A stretch of DNA of 64,000 nt from an uncultured Pseudomonadales bacterium (GTDB taxonomy: Bacteria > Patescibacteriota > Microgenomatia > UBA1400 > MFAQ01). The notes beneath the pieces are model-generated. The model was not told the origin of the DNA. It worked only from the letters and a program-made list of their open reading frames with translations, and did not search any database. Position 1 is the stretch's first letter; each line of letters begins with the position of its first letter. The position numbers were made by a program, and so were the translations under genes. The stretch covers positions 393 to 64,392 of the forward strand of contig CAYHNG010000003.1 of assembly GCA_964357975.1 (NCBI GenBank), given 5' to 3'. Shown in pieces: positions 1 through 64,000 of the stretch.

Positions 1-8007: not shown

Positions 8008-8421
8008 TTATTTATTTAGATACGTAATGGTTAACTGAAGGATACTGGCAAAAGAAACCCAGAGCAAATATGGAATTTGAATATAGGTAATCCACTTGGC
8101 ATGAGGATAAATGGCGACCATCAGCCAGATGAGAGTTCCTAAGACTAGGAGAATGTCCGTTGCCGCCAATAAATTGTTCTTTAACCCAAACTGCAAAGGA
8201 GTAAACGCAAAATTAAAAACAAGGTTAAGAATGAAAGGCAAGACAACAATAAAAGGGATCTCTTTTTTCCAGCCCATTAAAAAAACTTTTCCAAAAGAAA
8301 CGGTGATTAAGAGGTAAAGAAAAGACCACACCGGTCCAAAAAGCCAACCTGGAGGAGACCATGAGGGTTTAAGAAGGGTTGAGTACCAGTTGTAAGAATT
8401 GTTCATATTTCTATCATACAC
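8008..8421 (-). CDS. tspO: TspO/MBR family tryptophan-rich sensory protein
   Basis: 137 aa. WYSTLLKPSWSPPGWLFGPVWSFLY and other Trp-rich TM segments typical of TspO. Confidence 0.8.
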   Translation of the reverse strand: MYDRNMNNSYNWYSTLLKPSWSPPGWLFGPVWSFLYLLITVSFGKVFLMGWKKEIPFIVVLPFILNLVFNFAFTPLQFGLKNNLLAATDILLVLGTLIWLMVAIYPHAKWITYIQIPYLLWVSFASILQLTITYLNK

Positions 8422-8492
8422 AGAATTTACAAGCGGTAATTAGGATGGTCTCTGGCGGGGTGGTCTCCCGAAAGAAAATGGCTAACCTATAA

Positions 8493-8526
8493 CAGTTGAT
8501 TATTTGCTTATTTCTGGTATAATGAG
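8493..8526 (+). promoter_or_regulatory. near-consensus sigma70 promoter: TTGATT, 16-nt spacer, TGGTATAAT (extended -10)
   Basis: Read directly from the sequence, upstream of the Erm-like gene. Confidence 0.45.
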
Positions 8527-8557
8527 GCTATTATGATTACTTGCATCATCCTCCGCC

Positions 8558-9292
8558 GTGTTCAAAACAAGGCGGAAACTACTATCGCAGAACTTCTTTA
8601 GGGACTCTGAGCTGATAAAGCGGCTCATCCGAGCCTCCGGTATTTCGTGGAATGATACAGTTTTGGAGATTGGGTCGGGAAACGGCATCATCACCGAAGG
8701 TCTACTCTCTGCTTCCAAGAAGGTAATGGCAGTCGAAATAGACAAAGATTTATTTGCCCTTGTATCTGATCGTCTGGGGAATAATAGTGCTTTGGAACTT
8801 GTTTACGGAAATTTTCTAGACATTGATCTGCCCAGAGAACCCTACAAGGTCTTTGCGAATATACCTTTTTCGATAACCGGTGAAATAATTAAAAAACTGC
8901 TGTTTTCGAAAAATCCGCCAAATGATTGTAGCCTGGTTGTTCAAAAAGAAGCGGCTGAAAAATTCATAGTTAATACGCACAAAAATAGCATGCTCTCGGT
9001 TCTGTTTTATCCTTTTTTTGATATCAAAATTGAATACGTTTTCAAAAGAACCGATTTTAAACCAACTCCGAGTGTGGATCTATGTATGCTACGAATTGTG
9101 AAGAGACCAACACCGTTAATTTCTAAAGAAAAGACCGACAAATACCGAGATTTTGTCGTTTACAAATTTACAAAATGCAGAGAAGCCGGTGAGTGGACTA
9201 TGGCACGATGGTTAAACTCTTACACCAAAGATATACCCTGTGGTGGGTCGTTCTTAAAATGGCAAGGGGAGCAGAGCAACGGCTTCCCTTAG
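8558..9292 (+). CDS. rRNA adenine N6-methyltransferase of the Erm/KsgA family, Erm-like
   Basis: 244 aa, the same length as ErmC. SQNFF N-terminus, EIGSGNG motif I (Gly-Ser-Gly rather than the KsgA GPG), YKVFANIPFSITGEIIKKLLF (ErmC has [21 protein letters not shown]), FKPTPSVD...RI and a C-terminal KYRDFVVYKF (ErmC has KYNYFVMKWV). It lacks the KsgA FSQRRK motif. GTG start. Confidence 0.6.
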   Translation: MFKTRRKLLSQNFFRDSELIKRLIRASGISWNDTVLEIGSGNGIITEGLLSASKKVMAVEIDKDLFALVSDRLGNNSALELVYGNFLDIDLPREPYKVFANIPFSITGEIIKKLLFSKNPPNDCSLVVQKEAAEKFIVNTHKNSMLSVLFYPFFDIKIEYVFKRTDFKPTPSVDLCMLRIVKRPTPLISKEKTDKYRDFVVYKFTKCREAGEWTMARWLNSYTKDIPCGGSFLKWQGEQSNGFP

Positions 9293-9399
9293 TAGTAATA
9301 GTTTCCTTAATTATTTGGGCCATGTTCATACCATTAATTGTTAACTATCTTACAGTTAACTATAGCATATGAGAACTGAGGATGGTTGGCTGTTAGAGT

Positions 9400-9951
9400 C
9401 TATTCCTCTATCAGGACATCACCGCCGTCGTTGTTGATGTTGGAAGATTTTCCAGCGGCGGTTGGAGAGGGGTAGATAAAGGTCCAAGTCTTGGCTATAA
9501 CGGTAACATCATTACCTGTAATTGTAACCAGGACCTCATTATCAATACAAGCTATTGTTTCCAGATCATCTGTCAATATTTTCTTGGCCGGCCGACCGTC
9601 TAATGTCGTGTCAAGAGCTGAGTTTTTTCCAACCCACGCATCCAGATTTTTAAAGGTATTGTCCGACATGGTGATAGTCACGGTATCTTTGGAAGGAAGA
9701 GTTAGGGTTAGGTTCGCGTAATTTTTCTTATCGTCAGGATGATTATCAATGCTTGTACCTTCCGGATACTTAAAAGAAAATCCGGCCTCATCAGTCCAAA
9801 TTAACATCTTGACTGGTATCTCGGTCGGAGTGGGAGTAGATAATTCAGCGATCTTTTGAGTTTCCGGACTGCGTCCAAATATCAAGAAGGTGGTGGTTCC
9901 GCCAATCAAGACAAACAGAACGACAACGATCAAAATTTGTTTTGAATTCAT
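9400..9951 (-). CDS. hypothetical membrane-anchored or secreted protein
   Basis: 183 aa with an N-terminal TM/signal segment. No recognisable domain. Confidence 0.5.
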   Translation of the reverse strand: MNSKQILIVVVLFVLIGGTTTFLIFGRSPETQKIAELSTPTPTEIPVKMLIWTDEAGFSFKYPEGTSIDNHPDDKKNYANLTLTLPSKDTVTITMSDNTFKNLDAWVGKNSALDTTLDGRPAKKILTDDLETIACIDNEVLVTITGNDVTVIAKTWTFIYPSPTAAGKSSNINNDGGDVLIEE

Positions 9952-9972
9952 AATTAAATGCTATTATAAACA

Positions 9973-10395
9973 ATGAAAATAAGAATTTTGGCATTGTTGT
10001 CATTTGCTATGTTTTTTTTTGGAGCCACTTCCACACTGGCGGCCAAAAAGAGGGTGTGGGAGAAGACTGTAGTGACTACTGCCTCCCGAAATAGCCCCTT
10101 GTCGGTATCTGCCAGATTTAGCGGATGGAAACAGTACTTGAATGTGAGTTTCAGAGGAGTAGCGAGCACCAAAAGTATTGCCTACGAGTTAATCTATGCT
10201 AGCAACGGCGTAGATCAGGGTGCAGAGGGCAAAGTGTATTCTAATGAAAGCAATGTAACCAAATCGCTATTTTTAGGAACTTGCTCCTACAGAGTGTGTA
10301 CTGCTCATAAAAATGTGAGCAACGTGCGATTGAGAATCACATATCAAACTATCGGTGGTCAAAATGTGGTAAAAAACTATAAAGTGAAATATTAG
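9973..10395 (+). CDS. hypothetical secreted protein
   Basis: 140 aa. Signal peptide MKIRILALLSFAMFFFGATSTLAA. Confidence 0.5.
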   Translation: MKIRILALLSFAMFFFGATSTLAAKKRVWEKTVVTTASRNSPLSVSARFSGWKQYLNVSFRGVASTKSIAYELIYASNGVDQGAEGKVYSNESNVTKSLFLGTCSYRVCTAHKNVSNVRLRITYQTIGGQNVVKNYKVKY

Positions 10396-10416
10396 TTACT
10401 TGGATTGCGACCTAAA

Positions 10417-11151
10417 TTAATACTTTATTGTTTCCGGAACAGAGCCGACGAGACGGAGAGAGCCGGACTTAAAACTGGCGTCTTGGATATTGGCTCCGCC
10501 TATTTGGCTGATGCGTCGTTCGATCATGTCTCCGACAGCGACAGCGACCGGTTTGGTAATTGATTCCGGTACAGTTACTCTCCCTATTTGAAAGGTAGTG
10601 GGATTGATGGTGAGAACGTTACTGCTCATATCACCGGTTCCCTTGACATAGAAAGGGAGATCGCCGGCGACATACTGGACATACTGTTTACCCTTTTCGA
10701 TATCGGAGTCGGAGTAGCCGAGATTCTTGGCAAGAGAAACGGCGGTGGCAACTTTGAGAAAACCGGAAGCCTCCCCAGTACCATCGGGATTGAATCTAAT
10801 CTGCACATTGTGTAGGGGAAAGTATTTATCTCTCTCTTCCCAGACAGCAAAGATTGAGGTTACTTCGGCACTAGAAAGATTAACGTCCAGACTAATCTTA
10901 CCGGTACCATTTGTGATTCCATATTTTGATTCAAATGCAGTCACGAGTGTCGGATCGGCTTTGACTCCCAGATCCACTTGCTTGGCGATAAAACCGGAAA
11001 GAAAAGGCATAAACCCGAGATAACTTAAACCGGCAATAACCAAAATGACCAAAATAAGTAAACCGATCAGTAGTTTTTTCATAAGGCTATTATCCAACTT
11101 CTTTGTCTGGAAGACAAATGTTGACAACGGCTGGTTTTTTGTGATGATCAA
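10417..11151 (-). CDS. hypothetical membrane-anchored protein
   Basis: 244 aa with an N-terminal TM helix. The real start may be the internal MKKLLIG. Confidence 0.45.
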   Translation of the reverse strand: MIITKNQPLSTFVFQTKKLDNSLMKKLLIGLLILVILVIAGLSYLGFMPFLSGFIAKQVDLGVKADPTLVTAFESKYGITNGTGKISLDVNLSSAEVTSIFAVWEERDKYFPLHNVQIRFNPDGTGEASGFLKVATAVSLAKNLGYSDSDIEKGKQYVQYVAGDLPFYVKGTGDMSSNVLTINPTTFQIGRVTVPESITKPVAVAVGDMIERRISQIGGANIQDASFKSGSLRLVGSVPETIKY

Positions 11152-11181
11152 GAAAGTTAGTCAGACTGATAGAATGAAGAT

Positions 11182-11529
11182 GTGGAGCAAGATGTTGCCA
11201 AGCCAGTCGTATGCCAATACAGCTCTTTTCCGGTCACCGATGAAAATTATTTTTGCCCGCATTGTGGAAAGAAATTAAAGGATAAGCCGGTATCCATAGG
11301 AACTTGGGCCATTGTTTGGCTTTTTGTATTAAGCGTCTTATTACCTCCGTTAGGAATCGGGCTAACCATGCGATATATCAAAGCCGATGAAGAAAGTACA
11401 CGAACGATAGGATGGATCTCGCTCTTAGTGACCGTCGTATCCCTGATGGTGGCGATATGGATATCAAAATTAGCTCTGGACGGAATTAACCAGCAAATTA
11501 ACTCACAGTTGGAGAATTTCCAATTTTAA
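11182..11529 (+). CDS. zinc-ribbon membrane protein
   Basis: 115 aa. CPHCG zinc-ribbon-like N-terminus plus 2 TM helices. Confidence 0.45.
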   Translation: MEQDVAKPVVCQYSSFPVTDENYFCPHCGKKLKDKPVSIGTWAIVWLFVLSVLLPPLGIGLTMRYIKADEESTRTIGWISLLVTVVSLMVAIWISKLALDGINQQINSQLENFQF

Positions 11530-11535
11530 TTATTC

Positions 11536-11793
11536 ATGAATTATTTTGTTTATATTTTGAGAACGTCGGCAAATACTTTATATGTTGGGCAGACGAATAA
11601 TCTGGAACGGAGATTGAAGGAACACAAAAGTAAAACCGGAAGGTCGGCAAAGTATGTACGATGCTTTGAAAGTGCGGAGCTCGTCTATGCGGAAGAGCAA
11701 CCGACCAGAGGAGAGGCGATGAGGAGGGAAAGAGAACTGAGAACGTGGACAAAAGAAAAAAAGGAAAGGTTGGTGTCCCACAAATTGCTTTAA
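11536..11793 (+). CDS. GIY-YIG nuclease family protein
   Basis: 85 aa. YFVYILRTSANTLYVGQTNNLERRLKEH is a GIY-YIG motif. Confidence 0.75.
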   Translation: MNYFVYILRTSANTLYVGQTNNLERRLKEHKSKTGRSAKYVRCFESAELVYAEEQPTRGEAMRRERELRTWTKEKKERLVSHKLL

Positions 11794-11831
11794 AGGTTGT
11801 GTTTTGAGTCGTGAGGTCTTAGGATTTTGCT

Positions 11832-12419
11832 ATGGAACTGAAGAACAGAATCATTGTATTTATTGGCCCGGAAGGATCGGGAAAAACGACGATGGCCACC
11901 CGGTTATCTCAGCAATCAAAGCTACCAAGAATTACTACAGGAGACATTATCCGGAACTTGGCGGAGAACGATATGGGACCATTGGGAGAGGAATGCCGAA
12001 CCATGTTTGCGGCCAATGGCTATTTGTCCGGTGAGTCGCTTCTGAAAATTCTAGTTCAGCGCTTTTGCCAAGAGGACGTGGCCAACGGGCTAATCTTGGA
12101 CGGAGGAATGAGAACTTTGAAAGAAACCAGTGACTTTAGAAAGGTTCTGGACCAGGCCAATCTGAGACTACCCCTGACGGTGATTCATTTACAGATCCCC
12201 TACCGGACAAGCTATTTCCGATTAGTGCTGGGAAAGAATGCTAGAAAACGGACAGACGATACACTCACCGGAGTCTTTGGGCGTCTTTCCAAATTTCACC
12301 TTCAGCTTCAAGAAAGAATCGCTGTAATACAGGATCAGCCGGACTGGGAACTGAGACAGGTGAACGCCAACAGAGGAATTGAGGAAGTCTTTCAAGAAGT
12401 CTTGCTCCAGTTGACCTAA
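11832..12419 (+). CDS. adenylate kinase-like nucleoside monophosphate kinase
   Basis: 195 aa. P-loop GPEGSGKTT, ITTGDIIR, LILDG (Adk has LLDGFPR). Confidence 0.6.
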   Translation: MELKNRIIVFIGPEGSGKTTMATRLSQQSKLPRITTGDIIRNLAENDMGPLGEECRTMFAANGYLSGESLLKILVQRFCQEDVANGLILDGGMRTLKETSDFRKVLDQANLRLPLTVIHLQIPYRTSYFRLVLGKNARKRTDDTLTGVFGRLSKFHLQLQERIAVIQDQPDWELRQVNANRGIEEVFQEVLLQLT

Positions 12420-12460
12420 CGGTGTACGATAAACACTATCATGGAACTTACTAAAGGCAA

Positions 12461-13006
12461 ATGAAGGAAGTAGGAGTCATGCTTGGACGATTTTCTCCCT
12501 TTTACAGAGGTCATCAGGCTCAAGTAGACTTAATGATCAGAGAGAGAGGTTTGAATAATTGCATGATTTTGGTGGGATCATCAAACTCATATAACCCCAG
12601 AACCCCCTTTACTTACGAGCAAAGACGGGAAATCATTAAGCAAATTTACCCAAAGATGAAGATTGTTCCACTACCGGATGTAAATCCTGCGCTTGTGTAT
12701 TTTGACGGAAGCACGAACGAGAAATGGCTAGAAGAGATAAAAAAGTTGGAAAGAAACATGTCGGTGAAGTTTCTTTTTTACGGAGGAAGTAGAGAGGACT
12801 TAGCGATACTGGCCACAAGATTCGAGACGAAGATTGCGGCAAGCCGATATGGCGACCCGACGTTGAGATCCGCCACAGAAGTAAGAAAAGCATTAGATAA
12901 TCACGACACGGAGAAACTAGAACAGTTTCTGGATGCAAGAACAATCCCCCTGATCATCAAATACTACAAGGTATTCTTGAAATCGCTATCAAATTCGGGG
13001 GCGTAG
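12461..13006 (+). CDS. nicotinamide-nucleotide adenylyltransferase (NadM/NadR-type cytidylyltransferase fold)
   Basis: 181 aa. GRFSPFYRGH matches the GRFQPFHxGH HIGH-type motif. Confidence 0.65.
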   Translation: MKEVGVMLGRFSPFYRGHQAQVDLMIRERGLNNCMILVGSSNSYNPRTPFTYEQRREIIKQIYPKMKIVPLPDVNPALVYFDGSTNEKWLEEIKKLERNMSVKFLFYGGSREDLAILATRFETKIAASRYGDPTLRSATEVRKALDNHDTEKLEQFLDARTIPLIIKYYKVFLKSLSNSGA

Positions 13007-13055
13007 GGAGGTCTCAAAAAGGCAGTTTGAGGCGAAAATAGTGATAAACTGAATT

Positions 13056-13556
13056 GTGAATCTTCATCCAATATTCGTGCATTTCCCGATTGCATTGTTG
13101 ACAATCTATGGACTGGCCGAGCTAGTCAGAGCAAAAAAACTGTTGGCTGCTGGTTACTGGTTCTACCTTAAAGCAATCTTGGTAATACTGGGTACGCTAT
13201 CGGCGTTACCCACCCTATTGTCCGGGAAAGCTATTGAGGATTTGTTCTCCGAACAATTAGTACAGATTCACTCCAGTTATGCCCTAGCGACGACTATCCT
13301 ATTTGCATTAATTTCAATTTCATACCTAGTTAGTTGGATTGATAAAGATTTTTACTTAGTTATAAAAAACATTGATTCGTGGCGTAATGTATCTCAACTG
13401 AATAAAAATATTTTCCGTTCTCGCGTGTTGGTTCTATTGGCACTGATCGGATTGGGGATGATAAGCATCACCGGAGCTTTGGGGGGAATAATCGCCTTTG
13501 GCCCCAACGTGGATCCCCTGTCACAATTTGTTAATGGCTTATTTTTTGGTAAATGA
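13056..13556 (+). CDS. DUF2231-like membrane protein
   Basis: 166 aa. HPIFVHFPIALL N-terminal motif plus 4 TM helices. Confidence 0.45.
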   Translation: MNLHPIFVHFPIALLTIYGLAELVRAKKLLAAGYWFYLKAILVILGTLSALPTLLSGKAIEDLFSEQLVQIHSSYALATTILFALISISYLVSWIDKDFYLVIKNIDSWRNVSQLNKNIFRSRVLVLLALIGLGMISITGALGGIIAFGPNVDPLSQFVNGLFFGK

Positions 13557-14824
13557 ACCTCATTAAAAATTTTTCAAACTTGGCGACTTCCGAGAGGAGG
13601 AAAACGGCTCTAAAAATCTTGACGGCGGGACTAGCAGCCATACAGCCAGAGTTAATCCTTCGAGAAAAACTTCACCTACAAGATGGGGTGCTGAGAGTAG
13701 CCAATAAAAGAATTAAACTTTCAAAGTACGAAAGAGTGTTTTTGATTGGATTTGGAAAAGGCGCAGCCGGAATCTCCGACAAAGTTGGGAATCTTCTGGG
13801 ATCGTTTCTAACAAAAGGTTGGGTGATTGACACCGTAGAGAAGCAGTCCGAGAAAATTGTCTTTAGCATAGGCTCTCACCCTTTACCGTCCATAGAAAAT
13901 GTGGCTTTTACCGAAAAAGTACTGGAAGAAACAGCCGGGATGACCAAGAAAGACTTGGTTCTGGTGGTAGTTTGCGGAGGAGGATCGGCTTTGTTTGAAG
14001 CTCCTTACTCCTTGCCAATAGATAAACTACGAGAAGTATCCGCCAAATTGATCAACTCGGGAGCAACTATCTCCGAAATTAACGTGGTCCGTAAACATCT
14101 CTCAAAAGTTAAGGGTGGTGGACTGGCCAAACATCTTTTCCCCGCAAAAATAGTCAACTTGATATTTTCGGACGTTCCGGGCAACGACTTGTCGGTAATT
14201 GCCTCAGGCCCGACGGTGAGAGACGGTTCAACAATTCAAAGAGCCCTCAGTATTTTGGATAAATACGGAATAAACCGGTCAGACTTGCCGGAGTCATCTT
14301 TGACGGAGCTACCTAAAGAGGCAAGGTATTTTGAAAATGTGGATGAAATAATAGTTCTGAGTAATATAACTGCCTTGGAAGCAATGAATACTGAGGCCAG
14401 GAATCTGGGATATAAAAGTTTTATTTTTTCCGACAAGATACAGGGGGATGCCCGAAAAATGGGCAAGAAACTAATAGAGCAGACACCGCCCGGGAAAATT
14501 TTGCTGGCAGGAGGTGAGACCACGATAAAAGTGGTCGGGAAGGGAAAGGGCGGAAGGAACCAAGCGCTGGTCTTGGCTAGTTTGCCGGTCGATGATGATA
14601 CACTGGTATTAGCGTTTGATTCCGACGGGATCGATTATTATCATTTTGGAGGGGCTATAGGGGATATAGAGACCTGGGAAAAAGCCAAAAAGCAAAACAT
14701 TGACCCCCAAGAGTTCCTAAAAAATGACGATAGTTCGAGTTTTTTTGAGAAAGTGGAAGACGGAATCTTAACCGATAAATTAGGGTCAAATGTAACTGAC
14801 CTGATGGTGATATTAAAAATATGA
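13553..14824 (+). CDS. glycerate kinase (MOFRL/GckA family)
   Basis: 423 aa. VVCGGGSALFEAP and KGKGGRNQAL motifs. Confidence 0.75.
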   Translation: MNLIKNFSNLATSERRKTALKILTAGLAAIQPELILREKLHLQDGVLRVANKRIKLSKYERVFLIGFGKGAAGISDKVGNLLGSFLTKGWVIDTVEKQSEKIVFSIGSHPLPSIENVAFTEKVLEETAGMTKKDLVLVVVCGGGSALFEAPYSLPIDKLREVSAKLINSGATISEINVVRKHLSKVKGGGLAKHLFPAKIVNLIFSDVPGNDLSVIASGPTVRDGSTIQRALSILDKYGINRSDLPESSLTELPKEARYFENVDEIIVLSNITALEAMNTEARNLGYKSFIFSDKIQGDARKMGKKLIEQTPPGKILLAGGETTIKVVGKGKGGRNQALVLASLPVDDDTLVLAFDSDGIDYYHFGGAIGDIETWEKAKKQNIDPQEFLKNDDSSSFFEKVEDGILTDKLGSNVTDLMVILKI

Positions 14825-15729
14825 TTGTAGATAACCTAGACGTCGATCTGACGCAAGAAAAACTATTAGATCTGCAGGAAAAGGCCGTCAAAGCCAGGGA
14901 GCTTCTTATAGAAACACTCTTGGAAGCCAAATCGGGACATAGTGCCGGGCCACTCGGGATGGCGGATATTTTTGTAGCACTTTATTTTCATATTTTGAAT
15001 CATGACCCAAAAGATCCTCATAAGCCGGACAGGGATCGGCTTATCCTGAGCAACGGACATATCTGCCCCATACGTTATGTAGTAATGGCGATGGCCGGAT
15101 ACTTCCCGATGGAAGAGTTAAAAACGCTGAGGAAAATTAATTCCAGACTTCAGGGGCACCCGCACCGGACAGCACTGGACGGAGTAGAAACCACGTCGGG
15201 ACCGTTAGGAGAGGGATTATCACAAGCCATTGGATATGCTCTAGCCGCCAAATTGGATCACAAAGATCACTACATCTACTGCATCACTTCCGATGGTGAA
15301 CATCAAGAAGGAAATACTTGGGAGGCAATTATGTTTGCCGGAAAAAATCGAATTAATAACTTAACGGTAATTATCGACAGAAACAATATTCAGATCGATG
15401 GCTATACCGAAGATATTATGCCTCTGGAACCACTACGAGAGAAATATGAAGCTTTTGGATGGCATGTCTTAGAAACCGACGGAAACAATATTCGAACCTT
15501 TGTTGACGCAGTCCGTGAAGCTAAAGCTATTTTTAATAAACCAACCGTGATTATCGCTCACACCATTCCGGGTAAGGGAGTAAGTTTTATGGAGAATAAT
15601 TACTTGTGGCATGGTGCTCCGCCCGACGTAGGAGAGGTGATGGGATCGCCAGCAAAAGGTGAACAAGCGAAAATAGCTTTGTCAGACCTGAGAACGTTAC
15701 AAGGAAAGATCGAAAGCGAACATCAATAA
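14821..15729 (+). CDS. transketolase, N-terminal (TPP-binding) subunit
   Basis: 302 aa. HSAGPLGMADIFVALY and GHPH motifs. Split tkt arrangement. Confidence 0.85.
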   Translation: MIVDNLDVDLTQEKLLDLQEKAVKARELLIETLLEAKSGHSAGPLGMADIFVALYFHILNHDPKDPHKPDRDRLILSNGHICPIRYVVMAMAGYFPMEELKTLRKINSRLQGHPHRTALDGVETTSGPLGEGLSQAIGYALAAKLDHKDHYIYCITSDGEHQEGNTWEAIMFAGKNRINNLTVIIDRNNIQIDGYTEDIMPLEPLREKYEAFGWHVLETDGNNIRTFVDAVREAKAIFNKPTVIIAHTIPGKGVSFMENNYLWHGAPPDVGEVMGSPAKGEQAKIALSDLRTLQGKIESEHQ

Positions 15730-15735
15730 ACATAT

Positions 15736-16722
15736 ATGCTCAACCCTGACTTAAAACTTAACCAAAAAATGTTTGATGAAGATGCCGAGCTGAAAGCCAC
15801 CCGCGACGGCTTTGGAACCGCCCTCGTCTCTCTGGGAGAAACCAATCCGGCGGTGGTAGTGCTAACGGCCGACTTGAATGAATCAACCAGAACCGAAGAA
15901 TTTTCAAAAAGATTTCCCGAAAGATTTTTTGAGTGCGGGGTGGCCGAACAAAACATGGCAGCAATAGCGGCCGGGCTGGGCGTCAGTAAGAAAATTCCCT
16001 TTATGTCCTCTTACGCCACTTTTTCCCCGGGGAAAAATTGGGAAACGATTCGGACAACCATTGTCTACAACCACTCAAATGTAAAAATCGCCGGACACCA
16101 TAGCGGCATAATGACCGGACCGGATGGGGCCACTCACCAAGCAACAGAAGATATTGCGATAACCCGATGTTGGCCGGACATAGAAGTGATCGTCCCCTGT
16201 GACAGTCATGAGAGTAAAAAAGCGACCATCTTGTCGGCCGAAATTGACGGGCCGGTGTATCTTCGATTTAGCCGGGATAAATCGGTGGTGATGACGACTG
16301 AAGAAACTCCCTTTGATAAAAAAATTCAAAATTACTGGGTAACGGAAAACCCTCAGTGCACCATCTTTGGAACCGGACATCTACTTTTTCAGGCTATGCT
16401 GGCCGGTAAAGAACTGGAGAGTGAAGGAATAAACGTGTTGGTGGCCAATGTCGCCTGTATCAAACCATTGGACGCGGAGGGAGTGATAAGTCTTGTGGAA
16501 AAGACAGGCTGCGCCGTCAGCGTGGAAGACCACCAGGTGATGGGTGGTCTGGGAGGAACACTGGCGGAACTACTGGCGCAAAAAAGACCAACCCCAATGG
16601 AATTTATCGGACTACAAAATACCTTTGCCGAGTCCGGGAGCCCCAAAGACATCATCGAAAAGTATGGTCTGGGAAGTAAAGCCATCAAGGAGGCGGTCAA
16701 GAGGGTGATCGCCAGAAAATAA
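15736..16722 (+). CDS. transketolase, C-terminal (pyrimidine-binding) subunit
   Basis: 328 aa. ECGVAEQNMAAIAAGL motif. Confidence 0.85.
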   Translation: MLNPDLKLNQKMFDEDAELKATRDGFGTALVSLGETNPAVVVLTADLNESTRTEEFSKRFPERFFECGVAEQNMAAIAAGLGVSKKIPFMSSYATFSPGKNWETIRTTIVYNHSNVKIAGHHSGIMTGPDGATHQATEDIAITRCWPDIEVIVPCDSHESKKATILSAEIDGPVYLRFSRDKSVVMTTEETPFDKKIQNYWVTENPQCTIFGTGHLLFQAMLAGKELESEGINVLVANVACIKPLDAEGVISLVEKTGCAVSVEDHQVMGGLGGTLAELLAQKRPTPMEFIGLQNTFAESGSPKDIIEKYGLGSKAIKEAVKRVIARK

Positions 16723-18375
16723 ATGAATAACGATCTGCTGGCGGAAATCAAAAATAAGATTGAGGGGGAAGTGCTAAACAGTGAGGAAGCTTTAACAGAA
16801 TATAGCCACGATGCCAGCTTGTTTGAAGTGAAACCGGAGGCGGTAGCATTTCCAAAGAATCAAAGGGATGTCGAAGAATTGGTGGAGATCGTAAAAAATA
16901 ACAAACAGAAGTTTCCGGACCTTTCTCTCACCGGACGGGCTGCGGGAACCGATATGTCCGGAGGACCACTCAACACTTCGATCATTGTGGAGTTCTCAAG
17001 ATATTTTAACCATCTGCCGCTTATTCAGGAAGTGTCGGCCGTGACCGAGCCGGGAGTGTTTTACCGTGACTTTGAAGCAGAAACCTTGAAACGAGGACTA
17101 CTATTCCCCTCTTATCCGGCCTCAAAATCCATCTGTGCTATGGGTGGAATAGTGAATAACAATTCGGGTGGTGAAAAATCTCTGAGATACGGCAAGACGC
17201 AAAACTATGTCCGGAAAGTGAGCGCCGTACTGGCCGACGGAAAGACCTATGAAATTAGACCTCTGAACAAAAAAGAATTGGAGGCGAAAATAAATCAGCA
17301 AGACTTTGAAGGTAGAATATTCGAACAGATTTACCGGTTGGTTTTGGATCATCAGGAAACAATCCTCAAATCACGACCCACGGTTCACAAAAATTCCGCG
17401 GGGTACAATCTCTGGGATATTTGGAACGAAGAAACCGAAATTTTTGACTTGACGAAACTTTGGGTGGGCGCACAGGGTACACTGGGACTAATGCTTTCGG
17501 CGGAAATCGGCTTGGTGCCGGTGCAAAAGAACCACCGAATGGTGGTGATATTCATGCCCAACATGGACTATTTGGGAGAAATAATTGAAAAGATTTTGCC
17601 TCTAGGGCCGGAGAGCTTTGAATCTTACGATGACAATACCCTAAAACTGGCACTGAGATATTTCCCGGAATTCGCTAAACAACTGGGGATCTATGGAATG
17701 ATCCAGGCGGGTTTGGCCTTCTTGCCGGCGTTTGCCATGATGGCTCTGGGTCATCTACCAAAACTGATTCTACAGGTGGACTTTGCCGGAGATACCCAAG
17801 AAGAATTAAAAAGCAAAGTAGATCGGCTGTTGTCCGAATTGAAACCATTAAACTTAAAAACTCAATTGGCGATTGGTGATCAGGCAAAAAAGTACTGGTT
17901 GGTACGACGAGAAAGCTTTAATTTGCTAAGAAACAAAATTAGAGATAAGCATACGGCCCCGTTTATCGATGATTTTGTGATTGACCCACAAAAAATTCAG
18001 ACAGTGTTGCCGGAGGTCACCAAGATCTTGGCGGAACATCCGGAGTTTATCTTTACGGTGGCCGGACACGTAGGTGAAGGGAATTTTCATATTATTCCAA
18101 TAGTAGACATCATGAATCCGGCTGTACGCACAGCCATTCCCGAGATTGCCGAACGAGTGTACAAAGTGATTACGGAAAATGGAGGGTCGATTACCGGTGA
18201 GCACAATGACGGACTAATTAGAACGCCTTACCTAAACCAGATGTTTGGAGAGGAGATGGTAAAGTTGTTTGAGCAGGTCAAAGATATTTTTGATCCTCAG
18301 GGAATCTTTAATCCCAGAAAAAAAGTGAGGGGCGACTTGAAGTTTGCGATGGCTCATATCCGGGAAAAGTGGTAG
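16723..18375 (+). CDS. FAD-linked oxidase (GlcD / D-lactate dehydrogenase family)
   Basis: 550 aa. FAD_binding_4 region LSLTGRAAGTDMSGGPL plus a C-terminal FAD-oxidase domain. Confidence 0.75.
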   Translation: MNNDLLAEIKNKIEGEVLNSEEALTEYSHDASLFEVKPEAVAFPKNQRDVEELVEIVKNNKQKFPDLSLTGRAAGTDMSGGPLNTSIIVEFSRYFNHLPLIQEVSAVTEPGVFYRDFEAETLKRGLLFPSYPASKSICAMGGIVNNNSGGEKSLRYGKTQNYVRKVSAVLADGKTYEIRPLNKKELEAKINQQDFEGRIFEQIYRLVLDHQETILKSRPTVHKNSAGYNLWDIWNEETEIFDLTKLWVGAQGTLGLMLSAEIGLVPVQKNHRMVVIFMPNMDYLGEIIEKILPLGPESFESYDDNTLKLALRYFPEFAKQLGIYGMIQAGLAFLPAFAMMALGHLPKLILQVDFAGDTQEELKSKVDRLLSELKPLNLKTQLAIGDQAKKYWLVRRESFNLLRNKIRDKHTAPFIDDFVIDPQKIQTVLPEVTKILAEHPEFIFTVAGHVGEGNFHIIPIVDIMNPAVRTAIPEIAERVYKVITENGGSITGEHNDGLIRTPYLNQMFGEEMVKLFEQVKDIFDPQGIFNPRKKVRGDLKFAMAHIREKW

Positions 18376-18395
18376 CATCCGACATGGGCGGATTG

Positions 18396-18432
18396 ATGAA
18401 TACATCAAAAAAAACCCTCACCATATAGATGA
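18396..18432 (-). terminator. Rho-independent terminator (hairpin CCCTCA-N9-TGAGGG followed by a T8 run on the minus strand)
   Basis: Directly downstream of the minus-strand gene ending at 18446. A G10/C10 tract lies at 18433-18442. Confidence 0.5.
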
Positions 18433-18445
18433 GGGGGGGGGGTGT

Positions 18446-19429
18446 TTAACGTCTTTTAAAAAGTTTGCGTGCGACCGGATTACTGTCGCTTTCCACAAAC
18501 TCGTCCAGATCAATAATCTCGTCAGAGGCTCTACCGCGACTTCCACGAGGGAGTTGACGAGGTGTTACATGGTCACCGGGAAGTTGTTCGTATTCGTCAT
18601 ATCCATCAGGGAGATAATCGCGTCGTCTTTGAGCAGCGAGCGCTTGCTGACCAACCCTGCCCATCTCGCGCATGACAGCAGCTCCACCCGGAGTTCCATC
18701 CCCGAGATAAGTTCCAGAGAAGCCGCCATCAGGGTCGACCTTCATATGGGCGAAATGCCGATAACGGTCAGTGATTATTTTTATAATGATGATGAAGAAG
18801 TAACCACTGATAGCGCCATAAAGGCCTCTGATAACTATCGCAGAAACCCCCTCAGGAGCAAAGGCCGCAAAAGAGAAGGCAGCCACAATAAAGAGGACGA
18901 TGGCGCCCCACTTGCCTGCCTTGCTGCGTACAATGACAATAGCTAGAATGCCGGCAAAGAGTGCCCCGACTAAATTGAAACCCCAGCGAGGATCCTGTGA
19001 CCCGACGAGACCGGCGATTTTAATCATCGTGAGGTCTAGAGGGCTGTAAGGAGTCCAATCAACCGAGATTTCGGTGGAGACGACCTCGCCATTCAACTTA
19101 TACACCTCGGCCCTAAGCACATGGACACCTGTGCCCTTGAGTTCTACGTTGTTACAGGGATTGATGATACCGGGCTGGAGCCAGCAGATGTATGGCCCAG
19201 TGTTATCAACATAGATTTGGGCTTCTTTAGGATCTTGGAAACTGGAGAAAATAGAAACCGAGATCGAGAGTATTCCTTGCTCGTCCGGATCGTGGAAGGT
19301 GGCGAAACCCTTGTCTGAAACAGTGGGAACTTTGAACGAGATCTCGCCTGTTTCCGGAGGGGGTCCACAGCTGGACAGAAAAAGTGTCAAAAATAGCACC
19401 AAAATCGTAACAAAGGAAATTCTCTTCAC
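18446..19429 (-). CDS. hypothetical lipoprotein/membrane protein
   Basis: 327 aa. Lipobox-like LFLSSC plus two TM helices, with a disordered basic C-terminus. Confidence 0.5.
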   Translation of the reverse strand: MKRISFVTILVLFLTLFLSSCGPPPETGEISFKVPTVSDKGFATFHDPDEQGILSISVSIFSSFQDPKEAQIYVDNTGPYICWLQPGIINPCNNVELKGTGVHVLRAEVYKLNGEVVSTEISVDWTPYSPLDLTMIKIAGLVGSQDPRWGFNLVGALFAGILAIVIVRSKAGKWGAIVLFIVAAFSFAAFAPEGVSAIVIRGLYGAISGYFFIIIIKIITDRYRHFAHMKVDPDGGFSGTYLGDGTPGGAAVMREMGRVGQQALAAQRRRDYLPDGYDEYEQLPGDHVTPRQLPRGSRGRASDEIIDLDEFVESDSNPVARKLFKRR

Positions 19430-19502
19430 AAAACACCTCCTACAGGCTCGTTTTTTTAAGGAAGCCAGAATAGGGAGATTCTATCCTATAGGCACAGGCA
19501 AG

Positions 19503-20021
19503 TCAACTTTTGCTTTGTTTTTGGAGGGTGGCAATGTCTTTTTGGAGGTCCTGTAGCCTCAACTCCATGTCTTTGAGCACAGAGACCATATCCACGTCAT
19601 CTGTAGTGTCCTCACTGACGTCCTCCTGAATGTCGTCGATATTTTCCTGAATATCGTCAATATCGCGCTCGACTCCGGCAAGACTCTCGGTGGTTCGATT
19701 GACGGTCATCTGGATAAAGATGGCTAGGTAAATAGCTTCCAACGAGACAGCTGTGGTGAGAATTAAAAGGATTTCTTCAGTCGAAGATCCAAAGAAGCGT
19801 AAAGAAAAAATACCGACAAAAAGAACGGTGTGAATTAGAATGGATCTATTGGTACCAATATGGTAGGTCGCTTTTTGGGAGACTCGATCAAGGAAATTGC
19901 TCGGTATTTTTTTCACTACTTCATTGTCGCACCGATAGATGGATTTGTCATTTAGAAAATGTCTTCCGGGGGAAGGAATTCTTCTCCATTGGCGGGAGGG
20001 TTGAAGTTCCCTTTGAGCCAC
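19503..20021 (-). CDS. hypothetical membrane protein with an acidic coiled-coil C-terminus
   Basis: 172 aa. Its 5' end overlaps the upstream ORF by 70 nt, so the true start may be internal or non-ATG. Confidence 0.4.
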   Translation of the reverse strand: MAQRELQPSRQWRRIPSPGRHFLNDKSIYRCDNEVVKKIPSNFLDRVSQKATYHIGTNRSILIHTVLFVGIFSLRFFGSSTEEILLILTTAVSLEAIYLAIFIQMTVNRTTESLAGVERDIDDIQENIDDIQEDVSEDTTDDVDMVSVLKDMELRLQDLQKDIATLQKQSKS

Positions 20022-20479
20022 TGGACATAATCACAGCCGGTGGCTTTTTTGGCATCCCTATCCCAGCCAGAGGTAGAGCACTTCTTGAGTCGCTTGCCGG
20101 CGGCAGTTGTAAATAAGACTAATGGTTCACCACATTGGGGGCATTTTTCGTCTAACTTTTCAGTGGTACCATTGATCCATTCGACATAGTCACAACCTTC
20201 GGAGGTTTTGGTTTCTTTGTTCCAAATATTGGTACTGCACTTTTTCATTTTTTTACCAAAACGAGTGACCTGAAGGATTAAGGGTGAACCACATTTGGGG
20301 CATTTTTCGTCTAAGGTCTGTGGCTCGACCTCTAACCATTTGACGTAGTCGCATCCTTCCGACTTTTTGGTTTCTTTATTCCAACTACCGGTGCTGCAAC
20401 GCTGGAGTCTTTTACCTGAGGGGGTTTCTACTATTTCTCCGAGAGGAGAACCGCATTTGGGGCATTTTTCGTCTGACAT
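19952..20479 (-). CDS. protein with three tandem topoisomerase-I-type C4 zinc ribbons (YrdD-like)
   Basis: 175 aa. Three repeats of CPKCGSPL...GK(R/K)..(R/K)CST..W......GCDYV. Confidence 0.65.
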   Translation of the reverse strand: MSDEKCPKCGSPLGEIVETPSGKRLQRCSTGSWNKETKKSEGCDYVKWLEVEPQTLDEKCPKCGSPLILQVTRFGKKMKKCSTNIWNKETKTSEGCDYVEWINGTTEKLDEKCPQCGEPLVLFTTAAGKRLKKCSTSGWDRDAKKATGCDYVQWLKGNFNPPANGEEFLPPEDIF

Positions 20480-20529
20480 AACTACTAGAGTAACACTTTG
20501 ATAACAAAAATGAAAGTGAGTGACACGTT

Positions 20530-20856
20530 CTAGTTTTCGGACTGGAGGTCGAGAATAATCATTTTGACCAGCTTGTCCGCTTCAAAACGGATTTCATCCT
20601 CAATATTGGGACCAACATGGGTCTTTAAATAGGAAATTATTTCCGGATCATAAGGCCTTTCGTGAACAATAGACAAAAAAGTGTGGTGGTGATGTGGCTC
20701 CAGTTTGTCCAAAATTAAACTAATGATACCTTGAAAAAGGATATCATCGATCAACTGAAGGGTTTTGCCTTTATGATTTTCTGCACCTTCAATGTCGTGC
20801 AATTGTTCTTCGAGCTCTGTTCTGACAACGAGATGGTCGTAAAAGAGGATGGACAT
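20530..20856 (-). CDS. hypothetical protein
   Basis: 108 aa. No recognised domain. Confidence 0.4.
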   Translation of the reverse strand: MSILFYDHLVVRTELEEQLHDIEGAENHKGKTLQLIDDILFQGIISLILDKLEPHHHHTFLSIVHERPYDPEIISYLKTHVGPNIEDEIRFEADKLVKMIILDLQSEN

Positions 20857-20894
20857 AGGAGGGTGGTTATTGATTGATTGTTTTTGGTTATTAG

Positions 20895-21776
20895 TTATTG
20901 GTTGATTGGACCCAGAGGGATTTTATTATCGGGATCATCGACAAAAAGCATCAGGACAAGACCTTTGCGAGGACCCTTGTTCAAATCCAAGTATTGCATG
21001 GTTTCCGGTGAACCACCAAATTGTTTCCCCGTCCAGTCGGCCGGTCCGGCATCTCCGATATCACAAACGACAGCTAGTCCGTTGACCGGATTAATGACGA
21101 TCATTTTGCGAAAAGCATACCAATCTTTGAGAAACTTATGATCACGATTCCAGCTTTCGAGATACAAGGTTTGAACGACACAATAATATTTTTCTCTTTG
21201 ATATTCGCGGGTAGTGAAACTGCCGGAGTCTTTGGCGAAATAGCCAAAGGCGCCTCGACCCGGAGCGATACCCGCCTCCTGAATTTCGTCGTGCTGAGCC
21301 AAAGTATCGCCAGGAAAACGAAACAGATGTTGCTCGAAACCAATATATCCCAAATGATGATTGAGAGATTGATCATCCAAAACTGCTTTGGCAGTAATGC
21401 CGGTGTTTTCAAAAATAATCTTCTCAACTTTTTCGGCAGAATCGGGAGTAAGTTTGGTCGGCTGGTGAGGCAAGAGCTCCTGCAAACCAGTCATTAATTT
21501 TTGTCTGACGGTGAGCTTGTTCTCAACTGGTTGGGATTGAGTAGTTCCGGGCGACACGGCACTGACCGATAAATCGGAAGGGGTGGGCATAGTGAGAATA
21601 GCGCCGATCAGACCGGCACCGGCCAATAGTTGACCGGATCTTTGCCGCAGACGGAAAGCAATTAGATTTGATTTGGTAAAAAATTTCTTGGACGCCGAAT
21701 GGCTGAGAAGCTTATGTCGAAGTGTATTGGATCTTTTTTCAAGCTTTTCAATCGACTGGAGAAAGTTGGTAGCCAT
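20895..21776 (-). CDS. membrane-anchored protein with an RlpA-like double-psi beta-barrel (3D/DPBB) domain
   Basis: 293 aa. The C-terminal MIVINPVNGLAVVCDIGDAGP...YLDL resembles the RlpA DPBB (V.V.N..NG.SV.VR.NDRGP). Confidence 0.4.
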   Translation of the reverse strand: MATNFLQSIEKLEKRSNTLRHKLLSHSASKKFFTKSNLIAFRLRQRSGQLLAGAGLIGAILTMPTPSDLSVSAVSPGTTQSQPVENKLTVRQKLMTGLQELLPHQPTKLTPDSAEKVEKIIFENTGITAKAVLDDQSLNHHLGYIGFEQHLFRFPGDTLAQHDEIQEAGIAPGRGAFGYFAKDSGSFTTREYQREKYYCVVQTLYLESWNRDHKFLKDWYAFRKMIVINPVNGLAVVCDIGDAGPADWTGKQFGGSPETMQYLDLNKGPRKGLVLMLFVDDPDNKIPLGPINQ

Positions 21777-21780
21777 AGGA

Positions 21781-23202
21781 TTAAGAAAAAATGGAAGATA
21801 ACCGGTTGAGGGTTTCTTCTTGACCTAAGATAACCATACAATCAAAAAGTGGTGGGGTGATGGAACGACCAGAAATAGCTACCCGGAGGGACATAAAAGC
21901 CTCTTTAGGAGAGAATCCAGAAGCAACCTGAGCTTTGGCCAACTCTTCATGGAGAACCGTTGAATTAAAATCCGATATATCTTTGATCACGGATTTGGCC
22001 GTCTCAAACCAATTTATAGTTTCTTTTTCCGTACGACCGGATTGATCCAAAACCGACTGAGCACTGACTGTGGGAGCCTTGAAAAAATATTCCGCCGCCG
22101 GGGCAAAATCCCTCAGAGTAAACATCCTTTCCTTGACCAGCATCAGGATTTGTTTGACTTTGTCATCATTCCAATCAGCCGGGATGTAGGCACTTAATCT
22201 TTGGAATAGATCTTCGGTAGGCATTTTTTTGATCCATTGACTGTTGAGATAATTTAACCGCTGAATATCAAAGATGGCGTTTTGTCTTTGAATTCTCTTT
22301 TCGTCAAATATAGCGACCATCTCAGGGAGGGTAAGAAGATCGGAATTGTCCTTGTAGGAGAAGCCGAGAAAAAAAAGAAAATTGTTTATGGCTTCGGGTA
22401 GATAACCATCCTCGGCATATTCCAAAACAGATTTAGCACCATGCCGCTTGGAGAGTTTGGTTTTGTCAGGACCTAAAAGAAGTGGTACGTGGGCCAGTAC
22501 GGGGGGCTCCCACCCCAAAGCCTCGAAAAGAAAAATATGGATGGGGGTCGAGGCGAGCCATTCGACACCGCGAAGGACATGACTAATTTTCATGAGATGA
22601 TCGTCAACAACTACGGCCAAGTGATAGGTAGGAATGCCGTTAGTTTTCATCAGGACTTTGTCGTCACATTCATTGTTTGGCAGGCTTAATTTTCCCTGTA
22701 CCAGATCATGCCAGATGGTGAAACCGGTCTCGGGAAGCTTCGCCCGCAAGACATGAGGGGCGCCTGAGGCTAACTGTTTTTGGATCTCATCTTTGGAGAG
22801 GTTTCTGCAGTGACGGTCGTATTTAGCGTATTGATCTTTTTCGTGCAGTGCCTTAAGTCTATCTTCGGAACAGAAACAATAATACGCTGCGCCGGTATCT
22901 ACAAGAAGATGGGCGTATTTTTGGTAGATTTCGAGCCTTTCGGTTTGGATGTATGGACCATAAGGGCCACCGGAGAGAGGATCTTCATCCCTTTTCAAAC
23001 CTAAGAAATCAAAGATTTGATAAATTTTTTCGGTGGATTCAGGAACAAGACGATTTTGATCGGTGTCTTCAATACGTAAAATGAATTCACCACCGTATTT
23101 TTTTGCCAGAAGATAATCGTAAAGGGCAGTCCTAGTGTTGCCGATATGCGGAACACCTGTGGGAGAAGGAGCAATTCTAGTTCTGACGTGCGTATCGGTC
23201 AT
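21781..23202 (-). CDS. gltX: glutamyl-tRNA synthetase
   Basis: HIGH motif PSPTGVPHIGN and KMSKS-like KLSKR. The start was set to the internal MTDTHVRTRIAP at 23202. The track ORF extends a further 39 codons to 23319. Confidence 0.85.
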   Translation of the reverse strand: MTDTHVRTRIAPSPTGVPHIGNTRTALYDYLLAKKYGGEFILRIEDTDQNRLVPESTEKIYQIFDFLGLKRDEDPLSGGPYGPYIQTERLEIYQKYAHLLVDTGAAYYCFCSEDRLKALHEKDQYAKYDRHCRNLSKDEIQKQLASGAPHVLRAKLPETGFTIWHDLVQGKLSLPNNECDDKVLMKTNGIPTYHLAVVVDDHLMKISHVLRGVEWLASTPIHIFLFEALGWEPPVLAHVPLLLGPDKTKLSKRHGAKSVLEYAEDGYLPEAINNFLFFLGFSYKDNSDLLTLPEMVAIFDEKRIQRQNAIFDIQRLNYLNSQWIKKMPTEDLFQRLSAYIPADWNDDKVKQILMLVKERMFTLRDFAPAAEYFFKAPTVSAQSVLDQSGRTEKETINWFETAKSVIKDISDFNSTVLHEELAKAQVASGFSPKEAFMSLRVAISGRSITPPLFDCMVILGQEETLNRLSSIFS

Positions 23203-23227
23203 ATGGATAGTATACTTTATTAAGACT

Positions 23228-24310
23228 ATGGCTACACTAACCGAAGCTTCCGTGGTGGCAAGAAATACAATTAAGTGGGGCTCAATTGGGTTTGTAGGGA
23301 TCACGATACTTTGGTACATCGGCGTGGCCGCGCTAAATTATTACAAACTACTGAACCCACCACCGCTTCCTCCGGCAGCAGTCAGTTTTGGGATTTTGCC
23401 CGGTGTCAGTTTCCCGGAAAGTAAGGACCGGCCAAAGATGCTTTTGGAGTTGCCGACCGGAGCGATACCCGCCTTTCCGGACCGGTTGAGAGTTTATTGG
23501 GCACCCACTAAGCGAAGTGGCTTTGCGGATGCCGATACAGCAGTGGATACGGCGACAGCGCTTGGTTTTCTTTTTAAACCCTTTCAGCCAACCGAGACCG
23601 ATTATATCTGGACAAATCAAGATCAGCTGAGTTCAAAGCTGGAAATGAACATTATTTCCGGACATTTTGTCTTGTCACGGCAGTGGCAGAACAATCCGGC
23701 TTTGGCGGCGATGGGAAATTTCCAGTCCGATAAACAAGTGATTACCGAGACGGAGAATTATGCCAAAAGGATTGGTCTACTAAATGATGATGCCGTGGGG
23801 GTGGAGAAAGTGACTTATCTGAAAAACGATGCCTCAAAATTGGTGTCCGCTTTATCGCTCTCCGATGCGGACTTTGTACAGCTGGACTTATTTAGAAGGA
23901 ATATCGACGAGATTGACCCCAATAGCAAGTCAAAAGAAATAATGGCCAGCTATCCATTCTACAGAACAGATCCTTCAAAAGGGCTCGTCCGAGTAGTGGT
24001 GAGTGGATCAAAGATTCAAAACGAAAAAATTGTCTATATGGATTATGAATACACCGATATTGATTACGCCAAGAACGGAACGTACCCAATAAAAACTGGC
24101 GAGGAGGCATGGGAGGAACTGTCTAAAGGGGGCGGATTTGTAACACCAATTGGGCCAAGATCGGGTGAGATCAAGATCCGCCGAGTCTTTTTGGGCTATT
24201 ACGACTCCAACGAAAACCAAAAATATGCCATGCCAATTTATGTCTTCTTGGGAGATCAGGGTTTTACTGCCTATGTCAGTGCAGTAAGAAACGAATGGAT
24301 TGCAAAATAG
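23228..24310 (+). CDS. hypothetical secreted/membrane-anchored protein
   Basis: Start moved to MATLTEASVV to avoid overlap with gltX. TM segment, then a Pro-rich stretch. Confidence 0.45.
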   Translation: MATLTEASVVARNTIKWGSIGFVGITILWYIGVAALNYYKLLNPPPLPPAAVSFGILPGVSFPESKDRPKMLLELPTGAIPAFPDRLRVYWAPTKRSGFADADTAVDTATALGFLFKPFQPTETDYIWTNQDQLSSKLEMNIISGHFVLSRQWQNNPALAAMGNFQSDKQVITETENYAKRIGLLNDDAVGVEKVTYLKNDASKLVSALSLSDADFVQLDLFRRNIDEIDPNSKSKEIMASYPFYRTDPSKGLVRVVVSGSKIQNEKIVYMDYEYTDIDYAKNGTYPIKTGEEAWEELSKGGGFVTPIGPRSGEIKIRRVFLGYYDSNENQKYAMPIYVFLGDQGFTAYVSAVRNEWIAK

Positions 24311-25249
24311 TTACTGCCAAGTAAAGCTGGAGTAAACCCAGTTGACCAGTTTTTCACCTTCACCAAAACGATCCTGGCTGTTAAGCAAACTGAGGAGGAT
24401 CTTGTGACCGTCTCGCTCGGCCAGTATCACCAAACATTCACCCGCTTCCGGAGTCCAACCGGTTTTGACACCTAAGATACCGGGTTGGCCAAGTAGGATG
24501 TTGGTGGAAACCAATGGGTAGAGATGACCTTTTAAACTTTGAAGCGTGATATTTTTGGTGGAGACGATGGTAGAAAAACGTTGTCGATCGAGAGCACTCC
24601 TGGCAATCATGGCAATGTCATAAGCGGTTGTGAAATGGTCGGAGCTCTCGACACCGGAAACGTTGACGAAATGAGTATTCTTCAAGCCCAGTTCGGCTAC
24701 TTTCTGATTCATTTTTTCCAAGAAAATCCGGTAACCTCCGGGGTAGTTCTCGGCCAACGTCACGGCGGCATCATTACCTGAAGGGACGAGTAAGGCATAA
24801 AGAATGTCTGAGGCAGTGAGCTCGTCCCCTTTTATCAGATCGACGGTGTTTCCGAGCGAAGCTTGGCCATTAACCACTTTGAGAACCGAATCATCCTGGA
24901 AGTAATCCATGGCGACAAGAGAAGTCATGATTTTGGTAAGCGAGGCGGGCTTGAGGGGAAGGTGAGGGTTTTTATCATAAAGAATAGTACCGGAGACAAA
25001 ATCCATAACAAAGACTCCTTGTGCCGTTAGTTCGGGGACACCGGAACCGGTGAGTACCGGGAGCTTGGTTTCGGAAACGTAAGCGGCCTTGACAACCGGT
25101 TTGGTAAGGACAGGGACTTTTCCAATGACCGGAGAAAGAATAAAAAAAAGGCAGATACCGACGAGGGAGGAAATATTGATCAATGATCTAAAAAGATGGC
25201 CACCGCGCTGGGCGGCAGGGTGATGATGCTGATGTTTATTTTTTTTCAT
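24311..25249 (-). CDS. D-alanyl-D-alanine carboxypeptidase (peptidase S11, PBP5/6-like)
   Basis: 312 aa. SxxK active site ASLTK, SGN-type PSGND motif. Confidence 0.75.
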   Translation of the reverse strand: MKKNKHQHHHPAAQRGGHLFRSLINISSLVGICLFFILSPVIGKVPVLTKPVVKAAYVSETKLPVLTGSGVPELTAQGVFVMDFVSGTILYDKNPHLPLKPASLTKIMTSLVAMDYFQDDSVLKVVNGQASLGNTVDLIKGDELTASDILYALLVPSGNDAAVTLAENYPGGYRIFLEKMNQKVAELGLKNTHFVNVSGVESSDHFTTAYDIAMIARSALDRQRFSTIVSTKNITLQSLKGHLYPLVSTNILLGQPGILGVKTGWTPEAGECLVILAERDGHKILLSLLNSQDRFGEGEKLVNWVYSSFTWQ

Positions 25250-25263
25250 GAGGCCATATCATT

Positions 25264-26754
25264 TTATACCCCATGACCTTTTTCGAGTGCCTTTTTTATC
25301 TCGAGTTTGGCTTTGTGTGTTTTGACAAAACGCAACCAATTTTTGTTGGGGTACTTTGATTTTTTGGATTTGATGATCTCGACGACGTCCCCACTTTTAA
25401 GTTTGGCATCAATGGTGGCGATACGATTATTGACTTTGGCTGTTTGGATAAAGAAACCAAGACCGGAATGAACATTGAAAGCGTAGTCGACGGGGGTGGA
25501 ATTTTCCGGAAGATCGTAAACGTCTCCTTTGGGGGAAAAGACGTAGATGTGATGGGAAAGTGCATCAAGGTGAAAGTCTTTAACCGTTTCTTGCTCGGAG
25601 AACATCTGTTCTTTCCAGCCCGCCAGTTGCTTGACCCAATCATACTTATTCCCTAATTTGAAGGAGGTTCCTTTTTCCAACCTGTCTCCGTCCACCCCTT
25701 CTGTTTTGGCTTGTGAGTAGGCAAAATGAGCGGCGGCTCCATATTCGGCTTGAGTGTGCATATCTTCCGATCTGATCTGGATTTCGATGACCTGCCCTTT
25801 ATGATCAAAAATCTTAGTATGAATAGACTGATAACCATTGGGCTTAGGTTGAGAAATGAAATCAGAAATACCTAGATGAGGCACCGGTTTCCAATATTGA
25901 TGAATTACCCCCAGAGCCGAATAACATGAAGCAGTGTCTCTGGTAATAATCCGGATAGCCATTAGGTCATGGACCGAGTTGATGTCAAAATTTATTTCAG
26001 GTCTTTGTAATTTCCGATAGAGACTGTATAAATGTTTTGGGCGGCCATCTACCCGAGCAGTAATTTGATGTTTGGATAACTGCTGACGAATACGATTCAA
26101 AATCTCTTGGGTGTTTTCTTTGGCATAAGTCACCCTGTTGGAGGCAAATTCTTTGATCCATTGGTACTCTTCGGGGTACACGTATGGGAAGACAAGATCC
26201 TCCAATTCACTCTTGGCTTTTCCCATACCCAGCCTTTCGGCAAGAGGAGCATAAATCTCCAGTGTTTCTAAGGCGATGGGCCGCTGTTTTTCTACGGGCA
26301 GGCCATGAAGAGTCATAATGTTGTGACGGCGATCGGCAAGACGAATGAGAATGGCGCGCAGATCCTTCGCCATGTAGACGAACATTTTTCTCAAATTTTC
26401 CAAGAATTCAACATCTTGACTTCCTCTCAAACGAACTTGTCCGACTAAGTTAACCCCATCTACGAGGTGCGCAACCTCCCAGCCGAACTCCTTTTCAATC
26501 TCGGCGATCGTGATACCACTCATCTCCGGAAGATCATGGAGGAGACCTGCCTCAATGCTCAACTGATCCAGACGCCAGCTGGCTAAAGTGTGGGCGATAT
26601 TGAGAGGATGGGTGATATAGGGATCGCCGGTCTTCCGAGTTTGTCCCAAATGTTTTTCTGCAGCATAATGGTAGACCTGTTCCAAGTGGTGATGATTGAT
26701 GTCTCCACGATGAAGGCCGGCTTCGTCAAGAATATCCTTGAGAGTGAGTTCCAC
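25264..26754 (-). CDS. (p)ppGpp synthetase/hydrolase of the RelA/SpoT family, short form
   Basis: 496 aa. HD hydrolase domain (HPLNIAHTL, LHDL), synthetase domain, and a TGS-like C-terminus. Confidence 0.8.
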   Translation of the reverse strand: MELTLKDILDEAGLHRGDINHHHLEQVYHYAAEKHLGQTRKTGDPYITHPLNIAHTLASWRLDQLSIEAGLLHDLPEMSGITIAEIEKEFGWEVAHLVDGVNLVGQVRLRGSQDVEFLENLRKMFVYMAKDLRAILIRLADRRHNIMTLHGLPVEKQRPIALETLEIYAPLAERLGMGKAKSELEDLVFPYVYPEEYQWIKEFASNRVTYAKENTQEILNRIRQQLSKHQITARVDGRPKHLYSLYRKLQRPEINFDINSVHDLMAIRIITRDTASCYSALGVIHQYWKPVPHLGISDFISQPKPNGYQSIHTKIFDHKGQVIEIQIRSEDMHTQAEYGAAAHFAYSQAKTEGVDGDRLEKGTSFKLGNKYDWVKQLAGWKEQMFSEQETVKDFHLDALSHHIYVFSPKGDVYDLPENSTPVDYAFNVHSGLGFFIQTAKVNNRIATIDAKLKSGDVVEIIKSKKSKYPNKNWLRFVKTHKAKLEIKKALEKGHGV

Positions 26755-26793
26755 AACGCTATTCTACCTGATGTTGCGTGATATGATTTAAGC

Positions 26794-28293
26794 GTGTACA
26801 CCCGACAGCTTTTAGCGGACGAAATTTCACTGATACCGGAACCTCTCGAGAAGACCTTTGATGAATACTCGAGGGCCGGTTTTGAGATCTATTTGGTAGG
26901 GGGCGGAGTGAGAAACTTGATCTTGGGCAAAGTACCTGAGAATTGTGATCTAACAACCAATGCCACACCCGAACAGAGTTTGGAAGTTTTGAAAATGCAT
27001 AGCCCTTTTTATAACAACGATTTTGGGACTGTTTCCTTTAACGTGCTGGTAAACGGGGTAGAAGAACTCTATGAAGTGACGACTTATCGATCGGAAAAAG
27101 AATACTCCGACTACCGACGACCAGACAACGTATCTTGGGGAAAGACTCTAAACGAAGACGTCACCAGACGGGATTTTACGATAAATGCGATCGTTATTGG
27201 AGTAAAAAACTCAAAAACTCAAAAACTCAAAAACTCAAAAATAGAATACGAGTTGATTGATATGGTGGATGGACTGAAGGACTTTGAGAATGGTCTGATT
27301 AGAGCAGTGGGAGACCCCCGAGTCCGTTTTAATGAGGATGCGTTACGGATGATGAGAGCGATCAGGTTCGCGGCCAAGCTAGGATTTGCAATTGAAGAGA
27401 ATACTTTGTCCGCAATTGGCGAAAAAGCGGAACTCTTGGAAAAAATCAGTAAAGAAAGAATTAGAGAAGAATTCTTAAGAATAATTGGATCAAATTATCC
27501 GGCTGATGGAGTCCGACTTCTGATTTCTACCGGACTAATGGATCACTTTTTACCCGAAGTGCTGGAGGGACGTGGGGTTATTCAGGGAGGGCATCACCGA
27601 CTGACTGTACTGGATCATATGCTGGAAGCCCTGCAAGAATGCCCGTCACCGGACCCGATAGTCCGCCTGGCAACCTTCATTCATGATATCGGGAAACCCA
27701 GAAGCCAGAGATTTAAATGCCGAAAGTGCGCCAAAATGTACCGAGACCTGTCAGAGGAAACGACGACGTGTGCCAATTGTGGGTATGTCCAACCGACCAG
27801 AGGAATGGTGACTTTTTACGGACATGAAGTGATCGGAGCGAGGATGGTAAAAGAGATTACCGAACGGTTAAAATTTAACCGGAAACAAAGTGACAAAATC
27901 GTAACGCTGGTTCGTTGGCATATGTTTGCCTACCAACCGGAGATGACGGATGCGGCCATCAGAAGACTGATTAGAAAGGTGGGCAAAGAGAATATCAATG
28001 ATATGGTATTGCTGCGTATTGCCGACAGAAAAGGAAGCGGGGCGAAGACCACCAGTTGGAGATTTATGGAGCTTCAGAAACGTATTGGTGAACAGCTCTT
28101 TGAGCCGATGGAAATAAATGACATGGTGGTGAACGGCCGAGATGTGATGGGAACCCTCAAAGTGTCTCCCGGCCCAATCGTCGGCAAGATACTGAAAGAA
28201 CTATTCGAGGAGGTGCTGGAGGATACCGGCAAGAATAGAAGAGAGTATCTGCTCGGGCGGATAAGGGAGATCGCCAAGAATCCTATAACTTGA
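26794..28293 (+). CDS. cca: CCA-adding tRNA nucleotidyltransferase (poly A polymerase head plus HD domain) with an inserted Cys4 zinc ribbon
   Basis: 499 aa. GGGVRNLILG...DLTT motif. Insert CRKCAKMY...CANCGY. Carries an internal AAAAACTC x4 octamer repeat. Confidence 0.8.
   Translation: MYTRQLLADEISLIPEPLEKTFDEYSRAGFEIYLVGGGVRNLILGKVPENCDLTTNATPEQSLEVLKMHSPFYNNDFGTVSFNVLVNGVEELYEVTTYRSEKEYSDYRRPDNVSWGKTLNEDVTRRDFTINAIVIGVKNSKTQKLKNSKIEYELIDMVDGLKDFENGLIRAVGDPRVRFNEDALRMMRAIRFAAKLGFAIEENTLSAIGEKAELLEKISKERIREEFLRIIGSNYPADGVRLLISTGLMDHFLPEVLEGRGVIQGGHHRLTVLDHMLEALQECPSPDPIVRLATFIHDIGKPRSQRFKCRKCAKMYRDLSEETTTCANCGYVQPTRGMVTFYGHEVIGARMVKEITERLKFNRKQSDKIVTLVRWHMFAYQPEMTDAAIRRLIRKVGKENINDMVLLRIADRKGSGAKTTSWRFMELQKRIGEQLFEPMEINDMVVNGRDVMGTLKVSPGPIVGKILKELFEEVLEDTGKNRREYLLGRIREIAKNPIT
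27205..27236 (+). repeat. perfect tandem octamer repeat (AAAAACTC)x4 inside the cca coding sequence, encoding KNSKTQKLKNSK
   Basis: Read directly from the sequence. Confidence 0.7.
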
Positions 28294-28313
28294 CAATTTG
28301 AGCCCGATGGGTT

Positions 28314-28610
28314 ATGATCGTGGGGTACAAAATCACCATTCTGGAGGCTAAAATGGACATTATTAAAGAACGCGCCGGCGAGAGGCTGATCGTGCGCACT
28401 AACAGCTACGGGCACGGTCTCGAGTTCATCGAGGCTCTGGTAGCTGAGGCGATGAAAGATTTCCCTCAGCTGAAGCGCAGCGATATCACGGTCGAGAAAT
28501 ACGGTGGAGATCGGATCAAACGGATCTGGGGAGTGGAGTTTGATCTTCCCCAGCAAACCGCCATGCCACTGAACTATGTGGACATCGGAACTTTGCACCC
28601 AACCATCTAA
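28314..28610 (+). CDS. hypothetical protein
   Basis: 98 aa. An alternative start is the internal MDIIKERAG. Confidence 0.4.
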   Translation: MIVGYKITILEAKMDIIKERAGERLIVRTNSYGHGLEFIEALVAEAMKDFPQLKRSDITVEKYGGDRIKRIWGVEFDLPQQTAMPLNYVDIGTLHPTI

Positions 28611-28620
28611 GCAAGACAAG

Positions 28621-28646
28621 CTCTGATAACCTCAGAGCTTTTTTAT
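28621..28646 (+). terminator. Rho-independent terminator (CTCTGA-TAACC-TCAGAG followed by CTTTTTTATT)
   Basis: Hairpin plus T-run immediately after the 28610 stop. Confidence 0.6.
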
Positions 28647-28685
28647 TGACTTAATCGAAATGCTAGAGGAGTAGAATAATAAGTC

Positions 28686-29249
28686 ATGAAAGCAATAATT
28701 TTTGATTTAAACGGGGTGTTGATTTTGGATAAACCAGGATATCAATCCTCTGAGTCTGAACATAAATTTTTTAAAAGGATGGGACTTTCTCTTAATGATT
28801 CTAGGGAGAAAGAAAGAATAAAAATTGAACAAGGGTGGGACGATGATCAGTTCTGGAAGTATGTCGGCAACGGGTGGAAAGGAGCTATCCCGAACACGGA
28901 GTTGATTCAAATAATTAAAGAAATTAGAGAGAAGGGAATGAAAACTGCAATAATCTCGAACACGTCCGGTCTGATAATGAGAGAAAAAATAAATCAATAT
29001 TTTGGAGAAGATATCAATTCACTATTTGACGAGATAATTATTTCTTCCGAAGTTGGATTGTTAAAGCCCGATCCGGAAATTTTTAGACTCACACTGACGA
29101 AGCTGAAGGTTGCGGCCCATGATAGCGTGATGGTGGATGATTCCGACGATTATCTTAGGGGTGCAAGGCATTTGGGAATAACGTGTTTTCACTTTACCGA
29201 TAATGAAAGCTTGACCCAAAACTTCAAGAAATTAGGGATCCTGGACTAA
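28686..29249 (+). CDS. HAD-superfamily hydrolase
   Basis: 187 aa. Motif I IIFDLNGVL, ISNTS, and C-terminal VMVDDSDD. Confidence 0.75.
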   Translation: MKAIIFDLNGVLILDKPGYQSSESEHKFFKRMGLSLNDSREKERIKIEQGWDDDQFWKYVGNGWKGAIPNTELIQIIKEIREKGMKTAIISNTSGLIMREKINQYFGEDINSLFDEIIISSEVGLLKPDPEIFRLTLTKLKVAAHDSVMVDDSDDYLRGARHLGITCFHFTDNESLTQNFKKLGILD

Positions 29250-29284
29250 ATTACGGGAGGAGATTGACTGGAGTAGAATGAGGA

Positions 29285-29983
29285 ATGACGATATCAGAAA
29301 AAGGACGGTTCGGTTCGGCAGAGAAGAATATTGAAACGGCACGGACTCCAGAAGAGGCGATCATCATTATCACAGAGGAAGAATGTAGGATAGCGCTTAA
29401 AAGACTGAGGGTGATCTTTGCCGAAACATTCCCAAATCCCCATGAAGTTTCTGTCGTTCCAATACTCCGGAGCGGCCTAAGGCTGGCTAGAGACTTGACC
29501 GACCCGATAGGGCTGAAACTAAATCCCATGCGGATGACCTATTACCGCGAAGATACCAGCCGATTACCTTCTCCAATATGTCTCACGCCTCCGGATATGT
29601 CCAGGATTTTAACCCACGAAGGAAAAACTAAACCGGTCATCTTTACCGAATGTGTGGTTGAGTCACAAGGAACAGTATTGGCAGCCATCAAAGAGATTAA
29701 TGACAGAATTAATATCATCAACACACAGGAAGACGGGAAGTTTGATTATCCTGAGTATCATACTTTTGCTTATGTGACCAAAACCGGAGACCATCCGGTA
29801 TTGATTCCCAATTTAGTCGCGGGCTTTGCCGTCCACCAGGACGTGTGGGTAGGCGGTTTGGGCTGTGATCTTCCCGGCGATAAAGGAAGAGATCTCGCAT
29901 ACTTGGTAGGTATACTATCCCCTTTTGCGACAGAGATACCAAGTCAACCGTATTACTTACCAATGCCTACTTTCTGCGAGTAA
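29285..29983 (+). CDS. phosphoribosyltransferase-like (type I PRTase fold) protein
   Basis: 232 aa. VVPILRSGLRLARDL and VIFTECVVESQGTV resemble HGPRT PRPP-binding loops. Confidence 0.4.
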   Translation: MTISEKGRFGSAEKNIETARTPEEAIIIITEEECRIALKRLRVIFAETFPNPHEVSVVPILRSGLRLARDLTDPIGLKLNPMRMTYYREDTSRLPSPICLTPPDMSRILTHEGKTKPVIFTECVVESQGTVLAAIKEINDRINIINTQEDGKFDYPEYHTFAYVTKTGDHPVLIPNLVAGFAVHQDVWVGGLGCDLPGDKGRDLAYLVGILSPFATEIPSQPYYLPMPTFCE

Positions 29984-30821
29984 ATTTATCCCAGACAACT
30001 AAGAGCGGGGCGGCGGTAAAGGTAGAGGAGTAAGTCCCGGTAATAGTGCCAATGAGAAGAGCTAAAGAAAAATATTTGGTGGTTTCACCTCCCATGAGAA
30101 ACATGGCAAGAAGCATAAAGATAATGGTTAAGGAGTTGTTCAAAGATCTGGCCATGGTTTCGGTAACAGCCTGATTTACTAAAGAAACATAATCGGAATT
30201 TTTGTTCTTGTGACTTAACTCTCGAATTCGGTCATAAACCACGATGGTATCGTGAACCGAAAAAGACAGGATGGTCAAGACAGCGGTGACGAAAAGCAAA
30301 TCGATTTCGATGCCACCAAAGTGGCCCAACAAAGAAAATGCGCCGAGCAAGACCGCTGTGTCATGAAACATGGCCAGCACAGCACAAATACCATACTTCA
30401 GTTGTTTAAAGGCAAGACTAATGTAGGTTAACAACAAAAGCGAAACAATGGCCAGGGCGTTTATTGTCTTCTTGATAGTTTCCTTGCCAAGCGCCGGTCC
30501 GATAGTTTCGAAATTGGTAAGACTAATTCCGGGGTTGTCCTTTTTTAACGAATCGAGAACCTTCTGTACCGTATCCTGAGAGATCTCTTTCGACTTAATG
30601 GTAATGCTTTTGCCGTCAGAACTTTCCAAGATAGGTGTGTTCTCTTTGAATGACTGAAGAATGGTTTCCGGGGATGCTTGAATGGAGACGAGGGTAAAAC
30701 GTGAACCACCGGTAAACTCGATGGAAGGCTTCAAACCAAAACGGAGAAGAGAGTAGATACCGGGAATAATGACGACGGCAGAAATTACAAAGTATAGTGA
30801 AAGGTGCTTCATCCAGTTCAT
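29967..30821 (-). CDS. secF: protein translocase subunit SecF
   Basis: 284 aa with SecF-typical TM topology, immediately downstream of secD. Confidence 0.85.
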   Translation of the reverse strand: MNWMKHLSLYFVISAVVIIPGIYSLLRFGLKPSIEFTGGSRFTLVSIQASPETILQSFKENTPILESSDGKSITIKSKEISQDTVQKVLDSLKKDNPGISLTNFETIGPALGKETIKKTINALAIVSLLLLTYISLAFKQLKYGICAVLAMFHDTAVLLGAFSLLGHFGGIEIDLLFVTAVLTILSFSVHDTIVVYDRIRELSHKNKNSDYVSLVNQAVTETMARSLNNSLTIIFMLLAMFLMGGETTKYFSLALLIGTITGTYSSTFTAAPLLVVWDKFTRRK

Positions 30822-30857
30822 AGCGGTTGTTTCGTATTGTGTATTAAGTATTATGTA

Positions 30858-32195
30858 TTAGGTATTGATTTTGGATTTGCCTTTGAAGAAGACGCGAAGG
30901 AGATTTCGAGTAACCACAATACCGGTAAAGAGAGAAATGAAGATTCCCAGTATTAAAGTTAGAGCGAAACCCCTGACGGAACCGGAAGTATTCAGAAAAC
31001 TCCATTCAAGTGGGTTAAAAAGAATTAAACCAGTGATGATGGTGGCAGTGTTGGCGTCTTTGATGGAATCCCACGCCCGGCCAAAGGCCAACTCCAAACC
31101 GACCCGCCAGTCACGACCCGCACGAATTTCTTCTTTGTAACGCTCAAAGACCAGGATATTGCTATCAACAGCCATACCGACAGAGAGAAGGAAGCCGGCA
31201 ATACCGGGAAGGCTAAGGACTACCGGAATTAACTTGTAGAGAGCTAACGTAAAAATACCGTAGAGTACAAGTCCAATTGAAGCAATAAAGCCCATCGTTC
31301 CGTAATAAGTAATCATAAAGAAAATGACCATAGAGAGACCTATGGCCCCAGCCGTAATACTCTTTTGGATGGAGTATGCTCCTAGTGTGGCCGGAATATT
31401 CTTTTGACTGAGAATGGAGACGGGGACCGGAAGCGCACCGGCATTAAGTTGAATAGAAAGAGCTTTAGCCTCTTCGGTAGTAAACTTTCCGGTAATCACG
31501 GCACTACCATTATCAATTTCTGTCTGCACTGTCGGCATGGTAATTGGATATCCATCTAAAAGAATGGCAATGGGCTTACCGATGTTTTCTTTGGTTAACT
31601 TCGAAAATTTATTTTTCCCCGATTCTTTAAAGGTGAGGGAGACTGCCGGACTTCTATCCTGTGATTCGAAGGTGACTTGGGCTCGCTGAAGATCGGCTCC
31701 GGTAAGCTCGGTGGGAGTAAAACCGGTAAGTGACGCGGAATCGGAGGCCGTTTGACCGGGAGTATAGACAGGCAGAGCGAAGACCATTTTGGCAGTTTGA
31801 CCGATGAGTGTGAGTGCTTGTTGGGGATCAGTGACACCAGGAAGCTCCAGAATTAGACGGTAATCATTCCCGGATGTGGCTGTCTTGACACCAGACTCCG
31901 AGACTCCAAAAAGGTCTACACGACGTCCAATGACTTCTTTTAGTGACTCCAGAGCAGAGACCCTATCTGACCAGGCGATCTCTTTCATGTCGGCGTTTAG
32001 TACCACCTGAAGACCACCTTTGATGTCAAGACCTTGTTTAAGTTCAATCTCTTTGGACAGGTCGATCGTGCCGAACTTGACGTTTGCACGAGGAACGGTG
32101 AAACGACCAATCTTGGCTGGAAGAATGATATACAGGGAAACGATGGTTAGGAGCAAAATAGACAGAGATATCTTTTTTGGTTTTGAAAGAGTCAT
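30858..32195 (-). CDS. secD: protein translocase subunit SecD
   Basis: 445 aa with a periplasmic domain plus 6 TM helices. Conserved SecD C-terminal region. Confidence 0.85.
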   Translation of the reverse strand: MTLSKPKKISLSILLLTIVSLYIILPAKIGRFTVPRANVKFGTIDLSKEIELKQGLDIKGGLQVVLNADMKEIAWSDRVSALESLKEVIGRRVDLFGVSESGVKTATSGNDYRLILELPGVTDPQQALTLIGQTAKMVFALPVYTPGQTASDSASLTGFTPTELTGADLQRAQVTFESQDRSPAVSLTFKESGKNKFSKLTKENIGKPIAILLDGYPITMPTVQTEIDNGSAVITGKFTTEEAKALSIQLNAGALPVPVSILSQKNIPATLGAYSIQKSITAGAIGLSMVIFFMITYYGTMGFIASIGLVLYGIFTLALYKLIPVVLSLPGIAGFLLSVGMAVDSNILVFERYKEEIRAGRDWRVGLELAFGRAWDSIKDANTATIITGLILFNPLEWSFLNTSGSVRGFALTLILGIFISLFTGIVVTRNLLRVFFKGKSKINT

Positions 32196-32293
32196 ATATT
32201 TTTACTTAATGGCGTGAGATTCCTCGACTTCGCTCGGAATGACGGTTTTAATTATAAAGGCCATGTTGTCGCGGAGTGTAATAAGAAATTATA

Positions 32294-32497
32294 TTATTTT
32301 ATTATGTTTTTTCTCGAGGGGGAAAGCCCCAAACTAAGCTGGTGACTATCGATAAAATTAAGCGTGAGCGTGTTGTTTAAATTGTTGACCACCTCAATCT
32401 GGTCACCCTGCTTGAGTGAGAGGTTTTTGACTAAACTTGAAGGGAGAGTTACTCCAAGTGAGTTACCCACCTTTAATATTTTTTGAGTTGGCATCAA
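32294..32497 (-). CDS. AbrB/MazE/SpoVT-family DNA-binding protein, antitoxin-like
   Basis: 67 aa. ILKVGNSLGVTLPSSLVKNLSLKQGDQIEV is a swapped-hairpin AbrB-type motif. Confidence 0.55.
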   Translation of the reverse strand: MMPTQKILKVGNSLGVTLPSSLVKNLSLKQGDQIEVVNNLNNTLTLNFIDSHQLSLGLSPSRKNIIK

Positions 32498-33075
32498 CTT
32501 AGTAATTGAATTTCGTCTCCAATTAAAGTAATTCTGGGCTGAAGCAGAACCTTTACGATAAAGGGGTCTTTGTGGGTTTTACGATAATTGAACTCTTCTT
32601 CAGTCATACAAGAGTAGTTTAGTTCTGTGTTGAGCATTTTTTCAATCTGTTTAACAACGAGGGACACCTGAGGCATGATGACTTTGCCAATGATCATGAG
32701 GTCGACCTCATCTGTGTCTCGTTTGAGCCCTCGAGAGAGTTTCTGAGAAACAAAGGCAAATTTAACAAAACCCAACTTACTTCGATTTTTGATAACGAGA
32801 CGCCCAAAACCGGTTGATTTGATAACTAAGTTCGTAAGCTCCGGGTAGAGGGGAAAAGTGGTTTTGACGGAGTAATAAAGGCGGTTACCGCGCTTTTCAC
32901 TGCTAAGTAAGCCGGCTTTTTGAAGATGATCCAACTCTCTTCTAACGGCATTGATTTCTTCTTTGGTAAGACGAGTTATTTCACGAACATAAAACATTTC
33001 TTTCGTTTGAGAAAGAAATAGTTTTAAGAGCTTTACTCTTACTTTGGAAATAATTAGATCAGATAATTTGGCCAT
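32494..33075 (-). CDS. winged-helix DNA-binding protein with a C-terminal domain of unknown function
   Basis: 193 aa. N-terminal wHTH-like region (VREITRLTKEEINAVRRELDHLQKAGLL). Its stop overlaps the start of the AbrB-like gene. Confidence 0.4.
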   Translation of the reverse strand: MAKLSDLIISKVRVKLLKLFLSQTKEMFYVREITRLTKEEINAVRRELDHLQKAGLLSSEKRGNRLYYSVKTTFPLYPELTNLVIKSTGFGRLVIKNRSKLGFVKFAFVSQKLSRGLKRDTDEVDLMIIGKVIMPQVSLVVKQIEKMLNTELNYSCMTEEEFNYRKTHKDPFIVKVLLQPRITLIGDEIQLLS

Positions 33076-33097
33076 AAAAGTGGGCAGGCCCTATCAC

Positions 33098-34300
33098 CTA
33101 ATTGTAAACCACTTTGTTGCCAATGGGTAAAATACTTATCCAGATGGCACCAGGATTGAAAGTTATTTCCTTTCCACTTAGATCAGTGAAGATGGTCCTA
33201 GCAGTTTGGGCTGTTTTCTTCCATTTGACTTGAATGGCTTGGCCCTGAGAGAAGAAGATGCCGGTGCCTTCGCCAATAACAGTGTAGAACAGGTGTTTGT
33301 GTTCATCTAAAGGACCTTCTTCTTTGGCAAATTGAACGAGGATATTAGGGACGATAATTTGCTTACCCGTTTCAAGATCGAGGTGGGCTACCCCTCCTTG
33401 GTTCCTTTGGAATTCTTTGGTAGTCGGATCGTACTTCCAGTTAACAGTAAAGTCTTTGTAGTTGGCCCAAAAATCATATTGGATATTTTGAGCTGTTTGT
33501 CCGGCGACATCGGAAGTGCCGACTTTCCACAATTTCATTCCGGAGAGCCAAGTCTTGCCACTAGGCATAAGACTGTTAAAGCCACGCTTTTCGGCTTCTC
33601 TCCAGGCGTAAGAAAGATAACCAACATAAGTATGCTCGGTGGCTATCTCAACTCCCGCTCCGAGACGTTGGTAATCTCTTTTCATAACAGGAACTCCAAT
33701 ATCACCGATAGTGTCAAAGTCGTTACCGCCCGGTTTTCTCCAACCGAGTTTAACTAACTCCTCAAGAGCAAAGGCTTTTTTGTTGGAAGTACACTGACCA
33801 CTGGCTGCATCCGCACTGCAGTTTCCACCACCAACATGCATGTAGATAGGAGTGTTGTATTCGGCGGCAAGGTTGACAAAATATATTCGAGCACTTCTCA
33901 CTGGAGCGACCTTGGCGACATCTGCTTGGGCTCCACAGTAGAAAACCCCCATAAAGCGTGTAATGCCACCCTCGGCTACGGCCTCGTAAACAATGTCGGC
34001 GGAGGCTAGTCCGGACTGTGGGCGGGCATGAATATCATTCTCAATCATGGTCAGAATGGGACGCCTGGCTTCCCAGAGAGTCTTCTCCGATTTTGAATAT
34101 AGCTTGCCATTTAAAGGACAAGCTTCGGTCTTTGGCTCATCGGTGAACTGGCCAAAGCCGGCGGTTTTTTTATCTGTAGGGATTTCAGCTTTCGGGGAGA
34201 CGAGTCCTCCACCAGTGGAAGGAACTACGGCGTAAGCAAGACCGGCAGAAACAAAAAAAGTAACGACTAAAGAAATAATAAGCTTAGGACTGAATTTCAT
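33098..34300 (-). CDS. DUF3048-family secreted/lipoprotein (YerB-like)
   Basis: 400 aa. Signal peptide, and ADIVYEAVAEGGITRFMGVFY, which is typical of the DUF3048 N-domain. Confidence 0.5.
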   Translation of the reverse strand: MKFSPKLIISLVVTFFVSAGLAYAVVPSTGGGLVSPKAEIPTDKKTAGFGQFTDEPKTEACPLNGKLYSKSEKTLWEARRPILTMIENDIHARPQSGLASADIVYEAVAEGGITRFMGVFYCGAQADVAKVAPVRSARIYFVNLAAEYNTPIYMHVGGGNCSADAASGQCTSNKKAFALEELVKLGWRKPGGNDFDTIGDIGVPVMKRDYQRLGAGVEIATEHTYVGYLSYAWREAEKRGFNSLMPSGKTWLSGMKLWKVGTSDVAGQTAQNIQYDFWANYKDFTVNWKYDPTTKEFQRNQGGVAHLDLETGKQIIVPNILVQFAKEEGPLDEHKHLFYTVIGEGTGIFFSQGQAIQVKWKKTAQTARTIFTDLSGKEITFNPGAIWISILPIGNKVVYN

Positions 34301-34308
34301 AAATTGTT

Positions 34309-34761
34309 TTATTTTATGGCCTCATTGATAACTTCTTGTTCTTCTTTGGAGAGGGCTTGACTGACAACCTGACCACCCTCGACTCTCTTGGCATAGAGTC
34401 GGGTATTTTCCCGACTATGTAAAGAGCTTATCATAATACCATCTCCATTATCATCAAGAAAAGCGGCAGAGAAGCTTTGGTCTCCGCCAGTATCCGTAAA
34501 GGGATTGTACCGTCTAAAACCCAAACGCTGAAGATGTTTTTTGTTTTCAACAACTTCTCCAGAAAGTTTTTCCTGAAGTGATTTGAGGTCGTCCGAGTGA
34601 CTATCTAAAGTGGAAATGAGATGATTTAGGGAAGAGATTAAGTCTTTCTTAGAAACATCGGCCGTAAGATGATTGTAATGAAGCATAAGACGAACCAGAA
34701 GAAAAGTAATGATGATTAACCAGAGGGCAAAAATCGCATAAAATAAATAGGCCGATACCAT
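34309..34761 (-). CDS. DUF4446-family membrane protein
   Basis: 150 aa. N-terminal TM helix, and RYNPFTDTGGDQSFSAAFLDDNGDGIMISSL. Confidence 0.5.
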   Translation of the reverse strand: MVSAYLFYAIFALWLIIITFLLVRLMLHYNHLTADVSKKDLISSLNHLISTLDSHSDDLKSLQEKLSGEVVENKKHLQRLGFRRYNPFTDTGGDQSFSAAFLDDNGDGIMISSLHSRENTRLYAKRVEGGQVVSQALSKEEQEVINEAIK

Positions 34762-34800
34762 AGTGGATTCATTTTACTATATAAAGATATAATATTAAGC

Positions 34801-35043
34801 ATGAGTAGACAAAGAAAAACTAAAAGAGAAAAACTCCAGACTCAAGAGAGAAAACAAAGGACAGAAGGTTTCGTCATAAAAGACGAGTGGCTGTCCTCCG
34901 ATGTAAAAAAACCTCTTGCCTTGTCCGTGCCGGACACTGGGGACAGGAAGTTCTTTAAGGCAGACTTGACAAAGACATTGATCCTGACTATGCTTGTCGT
35001 AGCCTTCGAGCTAGCCTTGTGGCAATATTTATCGAGGCATTAA
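34801..35043 (+). CDS. hypothetical small membrane protein
   Basis: 80 aa. Basic N-terminus plus a C-terminal TM helix. Confidence 0.3.
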   Translation: MSRQRKTKREKLQTQERKQRTEGFVIKDEWLSSDVKKPLALSVPDTGDRKFFKADLTKTLILTMLVVAFELALWQYLSRH

Positions 35044-35071
35044 CTAAAAAGAAAGGGGGTGAACCAAGTAA

Positions 35072-35212
35072 ATGCAGATCTATTGTGTAAAATGTAGAGC
35101 CAAAAAAGAGGTGGCTGAATTCGAGAGAGTTACCATGAAAAATGGTAAACCAGCAGTGAAAGCTGTTTGTCCTACCTGTGGAACCAAGATGTTTAAAATC
35201 GGCGCCAAGTAA
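35072..35212 (+). CDS. small zinc-ribbon protein (46 aa, MQIYCVKCRAKKEV...CPTCGTKMFKIGAK), not in the ORF track
   Basis: Strong SD AAAGGGGGTGAA 8 nt upstream of the ATG at 35072. CxxC...CxxC. Stop at 35210-35212. Confidence 0.5.
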   Translation: MQIYCVKCRAKKEVAEFERVTMKNGKPAVKAVCPTCGTKMFKIGAK

Positions 35213-35280
35213 TTTGGTTCGATCCAAGAACCCGAGTAAGAGAAATCAAACTTGGGTTTTTTGGTGTTTCACCTGATATA

Positions 35281-35307
35281 AAAAAGCGGTCTCTAGCTAG
35301 AGACCGC
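35281..35307 (-). terminator. Rho-independent terminator (GCGGTCTCT-AGCT-AGAGACCGC, with a T-run on the minus strand)
   Basis: Perfect 9-bp stem just downstream of the minus-strand gene ending at 35320. Confidence 0.6.
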
Positions 35308-35319
35308 TCACGACCAAAA

Positions 35320-36090
35320 CTAGAATGCAACCCCGATCATGCGAATGCGTGGACGCATCCAGCTCATGATCAGACCGCCCACTTGGCGGAAATCGGGGTG
35401 CTCACCATTCTGAGGATATTTCACCTCGAGAACCAACTCCCCTTCTTTCTCAGACTTGTCCAGGTACCGCTTGGAGGTCATGTCCAGAACCAATTGCTTG
35501 TTGGAGAATGACCAGAAGTGTTTACCCGGTGTCACTTTGTAGACCAACAGACCGTTTCCGGATTGATACTCACAGGTATAGCCGGCAGCGGTCAGTTTGT
35601 CCGCCAGGTAATCGATAAACGACACCTGGTAGTGCCGGCAACCACAAACCATATCCCAGGGAGCATTCGAGAAAGCCACCAGCGAAGTATCGCTACGCCC
35701 GCATGCCGGACAGGTTGCCGGATGCGAGACCGAAGACATGCAGCCCTGTGCGAACTCTACCTCATGAAGGTAAAGTCCATATGCCTCTTTGAATCTATTG
35801 CTGATTGGGGTGCACAGATGAGGATTGGTGGCGTGTATTACCAGGCTTAAACCGCCGGCGGAATTACGCAGGATCTCTATCCGGCAAGACTGCTTGTTCT
35901 CGAAGTCGATTCGGTAAGAATCCGTGCGGATGGGAAACGCTCGATCCACATGGATGAAGGTAATCTTGTACTCCGGGAACAACCGGACCAAAAACGGGAG
36001 TAGTTTCTCGGTGAACCGACATTCGGGGCAATGTACGCCCTTGTCTGTGGTGGCGAACATCTTATCTTTTAGGCATCTAGGACACTTCAC
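35320..36090 (-). CDS. hypothetical Cys-rich/zinc-ribbon protein; visibly GC-richer than neighbouring genes
   Basis: 256 aa. N-terminal CPRC...CPEC, and an internal CPACG...CGCRH. Confidence 0.5.
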   Translation of the reverse strand: MKCPRCLKDKMFATTDKGVHCPECRFTEKLLPFLVRLFPEYKITFIHVDRAFPIRTDSYRIDFENKQSCRIEILRNSAGGLSLVIHATNPHLCTPISNRFKEAYGLYLHEVEFAQGCMSSVSHPATCPACGRSDTSLVAFSNAPWDMVCGCRHYQVSFIDYLADKLTAAGYTCEYQSGNGLLVYKVTPGKHFWSFSNKQLVLDMTSKRYLDKSEKEGELVLEVKYPQNGEHPDFRQVGGLIMSWMRPRIRMIGVAF

Positions 36091-36254
36091 GGCTTCCTCC
36101 TTAGGGGAAATGGTTGATTTTGAGTATTATTTTAAGTTGCCCGAAGATTCTATCATATTATGGGCTTAAAGTCAAGCCAATCAAGCACAAATCAGTCAAT
36201 GAAGGCTCCGGAATGAAATAGACATGCGAGCCTAATAGAAGAACGGAGTGAGGA

Positions 36255-36944
36255 CTATTTCTCGATTTTCTTGAACCAATCTTCAAGAATTTTCTTGATT
36301 AGATCTTTGGACCCAAGCCCTAGTCCAATGCCCAGCGCGAGAGCAATGGCCATGATAAAGCCCACAAAAACCGTATTGATGAAAAAAGTAGCAATGCCCA
36401 ACTGAGAAAGGGCGGCCAGTATAAAAAACGTCATGACGGCATAGCTAACCACTTTCCCCACGAGACGGGACATAGAGGGATCAGACGATCCCAGAGAACC
36501 CTTGACGACTTTTTCCAAGAACCCGGCAACAACGACTCCAATGACAAGAGTAATGACGGCGGCGATAAGAGTGGGTATTCCGGAAATAATGCCATTAAGG
36601 AAGAGACTAATGGAAGTAATGCCGAGAATATTGATACCGGCAACAAAGAAGAGGGTGATAACTAACCATTTAACAATTTCTCCAACAATATCTTCGATTT
36701 TTTGTGAAACTTGGGCGTTTTTTAGAAAATCGGTAATAACCGGATTCTTAAAGAGTAAACCGATCTTGGTGATGTTGACTATCTTGGTAACCAAAGTTTT
36801 GAGCCAGTCGGCAATGAGCCAACCAATCAGGAAAATTACAAGGGCCCCCAAAATATTAGGCAAAAAACTTATGACCCCGACCAAAACCTGATTAGCGGCG
36901 AAGGATATAGAGTTTTGAAAAGGGAGAAGTACGTTTGTTTGCAT
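36255..36944 (-). CDS. membrane protein with conserved TM-helix repeats (MscS N-terminal-like)
   Basis: 229 aa, 5-6 TM helices. Repeat copy 2 lies in its upstream region. Confidence 0.4.
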   Translation of the reverse strand: MQTNVLLPFQNSISFAANQVLVGVISFLPNILGALVIFLIGWLIADWLKTLVTKIVNITKIGLLFKNPVITDFLKNAQVSQKIEDIVGEIVKWLVITLFFVAGINILGITSISLFLNGIISGIPTLIAAVITLVIGVVVAGFLEKVVKGSLGSSDPSMSRLVGKVVSYAVMTFFILAALSQLGIATFFINTVFVGFIMAIALALGIGLGLGSKDLIKKILEDWFKKIEK

Positions 36945-36970
36945 ATACCCTTATCATATCAAACATATGT

Positions 36971-37076
36971 TATAAGAGCTTGCTCGCCATCTTTTCAATA
37001 ACAGTGTTATTGAAATATCTGTCTGCGCTTCCTCTTATATCTGGCGCCGATAACTATATTATCGGCTGGATATAAG
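36971..37076 (+). repeat. copy 2 of the dispersed intergenic repeat family (TATAAGAGCTTGCTCGCC; TCAATAACAGTGTTATTGA; CTGCGCTTCCTCTT; CCGATAACTATATTATCGG; CTGGATATAAG)
   Basis: Shared boxes A and B plus two palindromes. The minus-strand reading gives TTGAAA-17-TTATAA about 25 nt upstream of the 36944 start. Confidence 0.6.
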
Positions 37077-37128
37077 TCAAATATTCATAAAAAATAGTCC
37101 CCACCAGTGGCGAGGACTATGACTGGCT

Positions 37129-37650
37129 TTACACCAGCTTGTGTTTGCGGAGGACATCTAACAGGAGATTCAGACCCTCCTGGGTATCCACATGGTAGCA
37201 GGTTACGTAACGGTTACCGAGTTGAGGAAAGTCGGCTGGTACGGCGAAGAGATATTTCTTATCCACTTCCTCCCGAACAAGATAGCCCTTACTAATAAAA
37301 TCATCGAAGCCTGCCTTTTGAGCAATATCGATGACCTGTCGACCGTCTTCGGCAAACCAACCGGAAACATAACTATCTGGGGAGACAGGACCACAATCGC
37401 CGCCAGCACGGACATATCGGCTGCCAATCACGGTTTGAAAGATTTCCATGGCGATATCAAATGGCACCATGCCGGAGACGATGTAGTATGTCCAGGCACG
37501 ATAGAAGGTAAAATTGCCCAACTTACCCCAGATTGGGCTAGGTACCTCACCTCTCTTGTGTTTCGGGAGTAAAACGATCGGCACTCCGCATAATGAAAGC
37601 TCGGACTCGATATGGGTTTCAGCGTTGGGATCACCGGCGAGATTTTTCAA
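37129..37650 (-). CDS. hypothetical protein
   Basis: 173 aa. No recognised motif. Confidence 0.45.
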   Translation of the reverse strand: MKNLAGDPNAETHIESELSLCGVPIVLLPKHKRGEVPSPIWGKLGNFTFYRAWTYYIVSGMVPFDIAMEIFQTVIGSRYVRAGGDCGPVSPDSYVSGWFAEDGRQVIDIAQKAGFDDFISKGYLVREEVDKKYLFAVPADFPQLGNRYVTCYHVDTQEGLNLLLDVLRKHKLV

Positions 37651-37755
37651 CTTAGCCTCCTTTCAAATTTATTAGGGTTCTTTCTAGAAGCGAATTATAT
37701 CCAGAGACAGTCTAGAAGTCAATACTATGGGGCTTTTTGGAGGAATTTGTGGTAG

Positions 37756-38059
37756 AATTGGCTATCCCTAGTACGAGAGGAATGCCCTGCCGCAAGGCGG
37801 GGAGGAAAGTCCGGACAGCTAAAAGGAAGGGTGGCCATCGAAAGGTGGTCTCCCGCCAAGTAATTGGCGGGACGCGATAGGGCCACAGAGACGATTAAAG
37901 GTGAAACGTTCCACCGTTAGGTGGAGATCCTTTAAGAGTAATCTTAGAGGAGTGGTAACCCGCCCCGCTGCAATCGACGAATTGGGATTAAGGTACCTTT
38001 TCTATCCCTAAAGTCTCGAGCATAGATAGATATTCCTCCACGACAGAATCCGGCTTATT
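37756..38059 (+). ncRNA. rnpB: RNase P RNA (bacterial type)
   Basis: P4 5' strand GGGGAGGAAAGTCCGGAC (about 37788-37805) and P4 3' strand CGACAGAATCCGGCTTAT (38031-38048). P1 CCCTAGTAC (37756-37764) pairs with GTACTAGGG (38050-38058). ACAGAGA and AGGTGAAAC motifs. The ends are approximate. Confidence 0.8.
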
Positions 38060-38072
38060 GTACTAGGGAGCC

Positions 38073-38105
38073 CGCAAGGGCTCGTTGGGTGGAACGTTTT
38101 CAAAC
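38073..38105 (+). repeat. direct repeat DR1 (CGTTGGGTGGAACGTTTTCAAACTTTTTCAGAC) immediately 3' of rnpB
   Basis: 29/33 identical to 39328-39360. The last 20 nt are identical. Confidence 0.6.
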
Positions 38106-38131
38106 TTTTTCAGACGAAAATATCTCAACCG

Positions 38132-39262
38132 TTAATTATTCCTGTTGAATTTAGCCGTAGATGGAACCGCACCTCCGCATTTTGAACAATTCCCAAAAGA
38201 TACATTTTCAACTCCACAAAAAGGACATGTATATCCCTCTTTCAACTTTTCTTGAACTTGTTCATCTGTTGGTTTTTGCGGTTCATCATCTCTCAACTGG
38301 CTCTTCCTCAAGGAAATGCTGCCGCTTGAAGCGTTTATTTCGAGCTCTGCGCCACTCTGAGCATTGTCTCCGATATGGCCTCTGATGTTGGCACCGCTAC
38401 GACCGCTTGTGTCTTTATCCACGACAAATTCTGAAGGGGCTCTGAAGCTTCCAGAATTGGTCGTCGCTCTAACTCTAATGTTCTCGTTTCCAATTCCAAG
38501 CGAAATTGATCCGGAAGAGGTCCTTACGACTCCTCTGCTTTTCAGTTTCATGCTCTCAACGGCCACAGACCCACTTGATGTCTTTATATCTAACTCTCCC
38601 GCAACCCACCCAACCCTCAAAGAGCCGCTCGAAGTGTTTAAATCAGCCTCACCAATAATAGAATCTACTGAAGCCTCTCCAGAAGAAGTCGTCAAACTTA
38701 ACTCACCTTTAACCGACGACATCTCCACACTTCCGGATGAACTACGCACTTTTCCCCTACCTTCAACACTGGCAACGTCAATGTCGCCACTCGAAGATGC
38801 CAAATTAAAGTTACTTGCTTGCTCTGGACGAATCCTAAGCACCACCTTTTTCTTTATGGATACTCCACTCTCATTTGATCCACCAGACACGACCCTCCCG
38901 TTGATCATCACGACACTTCTAGCTGAGCCAGTAATCACAATATTACCGTCAGAATAACCGCTATTTCCATCGTCCTTCTCATTAAGATTAAAGGATTTTT
39001 CATCAGTTTCAATATCAAATACGTCATCGACGCTACCACACTCTGCGCGGGCCTTATCTTCGCTTCTTGCTCCCCTAACCACGACTGTCACCTTGTACGA
39101 AGGTTCTTCGTCACCGATACAGTTCTCAACCACTATCTTCCCAGACATAGTAGTGATGTCTATTTCTGTCAACCCCTTTGGAAGCTTTTCTTTTCTAACC
39201 AGAGTTAATTCTCTTGATTGTTCATTCCACTCCTGTCCGGTTAAATTTGTTTCTTCGTTCAT
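38132..39262 (-). CDS. DUF4097 (putative adhesin / LiaG-like beta-repeat) protein with a C-terminal Cys4 zinc ribbon
   Basis: 376 aa. Repeated TSSGS(I/V)xV beta-strand motifs. C-terminal CPFCG...CSKCG. Confidence 0.6.
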   Translation of the reverse strand: MNEETNLTGQEWNEQSRELTLVRKEKLPKGLTEIDITTMSGKIVVENCIGDEEPSYKVTVVVRGARSEDKARAECGSVDDVFDIETDEKSFNLNEKDDGNSGYSDGNIVITGSARSVVMINGRVVSGGSNESGVSIKKKVVLRIRPEQASNFNLASSSGDIDVASVEGRGKVRSSSGSVEMSSVKGELSLTTSSGEASVDSIIGEADLNTSSGSLRVGWVAGELDIKTSSGSVAVESMKLKSRGVVRTSSGSISLGIGNENIRVRATTNSGSFRAPSEFVVDKDTSGRSGANIRGHIGDNAQSGAELEINASSGSISLRKSQLRDDEPQKPTDEQVQEKLKEGYTCPFCGVENVSFGNCSKCGGAVPSTAKFNRNN

Positions 39263-39327
39263 AACTATTATTATTAGCTTAAGCGATTACAAATAACAAG
39301 TATCATAATATTTATAGGCCAGTCGCT

Positions 39328-39360
39328 TGTTGGGAGGGATGTTTTCAAACTTTTTCAGAC
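39328..39360 (+). repeat. direct repeat DR2 (TGTTGGGAGGGATGTTTTCAAACTTTTTCAGAC)
   Basis: Partner of DR1. The two copies flank the DUF4097 gene. Confidence 0.6.
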
Positions 39361-39475
39361 CTAAAAGACTCGATTTTGCCAATAAAAACCGCCTTAGGCA
39401 TCTTACATTTTGCCTTTGGCGGTTGTTTGCACTTCAATTTTATTTACGAAATCTTATATGGTGGGGCCATATTTG

Positions 39476-40654
39476 TTACTTGGTTGTTGCTGGCAAAGCC
39501 TTCAAGGTAAGCGCATTAAGCATCTCTTTTGGGTTGAAACCCTCCAGGTGCTTATCTGCTGCCAGGATCCAGAGCCCAGCAAAGTCGGGGTGCTGGCGAA
39601 GGTAGTGATACTCCCACAAAAGCATCACTTCTGGGCGTGCCATTCCATAACCCCCTCCGTGACCTTCAAGGTACGGGCCATTATGAATTTTTTCATCAAA
39701 ATTGACCGACACGCAACCATCTTGGTGCCGATAGCCATTGATTACTTTCCCCGTCGCCCACACATCTTGGTAGATGCGGTCTTTCCAGTTGCCGACGAAA
39801 CAGACGACCTGGTCATTCAGATTAAACCAGTCGTAAGGTCGCGCGCTCGGCAGAGCGGGTTTTTCTTCGGCTTGCTTTTCAAGACTGAGAAGTAGTTTGA
39901 TATCGCTATCCACTTTCTTCTTTTTCTCGATCAGCTTCTGCTTCTCGGCAATCAGAACACCGCGCATGAACTCAATTTGAGGCATGTCGGCATTAGTCAA
40001 AAAGCATGGTGTGTTGAAACGCCGCTGGGTTTTTGTAGACCATTCAGGGCGCTTTTCGACCAGCAGAGTCAAGCCAGGATATGCTGCTTCCATTCTGTGA
40101 ATGGCCTGCACAGCTGCCTCTTTTTCTCCATCGGTGGCACCAAGCCTGGTCAAGGGTTCCACAGACTGGTATCTTTCGATTGCTTTCTGTGGAATTTCCA
40201 GATCATTGTCCGGCAGTCCCGCGTGAGTCAGAATGTTACAGCTTGTGGTGATGTGATACTGATATCGACAAGTGCCCCCACCGGTAAATTTGCACCAACC
40301 ACAAACGTTGAATGTGGTTGCTTCCGACTTACGACTGGCCGACGCCGGGTCGAGAGGTTCGAAGTCCCCACTCCAACTATCTGAACGCTTGCCGATTTGG
40401 GCTTGCGAGAAAACGGGGTTTTCATAACCTTCGGCGAGTTTGGCGAAGTCTTTGCCGGTCTTACCCTTGAGTAAGTCAATCAGCTCTTGGGTATACTTAA
40501 TTTGGCCTGCAAGGCTTTCAGCTTCACCACGCCAGTAGCGTACAAGTTGTCGAACTGTGACCTTCCCCAAAAAGACCAGATCTCCAACGGTTTTGACCCA
40601 CTTGATGTTCCAGTATTCAGGGATAAGGTGTTTTGCAGATTGAGTTACGTTCAT
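39476..40654 (-). CDS. hypothetical protein, a GC-rich compositional outlier
   Basis: 392 aa. No recognised domain. Visibly higher G+C than the surrounding genes. A hairpin terminator lies downstream at about 39375-39415. Confidence 0.5.
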   Translation of the reverse strand: MNVTQSAKHLIPEYWNIKWVKTVGDLVFLGKVTVRQLVRYWRGEAESLAGQIKYTQELIDLLKGKTGKDFAKLAEGYENPVFSQAQIGKRSDSWSGDFEPLDPASASRKSEATTFNVCGWCKFTGGGTCRYQYHITTSCNILTHAGLPDNDLEIPQKAIERYQSVEPLTRLGATDGEKEAAVQAIHRMEAAYPGLTLLVEKRPEWSTKTQRRFNTPCFLTNADMPQIEFMRGVLIAEKQKLIEKKKKVDSDIKLLLSLEKQAEEKPALPSARPYDWFNLNDQVVCFVGNWKDRIYQDVWATGKVINGYRHQDGCVSVNFDEKIHNGPYLEGHGGGYGMARPEVMLLWEYHYLRQHPDFAGLWILAADKHLEGFNPKEMLNALTLKALPATTK

Positions 40655-41016
40655 TTCAGGTCTCCTTTTATTGTCCTATGAAAGCCCCTATGTCAGAGGC
40701 TTCCATGTTGACCTATGGCTGAGTATCTCGGGTGGCCCCACCACTACAAGATTACGGCTGCAAGCAGCTTTCTACTCTCAAGATTTGAGGGTAAAAAGCT
40801 ACTTACAGCGCGCAAAAACAAAGCTACTGATATATTTCGTGTATTTGAATGTGCAAGTCTTCAGGCTAAATATACAAAATTAGGATGCGTTTGAACCTGC
40901 ATCTGTAGTTTAGTATGGATATTTTATCACGAAAGAGGTGAGGGTCCATTGTTATGGGTTGCTCGCCGACTTGGTTGACTTTTGAACTTCTGTTTGAAAA
41001 AAGTGTGCCGATATAA

Positions 41017-41042
41017 AAACGCCACCCGTTAGGGTGGCGTTT
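41017..41042 (-). terminator. Rho-independent terminator (AAACGCCACCC-GTTA-GGGTGGCGTTT), bidirectional in shape
   Basis: Just downstream of the minus-strand gene ending at 41056. Confidence 0.6.
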
Positions 41043-41055
41043 AAGGGGGTTACCC

Positions 41056-41466
41056 TTATTTCCGATCAAGAACCGGCACGAACTGTAAAACAGTCCCGAT
41101 CTTACCGGTGGGATTCTCGGACCGTGCACAGGCAACGAGGCTAGTCAAGTATCCTTCGGCAAATGGTTCGTCGATAGCTATCTGGACATCGATGCCACAG
41201 GCAAGCAGGTCGACGACAAAACCGGCAGAGGTAGGCCAGTTCAAATGACTTGAGCCGAAGGCGGAGTACAACTTACCGTGAAACTCCTCACCACCCATTT
41301 GAGGTGTTTCTTCACCAGGAATTGGGTTTTTTTCATGACTGCGCCATACCCACAGATAGTCGGACCCCCAGTCGTACCGAACAAGATTGGTGGCAATCAG
41401 GACTTCGAGAAATGCCTTTTCGGCCTGACTCTGGAAATACGGGAGTAAGTCCTTAGTTTCGAACAT
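41056..41466 (-). CDS. hypothetical protein (GC-richer)
   Basis: 136 aa. No recognised motif. Confidence 0.45.
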   Translation of the reverse strand: MFETKDLLPYFQSQAEKAFLEVLIATNLVRYDWGSDYLWVWRSHEKNPIPGEETPQMGGEEFHGKLYSAFGSSHLNWPTSAGFVVDLLACGIDVQIAIDEPFAEGYLTSLVACARSENPTGKIGTVLQFVPVLDRK

Positions 41467-41587
41467 GTAGCCTCCTTGTGAATTATCAAGTTACAGAAAA
41501 AAGCTGGAAAATAGACTTCTAAACTGTGGCTAGTATATCATAAATACCCTCAAAAGTCAATATTATGGGATTCTCTGCCCAGTGGGA

Positions 41588-42583
41588 CTAGTCGATCTCG
41601 GGGATGGTGGTGTCTTTGTTGAGCTGAATATGGCTCAAAATAACCCGTGCAGAGAGAACTGTGGGTAGAGCCAGGATGGCCAGAAGTGGTCCGCCTAGCT
41701 GGAAGCCAATCATGATGGCAACTATCGTAATAATGGGATTGAGTCCGGCAACGTGTTGCATGATTTTGGGAACGATAAGATTGTTTTCTAACTGCTGAAC
41801 GATGAGAGAAACAATTAGGGCGGCAATGCCATGCCCTGTGGAGATGGAAAAACCGACGAGGACGGCAGGAATGGTGGCGATAGTTGGTCCAATATTGGGA
41901 ATTAGTTCCAGCATGCCGGCAATGAAGGCCAGAGAGATAGCAAAAGGCAGGCCAATGATGAGATAACCAATGTAACTCAGAAGTCCCACCAACAACATGA
42001 GAAGTAACTCCCCCCTCACCCAATAACCAATCTGAACTTCTAGCTTTTCGGCGATTACAAAATAGCGGTGACCTTTGTCACCAAACCAGAATTTGAGGTG
42101 TGACTCCAAGTTGTGAAGATCTTGGATCATGTAAAAGCTAATAACGATAACCGTAAAGGCAGTGATGAAGGCAGAAAAGGTATCTAGAGCAAAAGTAAGC
42201 ACCTTACCGGGAACATTGGCAAACTGGGCAGAGAGCGAACCGTCGGCTAGCTTGATTGGGCTAACAGAGTCAATGATCGCCGGCAGTTTTTGAAGAAACA
42301 GTTGAGTTTGATCCAAAAGGGGGGCCGCGAGTGAAACTACTGCAAATATGATGGTGCCAAAAGTAGCTAGTAATATCACCATCGAAGAAAGAGCCCTGTT
42401 TACCCTAAACTTTTCCAGGTAGTCTACCATAGGACAAACAGCCAAAGTAATCAGAATGGCAATAAACAATAAAGCAATAACGCTGGCAAGCCTCAAAAGA
42501 ATATACGCGGCGGCGAGAGAAAACAGGACCCAAAAGATACTGCCGATGGAAAATTCAAAGATAATGTGTTTCTTTTTGATCAT
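41588..42583 (-). CDS. AI-2E family transporter (UPF0118/PerM-like)
   Basis: 331 aa, 7-8 TM helices with family-typical topology. Confidence 0.65.
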   Translation of the reverse strand: MIKKKHIIFEFSIGSIFWVLFSLAAAYILLRLASVIALLFIAILITLAVCPMVDYLEKFRVNRALSSMVILLATFGTIIFAVVSLAAPLLDQTQLFLQKLPAIIDSVSPIKLADGSLSAQFANVPGKVLTFALDTFSAFITAFTVIVISFYMIQDLHNLESHLKFWFGDKGHRYFVIAEKLEVQIGYWVRGELLLMLLVGLLSYIGYLIIGLPFAISLAFIAGMLELIPNIGPTIATIPAVLVGFSISTGHGIAALIVSLIVQQLENNLIVPKIMQHVAGLNPIITIVAIMIGFQLGGPLLAILALPTVLSARVILSHIQLNKDTTIPEID

Positions 42584-42584
42584 T

Positions 42585-43529
42585 TTATTTATAAATTTCC
42601 GCTAGTTTATCAGCAACCGATGCATCTACCGTACTTTTATCATACCAAAATATGTCCGGTTGTTTCTGAAACCAAACCATCTGTCTACGAGCGTAATCTA
42701 TTTCCGAGTTGGTCCACGAATCGATTAACTTCTCTCTTGTAATATCTTTCTTTAAATATTGAACGATTTCTTTTACACCGAGACTGGTAAAAATCGGGAG
42801 GTGGTGATCGGGATATTTTTCCATCAATTTTTCAACCTCTTCAATGGCGTCGGTGATCAGACGATTCAGGACGCGCTGGCGGATTTTCTCTTTCAAAGCC
42901 TCTTTTTCTTGACGTAGACCGATCCAGTGGAAATAAGGTCGTACTGTTTTTATGGATTGCCGCGCTTCGCTCGCAATGACGGGGGTGGTGAGAGACGAGG
43001 CGATTTCGATGGCGCGGATGAGCCGTCGGGGATTATGGAGATCAGAATTGTTCAGGGATTCAAATTTTTGGGGATTAATTGCCAACAAACGGGATTGGAG
43101 TGATGGTAGATCAAGTTTTTCCAGATCATGACGGAGTGGTTGGTTGGGTGGAACGTGAACGTTGAGAAGATCAGAAGTAATTGCTTTCAAATACAAACCG
43201 GTGCCCCCAACAATGATTAAGGGAACTTGCTCTTTAATGGAGCTTTGAATAATGTTCTGAGCATAACTGACGAAGTCCGCGAGATTATAGACTTGGTGTG
43301 GCTCGACCAAATCCAAACCAAAAAAATTGATGTTTGGAGAGAGATCTTGAGGAATGTCCTTGCCGGTAACGATATCCAAAGATTGGTAGACCTGCCGAGA
43401 GTCGGCGGAAAGGATGTTGACAGAGAGGTGTTGTAATAGAAGTTTGTCGGCAATCGAAAGAGCCAGGTTGGTTTTGCCGGAGGCGGTGGGACCGCAAATA
43501 ATTAGAATCTTGGGAGTTGGGTTAGGCAC
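42585..43529 (-). CDS. miaA: tRNA dimethylallyltransferase
   Basis: 314 aa. P-loop GPTASGKT, and DSRQVYQSLDIVTGK. Confidence 0.85.
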   Translation of the reverse strand: MPNPTPKILIICGPTASGKTNLALSIADKLLLQHLSVNILSADSRQVYQSLDIVTGKDIPQDLSPNINFFGLDLVEPHQVYNLADFVSYAQNIIQSSIKEQVPLIIVGGTGLYLKAITSDLLNVHVPPNQPLRHDLEKLDLPSLQSRLLAINPQKFESLNNSDLHNPRRLIRAIEIASSLTTPVIASEARQSIKTVRPYFHWIGLRQEKEALKEKIRQRVLNRLITDAIEEVEKLMEKYPDHHLPIFTSLGVKEIVQYLKKDITREKLIDSWTNSEIDYARRQMVWFQKQPDIFWYDKSTVDASVADKLAEIYK

Positions 43530-43587
43530 AGATTATTTTAACACCGGATGGTTGACATCGCTCTCCGGGAGAATATAATCACGAGCA

Positions 43588-44043
43588 ATGGGAACAAAAG
43601 AAAGAGAATCACGAAAACCAGAGGCAAGCAGGGAGTGTTTCACCCATATCGGTAATTGGAAAACACCCTACGGATTAATTTATGGTGAATTCGAAGATAA
43701 GGAACAACCGGGAGTGGAGTTCTTTGGCCAATTCAAAGACATGGTGCGTGAAATAGATTCCTTAAAGAAAGTTAAACCGAGAAGTCAGTGGGAAAGTGCG
43801 GTGGAATATAAAGGAATGGTTTTGCATATTACACACAGGATCAATGAGTTCGGCTCTGATATGCAGGATGATTATGAGGTTGTGGAAGGGGATGTTATCC
43901 TTGATAGTCTCAAAGATTTGGTGCGTAGAGGAAGGTTGAAACCATTTTGGATAGAAATACAAAACAATTGGATGAACATACTGTATTCGAGGGGTAAGAA
44001 ACGTTATATGACTCAAATAGTCGCTTTGGAGGAGCCGGCTTAG
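43588..44043 (+). CDS. hypothetical protein
   Basis: 151 aa. No recognised motif. Confidence 0.4.
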   Translation: MGTKERESRKPEASRECFTHIGNWKTPYGLIYGEFEDKEQPGVEFFGQFKDMVREIDSLKKVKPRSQWESAVEYKGMVLHITHRINEFGSDMQDDYEVVEGDVILDSLKDLVRRGRLKPFWIEIQNNWMNILYSRGKKRYMTQIVALEEPA

Positions 44044-45185
44044 GGAACGATGGGGCGGGATCTGAGGTTATCTTTGTTGGCAATTTGATCTAAAATCTCC
44101 CAGCGTTCTTTCTTGATCTTGGCCGGAATATCATCGGGAAATAATTTGGCAGAAACAGTTCCAGGTCTAGGCGAGTAGCGGGCAACGAAAGCCACCTTGA
44201 AACCCACTTCTTTGACCAAGTTCAGAGTGTCTTGAAAGTCTTCATCTGTTTCTCCCGGAAAACCGACGATTATGTCCGTACCAAAAACTGCCTCAGGTAT
44301 TTTGGTTTTGATTTGATTAATTAAAGTAAGATAAGATTCCCGAGTGTATCCCCTGTTCATAAGTTTTAGGATCCGATTACTGCCGGACTGAACCGGCAAA
44401 TGAATAAAGCGATCTATCTTTGGGTTGATGGCTATCTCATCTATCAGTTCATCCCAGAAGTCCCAAGGATTGCTGGTAAAGAAACTGATTTTATTGATGC
44501 CATCAACCTTACTGATGGCTCTAAGTAGAGTCACAAAGGGTGGGGTGTCTTCGGGTTTGAAATATTGGGACTGATTTGAGGGAATAATATCTGTGGAGAA
44601 TTTATCTTTATCCATAAACATTTTTCTGAGGGCCACACCGACTTTTTCCAAACCCCATGAATTAACATTTTGGCCTAAAAGAGTGATCTCACGGTAACTA
44701 TCCAAAGCAAGCCCCTCGACCTCTTGGACAATTTCTTCCAAAGGTCTGGATCTTTCTCTGCCCCTCGAAAATGGCACAATACAAAAAGTGCAAAAGGAAT
44801 TACAGCCTGAAGAAATAGGAATAAAGGCTTTATCCTTTTCTTTCCTAATAGCCTTTTGATTGAAGCCGACTTCACCGATGGGCAAGATCTCATCTATCTG
44901 AGGCAGTAGAACGCGGATTTCCTTTTCGTTGAAGTGCAACATACAACCGGTCAGGATAATCTTGGGCTTCTGTTTCCCAGCAAAGAATTTGTCGACATTG
45001 AGAAGGAATCCTGTAACACGATCTTCGGCAGATTGACGGACAGAACAAGTGTTGATGACGATTTCGTCGGCAAGCTTCCAGTTACCGACTTCGGAGTATC
45101 CACGAGATAGGTAGTCGCCAAGTATGCGCTCTGAGTCTGACTTGTTGGCTTGACAACCGAAAGTGTTGATGAAAACGGACGGCAT
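44040..45185 (-). CDS. MiaB-family radical SAM methylthiotransferase
   Basis: 381 aa. N-terminal MTTase domain (FINTFGCQANKSDSE), radical SAM CNSFCTFC, then a short C-terminus. Lies adjacent to miaA. Confidence 0.75.
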   Translation of the reverse strand: MPSVFINTFGCQANKSDSERILGDYLSRGYSEVGNWKLADEIVINTCSVRQSAEDRVTGFLLNVDKFFAGKQKPKIILTGCMLHFNEKEIRVLLPQIDEILPIGEVGFNQKAIRKEKDKAFIPISSGCNSFCTFCIVPFSRGRERSRPLEEIVQEVEGLALDSYREITLLGQNVNSWGLEKVGVALRKMFMDKDKFSTDIIPSNQSQYFKPEDTPPFVTLLRAISKVDGINKISFFTSNPWDFWDELIDEIAINPKIDRFIHLPVQSGSNRILKLMNRGYTRESYLTLINQIKTKIPEAVFGTDIIVGFPGETDEDFQDTLNLVKEVGFKVAFVARYSPRPGTVSAKLFPDDIPAKIKKERWEILDQIANKDNLRSRPIVP

Positions 45186-45460
45186 TAGGCGACTTTTTTC
45201 TTCAAAGGCTTACCAACATGAAAGTTGATAACTTTGTGGCCTTTGACCACTTGTCTCTTGGATTCATTACCAAAAGGAACAACTTGTTTGTCTTCGACTT
45301 TTCCAATATAGAAGGTACCAAAGCCAGAAATAACCACCTTTTCACCCTTGCCGAGTGCGACGATAGATTCGGCAAAAAAGGTGTCTACGGTTTCTTTGAC
45401 GGCTTTTTTGGTTAGATGAACTTTCTTACTAACAATATTGATGAGAGTTTGTTTGGTCAT
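45185..45460 (-). CDS. hup: HU family DNA-binding protein
   Basis: 91 aa. GFGTFYIGK...K.GHKV..F.GK pattern of HU/IHF. Confidence 0.85.
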   Translation of the reverse strand: MTKQTLINIVSKKVHLTKKAVKETVDTFFAESIVALGKGEKVVISGFGTFYIGKVEDKQVVPFGNESKRQVVKGHKVINFHVGKPLKKKVA

Positions 45461-45559
45461 ATCTCTAATAAATTGGGCAGTATCAATGATAATTGTGGAT
45501 TGATGATAGCACTAATGAGTCAATATTTGCAAGCCTTAGTATTAGACCTCAGTCTTTTG

Positions 45560-45904
45560 TCATTCTGACCAGACAGCCAGCTCGTTTCCACTTGGATCGG
45601 TAAAGTGAAAGCGCTTGCCTCCAGGAAAAGCAAAAATATCTTTGACAATTTTTCCCCCATGATCAATTATTTGTTTTCTGATTAAACCAAGATCTTGGTG
45701 ATAAAGAACTAATAGTGTTCCGCTTCCTGTTAGGGAGTTTACTTTCGCAAAACCACCATCGACACCACTATTGGAGAATGATGCGTAATCTGGACCATAA
45801 TCCGTAAAAACCCAATTAAAAGCTGCTGAATAAAACTTTTTTGTTTCCCCAATATTGGTCGATTGTAATTCTATGTAGGAGAAATGGTTGTTTTTCATCA
45901 GCAT
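45560..45904 (-). CDS. VOC/glyoxalase-bleomycin-resistance family protein
   Basis: 114 aa. Single VOC beta-alpha-beta-beta-beta module. Confidence 0.6.
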   Translation of the reverse strand: MLMKNNHFSYIELQSTNIGETKKFYSAAFNWVFTDYGPDYASFSNSGVDGGFAKVNSLTGSGTLLVLYHQDLGLIRKQIIDHGGKIVKDIFAFPGGKRFHFTDPSGNELAVWSE

Positions 45905-45913
45905 ATTTAATGA

Positions 45914-47494
45914 TTACGAGGCGATTTCGCTGGCACGAGTTTCACGGATACAGTTAACCTTGACGGTTCCGGGGAAGGTCATGGTGTCTCTGATTTCATC
46001 GCGAATGGCTTGGGCCAAAATAGTTAGCTGATCATCCCCCGCCTTATTTGGGTTGACGATCACTCGGATTTCTCTTCCGGCCGAGATGGCATAAGCGTCT
46101 TCAACTTCAGGATGCTTCCGGGCAATTTCTTCGAGGTGTCGAATACGTTTGCCATATTCTTCAGTATTTTCGTGACGGGCTCCCGGTCTGGAACCGGAAA
46201 TAGCATCAGCAATATAGACGATCATGGATTCGTTGGAAGTAAACTCCTCATCCTCGTGATGCTGAGCAACACAGTCAATAATGGTTTGAGGAATATTGAA
46301 CTTTTTTAAATACTGCACACCAAGCTCGACGTGATTACCCTCACCCTCAATGATTTTTCCAATATCGTGAAGCAAACAACCCATTCTGACCGTATCTACG
46401 TTAGCACCGATTTCGTTGGCTATCTTGATACCAATTCTGGTCTCTTCCAGAGTGTGACTAATCATGTTCTGGCCGTAGGAAGTTCTAAATTTAAAACGAC
46501 CAAGCATGGTAATAATTTCCCGATTCATGTTGTAGACACCTACCGCATGGCACAGTTTTTGACCTTCCAGAAACATGATTTGCTCAACGTCTCTCTTTGA
46601 TCTCTCGAAATATTCTTCGATACGTGCAGGATGGATGCGACCATCTTTGATTAAATGAATTAAGGTAAGACGGGCTATCTCACGACGGACTGGATCAAAG
46701 CTACTTAACTTGACTTCGTCAGGGCCGTCGTCCATGGAGACATCACAACCGGAGACTTTTTCGAAAATGCGAATATTGCGGCCATCTTTACCAATAATGC
46801 GACCTTTGGTCTCTTCGTCCGGAATCGGAACGGTGGAAATAGTGTATTCGGCCACATAATCTGTAGCCCCTGCTTTCATGGCATCAACGAGAATTTCTCT
46901 GGCAAGATCTTCACACTCGATTTTTGATTTCTCTTCCGCTTCTTTGATGGCTCTGGCGGCTTCGGCGGCAGAACGTTTCTCGACCTGAGCAACCAGCTCT
47001 TTCTTGGCTTGTTCGGTGGTTAGCGAAGCGATCTTCTCCAGTTTTTCGACCATAGAATCGGCTTGTGAAGCGATTTTGGTTTTGAGCTCTTCAATTTGAG
47101 TAGTTTGGAGATCGAGATTGGCTTTTTCTTTTTTGAGTTGCTCTTCAATTGTCGAATTACTTTGCTGTTTTTGAGCTAGGTTTTTGGCTCGAACCTCAAT
47201 TTCTTCCAACTGAATCCGGGCATCTTTGATGGCCTGGTCTTTGATTTTGAAAGCCTCGTCTTTGGCTGAAATAATGATCTCTCTGGCCTGAGACTGGGCG
47301 GTAGCTTGGGCGGCGGCAATAATAGCGGCAGTGTCGACAGAAAGACTCGGGGCAACGGGAGCGACGGCAACCTTGGGAAGCTCTGAACCGGTGGTTTTTG
47401 GAGGCTGGACCGCAGGGGTTGCAGCTAACTTGGATTTAGCGGAATCGGCAGAAGATTTGAAAATATTTGATCGGAAAATTGAGAGTATAGACAT
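45914..47494 (-). CDS. rny: ribonuclease Y
   Basis: 526 aa. N-terminal TM/coiled-coil, KH domain (IIGKDGRNIR), and HD domain (LLHDIGK). Confidence 0.85.
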   Translation of the reverse strand: MSILSIFRSNIFKSSADSAKSKLAATPAVQPPKTTGSELPKVAVAPVAPSLSVDTAAIIAAAQATAQSQAREIIISAKDEAFKIKDQAIKDARIQLEEIEVRAKNLAQKQQSNSTIEEQLKKEKANLDLQTTQIEELKTKIASQADSMVEKLEKIASLTTEQAKKELVAQVEKRSAAEAARAIKEAEEKSKIECEDLAREILVDAMKAGATDYVAEYTISTVPIPDEETKGRIIGKDGRNIRIFEKVSGCDVSMDDGPDEVKLSSFDPVRREIARLTLIHLIKDGRIHPARIEEYFERSKRDVEQIMFLEGQKLCHAVGVYNMNREIITMLGRFKFRTSYGQNMISHTLEETRIGIKIANEIGANVDTVRMGCLLHDIGKIIEGEGNHVELGVQYLKKFNIPQTIIDCVAQHHEDEEFTSNESMIVYIADAISGSRPGARHENTEEYGKRIRHLEEIARKHPEVEDAYAISAGREIRVIVNPNKAGDDQLTILAQAIRDEIRDTMTFPGTVKVNCIRETRASEIAS

Positions 47495-47660
47495 GGTTTA
47501 AATTAATGATTAAACCTAATCTATGTACGTCAGCAAACACGCAAAATCAGTCGTCTAGCGACCAGCCTGCCGGCTGGCGGGCTGTAGAGGGATCTTTTTA
47601 TTTTGATTGAGATCGAACATTGCGTAATTTAGATTGACTAACATGATTAGTATCTGTATT

Positions 47661-48140
47661 TTAGTCTTCCAAACAGTCCCCGTCAAATGCACTTTTGATG
47701 GCGCGCTCAGAGTAGCCTCGCCGGTAGAGGTTGGAAACCACTTTTCTCCGGTCTTGATGGGAAAATTTGCTAATAAAATGCCGAATAGAGGCCTCTTCGG
47801 CTTCCGGGGATACAGCCGACCTCAGAGCTTCGGTGACTGCAGCCACACCAAGTCCAAGATATTTGAGCTTGACGGAGATTAGCCGGGGTCCATAGTGCTT
47901 GGAGAGCTGTCGCCTGACGTAAGCCTCAGCCAGATATTGATCATTCAGATAGCCACTCTGAGCCAGATCGTCGAGAATGGATTCAATGATTTGACCAGGA
48001 TTTTCGATTTTTTCTTTTTCGGCCCGCAAAAAGAGTTTTTCCCTTAATTTGAACCTAAAATACGGCCTGGCAGCGAGGATTCTGCCGGCATATTTCACAA
48101 GTGACTGCCTTTGATCACTTTTCCGGCTGGATTCCGGCAT
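47661..48140 (-). CDS. recX: recombination regulator RecX
   Basis: 159 aa. Its start overlaps the recA 3' end. RecX-type three-helix repeats. Confidence 0.75.
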
Positions 48141-49176
48141 TGACCTTTTCCATGACTTGTTGCTTAATCTTTTCGATGACTTGAGGCCGTTCGGCTAAAG
48201 CGGCTTTGGCTGATTCACGACCTTGTGCAAGCGTCTCACCTTCGTATTTGATAAAAGATCCGGCTTTTTCGAGCACGTTGTAAGCAATAGCCGTATCGAT
48301 GAGATCACCAAGCTTGCTTATGCCACCGATATTGAGAACGTCAAATTCGGCTGTTTTGAAAGGGGAGGCAACTTTGTTTTTGACTACTTTGGCACGGTGA
48401 CGGGAGCCAATGATTTCGTCGCCTTCTTGAATGTTGCCGATTTTGCGCATATCGATACGAATAGAGGCATAGAACTTAAGAGCCTTTCCGCCGGTGGTTA
48501 CTTCGGGGTTACCGAACATAACACCAATTTTTTCTCTTAATTGGTTGGTAAAAATGACGATACACTTACTTTTGGAAATCGCGCCGGTGATCTTGCGTAA
48601 AGCTTGACTCATCAGCCTGGCTTGGAGCCCCATGGAGGAGTCACCCATCTCGCCTTCGATTTCCGATTTGGGAACAAGAGCCGCTACAGAATCGATAACA
48701 ACAACGTCTACACCTCCGGAACGGATGAGAGTTTCGGCTATCTCTAAAGCCTGTTCACCGTTGTCCGGCTGAGACAAAAGAAGGCTATCGAGATCGACGC
48801 CGATGGATTTGGCCCGACTGGGATCCACGGCGTGCTCAGCGTCGATGAAGGCGGCGATGCCACCGGACTTTTGAGCTTCGGAAATGACGTGAAGGGCTAA
48901 AGTAGTCTTACCGGAGGCTTCCGGGCCATAAATCTCAATAATTCTACCCTTAGGGAAACCACCGACACCCAGTGCAAGATCTAAACTAATAGAGCCGGTC
49001 GAAATGACCGGAATTTTCTCGTCGACACGATCGGAACCCATGTGCATAATAGCTCCTTCACCAAACTGTTTGGTAATTTGCTGCATGGCAATTTTGACGG
49101 CGGTAAGACGGGCGTTGTTATCGGCCGGCTTGGCAACAGATTTTTCTTCTTTAATTTTCTTGGCTTTCTTTGGCAT
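48115..49176 (-). CDS. recA: recombinase RecA
   Basis: 353 aa. Walker [11 protein letters not shown]1/L2 loops, and canonical RecA sequence throughout. Confidence 0.95.
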
Positions 49177-49266
49177 TTTCTTCGGGTATTTTGGTAACTA
49201 AAGTCATTATATATATTTGGGTTATTTTCGCAAGGGTTATACATGGTAAAATAAACAGGTTCGTTT

Positions 49267-49340
49267 CGGGGTATAGTATAACGGCAGTATGCGCGCATGG
49301 GGTGCGCGCGATCTCAGTTCAATTCTGAGTACCCCGACCA
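49267..49340 (+). tRNA. tRNA-Pro (anticodon GGG), with encoded CCA
   Basis: Hand-folded. Acceptor CGGGGTA pairs with TACCCCG. U8, G10, A14, GG18-19, A21. Anticodon stem CGCGC/GCGCG, loop ATGGGGT (U33, GGG, G37). T-arm CTCAG-TTCAATT-CTGAG. Discriminator A, then CCA. Confidence 0.85.
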
Positions 49341-49376
49341 ATGGTTGACAGACTATGGGGGTTCCTCAATTTTTAG

Positions 49377-49482
49377 TATAAGAGCTTGCTCCTTGCGATG
49401 CACATAACTACGCTATGTTGCTATCTCCGGTCCGCTTCCTCTTATTTCCGCTCATAACTTCGTTATGATGCTTGGAAATAAC
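49377..49482 (+). repeat. copy 3 of the dispersed intergenic repeat family (TATAAGAGCTTGCTCC; GCACATAACTACGCTATGTTGC; CCGCTTCCTCTT; CTCATAACTTCGTTATGATG; CTTGGAAATAAC)
   Basis: Sits between the intact tRNA-Pro and a tRNA-Pro-like 3' fragment, about 200-300 nt upstream of recA. Confidence 0.6.
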
Positions 49483-49540
49483 GGCAGTATGCGGGCATGG
49501 GGGCCGTAGGGCCCGGGATCGTCACTCGACACCCCAACCA
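49480..49540 (+). pseudogene. tRNA-Pro-derived fragment (D-loop to 3' end; no 5' acceptor strand or T-arm)
   Basis: 61 nt, aligning with 49280-49340. The first 23 nt (AACGGCAGTATGCGgGCATGGGG) and the last 10 nt (ACCCCaACCA) are near-identical. The middle has diverged. Confidence 0.35.
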
Positions 49541-49605
49541 TTCACAAAAACCCCGCCGGATAGCGGGATTTTCGTTGATTATTGCTCTATTGAAACCAAT
49601 TCCGA

Positions 49606-51054
49606 TTAAGGAGTTGGGGTGATGGAGATTACCGCAAGAACAGACAAGGGTATGGACTTGGTAGTTGATCCTCCATGATTATCAGTGACCGTCACCTGGA
49701 CGGTGTAGAGACCCGAAGTGGCTGGGGTTCCGGAGATATAGCAGGTGATTTTTCCGCCTCCGACAGGAACGGCACACGGACCACTAGTGAGTCCGAAAGG
49801 AAGTCCGGAAATCCCCATTATTAGGGAATCCGTAATATTTGGATCGGTGGCATCAATACTACCACCGTATGACTCGTTCACATAGCCTGAAGGCATTGAT
49901 GTGGTGATGATTCTAGGTGGCTGATTGTCTGAAGGTGTGGGAGTAGGGGTTATTGTCGGAGTGGGGGTGATTGTTGATGTGGGAGTTGGAGTTGGCTGAG
50001 AACCGACATACCCAAACACGATGGCCCAATCGTTAAAGTCGTAATCTGATGTGGGATCATTTTGAACCGGATCAGCCCAGCACTGGACATTAGCCTCATT
50101 GGCTCCAGATTTTATACCTGTAATACTGGCTGAATTTGCTTTGGCGTAATCAATCAACGCTTTTATGTCCCACAAAACTCCGCATTTATTTTGACCGGGA
50201 TTTTTCTTGGGTCCGCATTTAAATTGCTCCGCTGGAGGAATCCATCCTACTGCAGGCTTGGTAAGGGTAGATGGAGGAGGGGCCTTAAGAACCATTTTTA
50301 AGACGTATTCTTCCCCTGCCTTAACGTTAAAAGTCTTATCCATTTTTGATGGAGTGGTTAAAGCAGTAACATCAATATTGTAGGTTTTGGGCCCAGCTAA
50401 ATTTATCCGGCTGAGAGAGGCGACTCCGGCCCCCATTGAAAAGACTTGGACGGTGCCGTCCTTGGGAAATTTAACCTTAGTGGTTATCGGAGTGTCTCTC
50501 TGCGTGACATCGCAACCAGGTTTGTTTTCGACAAGCTGTGAGGCATGAAAATATGGCTCCTTAATGGTGCCTGTAGCGACTACCTGCTTGTTGATTAAGG
50601 GTTCGGCAAGAGTGCCAGAAACAACCAATGCTGTACAGATGCCTCCAGGTTTAAGAATTCGGTACCTGGATGGTGTTTTTGCTGGTGGGGTAGCTCCTGG
50701 GCATTTTGTCAGATCTGTGGTCCATTTGGTATTGGGGGCTGGACAACAAAAAGTCTTTTCCCCACAGGTCTCAACTCTTCCGGACGTGTTACACATACTA
50801 TCGATTGATATTCCGTAAGATGCCATTGGATTGCAGTCTCGGAGTACATTGTCCTTTCCCGGGCATTGCTGGACACATTTGGCACACAAAAGGACTCCAT
50901 CAGTCGCCCTAATTAGTTTTCCCACCAAAACGTTTGTGGAGGCACGACTTTGATCGTTGAAGTTACCTTTCTTGAGAAGCATTGCGACACCGAAAATGAC
51001 GACGAGACTAATTAACAACAGGAGGGCGGAGATAATTGTCTTTTGTTTTTTCAT
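49606..51054 (-). CDS. secreted cell-surface protein with a Thr/Pro linker and a C-terminal cadherin-like/putative Ig (He_PIG-like) domain
   Basis: 482 aa. Signal/TM N-terminus, TPTPTSTITPTPTITPTPTP linker, and C-terminal ...GLYTVQVTVTDNHGGSTT. Confidence 0.55.
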   Translation of the reverse strand: MKKQKTIISALLLLISLVVIFGVAMLLKKGNFNDQSRASTNVLVGKLIRATDGVLLCAKCVQQCPGKDNVLRDCNPMASYGISIDSMCNTSGRVETCGEKTFCCPAPNTKWTTDLTKCPGATPPAKTPSRYRILKPGGICTALVVSGTLAEPLINKQVVATGTIKEPYFHASQLVENKPGCDVTQRDTPITTKVKFPKDGTVQVFSMGAGVASLSRINLAGPKTYNIDVTALTTPSKMDKTFNVKAGEEYVLKMVLKAPPPSTLTKPAVGWIPPAEQFKCGPKKNPGQNKCGVLWDIKALIDYAKANSASITGIKSGANEANVQCWADPVQNDPTSDYDFNDWAIVFGYVGSQPTPTPTSTITPTPTITPTPTPSDNQPPRIITTSMPSGYVNESYGGSIDATDPNITDSLIMGISGLPFGLTSGPCAVPVGGGKITCYISGTPATSGLYTVQVTVTDNHGGSTTKSIPLSVLAVISITPTP

Positions 51055-51159
51055 ACTCTAAACAAGATAATAACTCACAATAATTTCAGTATAGACATTC
51101 CGGTAGTGATTGCAAGTGATACAATGCGGGGGTACTTAAACTTTGACAAAGAGGTGAGC

Positions 51160-51564
51160 ATGGGAATACATCTGTGTAAGTATTGCCGATCCGAAGGAGA
51201 GACAAACAACCGTTTTCAACCCTCTTCTACGGGCGACGTGGAGATTCACATCGAAGTACACTCCCACGAATACAAATACGTGGTGCCGGATCTGATTCTG
51301 CACTATATGGCCGATCATGGATACTCCCCTTGTCCGGATTTTATAGACGCCGTATTGATGGGTGAAGTCTTTGAAGTAGTCAGAATGCAGACAAAGAGCG
51401 TGGCAATTGATGAAGACACTAACCTTCGCTGGTTTAGAGAACATGGATATACGCCAATAGGATATTTGACGGGCGACTATAACAAGGGCGAGATTCCTCC
51501 GGGTTTTTTGGAAAAACTTCAAGAGATAATGGAAGGCGCCGAAGGATGGCCTCTTAAGTATTAA
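51160..51564 (+). CDS. hypothetical protein (starts at the internal MGIHLCKYC)
   Basis: The track ORF starts at 51043 but overlaps the upstream gene. The internal ATG at 51160 gives 134 aa. Confidence 0.4.
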   Translation: MGIHLCKYCRSEGETNNRFQPSSTGDVEIHIEVHSHEYKYVVPDLILHYMADHGYSPCPDFIDAVLMGEVFEVVRMQTKSVAIDEDTNLRWFREHGYTPIGYLTGDYNKGEIPPGFLEKLQEIMEGAEGWPLKY

Positions 51565-51569
51565 AGCTG

Positions 51570-51598
51570 ACCGCCCCTGTTGGGGCGGTTATTATTTT
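51570..51598 (+). terminator. Rho-independent terminator (ACCGCCCC-TGT-TGGGGCGGT followed by TATTATTTT)
   Basis: Read directly from the sequence after the 51564 stop. Confidence 0.6.
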
Positions 51599-52740
51599 GC
51601 CGGGAGATAGGAAAGGAAGATTGACCCTAATCCTAGACACAAGAGGACGAAGGCGGAGAGAGGACCGATGACGGGGACCAAGAATAATAACCCTACCAAG
51701 ACAGTCCCTGCCAGTAGCGACCATCCCAGACCACCCGATTTCTTTTTGGTGGCTAGCTTGATGGCCCAGTCACCGATAAGAATAGTGGGGTAAATAGAGG
51801 CTAAGATTAGAGACAGAACATATTCCAGGAAAAGAACAAAGGCCAGAGGCGCCCCAATAACGCTGACAAGAAGAAGGAGGGTGACAATAGGAGTAAGAAT
51901 GAGAACGGCCAGCCCAATTAGTCCGGAAACAAAAGGTCTCTCGCCAATTAATTGCATGCGCTCCAACACTCTCGATCTGAGAAAATACAGCAAAGTTAGA
52001 CCTAACAACAAAGAAGAGATTGCCCAGAGTAGCCGACCCATTAATTTGGCGGCAAAAGTGACCTCCTTGACTTCTTTTTGGGGCAACTCTTTTCTCACAA
52101 CTTCGTGCTTTAAGATATTGCCTTTGACATTTTTTTGATTGACAGAAGCAGTACCGAGACTTTCCATGTAGTACTCGAAATCTCCACCGATCTTGGCGGG
52201 ATCAACTAAGGTTATTTTGCTGGCCGCTACCTTGGCATTTCTATTTAGCGTGCCGGAGATGGTGAGCTGATCGGCAGCACCAAGCAAGTCCCGACCAGAG
52301 GCACCTCTTAGATCCGCACTTTGGACACCAAAGAAGATATCTCCCTTAATGGAGGCAAACTTGGAAACTATCAAGTCTTGAGAGGCGGTGGTAACATTCC
52401 GACCCACCTGACCATTAATCTCGATAAACTGAGCCGCGATACGAACATTGCCCTCAACACGGCCATTTATTTTGACGGACTGCCCGGCGCATAACACATC
52501 GCCTTTAACATCCCCATTGACGACAATATCTTTCCCTGCACAAAAGAGGTCTCCGTTAATTTCCGAATCGACGGTGACACTTCCCGCAGCGATGATGGCT
52601 GTTTCGTTGATTTTTTTGTCTTTGGGAAGATCCAACTGATTGCCGGAGTAGAGATAAACGGCGTGCGCCGAAAAGACAAAAGAAAAAGAAAATAACAGGG
52701 CAGAAAGGAGAGTGGCCAAGAGGCGGTTGAAATATTTCAT
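51592..52740 (-). CDS. bactofilin-like beta-helix repeat protein fused to a C-terminal polytopic membrane domain
   Basis: 382 aa. Signal peptide. Repeats such as INGDLFCAGKDIVVNGDVKGDVLCAGQSVKINGRVEGNV. About 4 C-terminal TM helices. Confidence 0.45.
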   Translation of the reverse strand: MKYFNRLLATLLSALLFSFSFVFSAHAVYLYSGNQLDLPKDKKINETAIIAAGSVTVDSEINGDLFCAGKDIVVNGDVKGDVLCAGQSVKINGRVEGNVRIAAQFIEINGQVGRNVTTASQDLIVSKFASIKGDIFFGVQSADLRGASGRDLLGAADQLTISGTLNRNAKVAASKITLVDPAKIGGDFEYYMESLGTASVNQKNVKGNILKHEVVRKELPQKEVKEVTFAAKLMGRLLWAISSLLLGLTLLYFLRSRVLERMQLIGERPFVSGLIGLAVLILTPIVTLLLLVSVIGAPLAFVLFLEYVLSLILASIYPTILIGDWAIKLATKKKSGGLGWSLLAGTVLVGLLFLVPVIGPLSAFVLLCLGLGSIFLSYLPAK

Positions 52741-52808
52741 ACTAACTATATGTATACCAATGTTTCCAAAATATGTAAAGTTAGGCGGTAATGAACTAGA
52801 ATAGAGAA

Positions 52809-53750
52809 ATGAAAATATTGGTAACCGGGGGAGCAGGCTTCTTGGGGTCTCATTTGTGCAAGAAACTGCTGAGTGAAAAACATAGGGTCATTTGTATAGA
52901 TAATTTTTATACCGGTAGAAAACAGAATATTGACGAGCTGACGACGGACACTAATTTTCAAATTATTGAAGGAGATATTACCAAACCACTTGATTTTGAG
53001 GAATTGGACAGAATATACAATTTGGCTTGTCCGGCATCTCCGCCTGCGTACCAAAAAGATCCGGTTTATACTTGGAGAACTTCCGTCTTGGGAATGAATA
53101 ATATGCTGGAGCTGTCCAGAAAAAATAATAATGTTCCGATACTTCAAGCATCAACATCAGAGATCTATGGGGATCCTCTGGAGCATCCTCAAAAAGAAAG
53201 TTACTGGGGAAACGTAAATCCTTGCGGTATCAGATCCTGTTATGACGAGGGAAAGAGGGCGGCCGAGACTATCTGCATGGATTTTTTTAGAAAGTATCAA
53301 ACTCCGGTTAGAGTGATTCGGATTTTTAACACCTATGGACCAAATATGGATCCCCAAGATGGCCGAGTGGTCAGCAATTTTATAATGGAGGCTCTGACTA
53401 ACCAAGATATTACTATCTATGGGGACGGTAGCCAAACCAGGAGCTTCCAGTTTGTGAGCGATCTAATTGAAGGCATGACGCGGATGATGGAAAACAAAGA
53501 AGGTTCTACCGGTCCGGTGAATCTTGGTAACCCTGTTGAATTTACCGTGAAACAACTAGCTGAGATAGTTTTGGAAATGATTCCGGAATCCACCAGTAAA
53601 ATAGTCTTCCGGCCGATACCGGGTGATGACCCTAAAGTTCGGAAACCGGATATCACTCTGGCACGAGAAAAACTTGGATGGGAGCCAAAAGTACCCTTGC
53701 GTGAAGGGCTCTTCAAAACAATTGAGTATTTTCGGAACCAGATTTTATAG
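52809..53750 (+). CDS. UDP-glucuronate decarboxylase (UDP-xylose synthase), SDR family
   Basis: 313 aa. ILVTGGAGFLGSHL, with a YxxxK catalytic region. Closest to the UXS type. Confidence 0.75.
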   Translation: MKILVTGGAGFLGSHLCKKLLSEKHRVICIDNFYTGRKQNIDELTTDTNFQIIEGDITKPLDFEELDRIYNLACPASPPAYQKDPVYTWRTSVLGMNNMLELSRKNNNVPILQASTSEIYGDPLEHPQKESYWGNVNPCGIRSCYDEGKRAAETICMDFFRKYQTPVRVIRIFNTYGPNMDPQDGRVVSNFIMEALTNQDITIYGDGSQTRSFQFVSDLIEGMTRMMENKEGSTGPVNLGNPVEFTVKQLAEIVLEMIPESTSKIVFRPIPGDDPKVRKPDITLAREKLGWEPKVPLREGLFKTIEYFRNQIL

Positions 53751-55514
53751 AGGAGCGGGCTGGCCGTAGTCGAAAATTTTGATGGGAGTTTGTTCCTGAT
53801 TAACCAGTGTGTTGCCGGAGAAAACCAACTTGACCAGAAGGCCTTTCCTGGTTTCTTCCGACCACATTTGATCAAAAACTAAATTGCCAAGCGAATAATA
53901 AATTGGTTTTTCCTTGTATATTTCAACCTCCTGGACCCAGTGCGGGTGATGACCAATAACGACATCAGCACCCGAGTCAATAGCCAGGCGGGCAAGCTCC
54001 ACCTGATGAGATGTCCGCTGACGATACTCGTTCCCCCAATGGAAAGAGGCCACTACGATATTGGCTTGCGATTTGGCATAAGCTATTTGCCCGGAGATAT
54101 TTATTGGCCAAGACATGGCAACTTCCGTAAAATACGGAGGGGTGTCGTTAAACCCAAGAAAAGCAACTTTCGTCTTCCGAACATCTTTGATAACAAGTTT
54201 GCCCAAACCGATCGGAGTAATTTTATTTTGGTTAAGGAGCGAGAGTGTGAAATCAAACCCTTCTTTCCCCTGGTTACTTATATGGTTGTTGGCCAGATTA
54301 ACAATATCTATGCCGGCCAAAATTAAACCATCGACAGATCGAGGGTCGGCGCAAAAAAACATACCCGTATCGGTAGGCTGACAGTCCGAATTAAAGGGTG
54401 ATTCCAGGTTGACGATGGTCAGATCGGCCGTTGATAAAAGATTGGCTATTTTTCTAAAAGGCCAGGAGAAATCCCGATATTTGATCATTCTGGTGTTAAC
54501 AGATCGACCAAGCATGACATCACCGCCGAAGACGAGGGTGGTAGTGTTGATCTTAGATTTCAGATCTCGGATGTCCGCTGGGGAAGGAGATGTGTTTGGA
54601 TTTGCGATTTTTTTTCCGATAAGTAAGTAGTAAGAGGTAACTGATTCCGGGATATTGTTAAAAGAAAACGAATCGGTGTGAACCAAAATCTCTGAAGATA
54701 ATGATTTGGTTTGAATAATTTTCAAGGTGGATATCAGAGAGGCTGGAGAGTCCAAATATTCGGAGGATAGTTTTTCAATGACCGAATAATTATGGTCACG
54801 TATTAAACTCTCGGTCCGGGTATCCCGTTCGACTGCCTGGTCATGATTTAAGCCATGGGAAAAATCGATAGAAGCGATAACTACAACATGAGGCGAGGCC
54901 GAGATAAGTTGTTGAGAAAAACGCTCGAGTAAAATAGGATCGATATTTTTCTTTAAGGCAAAGGGGATAACTTTGGTGTTTGGCAAATAATAGGCCAGGA
55001 AGGGCATCAACCCGGCGAGTCCGTGTTCCGGTATAAGGGCACTGTCGTCCAAACACGCCGTTTCGTATTTGATAAACGAACTCTGCAGATCTTGATCCAC
55101 AAGTATTTGTCCAAATGGAGTATCCCAGCCATTAGAAGACGAAACGATGTCACACTGACCGATGTTGGCGTGATTCGGTGACAGAAGAATAATTGTCCGC
55201 GGTGGGTCTGCAGTTAGTAAGGAGATCCCCCTGGCGATAACGTTGGAGGCGGTTAAATGGTGAGGAATAACCAGAACAGAAGGAGACGAACCTTTGGGAA
55301 GATGGGGGTATTGGGAAATCGCGGGGAAAAAGGTCCTGTTATCGTAGGCAAAGTCGGTAGAAAAAGTGGGCGATACAGAGAGAGGTTTCCTCGATATGCC
55401 AAAAAAATATAAAAATGCCCCAAAAGTAAGGACAAGCAATATTATTCCTTTTATGTATCCAGATGGATTCCCGATCGGGTCGGGAATGACAAGGGACTGT
55501 TTGGCGATTTTCAT
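53745..55514 (-). CDS. fusion protein: Memo/LigB-like (class III extradiol dioxygenase fold) domain plus a CapA/PGA_cap metallophosphatase domain
   Basis: 589 aa. N-terminal TM, then LVIPHH...IDFSHGL (Memo-like). C-terminal LVFGGDVMLGRSVNT...NLESPF...NLANNHISNQG...FHWGNEYRQ...DVVIGHHPHW (CapA family). Confidence 0.6.
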   Translation of the reverse strand: MKIAKQSLVIPDPIGNPSGYIKGIILLVLTFGAFLYFFGISRKPLSVSPTFSTDFAYDNRTFFPAISQYPHLPKGSSPSVLVIPHHLTASNVIARGISLLTADPPRTIILLSPNHANIGQCDIVSSSNGWDTPFGQILVDQDLQSSFIKYETACLDDSALIPEHGLAGLMPFLAYYLPNTKVIPFALKKNIDPILLERFSQQLISASPHVVVIASIDFSHGLNHDQAVERDTRTESLIRDHNYSVIEKLSSEYLDSPASLISTLKIIQTKSLSSEILVHTDSFSFNNIPESVTSYYLLIGKKIANPNTSPSPADIRDLKSKINTTTLVFGGDVMLGRSVNTRMIKYRDFSWPFRKIANLLSTADLTIVNLESPFNSDCQPTDTGMFFCADPRSVDGLILAGIDIVNLANNHISNQGKEGFDFTLSLLNQNKITPIGLGKLVIKDVRKTKVAFLGFNDTPPYFTEVAMSWPINISGQIAYAKSQANIVVASFHWGNEYRQRTSHQVELARLAIDSGADVVIGHHPHWVQEVEIYKEKPIYYSLGNLVFDQMWSEETRKGLLVKLVFSGNTLVNQEQTPIKIFDYGQPAPL

Positions 55515-58500
55515 TTGATACTCACGGAGCCGGCAGGAGAAAGGTTGAAAACCGAAGGAGAGATAAGCGACTGAATGAGAGCACTCTCGGCACGGAACTT
55601 CCCGGCTGAAATCACCCGAGCATAGTAATTGATGGTTTTGTTTTCATCGCCTTTACCGACACAGAAACTTACTCTTTGACCATTTATTTCGTAGGGATAC
55701 CAGATATTGCCGGTATCAAGTCCATAACTATAAACACTGGCGATCGGTTTGAGTCCTGAAGGCAACAGATCCGTAACTTGATAACACCCGTCTTGAGAAA
55801 TGGTGGTGTGAGCTACCGGTAGCGAAATGCGCACCAAGTCGGCAGTGGCAAAATTGTTGGTGGAGGCGCCCCGGACAGAATAAGTTCTACCCAATTTTAC
55901 CGATGGGTCGACAACAGCTGTTTTTGGATCAAGTACCGAAGTATAAGAGGTGCTTAGGCCAATATCCCCATTTAGGTCACTAAAGGTAATCTCCGTCAGT
56001 TCTTTGGGTGAAAGTCCCAGCTTAAAGACCTGACCTTTCTCAAGTTTCTTTAATGTTTTTTTACCATTCAGAGTGTAGGTAAACGAAACCGGCTGTGGCT
56101 GAAGATTATCTATTTGATGAGAAATTGCCAACAATTGAGGTGAAACGAGAAGAAGATCTTTGCTCCTGTTAGACAAAGTGTAGGCGAGTAAGCTGTCCGC
56201 TTCCGGCTCTGCCAAGATGGCAGCGAGGGAGGAGGCAAGTGCAGTGGCATGAAGGTAGCTGTCTTTATCCGCTCCGATCTTCAAATAGGTTAGCGTGTCC
56301 TGCTTGACAGCAAATTCGGCGAGAAGAGTTCGATAGGTAAGGCGAGCTTTTTCGTTGTCTCCAAGTCCGGCCTGAGCAAGCCCCAAATACAGCCGTGATA
56401 ACGGTTCGAGGTGCTTTTCATCCGAAAGATTATTGGTAAGCAGTAAAACAGGTTCGTCTAAACTAGCCAGACCAAAGAGGGAGATTGCAGCAGTTTCCGT
56501 ATCTTTGGCTTGGGCTAATTGGCGATAGAAATAGTTGCCCAATCCGACGGTGTCCACTCTTTCTTTAGCCAAATTTGCAACAAAGGCCGAAAGCTCGATA
56601 TCCGCACCGGAGTAGGGAAAAAGGGCAAAACCGCCATCAGAAGTTTGGAAAGCGGTAAAGTCAAAGGCTTCGGGCTGGACTGAGCTGTCAAAAATTTTAG
56701 CGATAACGGACTGAGAAATATTCCTTGCCAAACGTTGATCTAGCCGATCCCCCCAGGTATAAGCCAAATTGGAGAGCGGAGGGAAGAAGCGACCCAGACT
56801 TTTGTCGGAAAAAATTAAGTCGGTGACGGAGTCGGCAGAACCTTCCGGCTTGGAGTCGGATGATAAGGTGGTATGGGTGGTTTTGACGATTTTAAGACGG
56901 GATCTGAGAACGGTAATCTTTTTAGTAATCTTGTCGGAAAGGATGCCGGAATTGCCTGATAAAACAATGTTGTGTGACCCTTCTTTTAGCTCTCCCAAAT
57001 CTACACCAGCACTTTCAAAAGCCTTCAAATTTAAGCTTTTATCCAGATTTAAAGTTGGCGACTGAATCCGAAGAGTGACCTGATCTCCCGGTGACAAACC
57101 TTCACCATAGGCACGGACGGAGATTTCCGGGCGCTCACCCATCAAATATTCGGTGTTCATAACCACATCAACAAAGAAGGGCTGCTTGACGACCAAGAGA
57201 TTGGAGCTGGCGCCTACTTTGAGGTCTCCAGTAACCCCTTGCGAGGTAATTCTCCAAGAGGTGAGATTGTCGGGAAGTTTGACGTCCAAGCCTGCACGAC
57301 CATCGCTTCCGGTTCGAACACTACCAAAGTAGGCATTGTCTACAAATAGCTCTCGGCCCTTTTCGTTGTGAACATAAAACCCATCAGCAAAGTAGGTGTT
57401 GTATTTTTCGACCGTAAAATTGAAGACAGTATTGATGCCGGAACGAGACTCGAGGGAATAAATTTTTTGATAAATTCCATGCGAGTCGAGGTAATAGTCT
57501 CCGACTTTGACCTCTCCCGCCGTCATGAAACGGCCGTTGATGTAAAGATTGTGTTCGGCGGTAACTCTGAGTCGATTGTTGATTAAATAATAACCTGAGA
57601 CTTGATGCCGGAATACCTGGATAACTTTGGCGCTAACTGATTTGGTTGAAGAGGGACTTTGGAGCGTTTTGATACTATCGCCAACAACGACATCTTCAAT
57701 GTTTTTGGTTTTGCCATTCCCCATGAGGATAGTGGTGCCAGGCAGGAAACAACCACCACCTTCGGCCCCGGAGATGTCAAGAGGATATTGGTGAGATTGA
57801 TACGAAACTAGAATGTCAGCGTCTAATGAAGAATAAATTCTAGTCAAGGGATCGACCGTTACCGGACTCATAGCGTTATACGCTTCGTCAAGAAAGCTAA
57901 TATTAACTTCTGCCGATGCCGGATTACCCTTTTGATCTTTGGAGAGGATGGAGAGTCTCACTGTATCTCCCGGAAGATATGACGACTTATCTTGGGTGAT
58001 ATCAAGAGAAAGTTTTTTACCGGAAGGGTCGAACATTAAATTCAAACTTTCCGAAACTTCATACGTTTGTCCGGTAAACCTAACGGCTCGAACGGAGATG
58101 TTGGGGATAAAGGCTTCGGAGAACCGGAAGTTGATACTTGGATCGTCCGAAATTTGATAGGATCTAATCCCTCGCTGAGCAAAGAGGTAAAGGAATTTGT
58201 CGGAATCGGTGGAGGGCATGGGAGTCTCACCGCGCATGACTTTTAGACTAACCGGTTCATCGACGGCATATCTATCATTACTTCCGGTTTTATCTGTTTT
58301 GAGAAAAACGTAGTTATTGTGGGGATAGCTGTCGGCAGATCCGGAAACATAAACGTCCTGAGTAGTAACACGGTTTTGATCATCTGCGGTACGAAAAATG
58401 ACGTTGTAAGATTTGCCTGCCGAAACCGGGAATTCGTAAACCGCCCGTCCATTGGAGTCTGTAGTGAGGGTGATATCGGCAATTTTGTTTTGGACGCGAT

Positions 58501-60778
58501 CGTATTCGTAACGGGGGGAAGTGACTTTGTTTATAAAGTCATAATAAGTACCGACTTCCCGACGGTTCCACTGATTTTCCATGAGAACTCCGGTGATAGC
58601 TTTGCCGGGTGCCGGAGAAAAAGCGTCAAACGAAGTATAGGGTACAAACTTGGAAGTATCTACCTGCCGCAGATCCAACTCTACCCGGCCTGTTGTCCCT
58701 TTTGATTCAGCTTTGGTTGAATTAAAGGCTAGAGAAGAACTGAAGACCGCCACTGAAACATCAGCTTGAATCTCGCCTTCTTCGGGCAACGATGGACGAA
58801 CGTAATAATAAGTGTATTCGGGTGAGTAGTTGATAAAGTTGGGACTCATAGAAGTAACTTGGTGAAAACCGAACCTCCCCAACGAATCGGTCGTCACCGA
58901 ACCACTTAAATCACGGCCGGCATATTTTAGTTCCATTCCCGGTACCGGCGAACCCTCGAAAAAAGTGGCCTGACCGGAAAGAGTAATTGTTTCTCCGACA
59001 ATGGCGGCTTTTTGAGAGGACTGAAGCGTGAGGCGATAAGCTGGCTTGGTGTAAGTGGCTACCGTAAACGAGGAGCTCATGATGATAGATTCACCAATTT
59101 TGAGAGAAATGCCGTACCAGCCCGGATTGTAACCGGACAAAGGAATTTCGCCGATAAAGGTTCCCAGATCGCTAGTTTCAAAGTCTTTGGTAAAAAGGAC
59201 GATGGGATTAAAATCCCAGCTCGTATAATCCGACCGTGTAACTTCTAAAGTGAACTTTTGTTTTTGATTGAGGTTGTCCCTATCTCTGAGGAGTCCCCAG
59301 AATTTAACTTGGTCAGTGGGAAGATATGACGGCCGATCGGTATAAAAGTAGCTCCAGTATTTATCTGACAGGCGACGGGATTGTTGATATTTGGAATAAT
59401 AGTAATTGTTGTTAATATTTCGGGGAGGGAGAATTAAGGTGCGGCCAGCGTGGCTAACCGTTAACATGGTCTGGTCCTCCAGTTGTGACGCCGGAGTATC
59501 GAAGTAAGCAACTCCTTCCGACCCCGTTTCTTGTTCTTTTCCGGCGATACTTACCTTGGCACCGACAACCGACTTTTTGGACCCGATATCATTGACCCAA
59601 ACCAACGTCTTCGTACCGCTAATACTAAGATATGCAGAAAGATCGGTAATCTGAACCAGGGCCTGCGTAGTAACTCCTCCCGGACCTCCAATGTTCCCCT
59701 GAACCAGATAAAGTCCTTGAGGAAGCTGCTGGGGCAGAAGGAAATAGTTGGTGTATGTTTGGAGCTGAATAGGCGTGTGGAAATCCAGGACCTTGTTGAG
59801 CCCAGCGACCGGTAAACGTTTTGAATGGAGCGAATTGTAGGCCCATGTGGGGATAGAAAGAAGGGTGTTGAAGTCTGAATAAAAACCCTGTATGCCGGGA
59901 TACTGATAAACCTCCACCGATAAATCACCACCACCGGAGGAAGAAGTGTAGATGTCAAACGCAGGTGTTTCGGAAGGTGAAAACTCATAGAAATTTCGAG
60001 CAAACCCGAGTGTGGTGGTGTTGGTTGCCGGCTGGGTTTCGAAACGATACACAAAATTCTCCTTGAGGGTTTCGGACGTGCCTTTCAATTTCAGACCCTT
60101 CTTAAGCCGGATGGTGTAAAGAGTGCTGGGTGCCAGGCTCTTAGGAATGAAGGATACCGTCCGCTTGTGGCGTTCAAAGCGGCCCTCGACAGCGGGAGAA
60201 ATTTCAAAGTTACCCTCTTTAAAACCGATGTATTCCCAGTTGTCATGACTGAAGGTAATCTCGATTCCGGTGTTGAGAGGTACGTAAGTAGCTTGATCTC
60301 GGGGAAGGGTTTGAACAACACGGAAGTCATTTTTGGTTTGAAAAGCCCACGAAAATGTCCGCTGTTCGGAAAGAATCTTGATGCGATACAAACTATTATT
60401 CTTGAGAGGAGTCTTGGGAGAGAGACTAAACTGACGAGGATTGACCTCTCTAATGTCGAAATCAATTTCAGGAAAGAAGGTCACGTTATTTTTTAGTCCG
60501 GCGACGGTGAGATCTTGGTCGGACTTAAGCGTAAAAGTAGAATCCGAAAATGTTCCGAGTGAATCTTGTCGATCTGCAGTAAGTAACAGTCCGGCGTCCG
60601 AACCAAGTTTGAGCTTGGCAGTATGCTGAAGATATTGTGAAGCGAGAATGACTGAGATGAGTAATCCCAACGAGGCAAACAAAATCCCAAACAGTTGCCA
60701 AGGCTTCAAAGAACGTAAAAAAGACTTGATTTTTCCCATCGATGATTTCAGTTTAGTTTCAGTGTTGGGAGATGTCAA
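55511..60778 (-). CDS. alpha-2-macroglobulin-family giant surface protein (no CxEQ thioester seen) with an inserted Hint/bacterial intein-like domain
   Basis: 1755 aa. N-terminal TM. A2M signature RELFVDNAYFGSVRTGSDGRAGLDVKLPDNLTSWRITSQGV. Downstream QTSDGGFALF (TED-like, no thioester). Hint domain as in the next feature. Its start overlaps the upstream M14 gene stop as ATGA. Confidence 0.7.
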   Translation of the reverse strand: MTSPNTETKLKSSMGKIKSFLRSLKPWQLFGILFASLGLLISVILASQYLQHTAKLKLGSDAGLLLTADRQDSLGTFSDSTFTLKSDQDLTVAGLKNNVTFFPEIDFDIREVNPRQFSLSPKTPLKNNSLYRIKILSEQRTFSWAFQTKNDFRVVQTLPRDQATYVPLNTGIEITFSHDNWEYIGFKEGNFEISPAVEGRFERHKRTVSFIPKSLAPSTLYTIRLKKGLKLKGTSETLKENFVYRFETQPATNTTTLGFARNFYEFSPSETPAFDIYTSSSGGGDLSVEVYQYPGIQGFYSDFNTLLSIPTWAYNSLHSKRLPVAGLNKVLDFHTPIQLQTYTNYFLLPQQLPQGLYLVQGNIGGPGGVTTQALVQITDLSAYLSISGTKTLVWVNDIGSKKSVVGAKVSIAGKEQETGSEGVAYFDTPASQLEDQTMLTVSHAGRTLILPPRNINNNYYYSKYQQSRRLSDKYWSYFYTDRPSYLPTDQVKFWGLLRDRDNLNQKQKFTLEVTRSDYTSWDFNPIVLFTKDFETSDLGTFIGEIPLSGYNPGWYGISLKIGESIIMSSSFTVATYTKPAYRLTLQSSQKAAIVGETITLSGQATFFEGSPVPGMELKYAGRDLSGSVTTDSLGRFGFHQVTSMSPNFINYSPEYTYYYVRPSLPEEGEIQADVSVAVFSSSLAFNSTKAESKGTTGRVELDLRQVDTSKFVPYTSFDAFSPAPGKAITGVLMENQWNRREVGTYYDFINKVTSPRYEYDRVQNKIADITLTTDSNGRAVYEFPVSAGKSYNVIFRTADDQNRVTTQDVYVSGSADSYPHNNYVFLKTDKTGSNDRYAVDEPVSLKVMRGETPMPSTDSDKFLYLFAQRGIRSYQISDDPSINFRFSEAFIPNISVRAVRFTGQTYEVSESLNLMFDPSGKKLSLDITQDKSSYLPGDTVRLSILSKDQKGNPASAEVNISFLDEAYNAMSPVTVDPLTRIYSSLDADILVSYQSHQYPLDISGAEGGGCFLPGTTILMGNGKTKNIEDVVVGDSIKTLQSPSSTKSVSAKVIQVFRHQVSGYYLINNRLRVTAEHNLYINGRFMTAGEVKVGDYYLDSHGIYQKIYSLESRSGINTVFNFTVEKYNTYFADGFYVHNEKGRELFVDNAYFGSVRTGSDGRAGLDVKLPDNLTSWRITSQGVTGDLKVGASSNLLVVKQPFFVDVVMNTEYLMGERPEISVRAYGEGLSPGDQVTLRIQSPTLNLDKSLNLKAFESAGVDLGELKEGSHNIVLSGNSGILSDKITKKITVLRSRLKIVKTTHTTLSSDSKPEGSADSVTDLIFSDKSLGRFFPPLSNLAYTWGDRLDQRLARNISQSVIAKIFDSSVQPEAFDFTAFQTSDGGFALFPYSGADIELSAFVANLAKERVDTVGLGNYFYRQLAQAKDTETAAISLFGLASLDEPVLLLTNNLSDEKHLEPLSRLYLGLAQAGLGDNEKARLTYRTLLAEFAVKQDTLTYLKIGADKDSYLHATALASSLAAILAEPEADSLLAYTLSNRSKDLLLVSPQLLAISHQIDNLQPQPVSFTYTLNGKKTLKKLEKGQVFKLGLSPKELTEITFSDLNGDIGLSTSYTSVLDPKTAVVDPSVKLGRTYSVRGASTNNFATADLVRISLPVAHTTISQDGCYQVTDLLPSGLKPIASVYSYGLDTGNIWYPYEINGQRVSFCVGKGDENKTINYYARVISAGKFRAESALIQSLISPSVFNLSPAGSVSIK
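57366..57751 (-). other. Hint (intein/BIL-like) domain within the A2M-like protein: CFLPGTTILMGNGK...VTAEHNLY...YFADGFYVHN, followed by Glu
   Basis: Block A (Cys1...GD..V), block B (TAEH) and C-terminal VHN are present. The +1 residue is E, not C/S/T. About 129 aa. Cys codon at 57751-57749, terminal Asn at 57368-57366. Confidence 0.75.
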
Positions 60779-61701
60779 TGAATACTATGCGAAGAAATTT
60801 CCCAAAGTTCAGCCAAATGTGCCACAATACTCTCTTGAGCACGAATACGATCGGCTAGTATTCCCTTACCCGGTGTCTCCGTCACAATTGAAGTTGTCGC
60901 AAATGGTTTGGGCACAATCTTCCTTTCTATATCAAAATATGTTTCGTTCGAAATAAACTCATCTACAGATCCGTCTTTCACACGGTTTCCATGTGTATCG
61001 GTCACGATTCCATTGGTAATTTTTTCTCCTGCAAACCTAGTCTCTCCTGACATTTTCAGCGGAACACCCGACTTCACAAATAATTCCACCACTTTAGCGG
61101 CGACAGGATCCCTCTTCTCTAGCGTTCCCTGAGAATATACATACCCTTCTTCTAGCTGTTCGTCCTCGTGTAAATCAAAGTACAGCAATGGTGGAAATTT
61201 ATTTAGTAGACCCAAAAAATGTTTGGTGACAGTGTCAGCTACCCCATGAATAGGTGACCTCAATATAGGTTGCTTTGGATTCTCGATGCGAGATATTAAG
61301 TGCCTGCTATCAGTGACATTCAGCCTCTCGATACTTCTTTCTACGTGGTGAAATCTCCAATTCCGGTAGTATCCTGCCGGATTAAGAAGAGGCATGATAA
61401 CCATAGGGACTGTGCTACCCAGTTTACCAAGGTAGTCAATCTGTTGGGCCACGGCGTTTGGACCTGCCGGTTCTTCCCCGTGGATGCCCGTAATAAGCCA
61501 TAGTGACTCTCCCTGCTTAGGTGATAAGAAACAATAAACAGGTACATTTATTTCGCCATTGTTCCCCTGTATTTTGATGCTATATATAAGCTCTTTGCTC
61601 CACCCATATTTTGACTCCAGATCTATAGACCTGTGATACAGATCGTAGAGAGACATCCTGCCATCTGCGTAAGTGGGGATCTCTTTTAACTGTTCCAGCA
61701 T
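60775..61701 (-). CDS. M14-like zinc carboxypeptidase (succinylglutamate desuccinylase/aspartoacylase, AstE-AspA family)
   Basis: LWLITGIHGEEPAG zinc-binding HxxE motif. The start was trimmed to MLEQLKEI (ATG at 61701), because the track ORF runs to 61926 and would overlap the divergent gene at 61732. Confidence 0.55.
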   Translation of the reverse strand: MLEQLKEIPTYADGRMSLYDLYHRSIDLESKYGWSKELIYSIKIQGNNGEINVPVYCFLSPKQGESLWLITGIHGEEPAGPNAVAQQIDYLGKLGSTVPMVIMPLLNPAGYYRNWRFHHVERSIERLNVTDSRHLISRIENPKQPILRSPIHGVADTVTKHFLGLLNKFPPLLYFDLHEDEQLEEGYVYSQGTLEKRDPVAAKVVELFVKSGVPLKMSGETRFAGEKITNGIVTDTHGNRVKDGSVDEFISNETYFDIERKIVPKPFATTSIVTETPGKGILADRIRAQESIVAHLAELWEISSHSIH

Positions 61702-61731
61702 GGCAACTATTGTATCTGATAGAATACCCCT

Positions 61732-62769
61732 ATGAAAGAAGTTCCGTTCTTTTCTGTATCCGGTAGTCACTATGAATGCGGAAGGCAGTTGGGCACAAAT
61801 TTCAAAGCCCAGATCTACAAATACCTCGATCTTTGTAAAAACGAACCTCCACCCAACCTCACCTGGCAAGAGTGTGTTAATCACGCCGATAGATTTGTTG
61901 AGATTACCAAGCAATGCTTTCCGCAAATAATTGAGGAAATCCAGGGCACCGCCGCAGGGTCAGGCATAGAATTTATAGAATTATTTGCTCTTACGATTGA
62001 AGAGCTGTATTCCGAAAGCTATTCGCTCAAAGGCTGCACCGATATTGTTCTGCTTCCGCCAGCCAGTGAACACACGATTGTCATTCACAATAATGATCTT
62101 CCGGGAAGTTTTTATGATGTTCTTACTCAAGTTGAATGGAATTTCGACGACGGCACTCAAATGTTTACTGTAGGTTTGGGCGGTTTTATGGTTAGTGTCG
62201 GAGTAAACAACTCGAGATTGGTTTTGTCCGGAAATGCTTTGACCCCTACGGACGTTCGCGTTGGCATACCTCGCGCTCTAATTGCTCGGGCTATTTTACT
62301 GGCTAAGACTTTTGACGAAGCTATTGAAATTGCCAATCACCCAAACCGGGCCTCTTCCTACAACAATATTATTACCGTCCCCAACAAATCAGTCAGCGTT
62401 GAAGGATCAGCGACGAGTTCTGACAACATATTGCCCAAAAACGGTGTTCTCACTCATAGCAACCACTACTGCTCCAAAAAAATGCTCCCTTTTGAAGGCC
62501 ATCCGAACTACACGAGCTCCATCGAGAGATTCAATGCAGCCAATAGGATTACCGGGACGGCGAATGAGCCGGTCGACCTAAAAACAGCCGAATTGTGGCT
62601 TGCCGATCATAGCCCAAATGACGTGGGTGATGACAATACTCTTTGTCGGCACGGAAAGACATCCGAAACCACTTTTGGCTTTGCAGTAGATTTGAATACA
62701 GGAATTGTAGAAGTGGCTTCCGGCCATCCATGCCAAAACTCTTTCAAAAAAGTCTGGGAAATAAAATGA
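61732..62769 (+). CDS. C45-family Ntn-hydrolase (acyl-CoA:6-aminopenicillanic-acid acyltransferase-like peptidase)
   Basis: 345 aa. N-terminal SGSHYECGRQLG, with a putative autoproteolytic nucleophile in KGCTDIVL. Confidence 0.6.
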   Translation: MKEVPFFSVSGSHYECGRQLGTNFKAQIYKYLDLCKNEPPPNLTWQECVNHADRFVEITKQCFPQIIEEIQGTAAGSGIEFIELFALTIEELYSESYSLKGCTDIVLLPPASEHTIVIHNNDLPGSFYDVLTQVEWNFDDGTQMFTVGLGGFMVSVGVNNSRLVLSGNALTPTDVRVGIPRALIARAILLAKTFDEAIEIANHPNRASSYNNIITVPNKSVSVEGSATSSDNILPKNGVLTHSNHYCSKKMLPFEGHPNYTSSIERFNAANRITGTANEPVDLKTAELWLADHSPNDVGDDNTLCRHGKTSETTFGFAVDLNTGIVEVASGHPCQNSFKKVWEIK

Positions 62770-62773
62770 AATC

Positions 62774-63355
62774 TTATCCGACACTGAGGTGATGAGACAT
62801 CGCGGTGGCAACGTATTGAAGACGGTGATGCAAACAGCTTCCTCTAGTTCTGAGGACATCAAGATGATGTTTTGAACTGTAGCAGGAGTTCTTGTCCCAG
62901 CCATAGTGGGGAAAGTCTTGGTGGAGGCTAATCATAAGTCGGTCCCGGTAAACCTTGGCGATAATGCTCGCCAGCATCACCTGGTAGCATTTATCGTCTC
63001 CTTTGATGAGAGTTCTCACCGCAGGATTGGCGAACTTCAGATTTCCGTCAACAATATAGATCGTGGCCTTGACCCGCGCCATAAGCCTTTCAAAGACCTG
63101 TCGGTTGGCCCAACCAATGCCAAACTCATTGATTTCTGAAACCGACACCTCTTCAATTTGGTACACAATGGGAAGTTTGGGTAATACGGAAACGATTTTG
63201 TTTCGTTGAGTTTCGGTTAGTTTTTTACTATCGCGGAGCGGAACCGGGAGGAGAGATGGGAAAGAAGCCAGATCGGTATTAATAATGACGGCGGCGGCCA
63301 CAAGAGGGCCGGCAAAGGCACCCCGTCCGCATTCGTCTAGGCCGCAAATTTTCAT
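62774..63355 (-). CDS. rnhB: ribonuclease HII
   Basis: 193 aa. N-terminal GLDECGRGAFAGPLVAAAVII with catalytic DE(C)GRG. Confidence 0.85.
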   Translation of the reverse strand: MKICGLDECGRGAFAGPLVAAAVIINTDLASFPSLLPVPLRDSKKLTETQRNKIVSVLPKLPIVYQIEEVSVSEINEFGIGWANRQVFERLMARVKATIYIVDGNLKFANPAVRTLIKGDDKCYQVMLASIIAKVYRDRLMISLHQDFPHYGWDKNSCYSSKHHLDVLRTRGSCLHHRLQYVATAMSHHLSVG

Positions 63356-63401
63356 GAGGATATTTTATATTAAAAGCCCCTCTTTCGAAGGGCCTAACAG
63401 A

Positions 63402-63812
63402 TTATTGAACTAATTCAGCTATGGTATGAACAGTTTTGGAGAGATGGATTGATTTGTGGGCAGGAAGATTGAGCTGGTGATTATCAGTATTTCGCAGAAA
63501 GATGTCTATCAGCCAGGCAATTTGTCTTGCGTCTTGAAGAAAATCTGCGACAAAAAATGGTTGCATTCCGCCTCGAACATATTCGAATTTTACATCTACT
63601 TCAACCGGCTTAGTTGGAAGGTAGAGTTTCGAATCTGGAAAAAACTCAAACTCAGTAGCCTCTGAGAAAATTGCCCTGACCCGGGCGTCTAGTTTTTCCG
63701 GATAAATTTTTCTGTTGTATAAATTGCGAACTTCGTCCATAAGATGACGAAGACTCATCGGTTCCGGTTTAAAGCCAGAGTTTACATTTCTAACTTGAAT
63801 GATAATGTTCAA
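63402..63812 (-). CDS. hypothetical protein
   Basis: 136 aa. No recognised motif. Confidence 0.4.
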   Translation of the reverse strand: MNIIIQVRNVNSGFKPEPMSLRHLMDEVRNLYNRKIYPEKLDARVRAIFSEATEFEFFPDSKLYLPTKPVEVDVKFEYVRGGMQPFFVADFLQDARQIAWLIDIFLRNTDNHQLNLPAHKSIHLSKTVHTIAELVQ

Positions 63813-63889
63813 AACAACCTCCTTCGGGTGGGTTATGGGGTATTATAACATGTACGATCCGCGAATACTCATATGGATATAATGAATTA

Positions 63890-64000
63890 ATGGCTGATCA
63901 CACATCATCGGAAAAATTTAATCTGGAAGAGGTGGGGAGGTACTTCGAGAATAAAGGGTATAAAGTGCAAAAACTGGAACAGTTATGGCGACACGTGACC
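63890..64000 (+). CDS. hypothetical protein, 5' fragment; runs off the window end
   Basis: ATG at 63890, reading MADHTSSEKFNLEEVGRYFENKGYKVQKLEQLWRHVT with no stop before the edge. Confidence 0.3.
   Translation, partial: MADHTSSEKFNLEEVGRYFENKGYKVQKLEQLWRHVT

Follow-up and report, generated by a model that had tools for sequence, protein, structure and literature searches.

[quoted passage not shown] In the Erm nomenclature, a protein with less than 80% identity represents a new class, if it is functional. The attenuators of ermC, ermA and ermB consist of a short leader ORF behind a strong promoter and a hairpin that holds the ribosome-binding region of the methyltransferase, an arrangement that recurs in the locus described here. 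Macrolides are said to arrest translation according to an Arg/Lys-X-Arg/Lys rule. Attenuators with leaderless short ORFs have been described for mycobacteria (bioRxiv 10.1101/834739). For the candidate phyla radiation (CPR), bulk surveys list thousands of 'erm' matches, which were not separated from KsgA, tested or examined for regulation (PMC8651080; bioRxiv 10.64898/2026.07.13.738296), and MLS genes were left untested in the published CPR surveys (bioRxiv 10.64898/2026.07.13.738296).

We describe here a methyltransferase gene in the genome of a groundwater Candidatus Collierbacteria, a member of the CPR. The gene lies on a 64-kb stretch of DNA that was analysed as a whole and is called the window in the following; all features given below are on its forward strand. 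Our favoured reading, which we hold to be somewhat better than even, is that of an Erm-family (A2058-type) gene whose start is held in a hairpin and whose enzyme synthesis is gated by translation of an overlapping leader, probably in response to a macrolide-type signal.

Results

The gene and its surroundings

The gene spans positions 8558..9292, begins with GTG and encodes 244 amino acids. Its assignment to the Erm-family rRNA adenine N6-methyltransferases draws on profile scores, a tree, an alignment and a fold model. The protein motifs quoted in an initial annotation of this DNA, EIGSGNG, YKVFANIPFSITGEIIKKLLF and KYRDFVVYKF, are all present in the ORF. Its GTG start was upheld as well: homologues begin at the matching residue (MFKTRRKLLSQNF), therefore the start at 8558 is correct. 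The protein matches Pfam RrnaAD (PF00398) with E = 2e-43 and contains both the SAM-binding motif I EIGSGNG and the catalytic motif IV NIPF. A structure model with a pLDDT of 85 has ErmE and Erm38 as its best fold matches. The neighbouring genes encode TspO, DUF2177, DUF1295, radical SAM, GIY-YIG and adenylate kinase-like proteins, and none of these neighbours has a resistance or mobility function. The gene sits at a synteny breakpoint and evolves faster than its neighbours (66-74% versus 78-95% identity).

State of the window copy

The initial annotation had pointed to a length identical to that of ErmC. The 244 residues hold, but the likeness is a coincidence of 3' truncation, since orthologues have about 259 residues, as for example the one from GW2011_GWB2_45_17 (L001); another orthologue (L004) is found on the 1.09-Mb Collierbacteria contig MFAS01000001.1. 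Homology of the window copy to these orthologues ends at 9276. At 9277..9292 a non-homologous SNGFP-stop has taken the place of the ancestral last ~20 codons (L.KIHRTRTDRNW tail), so that 5 residues stand where orthologues have about 20 conserved C-terminal ones. Among the Collierbacteria-clade copies listed, a GTG start occurs only in the window and in L083, a 99% identical copy on an independent metagenome contig, while the others listed have ATG. With its GTG start, a leader that lacks R-x-R and the C-terminal tail lost, the window's own copy may be weakened. The 3' truncation, the change from ATG to GTG and the position at a synteny breakpoint would even fit a decaying or inactive copy, in which a conserved control region stands over a crippled enzyme. 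This appears unlikely to us, although it deserves consideration: the catalytic motifs are all present in the other 239 residues, which are intact and give a confident predicted fold, the independent contig carries nearly the same copy, and ErmC, ErmB and ErmQ work without such a tail.

Relation to Erm and KsgA

The protein had been described as nearer to Erm than to KsgA, and model scores, top named matches, the indel and motif pattern and the tree position agree on this point. It scores 194.7 bits with the NCBIfam model Erm_broad (NF000499, Erm23S_rRNA_broad) and 136.8 bits with the ksgA model (TIGR00755), a gap of 58 bits, and stays under both curated cut-offs (212 and 171 bits, respectively). 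For calibration, true KsgA proteins reach 255-299 bits on the ksgA model and 136-139 on Erm_broad, and true or validated Erms 213-296 bits on Erm_broad and 125-155 on ksgA, so that the ksgA score of the window protein falls in the range of true Erms. All members of its subclade are below the Erm cut-off (193-202 bits), the orthologues scoring like the window protein, as the whole subclade lacks, relative to Erm and KsgA, about 32 residues in the C-terminal domain; the Erm_broad match of the window protein covers only model positions 2-198 of 244. The top named relatives are Erm(Q) with 41% and Erm(42) with 37-39% identity, over 75-83% of the query, compared to 26% for RsmA.

A phylogeny against Erm and KsgA/RsmA references, which the initial annotation had proposed as a check, places the protein inside the clade of validated Erms. 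In this neighbour-joining tree, all eight Erm references together with the window family form a group apart from three KsgA/RsmA references (86% bootstrap). The support of inner nodes is weak, and the three KsgA/RsmA sequences that form the only outgroup include an engineered one, judging by its sequence a KsgA/Erm loop chimera. In the alignment FTKCR stands where KsgA has FNQRRK, in line with the claimed absence of an FSQRRK-type motif. The KsgA insertion before motif IV is missing, and loop 12 is short and of the Erm type (NTHKNS, compared to NTKRS in ErmC). Loops 1 and 12 have been described as RNA determinants (PMC9386465). An assignment of the window gene to the Erm side of the Erm/KsgA family is supported by these sequence comparisons.

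A position within this family does not have to mean methylation of A2058. The gene could encode an Erm-like paralogue that acts on another rRNA position or has a housekeeping role in Microgenomates and Chloroflexota, with the leader and hairpin serving feedback or growth-rate control. The score below the Erm cut-off would then be explained, as would the shortened C-terminal (RNA-targeting) domain with its subclade-specific tail, the R-x-R missing in the window's clade and the lack of resistance genes among the neighbours. We judge such a paralogue to be improbable, because validated A2058 methyltransferases bracket the family in the tree, the tail is common to the orthologues and Erm(42), and sister branches have RLR-type leaders, which are typical of macrolide-inducible genes. 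Its patchy, phylum-crossing distribution and an evolution faster than that of the neighbours also speak against it.

That the gene is a divergent housekeeping KsgA/RsmA, the dimethylase of A1518/A1519 in 16S rRNA, can be given very little weight. KsgA is described as universal (PMC10582724), and a second member of the RrnaAD family was found neither in the 64-kb window nor in 160 related loci (1.5 Mb); L011 has a single marginal RrnaAD match (E about 1e-3) that is far too weak for KsgA. The window protein and KsgA/RsmA have their fold in common, and also the SAM-binding and NxPY/F motifs. However, it stays below the KsgA cut-off with a score that true Erms reach as well, lacks the insertion and the QRRK motif, and nests inside the Erm clade, outside the KsgA branch. 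Furthermore, a pattern scan found the gene in about 9 Collierbacteria species representatives (L001-L009, assigned by title or similarity; 6 bear that name), against 54 taxa that NCBI lists for this phylum, a rough comparison with species counted differently. A start that is predicted to be sequestered and leader-gated would also be unlike that of a housekeeping gene.

Promoter and leader ORF

The promoter had been noted as TTGATT, a 16-nt spacer and TATAAT. These elements are there, form a promoter of the sigma-70 type and match the consensus at 10 of 12 positions, although the notation was slightly off, as the 16 nt include TGG. The -35 box lies at 8496..8501 (TTGACA in relatives), and the extended -10 box TGGTATAAT at 8515..8523 has TATAAT at 8518-8523 with TG before it. 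Adjoining the -35 box, at 8486..8495, is the motif CCTATAACAG, which is nearly invariant in Collierbacteria loci and may act as an UP element or be bound by a regulator; similar CTATAGTTGA motifs are found in distant clades.

The 22-codon leader ORF (MITCIILRRVQNKAETTIAELL) is present at 8533..8601 as the initial annotation had it, in a different frame, and overlaps the methyltransferase from its GTG onwards by 44 nt. Its ATG follows the -10 box after 9 nt, and this distance is 9-11 nt in every leader-bearing clade. In the window genome, Shine-Dalgarno sequences precede 5 of 43 genes, and a -10 box stands 3-14 nt ahead of the start in 12 of 42 genes, compared to 2.7% of random positions. Therefore the leader AUG resembles a normal gene start and the methyltransferase start does not, and the leader ATG is predicted to be the first AUG of a nearly leaderless mRNA, whose 5' end is expected 1-3 nt ahead of 8533. 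GAGG (8524-8527) was considered as Shine-Dalgarno sequence of the leader and rejected, since it abuts the -10 box and is unconserved (GAGC in L091, AAGA in L092, ACAG in L094), and since the host genome seldom uses Shine-Dalgarno sequences.

In most leaders of the subclade, about 8 of 12 clades, a hydrophobic run is followed by R-x-R (RLR, RIR, RFR, RPR); L122 and L010 are among the loci with this motif. The window's clade has ILRH/ILRR in place of R-x-R and CCUCC in place of the Shine-Dalgarno sequence. Part of the subclade's R-x-R is encoded by the Shine-Dalgarno sequence (AGG) and by the hairpin arm (CGC), and the motif is therefore possibly a by-product. Other branches of the family have short upstream leaders such as MTRLRLV, MIVIRIRK, MGIIIRIR and ..IFYIRLRG, and in 6 of 7 closely examined loci of these branches a T-run of at least 5 separates leader and gene; the hairpins there were judged by eye. 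A programmed frameshift joining leader and enzyme was rejected: most clades have the leader in the +1 frame but the MCIT clade has it in the -1 frame, and the N-terminus of the enzyme aligns with Erm N-termini. No Rfam family covers the leader region.

Hairpin over the start codon

TCCGCC (8552-8557) and GGCGGA (8571-8576) flank the GTG as the initial annotation had reported, and their transcribed forms, UCCGCC and GGCGGA, pair in a GC-rich hairpin at 8552..8576. The GTG is not free in the loop, however, since an inner 4-bp stem (8559-8562 with 8566-8569) encloses and partly pairs it. A second, small and weak hairpin (AUGAU/AUCAU, 8533..8549) contains the leader AUG and recurs in several clades, not all. 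The minimum free energy of the window hairpin is -14.2 kcal/mol (z = -1.5), and folding is just as good in 15 of 200 shuffles. By itself it is thus within chance, and its support rests on conservation in relatives, whose hairpins are strong (down to -29.8 kcal/mol). Based on a helix defined by hand and on an alignment from a covariance model, 75-76% of cells across the family are paired, compared to 41-49% in slid controls, and compensatory changes are seen in 6-7 of 13 hairpin pairs; RNAalifold gave no consensus structure on the sequence alignment. In 28 of 30 sequences the native codons give a more stable fold than synonymous resamples do. Within 631 kb the covariance model matches only the 5' ends of these methyltransferase genes. 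The hexamer CGGAAA behind the hairpin was considered as a mimic of 23S G2057-A2060 for autoregulation and rejected, because its occurrence is limited to sequences that encode Arg-Lys there; in other clades this position has CGGAGG or CGGCGU.

Conservation of the control region

Conservation of the leader ORF and hairpin in relatives had been named beforehand as the decisive check, and both are kept in Collierbacteria and in the wider subclade. Across Collierbacteria, whose proteins are only 64-79% identical, identity is about 90% for the promoter, the leader ORF and the first 15 codons. In 11 Collierbacteria sequences, nucleotide identity is 0.41 upstream, 0.89 over 8524-8557, 0.915 in the first 45 coding nucleotides and 0.71-0.75 in the remaining coding part. 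Third codon positions of the main ORF have an identity of 0.91 within the leader overlap and 0.56 beyond it; the constraint on synonymous sites drops at the stop codon of the leader, and the boundary follows this stop in two clades. By regrouped counts, about 35 of 37 subclade loci have an overlapping leader, compared to about 7 of 71 other family members. The layout recurs with different sequence in other Microgenomates and in Chloroflexota. These distant relatives have a -10 box, 9-11 nt further a leader ORF that crosses the start codon of the methyltransferase, and a hairpin covering this codon. The layout is kept in about 30 distinct loci, and in nearly all of these, hairpins enclose the Shine-Dalgarno sequence and AUG. 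A control region that is more tightly conserved than its enzyme is, on the sequences at hand, the mark of a resistance function that is costly and inducible, here in ultra-small groundwater bacteria.

Leader and hairpin are extremely unlikely to be chance features of an AT-rich promoter and a constrained N-terminus: the z value of the window hairpin, some overlapping upstream ORF in about 10% of unrelated family members and a similarity of the leaders' C-terminal halves between clades that the enzyme's conserved SQNF motif imposes would be compatible with chance, but the ~90% conservation of non-coding and synonymous sites (versus 41-55%), a constraint boundary that tracks the leader stop codon, the constant spacing from -10 box to ATG across divergent clades and the compensatory changes in the hairpin arms would not.

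Discussion

How might a leader that overlaps a masked start control the enzyme? In the leader-gated Erm switch that we favour, ribosomes would load first at the leader AUG of the nearly leaderless mRNA, while the hairpin would hold the methyltransferase start closed. A ribosome that translates the leader or pauses in it would open the hairpin, and enzyme synthesis would be gated by leader translation. The signal is likely a macrolide-type drug that slows or arrests the leader ribosome, as suggested by the analogy to erm and cat attenuators and by the R-x-R in most related leaders. From the erm-style attenuation that the initial annotation had proposed, the conserved leader and the hairpin over the start remain, but the ermC geometry does not. 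As the leader crosses the start and stops at least 44 nt past it, classical ermC stall-and-release cannot apply. A ribosome arrested at R-x-R has its P site 7 nt before the methyltransferase start and sits on this start, therefore the classical release mechanism fails here. Tentatively, and with considerable doubt, the element could be a new class of antibiotic-sensing switch for organisms with leaderless mRNAs, conserved across Erm genes of the CPR and Chloroflexota. In such a switch a sensor ORF would open at the 5' end of the transcript and overlap the hairpin-held start of the resistance gene. The macrolide-bound ribosome would arrest, or drop a 6-10-residue peptide, at R-x-R and unfold the hairpin, and either the same subunit or an incoming one would take over the start, by re-initiation in place.

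With this work, one well-defined subclade is now placed by phylogeny among the validated Erms. Its overlapping and nearly leaderless leader ORF offers a testable case of drug-responsive attenuation where Shine-Dalgarno initiation is largely absent, and a start-covering hairpin together with a MIT.I..R.R-type leader may serve as a genomic marker for environmental inducible erm genes.

The closest named proteins, Erm(Q) of Clostridium perfringens and Erm(42) of Pasteurellaceae and enterobacterial plasmids, have the Erm-type indel pattern in common with the window protein. If functional, the window protein would be a new Erm class, being less than 80% identical. Full-length orthologues of the window protein also share the basic C-terminal 'L.KIHR.R' tail of Erm(42). 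In contrast to both enzymes, the C-terminal domain of the window subclade is about 32 residues shorter, and the window copy has in addition lost the tail. Upstream of erm(Q) and erm(42) no overlapping leader was seen, unlike in the window gene.

Among known leader peptides, ErmAL (MCTSIAVV..) is similar to those of the subclade (for example MCTTIC.. and MITVI..) in being hydrophobic, with many I, V, T and C residues. The R-x-R of the arrest leaders ErmDL and ErmXL is also found in most leaders of the subclade and in short upstream leaders of the other branches, with ILRH/ILRR as the counterpart in the window's clade. ErmXL (..FLRLRTNR) resembles the short leaders of the other branches and begins 7 nt after a TATAAT box. 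The position of the leader is where the systems part: known erm leaders end 28-124 nt before the erm start, whereas those of the window subclade end 44-88 nt past it. Moreover, the window-type element has two segments and the ermC, ermA and ermB attenuators have four. In the subclade element the 5' arm contains the Shine-Dalgarno sequence, and a stall in the 5' part would therefore leave the ribosome over the start. Thus, the overlapping-leader layout is, as far as sequence can tell, unlike the leaders of the erm genes compared. Outside the erm genes, the coupling of coat and replicase in MS2 comes close to the proposed element in that an upstream ORF is translated across the partner strand of a start-masking structure, and the leaderless attenuators of mycobacteria have a leaderless sensor ORF as first cistron, as we predict for the window element. 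Different from both, the window-type ORFs overlap out of frame by 44-88 nt, and the masked start would lie inside the sensor ORF itself.

Results

The methyltransferase is encoded by the ORF 8558..9292 on the forward strand, which starts with GTG and codes for 244 aa. A stop codon lies upstream at 8534 in frame with the GTG and homologues begin at the same residue as the window protein (MFKTRRKLLSQNF), therefore the GTG start is correct. A small leader ORF of 22 codons (8533..8601, forward strand, stop codon 8599-8601) overlaps this start in a different frame, and an inverted repeat surrounds the GTG (TCCGCC 8552-8557, GGCGGA 8571-8576). All three had been described in the initial annotation and were found in the window; the near-consensus promoter claimed there is also present at 8496-8523, where a consensus scan matched 10 of 12 positions (TTGATT, a 16-nt spacer, TATAAT and a TG extension). 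Folded alone, 8530-8602 forms two adjoining hairpins, AUGAU/AUCAU covering the AUG of the small ORF, and UCCGCC/GGCGGA with an inner 4-bp stem. Thus, TCCGCC and GGCGGA flank the GTG as proposed, but the UG of GUG is paired in the inner stem and not free in a loop. This fold (-14.2 kcal/mol, z = -1.5) is unremarkable taken alone. The leader also holds AUCAUCCUCC at 8544-8553, which resembles the 16S rRNA 3' end GAUCACCUCC (anti-Shine-Dalgarno sequence), occupies the place of GGAGG, the relatives' Shine-Dalgarno sequence, and hardly varies within the Collierbacteria clade.

The protein had been judged closer to Erm than to KsgA/RsmA, the 16S A1518/A1519 dimethylase, and profile scores, identities and phylogeny agree. 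It belongs to the RrnaAD family (Pfam, E = 2e-43) and scores 194.7 bits on NCBIfam Erm23S_rRNA_broad (cut-off 212) and 136.8 bits on NCBIfam ksgA (cut-off 171), below the cut-off in each case. For calibration, RsmA of E. coli and Bacteroides reached 255-299 on ksgA and 136-139 on Erm_broad. An Acinetobacter Erm-like protein and Erm(Q), Erm(42) and Erm(X) reached 213-296 on Erm_broad, with ksgA scores of 125-155. The same Erm pattern is seen for the window protein and for seven orthologues (193-202 on Erm_broad, 130-150 on ksgA), which fall slightly under the Erm cut-off because their alignment with the model covers positions 2-198 of 244 only. Among named relatives in plasmids, Erm(Q) comes closest (41% over 83% of the query), followed by Erm(42) (37-39%); identity to the window protein is 28-31% for ErmA, B, C and X and 26% for a Bacteroides RsmA. 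In a neighbour-joining tree (100 bootstraps), the Erm references A, B, C, Q, 42, D, E and X and the environmental family grouped apart from the KsgA/RsmA references with 86% bootstrap support, against a small outgroup of three, one of which (6ifx) is, by reading its sequence, an engineered KsgA/Erm loop chimera. The window protein falls in a 100%-supported subclade with Collierbacteria, Amesbacteria, Woesebacteria, Thermoflexales, Anaerolineales and one Dehalococcoidia sequence. The alignment shows neither the KsgA insertion before motif IV nor FxQRRK, the latter absence having been noted before, and a short, Erm-type loop 12 (NTHKNS, compared to NTKRS in ErmC); loops 1 and 12 are the RNA determinants of Erm (PMC9386465). 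The subclade shows a specific loss of about 32 residues in the C-terminal domain, and its orthologues share the basic C-terminal tail L.KIHRTRTDRNW with Erm(42). The AlphaFold model, of high confidence (pLDDT 85.4), matches ErmE and Erm38 best with KsgA close behind, hence the fold alone cannot tell Erm from KsgA. A second family member was found neither in the 64-kb window nor in 160 related loci. From its sequence, the gene is a predicted new member of the Erm family.

The nearest proteins are those of Candidatus Collierbacteria (Microgenomates, candidate phyla radiation; 64-79% identity). Gene starts in this genome are unusual. A Shine-Dalgarno-like sequence precedes only 5 of 43 genes in the window, and in 12 of 42 genes the start codon follows the end of a -10-like hexamer by 3-14 nt, compared to 2.7% of random positions. 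Thus, promoter-proximal genes seem as a rule to have a short 5' leader or none, which suggests that leaderless or very-short-leader mRNAs are widespread in this genome. Examples are seen at 9952-9975, 11160-11181, in the 25250-25270 region and at 34762-34790. The related loci L005, L007, L009 and many other 'MAG TPA_asm' records bear the titles 'uncultured Pseudomonadales' or 'Gammaproteobacteria'. Their genes are 49-68% identical to that of Collierbacteria and, at least in L005, lie in Collierbacteria synteny; the taxonomic labels of these records look unreliable.

The control region is more conserved than the enzyme. Mean pairwise nucleotide identity among 11 Collierbacteria sequences is 0.41 upstream of the -35 box, 0.46 in the promoter spacer, 0.89 over 8524-8557, 0.915 in the first 45 coding nt and 0.71-0.75 in the rest of the gene. 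Identity at third codon positions is 0.91-0.92 over codons 1-15 and 0.55-0.56 beyond them, and the drop coincides with the stop codon of the small ORF at 8599-8601, about 25 nt past the hairpin. A second clade has a leader that reaches to +65, and the constraint there extends further to match (0.86 versus 0.47). That the boundary of constraint follows the end of the leader is what dual coding predicts, and speaks for translation of the small ORF. Genome to genome, the neighbouring genes are 78-95% identical and the methyltransferase 66-74%, thus a fast-evolving enzyme stands behind an almost frozen leader. The window copy itself may have reduced function, as its homology to orthologues stops at 9276, the final ~20 conserved codons being exchanged for SNGFP-stop and unrelated DNA, and since its GTG start is shared by no Collierbacteria-clade copy other than that on the 99%-identical contig L083.

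The conservation of leader and hairpin extends to about 30 distinct subclade loci with 43-54% protein identity. These keep the TAnAAT box and a box-to-leader gap of 9-11 nt, mostly ending R-TT-ATG. Their small ORFs (MITVI.., MCITI.., MGANFF.., MSCFF..) cross the methyltransferase Shine-Dalgarno sequence, with AGGAGG translated as Arg-Arg, pass the start codon and end 44-88 nt further on, in frame +1 relative to the enzyme in most clades and -1 in one. In regrouped counts, ~35 of 37 subclade loci have an overlapping leader that opens with ATG, compared to ~7 of 71 other family members. The minimum-energy fold in nearly all subclade loci is a hairpin with the AUG at its top, the Shine-Dalgarno sequence in the 5' arm and the 3' arm within codons 5-9, while the arms vary in sequence (CCGGAGGCUCCGCUG/CAGCGGGGACUCCGG at -29.8 kcal/mol, GGAGGCUCUU/AAGAGGCUCC, GGAAGGAUCCGC/GCGGAAACUUCU). 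In a 28-sequence alignment 76% of helix cells are paired, compared to 41-49% with a slid partner; 6 of 13 helix pairs show double changes, and 2 of 500 shuffles matched the covariation score. A covariance-model alignment of 35 distinct sequences agrees, and within 631 kb the model matches only 5' ends of subclade genes. Synonymous resampling of codons 2-15 weakens the structure in 28 of 30 sequences (median z -1.7), which is moderate support; RNAalifold returned no consensus structure. One Woesebacteria member of the subclade, L026 (9961-10040), has a degenerate leader (..GTAACTGTAAGGGGGTTC..) lacking an ATG and a weak covariance-model score of 29 bits, and may be a constitutive variant that has lost its regulation.

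In other branches of the family (Chloroflexia, Ktedonobacteria, Thermomicrobiales, Oscillospiraceae, cultured Sporosalibacterium and Anaeromonas), the short upstream ORFs are separate from the gene, for example MTRLRLV, MIRIRLI, MIVIRIRK, MGIIIRIR, ..IFYIRLRG, ..FTRVRR and MIRLRR. They resemble ErmXL (MLISGTAFLRLRTNR, recovered upstream of erm(X)), and also ErmDL and the Arg/Lys-X-Arg/Lys macrolide arrest motif. A run of at least five T lies between leader and gene in 6 of 7 closely examined loci, whose hairpins were judged by eye only, so these leaders of Chloroflexota and Clostridia look like erm leaders of the transcription-attenuation type. Leaders ending in R-x-R were seen 100-260 nt upstream of the Erm-like gene in related loci L143, L147, L149, L155, L156, L036, L038, L053, L059, L070, L071, L068, L076, L030, L027, L032 and L080. 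By a crude test, 21 of 74 other-branch loci have an R-x-R-containing upstream ORF, compared to 12.6% of control upstream regions. Most subclade leaders carry R-x-R directly before the methyltransferase AUG (RLR, RIR, RFR, RPR); the window's clade has ILRH in this place and the window itself ILRR. The R-x-R leaders in both groups support the view that all members of the family are erm genes inducible by drugs, with such sensors as ancestors of the overlapping leader.

Elsewhere in the window, a GC-richer intergenic stretch at 6393-6837 (0.52 over 6450-6690) contains the palindromes CCCGACTGCAGTCGGG and TTGATAACAATACTGTTATCAA. Collierbacteria loci contain segments of this stretch in several copies, sometimes flanking the Erm-like gene on both sides (window 49433-49481 and 36972-37036; related loci L001 7900-8105 and 11748-11788, L004 166-264 and 6256-6436, L081 3990-4155), and the stretch may represent a repeat of intergenic or terminator-like type. 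It matched no Rfam family; a THF riboswitch hit (E = 0.86) is not credible. The forward strand also encodes a bacterial class A RNase P RNA (37765-38073, 118.8 bits) and tRNA-Pro (GGG) (49267-49340), the sole tRNA in 64 kb. On the reverse strand lie a very long, TTG-initiated ORF (1755 aa, 55511-60778) and five co-directional ORFs (521-6392), which may be a small biosynthetic cluster; the last of the five, a B12-binding radical SAM protein (5025-6392), was the one scanned.

Discussion

We observe a promoter, a leader that provides the first AUG, its overlap with the methyltransferase gene and a hairpin over the start, all of them conserved. In the mechanism that we propose, the transcript would begin 1-3 nt before 8533 and ribosomes would enter at the leader AUG, in the manner of this genome's other genes. 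The hairpin would hold the methyltransferase start closed, which in Collierbacteria has no Shine-Dalgarno sequence, until a leader ribosome unfolds it. Two readings remain. The first is coupling, in which the leader ribosome has to traverse the 3' arm of the hairpin; this would explain why the leader always ends past that arm, and elongation slowed by the drug would leave the start exposed for longer. The second is arrest or peptidyl-tRNA drop-off at 6-10 residues, beside the AUG, with subsequent initiation in place.

Two surveys of candidate phyla radiation genomes report 3,077 and 13,375 'erm' hits, which were not split from KsgA; MLS genes were untested and leaders unexamined (PMC8651080; bioRxiv 10.64898/2026.07.13.738296). 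We found no description of the window's leader in the literature, and its architecture would be a new variant of attenuator. The initial interpretation was largely right, except for the mechanism, for which it had cited the translational attenuation of inducible erm genes. The classical ermC/cat logic does not fit, because the Shine-Dalgarno sequence lies in the 5' arm and the AUG in the hairpin top, and because a ribosome arrested at R-x-R, with its P site 7 nt before the AUG, would cover that AUG. ErmCL, ErmBL, ErmAL and ErmXL end 28-124 nt before their gene, whereas the subclade leaders reach beyond the start that they would control.

Follow-up and report, generated by a model that had tools for sequence, protein, structure and literature searches.

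The window, that is, the whole 64,000-nucleotide stretch of DNA that was analysed, encodes an alpha-2-macroglobulin (A2M)-like protein that carries a Hint domain inside its bait loop. Both components are known, and we found no description of an A2M with a bait-loop Hint domain in the literature searched; the architecture is new to that literature, which agrees with the remark in a first-pass annotation of this DNA that no described A2M was known to carry such a domain. Our tentative reading, based on homology and conservation, is that the Hint domain may act once as an autoprocessing module whose self-excision would sever the bait loop in cis without the need for an attacking protease.

An A2M-like protein with a Hint domain in its bait loop

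The window protein is a member of the A2M/thioester-protein (TEP) superfamily by both fold and Pfam content. Counting only Pfam matches above the gathering score, we detected MG2, A2M_BRD and A2M domains besides a Big_5 domain (Table 1), and an AF2 model of the protein (pLDDT 87.9) gave ECAM, SaA2M, A2ML1, C5, CD109 and TEP1 as its top Foldseek matches, with the best E value (9e-43) to ECAM. The A2M domain aligns with residues 728–803 of human A2M and 975–1037 of ECAM, and a family profile aligned the MG10-like C-terminal region with ECAM 1343–1641. These results bear out the A2M fold proposed in the first-pass annotation, and CFLPGTT (aa 1010), RELFVDNAYF (aa 1142) and QTSDGGFALF (aa 1378), three of the motifs that it quoted, are all present in the translation. 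An identical database protein (P0001) begins 13 aa downstream of the TTG codon, at an ATG, and the true start is therefore ambiguous. The protein is probably exported with its N-terminus anchored in the membrane; its sole strongly hydrophobic segment, a signal anchor or a long signal peptide, would place the remainder of the chain outside the membrane.

The host genome belongs to the Patescibacteria (CPR) and is Collierbacteria-like. The neighbours of the A2M gene are a Memo-CapA fusion gene and an M14-like ORF, and pbpC is not among them. Pairing of the A2M and Memo-CapA genes is kept at every locus examined, and no multi-gene mag-like operon was seen in the window or in eight related loci.

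As previously noted from the sequence, the CxEQ thioester is absent; this holds for the full 1755-aa protein, which contains only three cysteines (Cys1010, Cys1665 and Cys1706), and the residues GDRLDQ stand opposite GCLEQ of ECAM and GCVEQ of a sister family. Lacking both the thioester and a linkage to pbpC, the window protein falls outside the type I bacterial A2Ms. The missing CxEQ excludes membership of that type only, since the superfamily accepts thioester-less members such as MagD.

The inserted domain matches PT-HINT (PF07591) with 34.5 bits and so exceeds the gathering score, which is 27.7. Profile comparison with solved structures gave E values of 4e-19 for 2LWY and 1e-17 for BIL2, versus 1e-9 for true inteins. 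An AF2 model of the Hint domain alone (pLDDT 89) reached TM scores of 0.78–0.85 to BIL2 and 2LWY, and the nearest structures are BIL2 of Tetrahymena and the bacterial intein-like (BIL) domain of C. thermocellum. The catalytic residues are Cys1010, Thr1073 and His1076 of block B (TAEH, aa 1073–1076), and His1137-Asn1138 of block G, with a C-terminal junction VHN-E (aa 1136–1139). A Hint fold, Cys1, TxxH, a terminal His-Asn and no nucleophile at +1 make this a type-A BIL/PT-HINT domain. The assignment is not due to chance, because the domain matches solved BIL domains and because the same insertion recurs in 303 homologues. The first-pass annotation had thus located the domain and its ~129-aa length correctly, apart from an end (57366) that was one base short of the real one; its description of intact catalytic blocks (Cys1, TAEH and VHN) also stands, and the BIL analogy that it drew proved apt.

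The loop that hosts the Hint domain is disordered, spans about 21 residues, and aligns with the bait of both ECAM and human A2M, as anticipated when an insertion in the bait region was first suggested. In ECAM numbering the domain is inserted between residues 919 and 975, an interval that includes the elastase-sensitive bait segment Arg923–Leu942, and in the alignment the C-terminal boundary of the Hint domain coincides with the end of the human A2M bait.

Table 1. Features of the A2M-like gene, its product and the adjoining partner gene (window coordinates; residues numbered from the TTG start)
Feature	Coordinates	Strand	Residues	Details
A2M-like ORF	55511–60778	−	1–1755	1755 aa from TTG, stop codon included; 1742 aa from ATG at 60737–60739
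Hydrophobic segment	60626–60703	−	26–51	Kyte-Doolittle
Big_5 Ig-like domain	60035–60328	−	151–248	Pfam E 5e-12
MG2 macroglobulin domain	59066–59350	−	477–571	Pfam E 2e-10
A2M_BRD, MG domain before bait	57878–58279	−	834–967	E 2e-9; aligns with ECAM 854–919
N-side bait linker	57752–57808	−	991–1009	Ends AEGGG; Gly1009 = −1; pLDDT <50 (AF2)
Hint domain, type-A BIL/PT-HINT	57365–57751	−	1010–1138	129 aa; Pfam, profile, fold, conservation
C-side bait linker	57338–57364	−	1139–1147	EKGRELFVD; Glu1139 = +1, Lys1140 = +2; pLDDT <50
A2M domain (PF00207), MG domain after bait	57116–57328	−	1151–1221	Pfam above threshold
Helical TED-like domain	56108–56797	−	1328–1557	Includes QTSDGGFALF; AF2 helices and whole-model Foldseek matches to A2M/TEP
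Decayed thioester site	56735–56755	−	1342–1348	WGDRLDQ; aligned with YPYGCLEQ (ECAM) and YPYGCVEQ (sister family)
MG10-like C-terminal domain	55556–55852	−	1643–1741	Weak bMG10 match
Partner gene downstream	53745–55514	−		Fusion of TM segment, Memo and PGA_cap (CapA); overlaps A2M stop codon by 4 nt

Distribution and conservation of the insertion

A survey for further Hint-containing A2Ms, as proposed at first reading, recovered at least 303 full-length homologues with the insertion at the same site, and the domain measures 128–130 aa in 297 of them. Going by the source names of the database proteins, the homologues come from Collierbacteria, Parcubacteria, Magasanikbacteria, Kerfeldbacteria, Daviesbacteria, Woesebacteria, Roizmanbacteria and Pacebacteria. 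Overall, the domain is present in hundreds of proteins from two A2M lineages across the Patescibacteria and is carried by the majority of sampled homologues; these hundreds of independent occurrences exclude a chimera or an artefact of assembly. NCBI names some of the homologues as polymorphic-toxin PT-HINT proteins.

None of the 82 close homologues departs from Cys1, the block-B T..H pair, the terminal HN or the block-F residues. Over the 303 homologues, at pairwise identities down to ~27%, conservation of these residues is still at least 97%, and for Cys1, TxxH and the terminal HN it is 97–100%. The Hint domain is better conserved than most host domains (46% versus about 35% identity). Its divergence follows that of the host protein (r = 0.82), and for 296 of the 303 domains the closest Hint neighbour belongs to the same host family, which leaves recent horizontal spread of the domain unsupported. 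The constant length, the higher conservation and the divergence that tracks the host argue for selection rather than passive carriage.

Hint-less proteins are nested within Hint-bearing clades, and one of these, P0022, is a positional orthologue at a syntenic locus. The CxEQ thioester is retained in 121 of the 303 Hint-bearing homologues, which include a sister family that keeps it. The Hint domain is therefore not simply a substitute for the lost thioester, and we ruled out that its own thioester generally replaces that of the TED.

The flanks of the insertion are also conserved. Gly occupies −1 in 295 of 303 homologues and Gly-Gly is conserved at −2/−1, giving a family junction (G/K)GG-C; on the other side, +1 is Gln, Asp or Glu in 269 and Ser, Thr or Cys in just 10. 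Lys occurs within +1 to +3 in 302 of the 303 Hint-bearing homologues. In Hint-less relatives Lys is unconserved at that position, and some have RK a few residues before an F.D motif. With the Hint domain subtracted, the loop has a median length of 21 residues, compared with 21.5 in Hint-less proteins, and ranges from 19 to 51 residues.

Candidate reactions of the Hint domain

The reaction that we tentatively favour would begin with attack of Cys1010 on the carbonyl of Gly1009, an N–S acyl shift assisted by Thr1073 and His1076 that would leave a Gly-Cys thioester. Asn1138 would then cyclise with the assistance of His1137 and break the Asn1138-Glu1139 bond. The branched intermediate of canonical splicing would be unable to form because +1 is Glu, and cleavage would be expected to dominate, after the example of characterised type-A BILs, which yield mostly cleavage products (PMC4031507; PMC7664689). 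Two host fragments would result: an N-terminal chain ending at Gly1009, with the MG ring and BRD, that would stay anchored if aa 26–51 are retained, and a fragment from Glu1139 to residue 1755 comprising MG8, CUB, TED-like and MG10 domains. The first-pass annotation had suggested, as one of two possibilities, release of the N-terminal ~1000 residues; that part contains the only anchor or signal, so it is the C-terminal 617 residues that would be freed if the anchor is retained. Such a cut could serve as a maturation step, as furin cleavage does in the same loop of C3, C4 and C5, or as an internal trigger for the conformational change of the A2M fold. The non-nucleophilic +1 residue in 293 of the 303 homologues and the disordered linkers on both sides suggest self-excision of this kind. 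However, a bait that is always cut beforehand would seem to make a spent trap, especially in the sister family with CxEQ, and simple hydrolysis leaves unexplained the Hint-linked Lys at +2/+3 and the Gly-Gly at −2/−1. The syntenic orthologue P0022, being Hint-less, also implies that an uncut, continuous chain is functional, and BIL2, the closest solved homologue, goes beyond cleavage and ligates its two flanks by way of a Lys isopeptide.

Several of these observations speak for excision followed by re-ligation, which we consider a serious though less likely candidate. Here, an amine on the released C-terminal fragment would capture the Gly1009 thioester in cis. This could be the Glu1139 alpha-amine, the nucleophile proposed for type-A BILs, or the Lys1140 epsilon-amine, which would form an isopeptide as in Tetrahymena BIL2. 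The outcome would be one uninterrupted chain whose bait loop is short and ordinary, and the Hint domain would be an intein-like passenger or a checkpoint of folding or export. The catalytic residues at both ends of the domain are kept, a requirement of ligation; the Hint-subtracted loop matches the Hint-less loop in length; clean losses of the domain have occurred repeatedly, P0022 being one; and the Lys following the domain is conserved together with it. The BIL2 junction RGG-C moreover aligns with that of the family, and BIL2 links a Lys epsilon-amine to a C-terminus (PMC8616854). Type-A BILs can ligate through a free amine following Asn cyclisation (PMC4031507), and the title of Aranko 2013, as cited in PMC7664689, indicates that a type-A BIL splices by such a route. 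The first-pass claim that Glu after the terminal Asn makes canonical splicing impossible stands, since a Glu at +1 excludes class-1 splicing; splicing as such is not impossible, as type-A BILs and BIL2 can ligate. Nevertheless, characterised type-A BILs mainly cleave (PMC7664689; PMC4031507), and a single +1 change to Cys, Ser or Thr turns BILs into efficient splicers (PMC7664689). Since this one-step change is seen in so few homologues, efficient ligation is apparently not strongly selected. A merely selfish element would, in addition, be expected to disappear readily from a loop as tolerant of indels as this one.

The thioester could alternatively be passed on in trans, with the Gly that ends the anchored N-terminal fragment being transferred to an outside amine or hydroxyl, e.g., on a Lys of a protease engaging the bait, on a host-cell surface protein or on the cell's own wall, resulting in covalent capture or adhesion. 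In a comparable manner BIL2 hands out ubiquitin-like domains, and the Hint domain of Hedgehog attaches cholesterol. BIL2 couples its N-flank to unrelated substrates without ATP (PMC8616854), the Gly-Gly at −2/−1 resembles an activated ubiquitin-like C-terminus, and the window protein has lost its A2M thioester; Lys amines are the usual targets of A2M thioesters (PMC7864068). Most Patescibacteria are also inferred to live as episymbionts, and a role in host interaction is suspected for their A2Ms (PMC9793634). We nevertheless judge this conjugation improbable: the 121 homologues with an intact CxEQ argue against a replacement warhead, no acceptor-recruiting region is visible in the minimal 129-aa domain, and the conserved terminal Asn is unnecessary for transfer alone. 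A broader formulation, that the domain is an ATP-independent, BIL2-like acyl-transfer module in which a Gly-Gly thioester would pass either to Lys1140 in cis or to a Lys of a bait-engaged protein in trans, strikes us as unlikely, if less so than conjugation in trans taken by itself. If true, the cis case would mean a bait spliced through an isopeptide, and the trans case would place a covalent-capture warhead within the bait of a Patescibacterial A2M, a second one beside the TED thioester in the sister family.

The domain might also be catalytically silent, a structural or binding module on the bait loop, with outside proteases cutting the linkers, if anything does. Inactive Hint-fold modules occur in other proteins, and the two disordered linkers that flank the domain could themselves be bait. 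Degenerate Hint domains, however, typically lose the Cys1, T..H and HN residues; their conservation here, at the identities reported above, is difficult to account for unless the domain is catalytic, and we judge a silent module highly improbable. Two further readings were rejected. A canonical intein is contradicted by the lack of a +1 nucleophile, the co-divergence with the host and the lack of an endonuclease, for which a domain of just 129 aa has no room; a polymorphic-toxin PT-HINT is contradicted by the MG8, CUB, TED-like and MG10 domains downstream of the Hint domain, with no toxin domain.

To our knowledge, what fires every characterised A2M-family protein is a protease that acts in trans, either on the bait or on a loop equivalent to it. 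Placing a conserved autoprocessing domain in the bait would imply a different logic, i.e., self-maturation, self-triggering or thioester-mediated conjugation from the bait. It would also clearly exemplify how a BIL/Hint domain can be recruited to one defined site in the structure of a molecular machine that is well understood, and the BIL field would gain a host protein whose structure reads out the consequences of processing. For Patescibacterial A2Ms, a part in the interaction with host cells has been suggested (PMC9793634).

Comparison with known systems

The closest class is that of the type-A BIL/PT-HINT domains (PF07591; C. thermocellum BIL, PDB 2LWY), with which the window domain shares a minimal ~130-aa Hint fold, Cys1, TxxH and His-Asn, the lack of a +1 nucleophile and of a homing endonuclease, and a place within a variable part of a bacterial protein that is exported. 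It differs in lying in an A2M bait loop, rather than ahead of a toxin at the C-terminus or in the hypervariable tail of an adhesin, and in that the flanks are conserved within its family. The BIL2 domain of Tetrahymena thermophila BUBL1 (PDB 6Y75, 6TMM), the top Foldseek match to the Hint domain (TM 0.80), likewise has Gly-Gly before Cys1, and two of its His residues, that of block B and H48, align with His in the A2M Hint domain. BIL2 uses a C-flank Lys as isopeptide nucleophile (PMC8616854), and the A2M family has its Hint-linked Lys just past the domain; the sequence prerequisites of BUBL-type reactions, Gly-Gly at −2/−1 and Lys at +1 to +3 (the latter in 302 of 303 homologues), are present. 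In contrast to the window protein, BIL2 is eukaryotic and has ubiquitin-like flanks, and its zinc ligand H125 is Asn in the A2M Hint domain. Class-1 mini-inteins (Ssp DnaB, Npu DnaB, Mtu RecA) share the Hint fold and blocks A, B, F and G, whereas the window domain lacks Cys, Ser or Thr at +1, lies outside a conserved site of an essential enzyme and co-diverges with its host.

Among A2Ms, the type I bacterial proteins (E. coli ECAM/YfhM, Salmonella SaA2M) share the MG ring, BRD, MG8, CUB, TED and MG10, and the ECAM bait loop occupies the same topological position as the Hint-bearing loop. ECAM, however, combines a CLEQ thioester with a lipoprotein anchor, pbpC as its partner gene and a Hint-free bait that outside proteases cut; the window protein has none of these and is paired with Memo-CapA. 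The type II proteins (P. aeruginosa MagD, YfaS-type) share an A2M fold without CxEQ, a comparison made by motif absence only; MagD has no Hint domain, no six-gene operon of the mag type (magA-F) was seen here, and the organism that encodes the window protein is not a typical Gram-negative. Complement C3, C4 and C5 offer a further parallel, as they carry an extra domain (ANA) and a chain-breaking furin site in the loop equivalent to the A2M bait. Janssen and colleagues are said to have reported in 2005 that the mature complement protein is a two-chain form that is still latent. Furin and the convertases cut complement in trans, whereas in the window protein the inserted domain would itself make the cut.

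The A2M fold and the inserted Hint domain

The A2M-like ORF (55511–60778, reverse strand) encodes 1755 aa when counted from a TTG start. An identical database protein, P0001, begins 13 aa further in at an ATG (60737–60739); which of the two is the true start is ambiguous, with no effect on the finding. Pfam domains above their gathering scores are listed in the table; bMG3, bMG6 and bMG10 matched weakly, and the intein N- and C-terminal splicing regions gave sub-threshold and near-threshold NCBIfam matches. An AlphaFold2 model of aa 600–1755, built from 75 homologues (mean pLDDT 87.9, pTM 0.70), had E. coli A2M (ECAM) as its top Foldseek match in the PDB (9e-43), with Salmonella A2M and human A2ML1, A2M, C5, CD109 and TEP1 among the other top matches. 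This model predicts a full A2M/TEP fold, including a helical TED-like domain (model helices 729–958, i.e., aa 1328–1557). The A2M plus Hint architecture proposed in the first-pass annotation is thus upheld by Pfam, the model and Foldseek, and the motifs quoted there all occur at the expected places. The protein has three cysteines (1010, 1665, 1706) and, as had been claimed, no CxEQ thioester; YTWGDRLDQ aligns where ECAM has YPYGCLEQ, and the thioester site is homologous yet decayed. The only strongly hydrophobic stretch, aa 26–51, probably serves as a signal anchor at the N-terminus or as a long signal peptide, and the remainder of the protein would lie outside the membrane.

The Hint domain extends from Cys1010 to Asn1138 (129 aa; nt 57751–57365, reverse strand), so the initial coordinates (57751–57366) were right at the upper end and one base short at the lower. 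It forms a confident block within the aa 600–1755 model (pLDDT 76–94), flanked by two linkers modelled as disordered (pLDDT <50), aa 991–1009, ending in AEGGG, and aa 1140–1147. In a family profile, human A2M 728–803 aligns to the segment starting directly after the Hint, the point at which the human bait ends. In a profile of the same kind, ECAM 854–919 aligns before the Hint and ECAM 975–1037 after it; the Hint therefore falls within ECAM 920–974, an interval that includes bait residues Arg923–Leu942, which are disordered once elastase has cleaved (PMC4498604). Both alignments agree with the original placement of the insert in the bait region. Two conserved anchor residues delimit the loop, which, not counting the Hint, is 19–28 residues long (median 21); in Hint-less relatives it has 19–51 (median 21.5). 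The Hint is inserted cleanly within the bait loop.

[quoted passage not shown] A profile of the Hint and its flanks matched 2LWY at 4e-19 and Tetrahymena BUBL1 BIL2 (6Y75, 6TMM) at 1e-17, with true inteins at 1e-9 or worse. A separate AlphaFold2 model of aa 1000–1150 (pLDDT 89.4, pTM 0.83) had BIL2 (TM 0.80) and 2LWY (TM 0.78/0.85, rmsd 1.8 Å) as top structural matches, followed by mini-inteins and the Hedgehog autoprocessing domain. Profile and structure both support the Hint assignment, and the suggested analogy with BILs fits these closest matches: in Pietrokovski's terms the domain is a type-A BIL, in Pfam's a PT-HINT.

Distribution and conservation

A Hint of 128–130 aa occupies exactly the same site in 82 of the 120 best whole-protein homologues, at identities down to 31%. 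A search with aa 900–1230 through 1.84 billion cluster representatives found 394 clusters with E ≤ 1e-30. Among the best 150 matches, about 140, in proteins of 1700–1900 aa, contain the pre-bait domain, Hint and post-bait domain in one stretch, and some of these proteins unexpectedly have a TED_complement domain and a CxEQ thioester. A search from one such protein, P0252, yielded a second large family, with the same Hint, of 128–129 aa, in the bait loop of 113 of 120 members sampled and CxEQ about 225 residues downstream in all 113. This sister family (P0252, P0222, P0229, P0301 and about 120 relatives) has kept TED_complement and CxEQ. In total, 303 full-length Hint-bearing A2Ms were collected, 182 without and 121 with the thioester motif. 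By source names, both families occur in Patescibacteria (Collierbacteria, Parcubacteria, Magasanikbacteria, Kerfeldbacteria, Daviesbacteria, Woesebacteria, Roizmanbacteria, Pacebacteria), and Hint-less relatives are found in Bacillota/Clostridia too. The source label of one Hint-bearing thioester A2M (P0323), Nevskiaceae (Gammaproteobacteria), may reflect a binning error, and a Caudoviricetes label is attached to a 47-aa fragment (P0121) that clusters with P0012 at 90% identity.

Full-text searches that paired A2M-related terms (macroglobulin, thioester-protein, bait) with Hint-related ones (intein, BIL, PT-HINT) found no paper describing the combination; they covered a minority of subscription-journal papers, and an earlier description may exist. 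The first-pass annotation knew of no such A2M, which holds for the papers covered; the feature itself is widespread, thioester-bearing A2Ms included. Public annotation does pick up the parts, calling some homologues "polymorphic toxin-type HINT domain-containing protein" or "alpha-2-macroglobulin family protein". In the literature, A2M homologues of Patescibacteria count among candidate host-interaction proteins, with the Hint unmentioned (PMC9793634).

Across the 303 proteins, Cys1, Phe2, Thr6, the block-B Thr...His, a Gly-Asp pair, the block-F V.N...T..A and the terminal V-H-N are ≥97% conserved; the same residues are invariant in the 82 closest homologues, and the Hint is 128–130 aa long in 297. 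Gly precedes Cys1 at -1 in 295 and at -2 in 281. The +1 residue, after the terminal Asn, is Gln (104), Asp (94), Glu (71), Ala (12), Ser (8) or another (14), with Ser/Thr/Cys in only 10 proteins, and Lys is present at +2 (257), +3 (42) or +1 (3) in 302. Hint-less relatives read AE.GG, a Gly-rich stretch, then R..F.D; the Hint-linked Lys position is not conserved in them, some having RK a few residues before F.D. Since the Lys is near-universal with the Hint and unconserved without it, the [Q/D/E]K dipeptide travels with the Hint. Mean pairwise identity is 46% for the Hint versus about 31–40% for most other host regions, only Big_5 (52%) and the A2M domain (51%) being higher. Hint identity correlates with host identity (r = 0.82), and in 296 of 303 cases the nearest Hint neighbour belongs to a protein of the same host family; the Hint has long been passed on vertically and has not homed from gene to gene.

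In a neighbour-joining tree of host columns, a simple one on saturated distances, the Hint-less P0021, P0022, P0034, P0119, P0039 and P0097 nest inside Hint-bearing clades; how often the Hint was lost or gained is uncertain, but presence/absence variation among orthologues is solid. Because its locus is syntenic with the window (A2M, Memo-CapA at 50% identity, bactofilin, RecA, RecX, RNase Y), P0022 is a positional orthologue without the Hint. Its junction reads GAEGGGGGGGSLFR, the [E/D]K dipeptide missing along with the Hint, so either the event went beyond an exact removal of the Hint codons, or this is the ancestral state.

Tandem Hints (3–5 copies, ~40% identical to the A2M Hint) occur in P0162 (2780 aa), P0178 (3399 aa), P0207 (662 aa) and P0211 (1132 aa). 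The accompanying domains vary, with MopE metal-binding motifs in P0162 and a Tim44-like domain in P0211, and copies in P0211 and P0207 meet at HN-K-G(-G)-C. From these sequences, Lys directly after HN seems a trait of the whole Hint clade.

Genomic surroundings

A Memo-family gene directly follows the A2M-like gene in seven of eight loci compared, often overlapping its stop codon; in the eighth (L001) an IS110-type insertion intervenes and the distance is 8 kb. The pairing holds regardless of Hint, thioester, or Patescibacteria versus Bacillota source, and in some loci PGA_cap/CapA is fused to Memo or comes next. This A2M-Memo(-CapA) cassette differs from both the ECAM-pbpC and mag operons, and no discussion of it was found in the literature searched.

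The 383-aa ORF upstream has a stop codon overlapping the TTG start by 4 nt; its 5′ end overlaps the divergent AAT ORF by ~195 nt, so it probably starts further downstream. In the other loci compared, this ORF is not conserved beside the A2M gene. Window positions 1–6400 have a GC content of 0.33–0.38 versus about 0.45 elsewhere, with reversed GC skew, and encode, all on the reverse strand, two radical-SAM proteins (one with a B12-binding domain), a methyltransferase, an ATP-grasp protein and a CoaE-like kinase; this may be an acquired modification or biosynthetic cluster. The two RNA genes in the table are the only structured ones found in the 64 kb.

Features of the A2M-like protein, its gene neighbourhood and related loci
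Feature	Location	Coordinates	Strand	Remark
Big_5	window protein	aa 151–248		Pfam, above gathering score
MG2	window protein	aa 477–571		Pfam, above gathering score
A2M_BRD	window protein	aa 834–967		Pfam, above gathering score
PT-HINT	window protein			Pfam, above gathering score; 34.5 bits vs cut-off 27.7
A2M	window protein	aa 1151–1221		Pfam, above gathering score
P0022 gene	L007	6001–10797		Hint-less positional orthologue of window gene
Memo-family gene after A2M	window	53745–55514	-
Memo-family gene after A2M	L003	13333–14217
Memo-family gene after A2M	L005	11312–12220
Memo-family gene after A2M	L006	10873–11754
Memo-family gene after A2M	L007	11049–12524
Memo-family gene after A2M	L009	11192–12073
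Memo-family gene after A2M	L010	11066–13022
383-aa ORF upstream of A2M gene	window	60775–61926	-	only sub-threshold M14 carboxypeptidase, AstE/AspA matches
AAT (peptidase C45-like) ORF, divergent	window	61732–62769	+
RNase P RNA, bacterial class A	window	37765–38073	+	118.8 bits
tRNA-Pro(GGG)	window	49267–49340	+	single copy

Predicted processing of the bait loop

Type-A BILs form an N-terminal thioester and are cut at the C-terminus via Asn cyclisation; they lack a +1 nucleophile, the branched intermediate cannot be made, and products are mostly cleaved, with ligation possible when the freed C-fragment amine attacks the thioester (PMC4031507; PMC7664689). One +1 substitution turns BILs into efficient splicers (PMC7664689). 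The earlier exclusion of canonical splicing, Glu1139 being the +1 residue, is correct; non-canonical ligation, however, is documented for this domain class.

By analogy with these relatives, we infer that the Hint cleaves itself out of the bait loop by the chemistry of Cys1010 and Asn1138. The outcome that we tentatively favour would be a cut loop and two chains, the N-terminal one membrane-attached if aa 26–51 is a retained anchor. Such a cut would then free the C-terminal third, contrary to the initial idea that the N-terminal ~1000 residues might be released. It could be a maturation step, akin to the furin cut of C3, C4 and C5 in the loop equivalent to the A2M bait, or alternatively a self-trigger. 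Cutting an A2M bait untethers a disordered segment, and the ensuing conformational change activates the thioester (PMC4498604); the thioester-bearing sister family would give a direct readout of whether Hint processing fires it.

We favour a selected function over passive carriage because the loop tolerates indels, so that a useless insert should be easily lost, because two paralogous families have kept Hint length and catalytic residues the same, and because +1 stays non-nucleophilic though a single change would permit clean splicing. The invariant catalytic residues also fit badly with a silent structural module, which we consider very improbable. A lesser but real possibility is that the flanks are rejoined in cis, by the alpha-amine of Glu1139 or by the epsilon-amine of Lys1140. 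This reading best explains the Hint-linked Lys, Gly-Gly at -2/-1, why both catalytic ends are needed, and why orthologues can so easily dispense with the Hint. Passing of the Hint thioester to an outside nucleophile, for covalent capture or adhesion, would be attractive for an A2M without its own thioester, but 121 Hint-bearing relatives have kept theirs, and we regard it as improbable. BIL2, the top structural match of the window Hint, joins its flanks via an isopeptide bond to Lys and its N-flank can be transferred to other proteins (PMC8616854).
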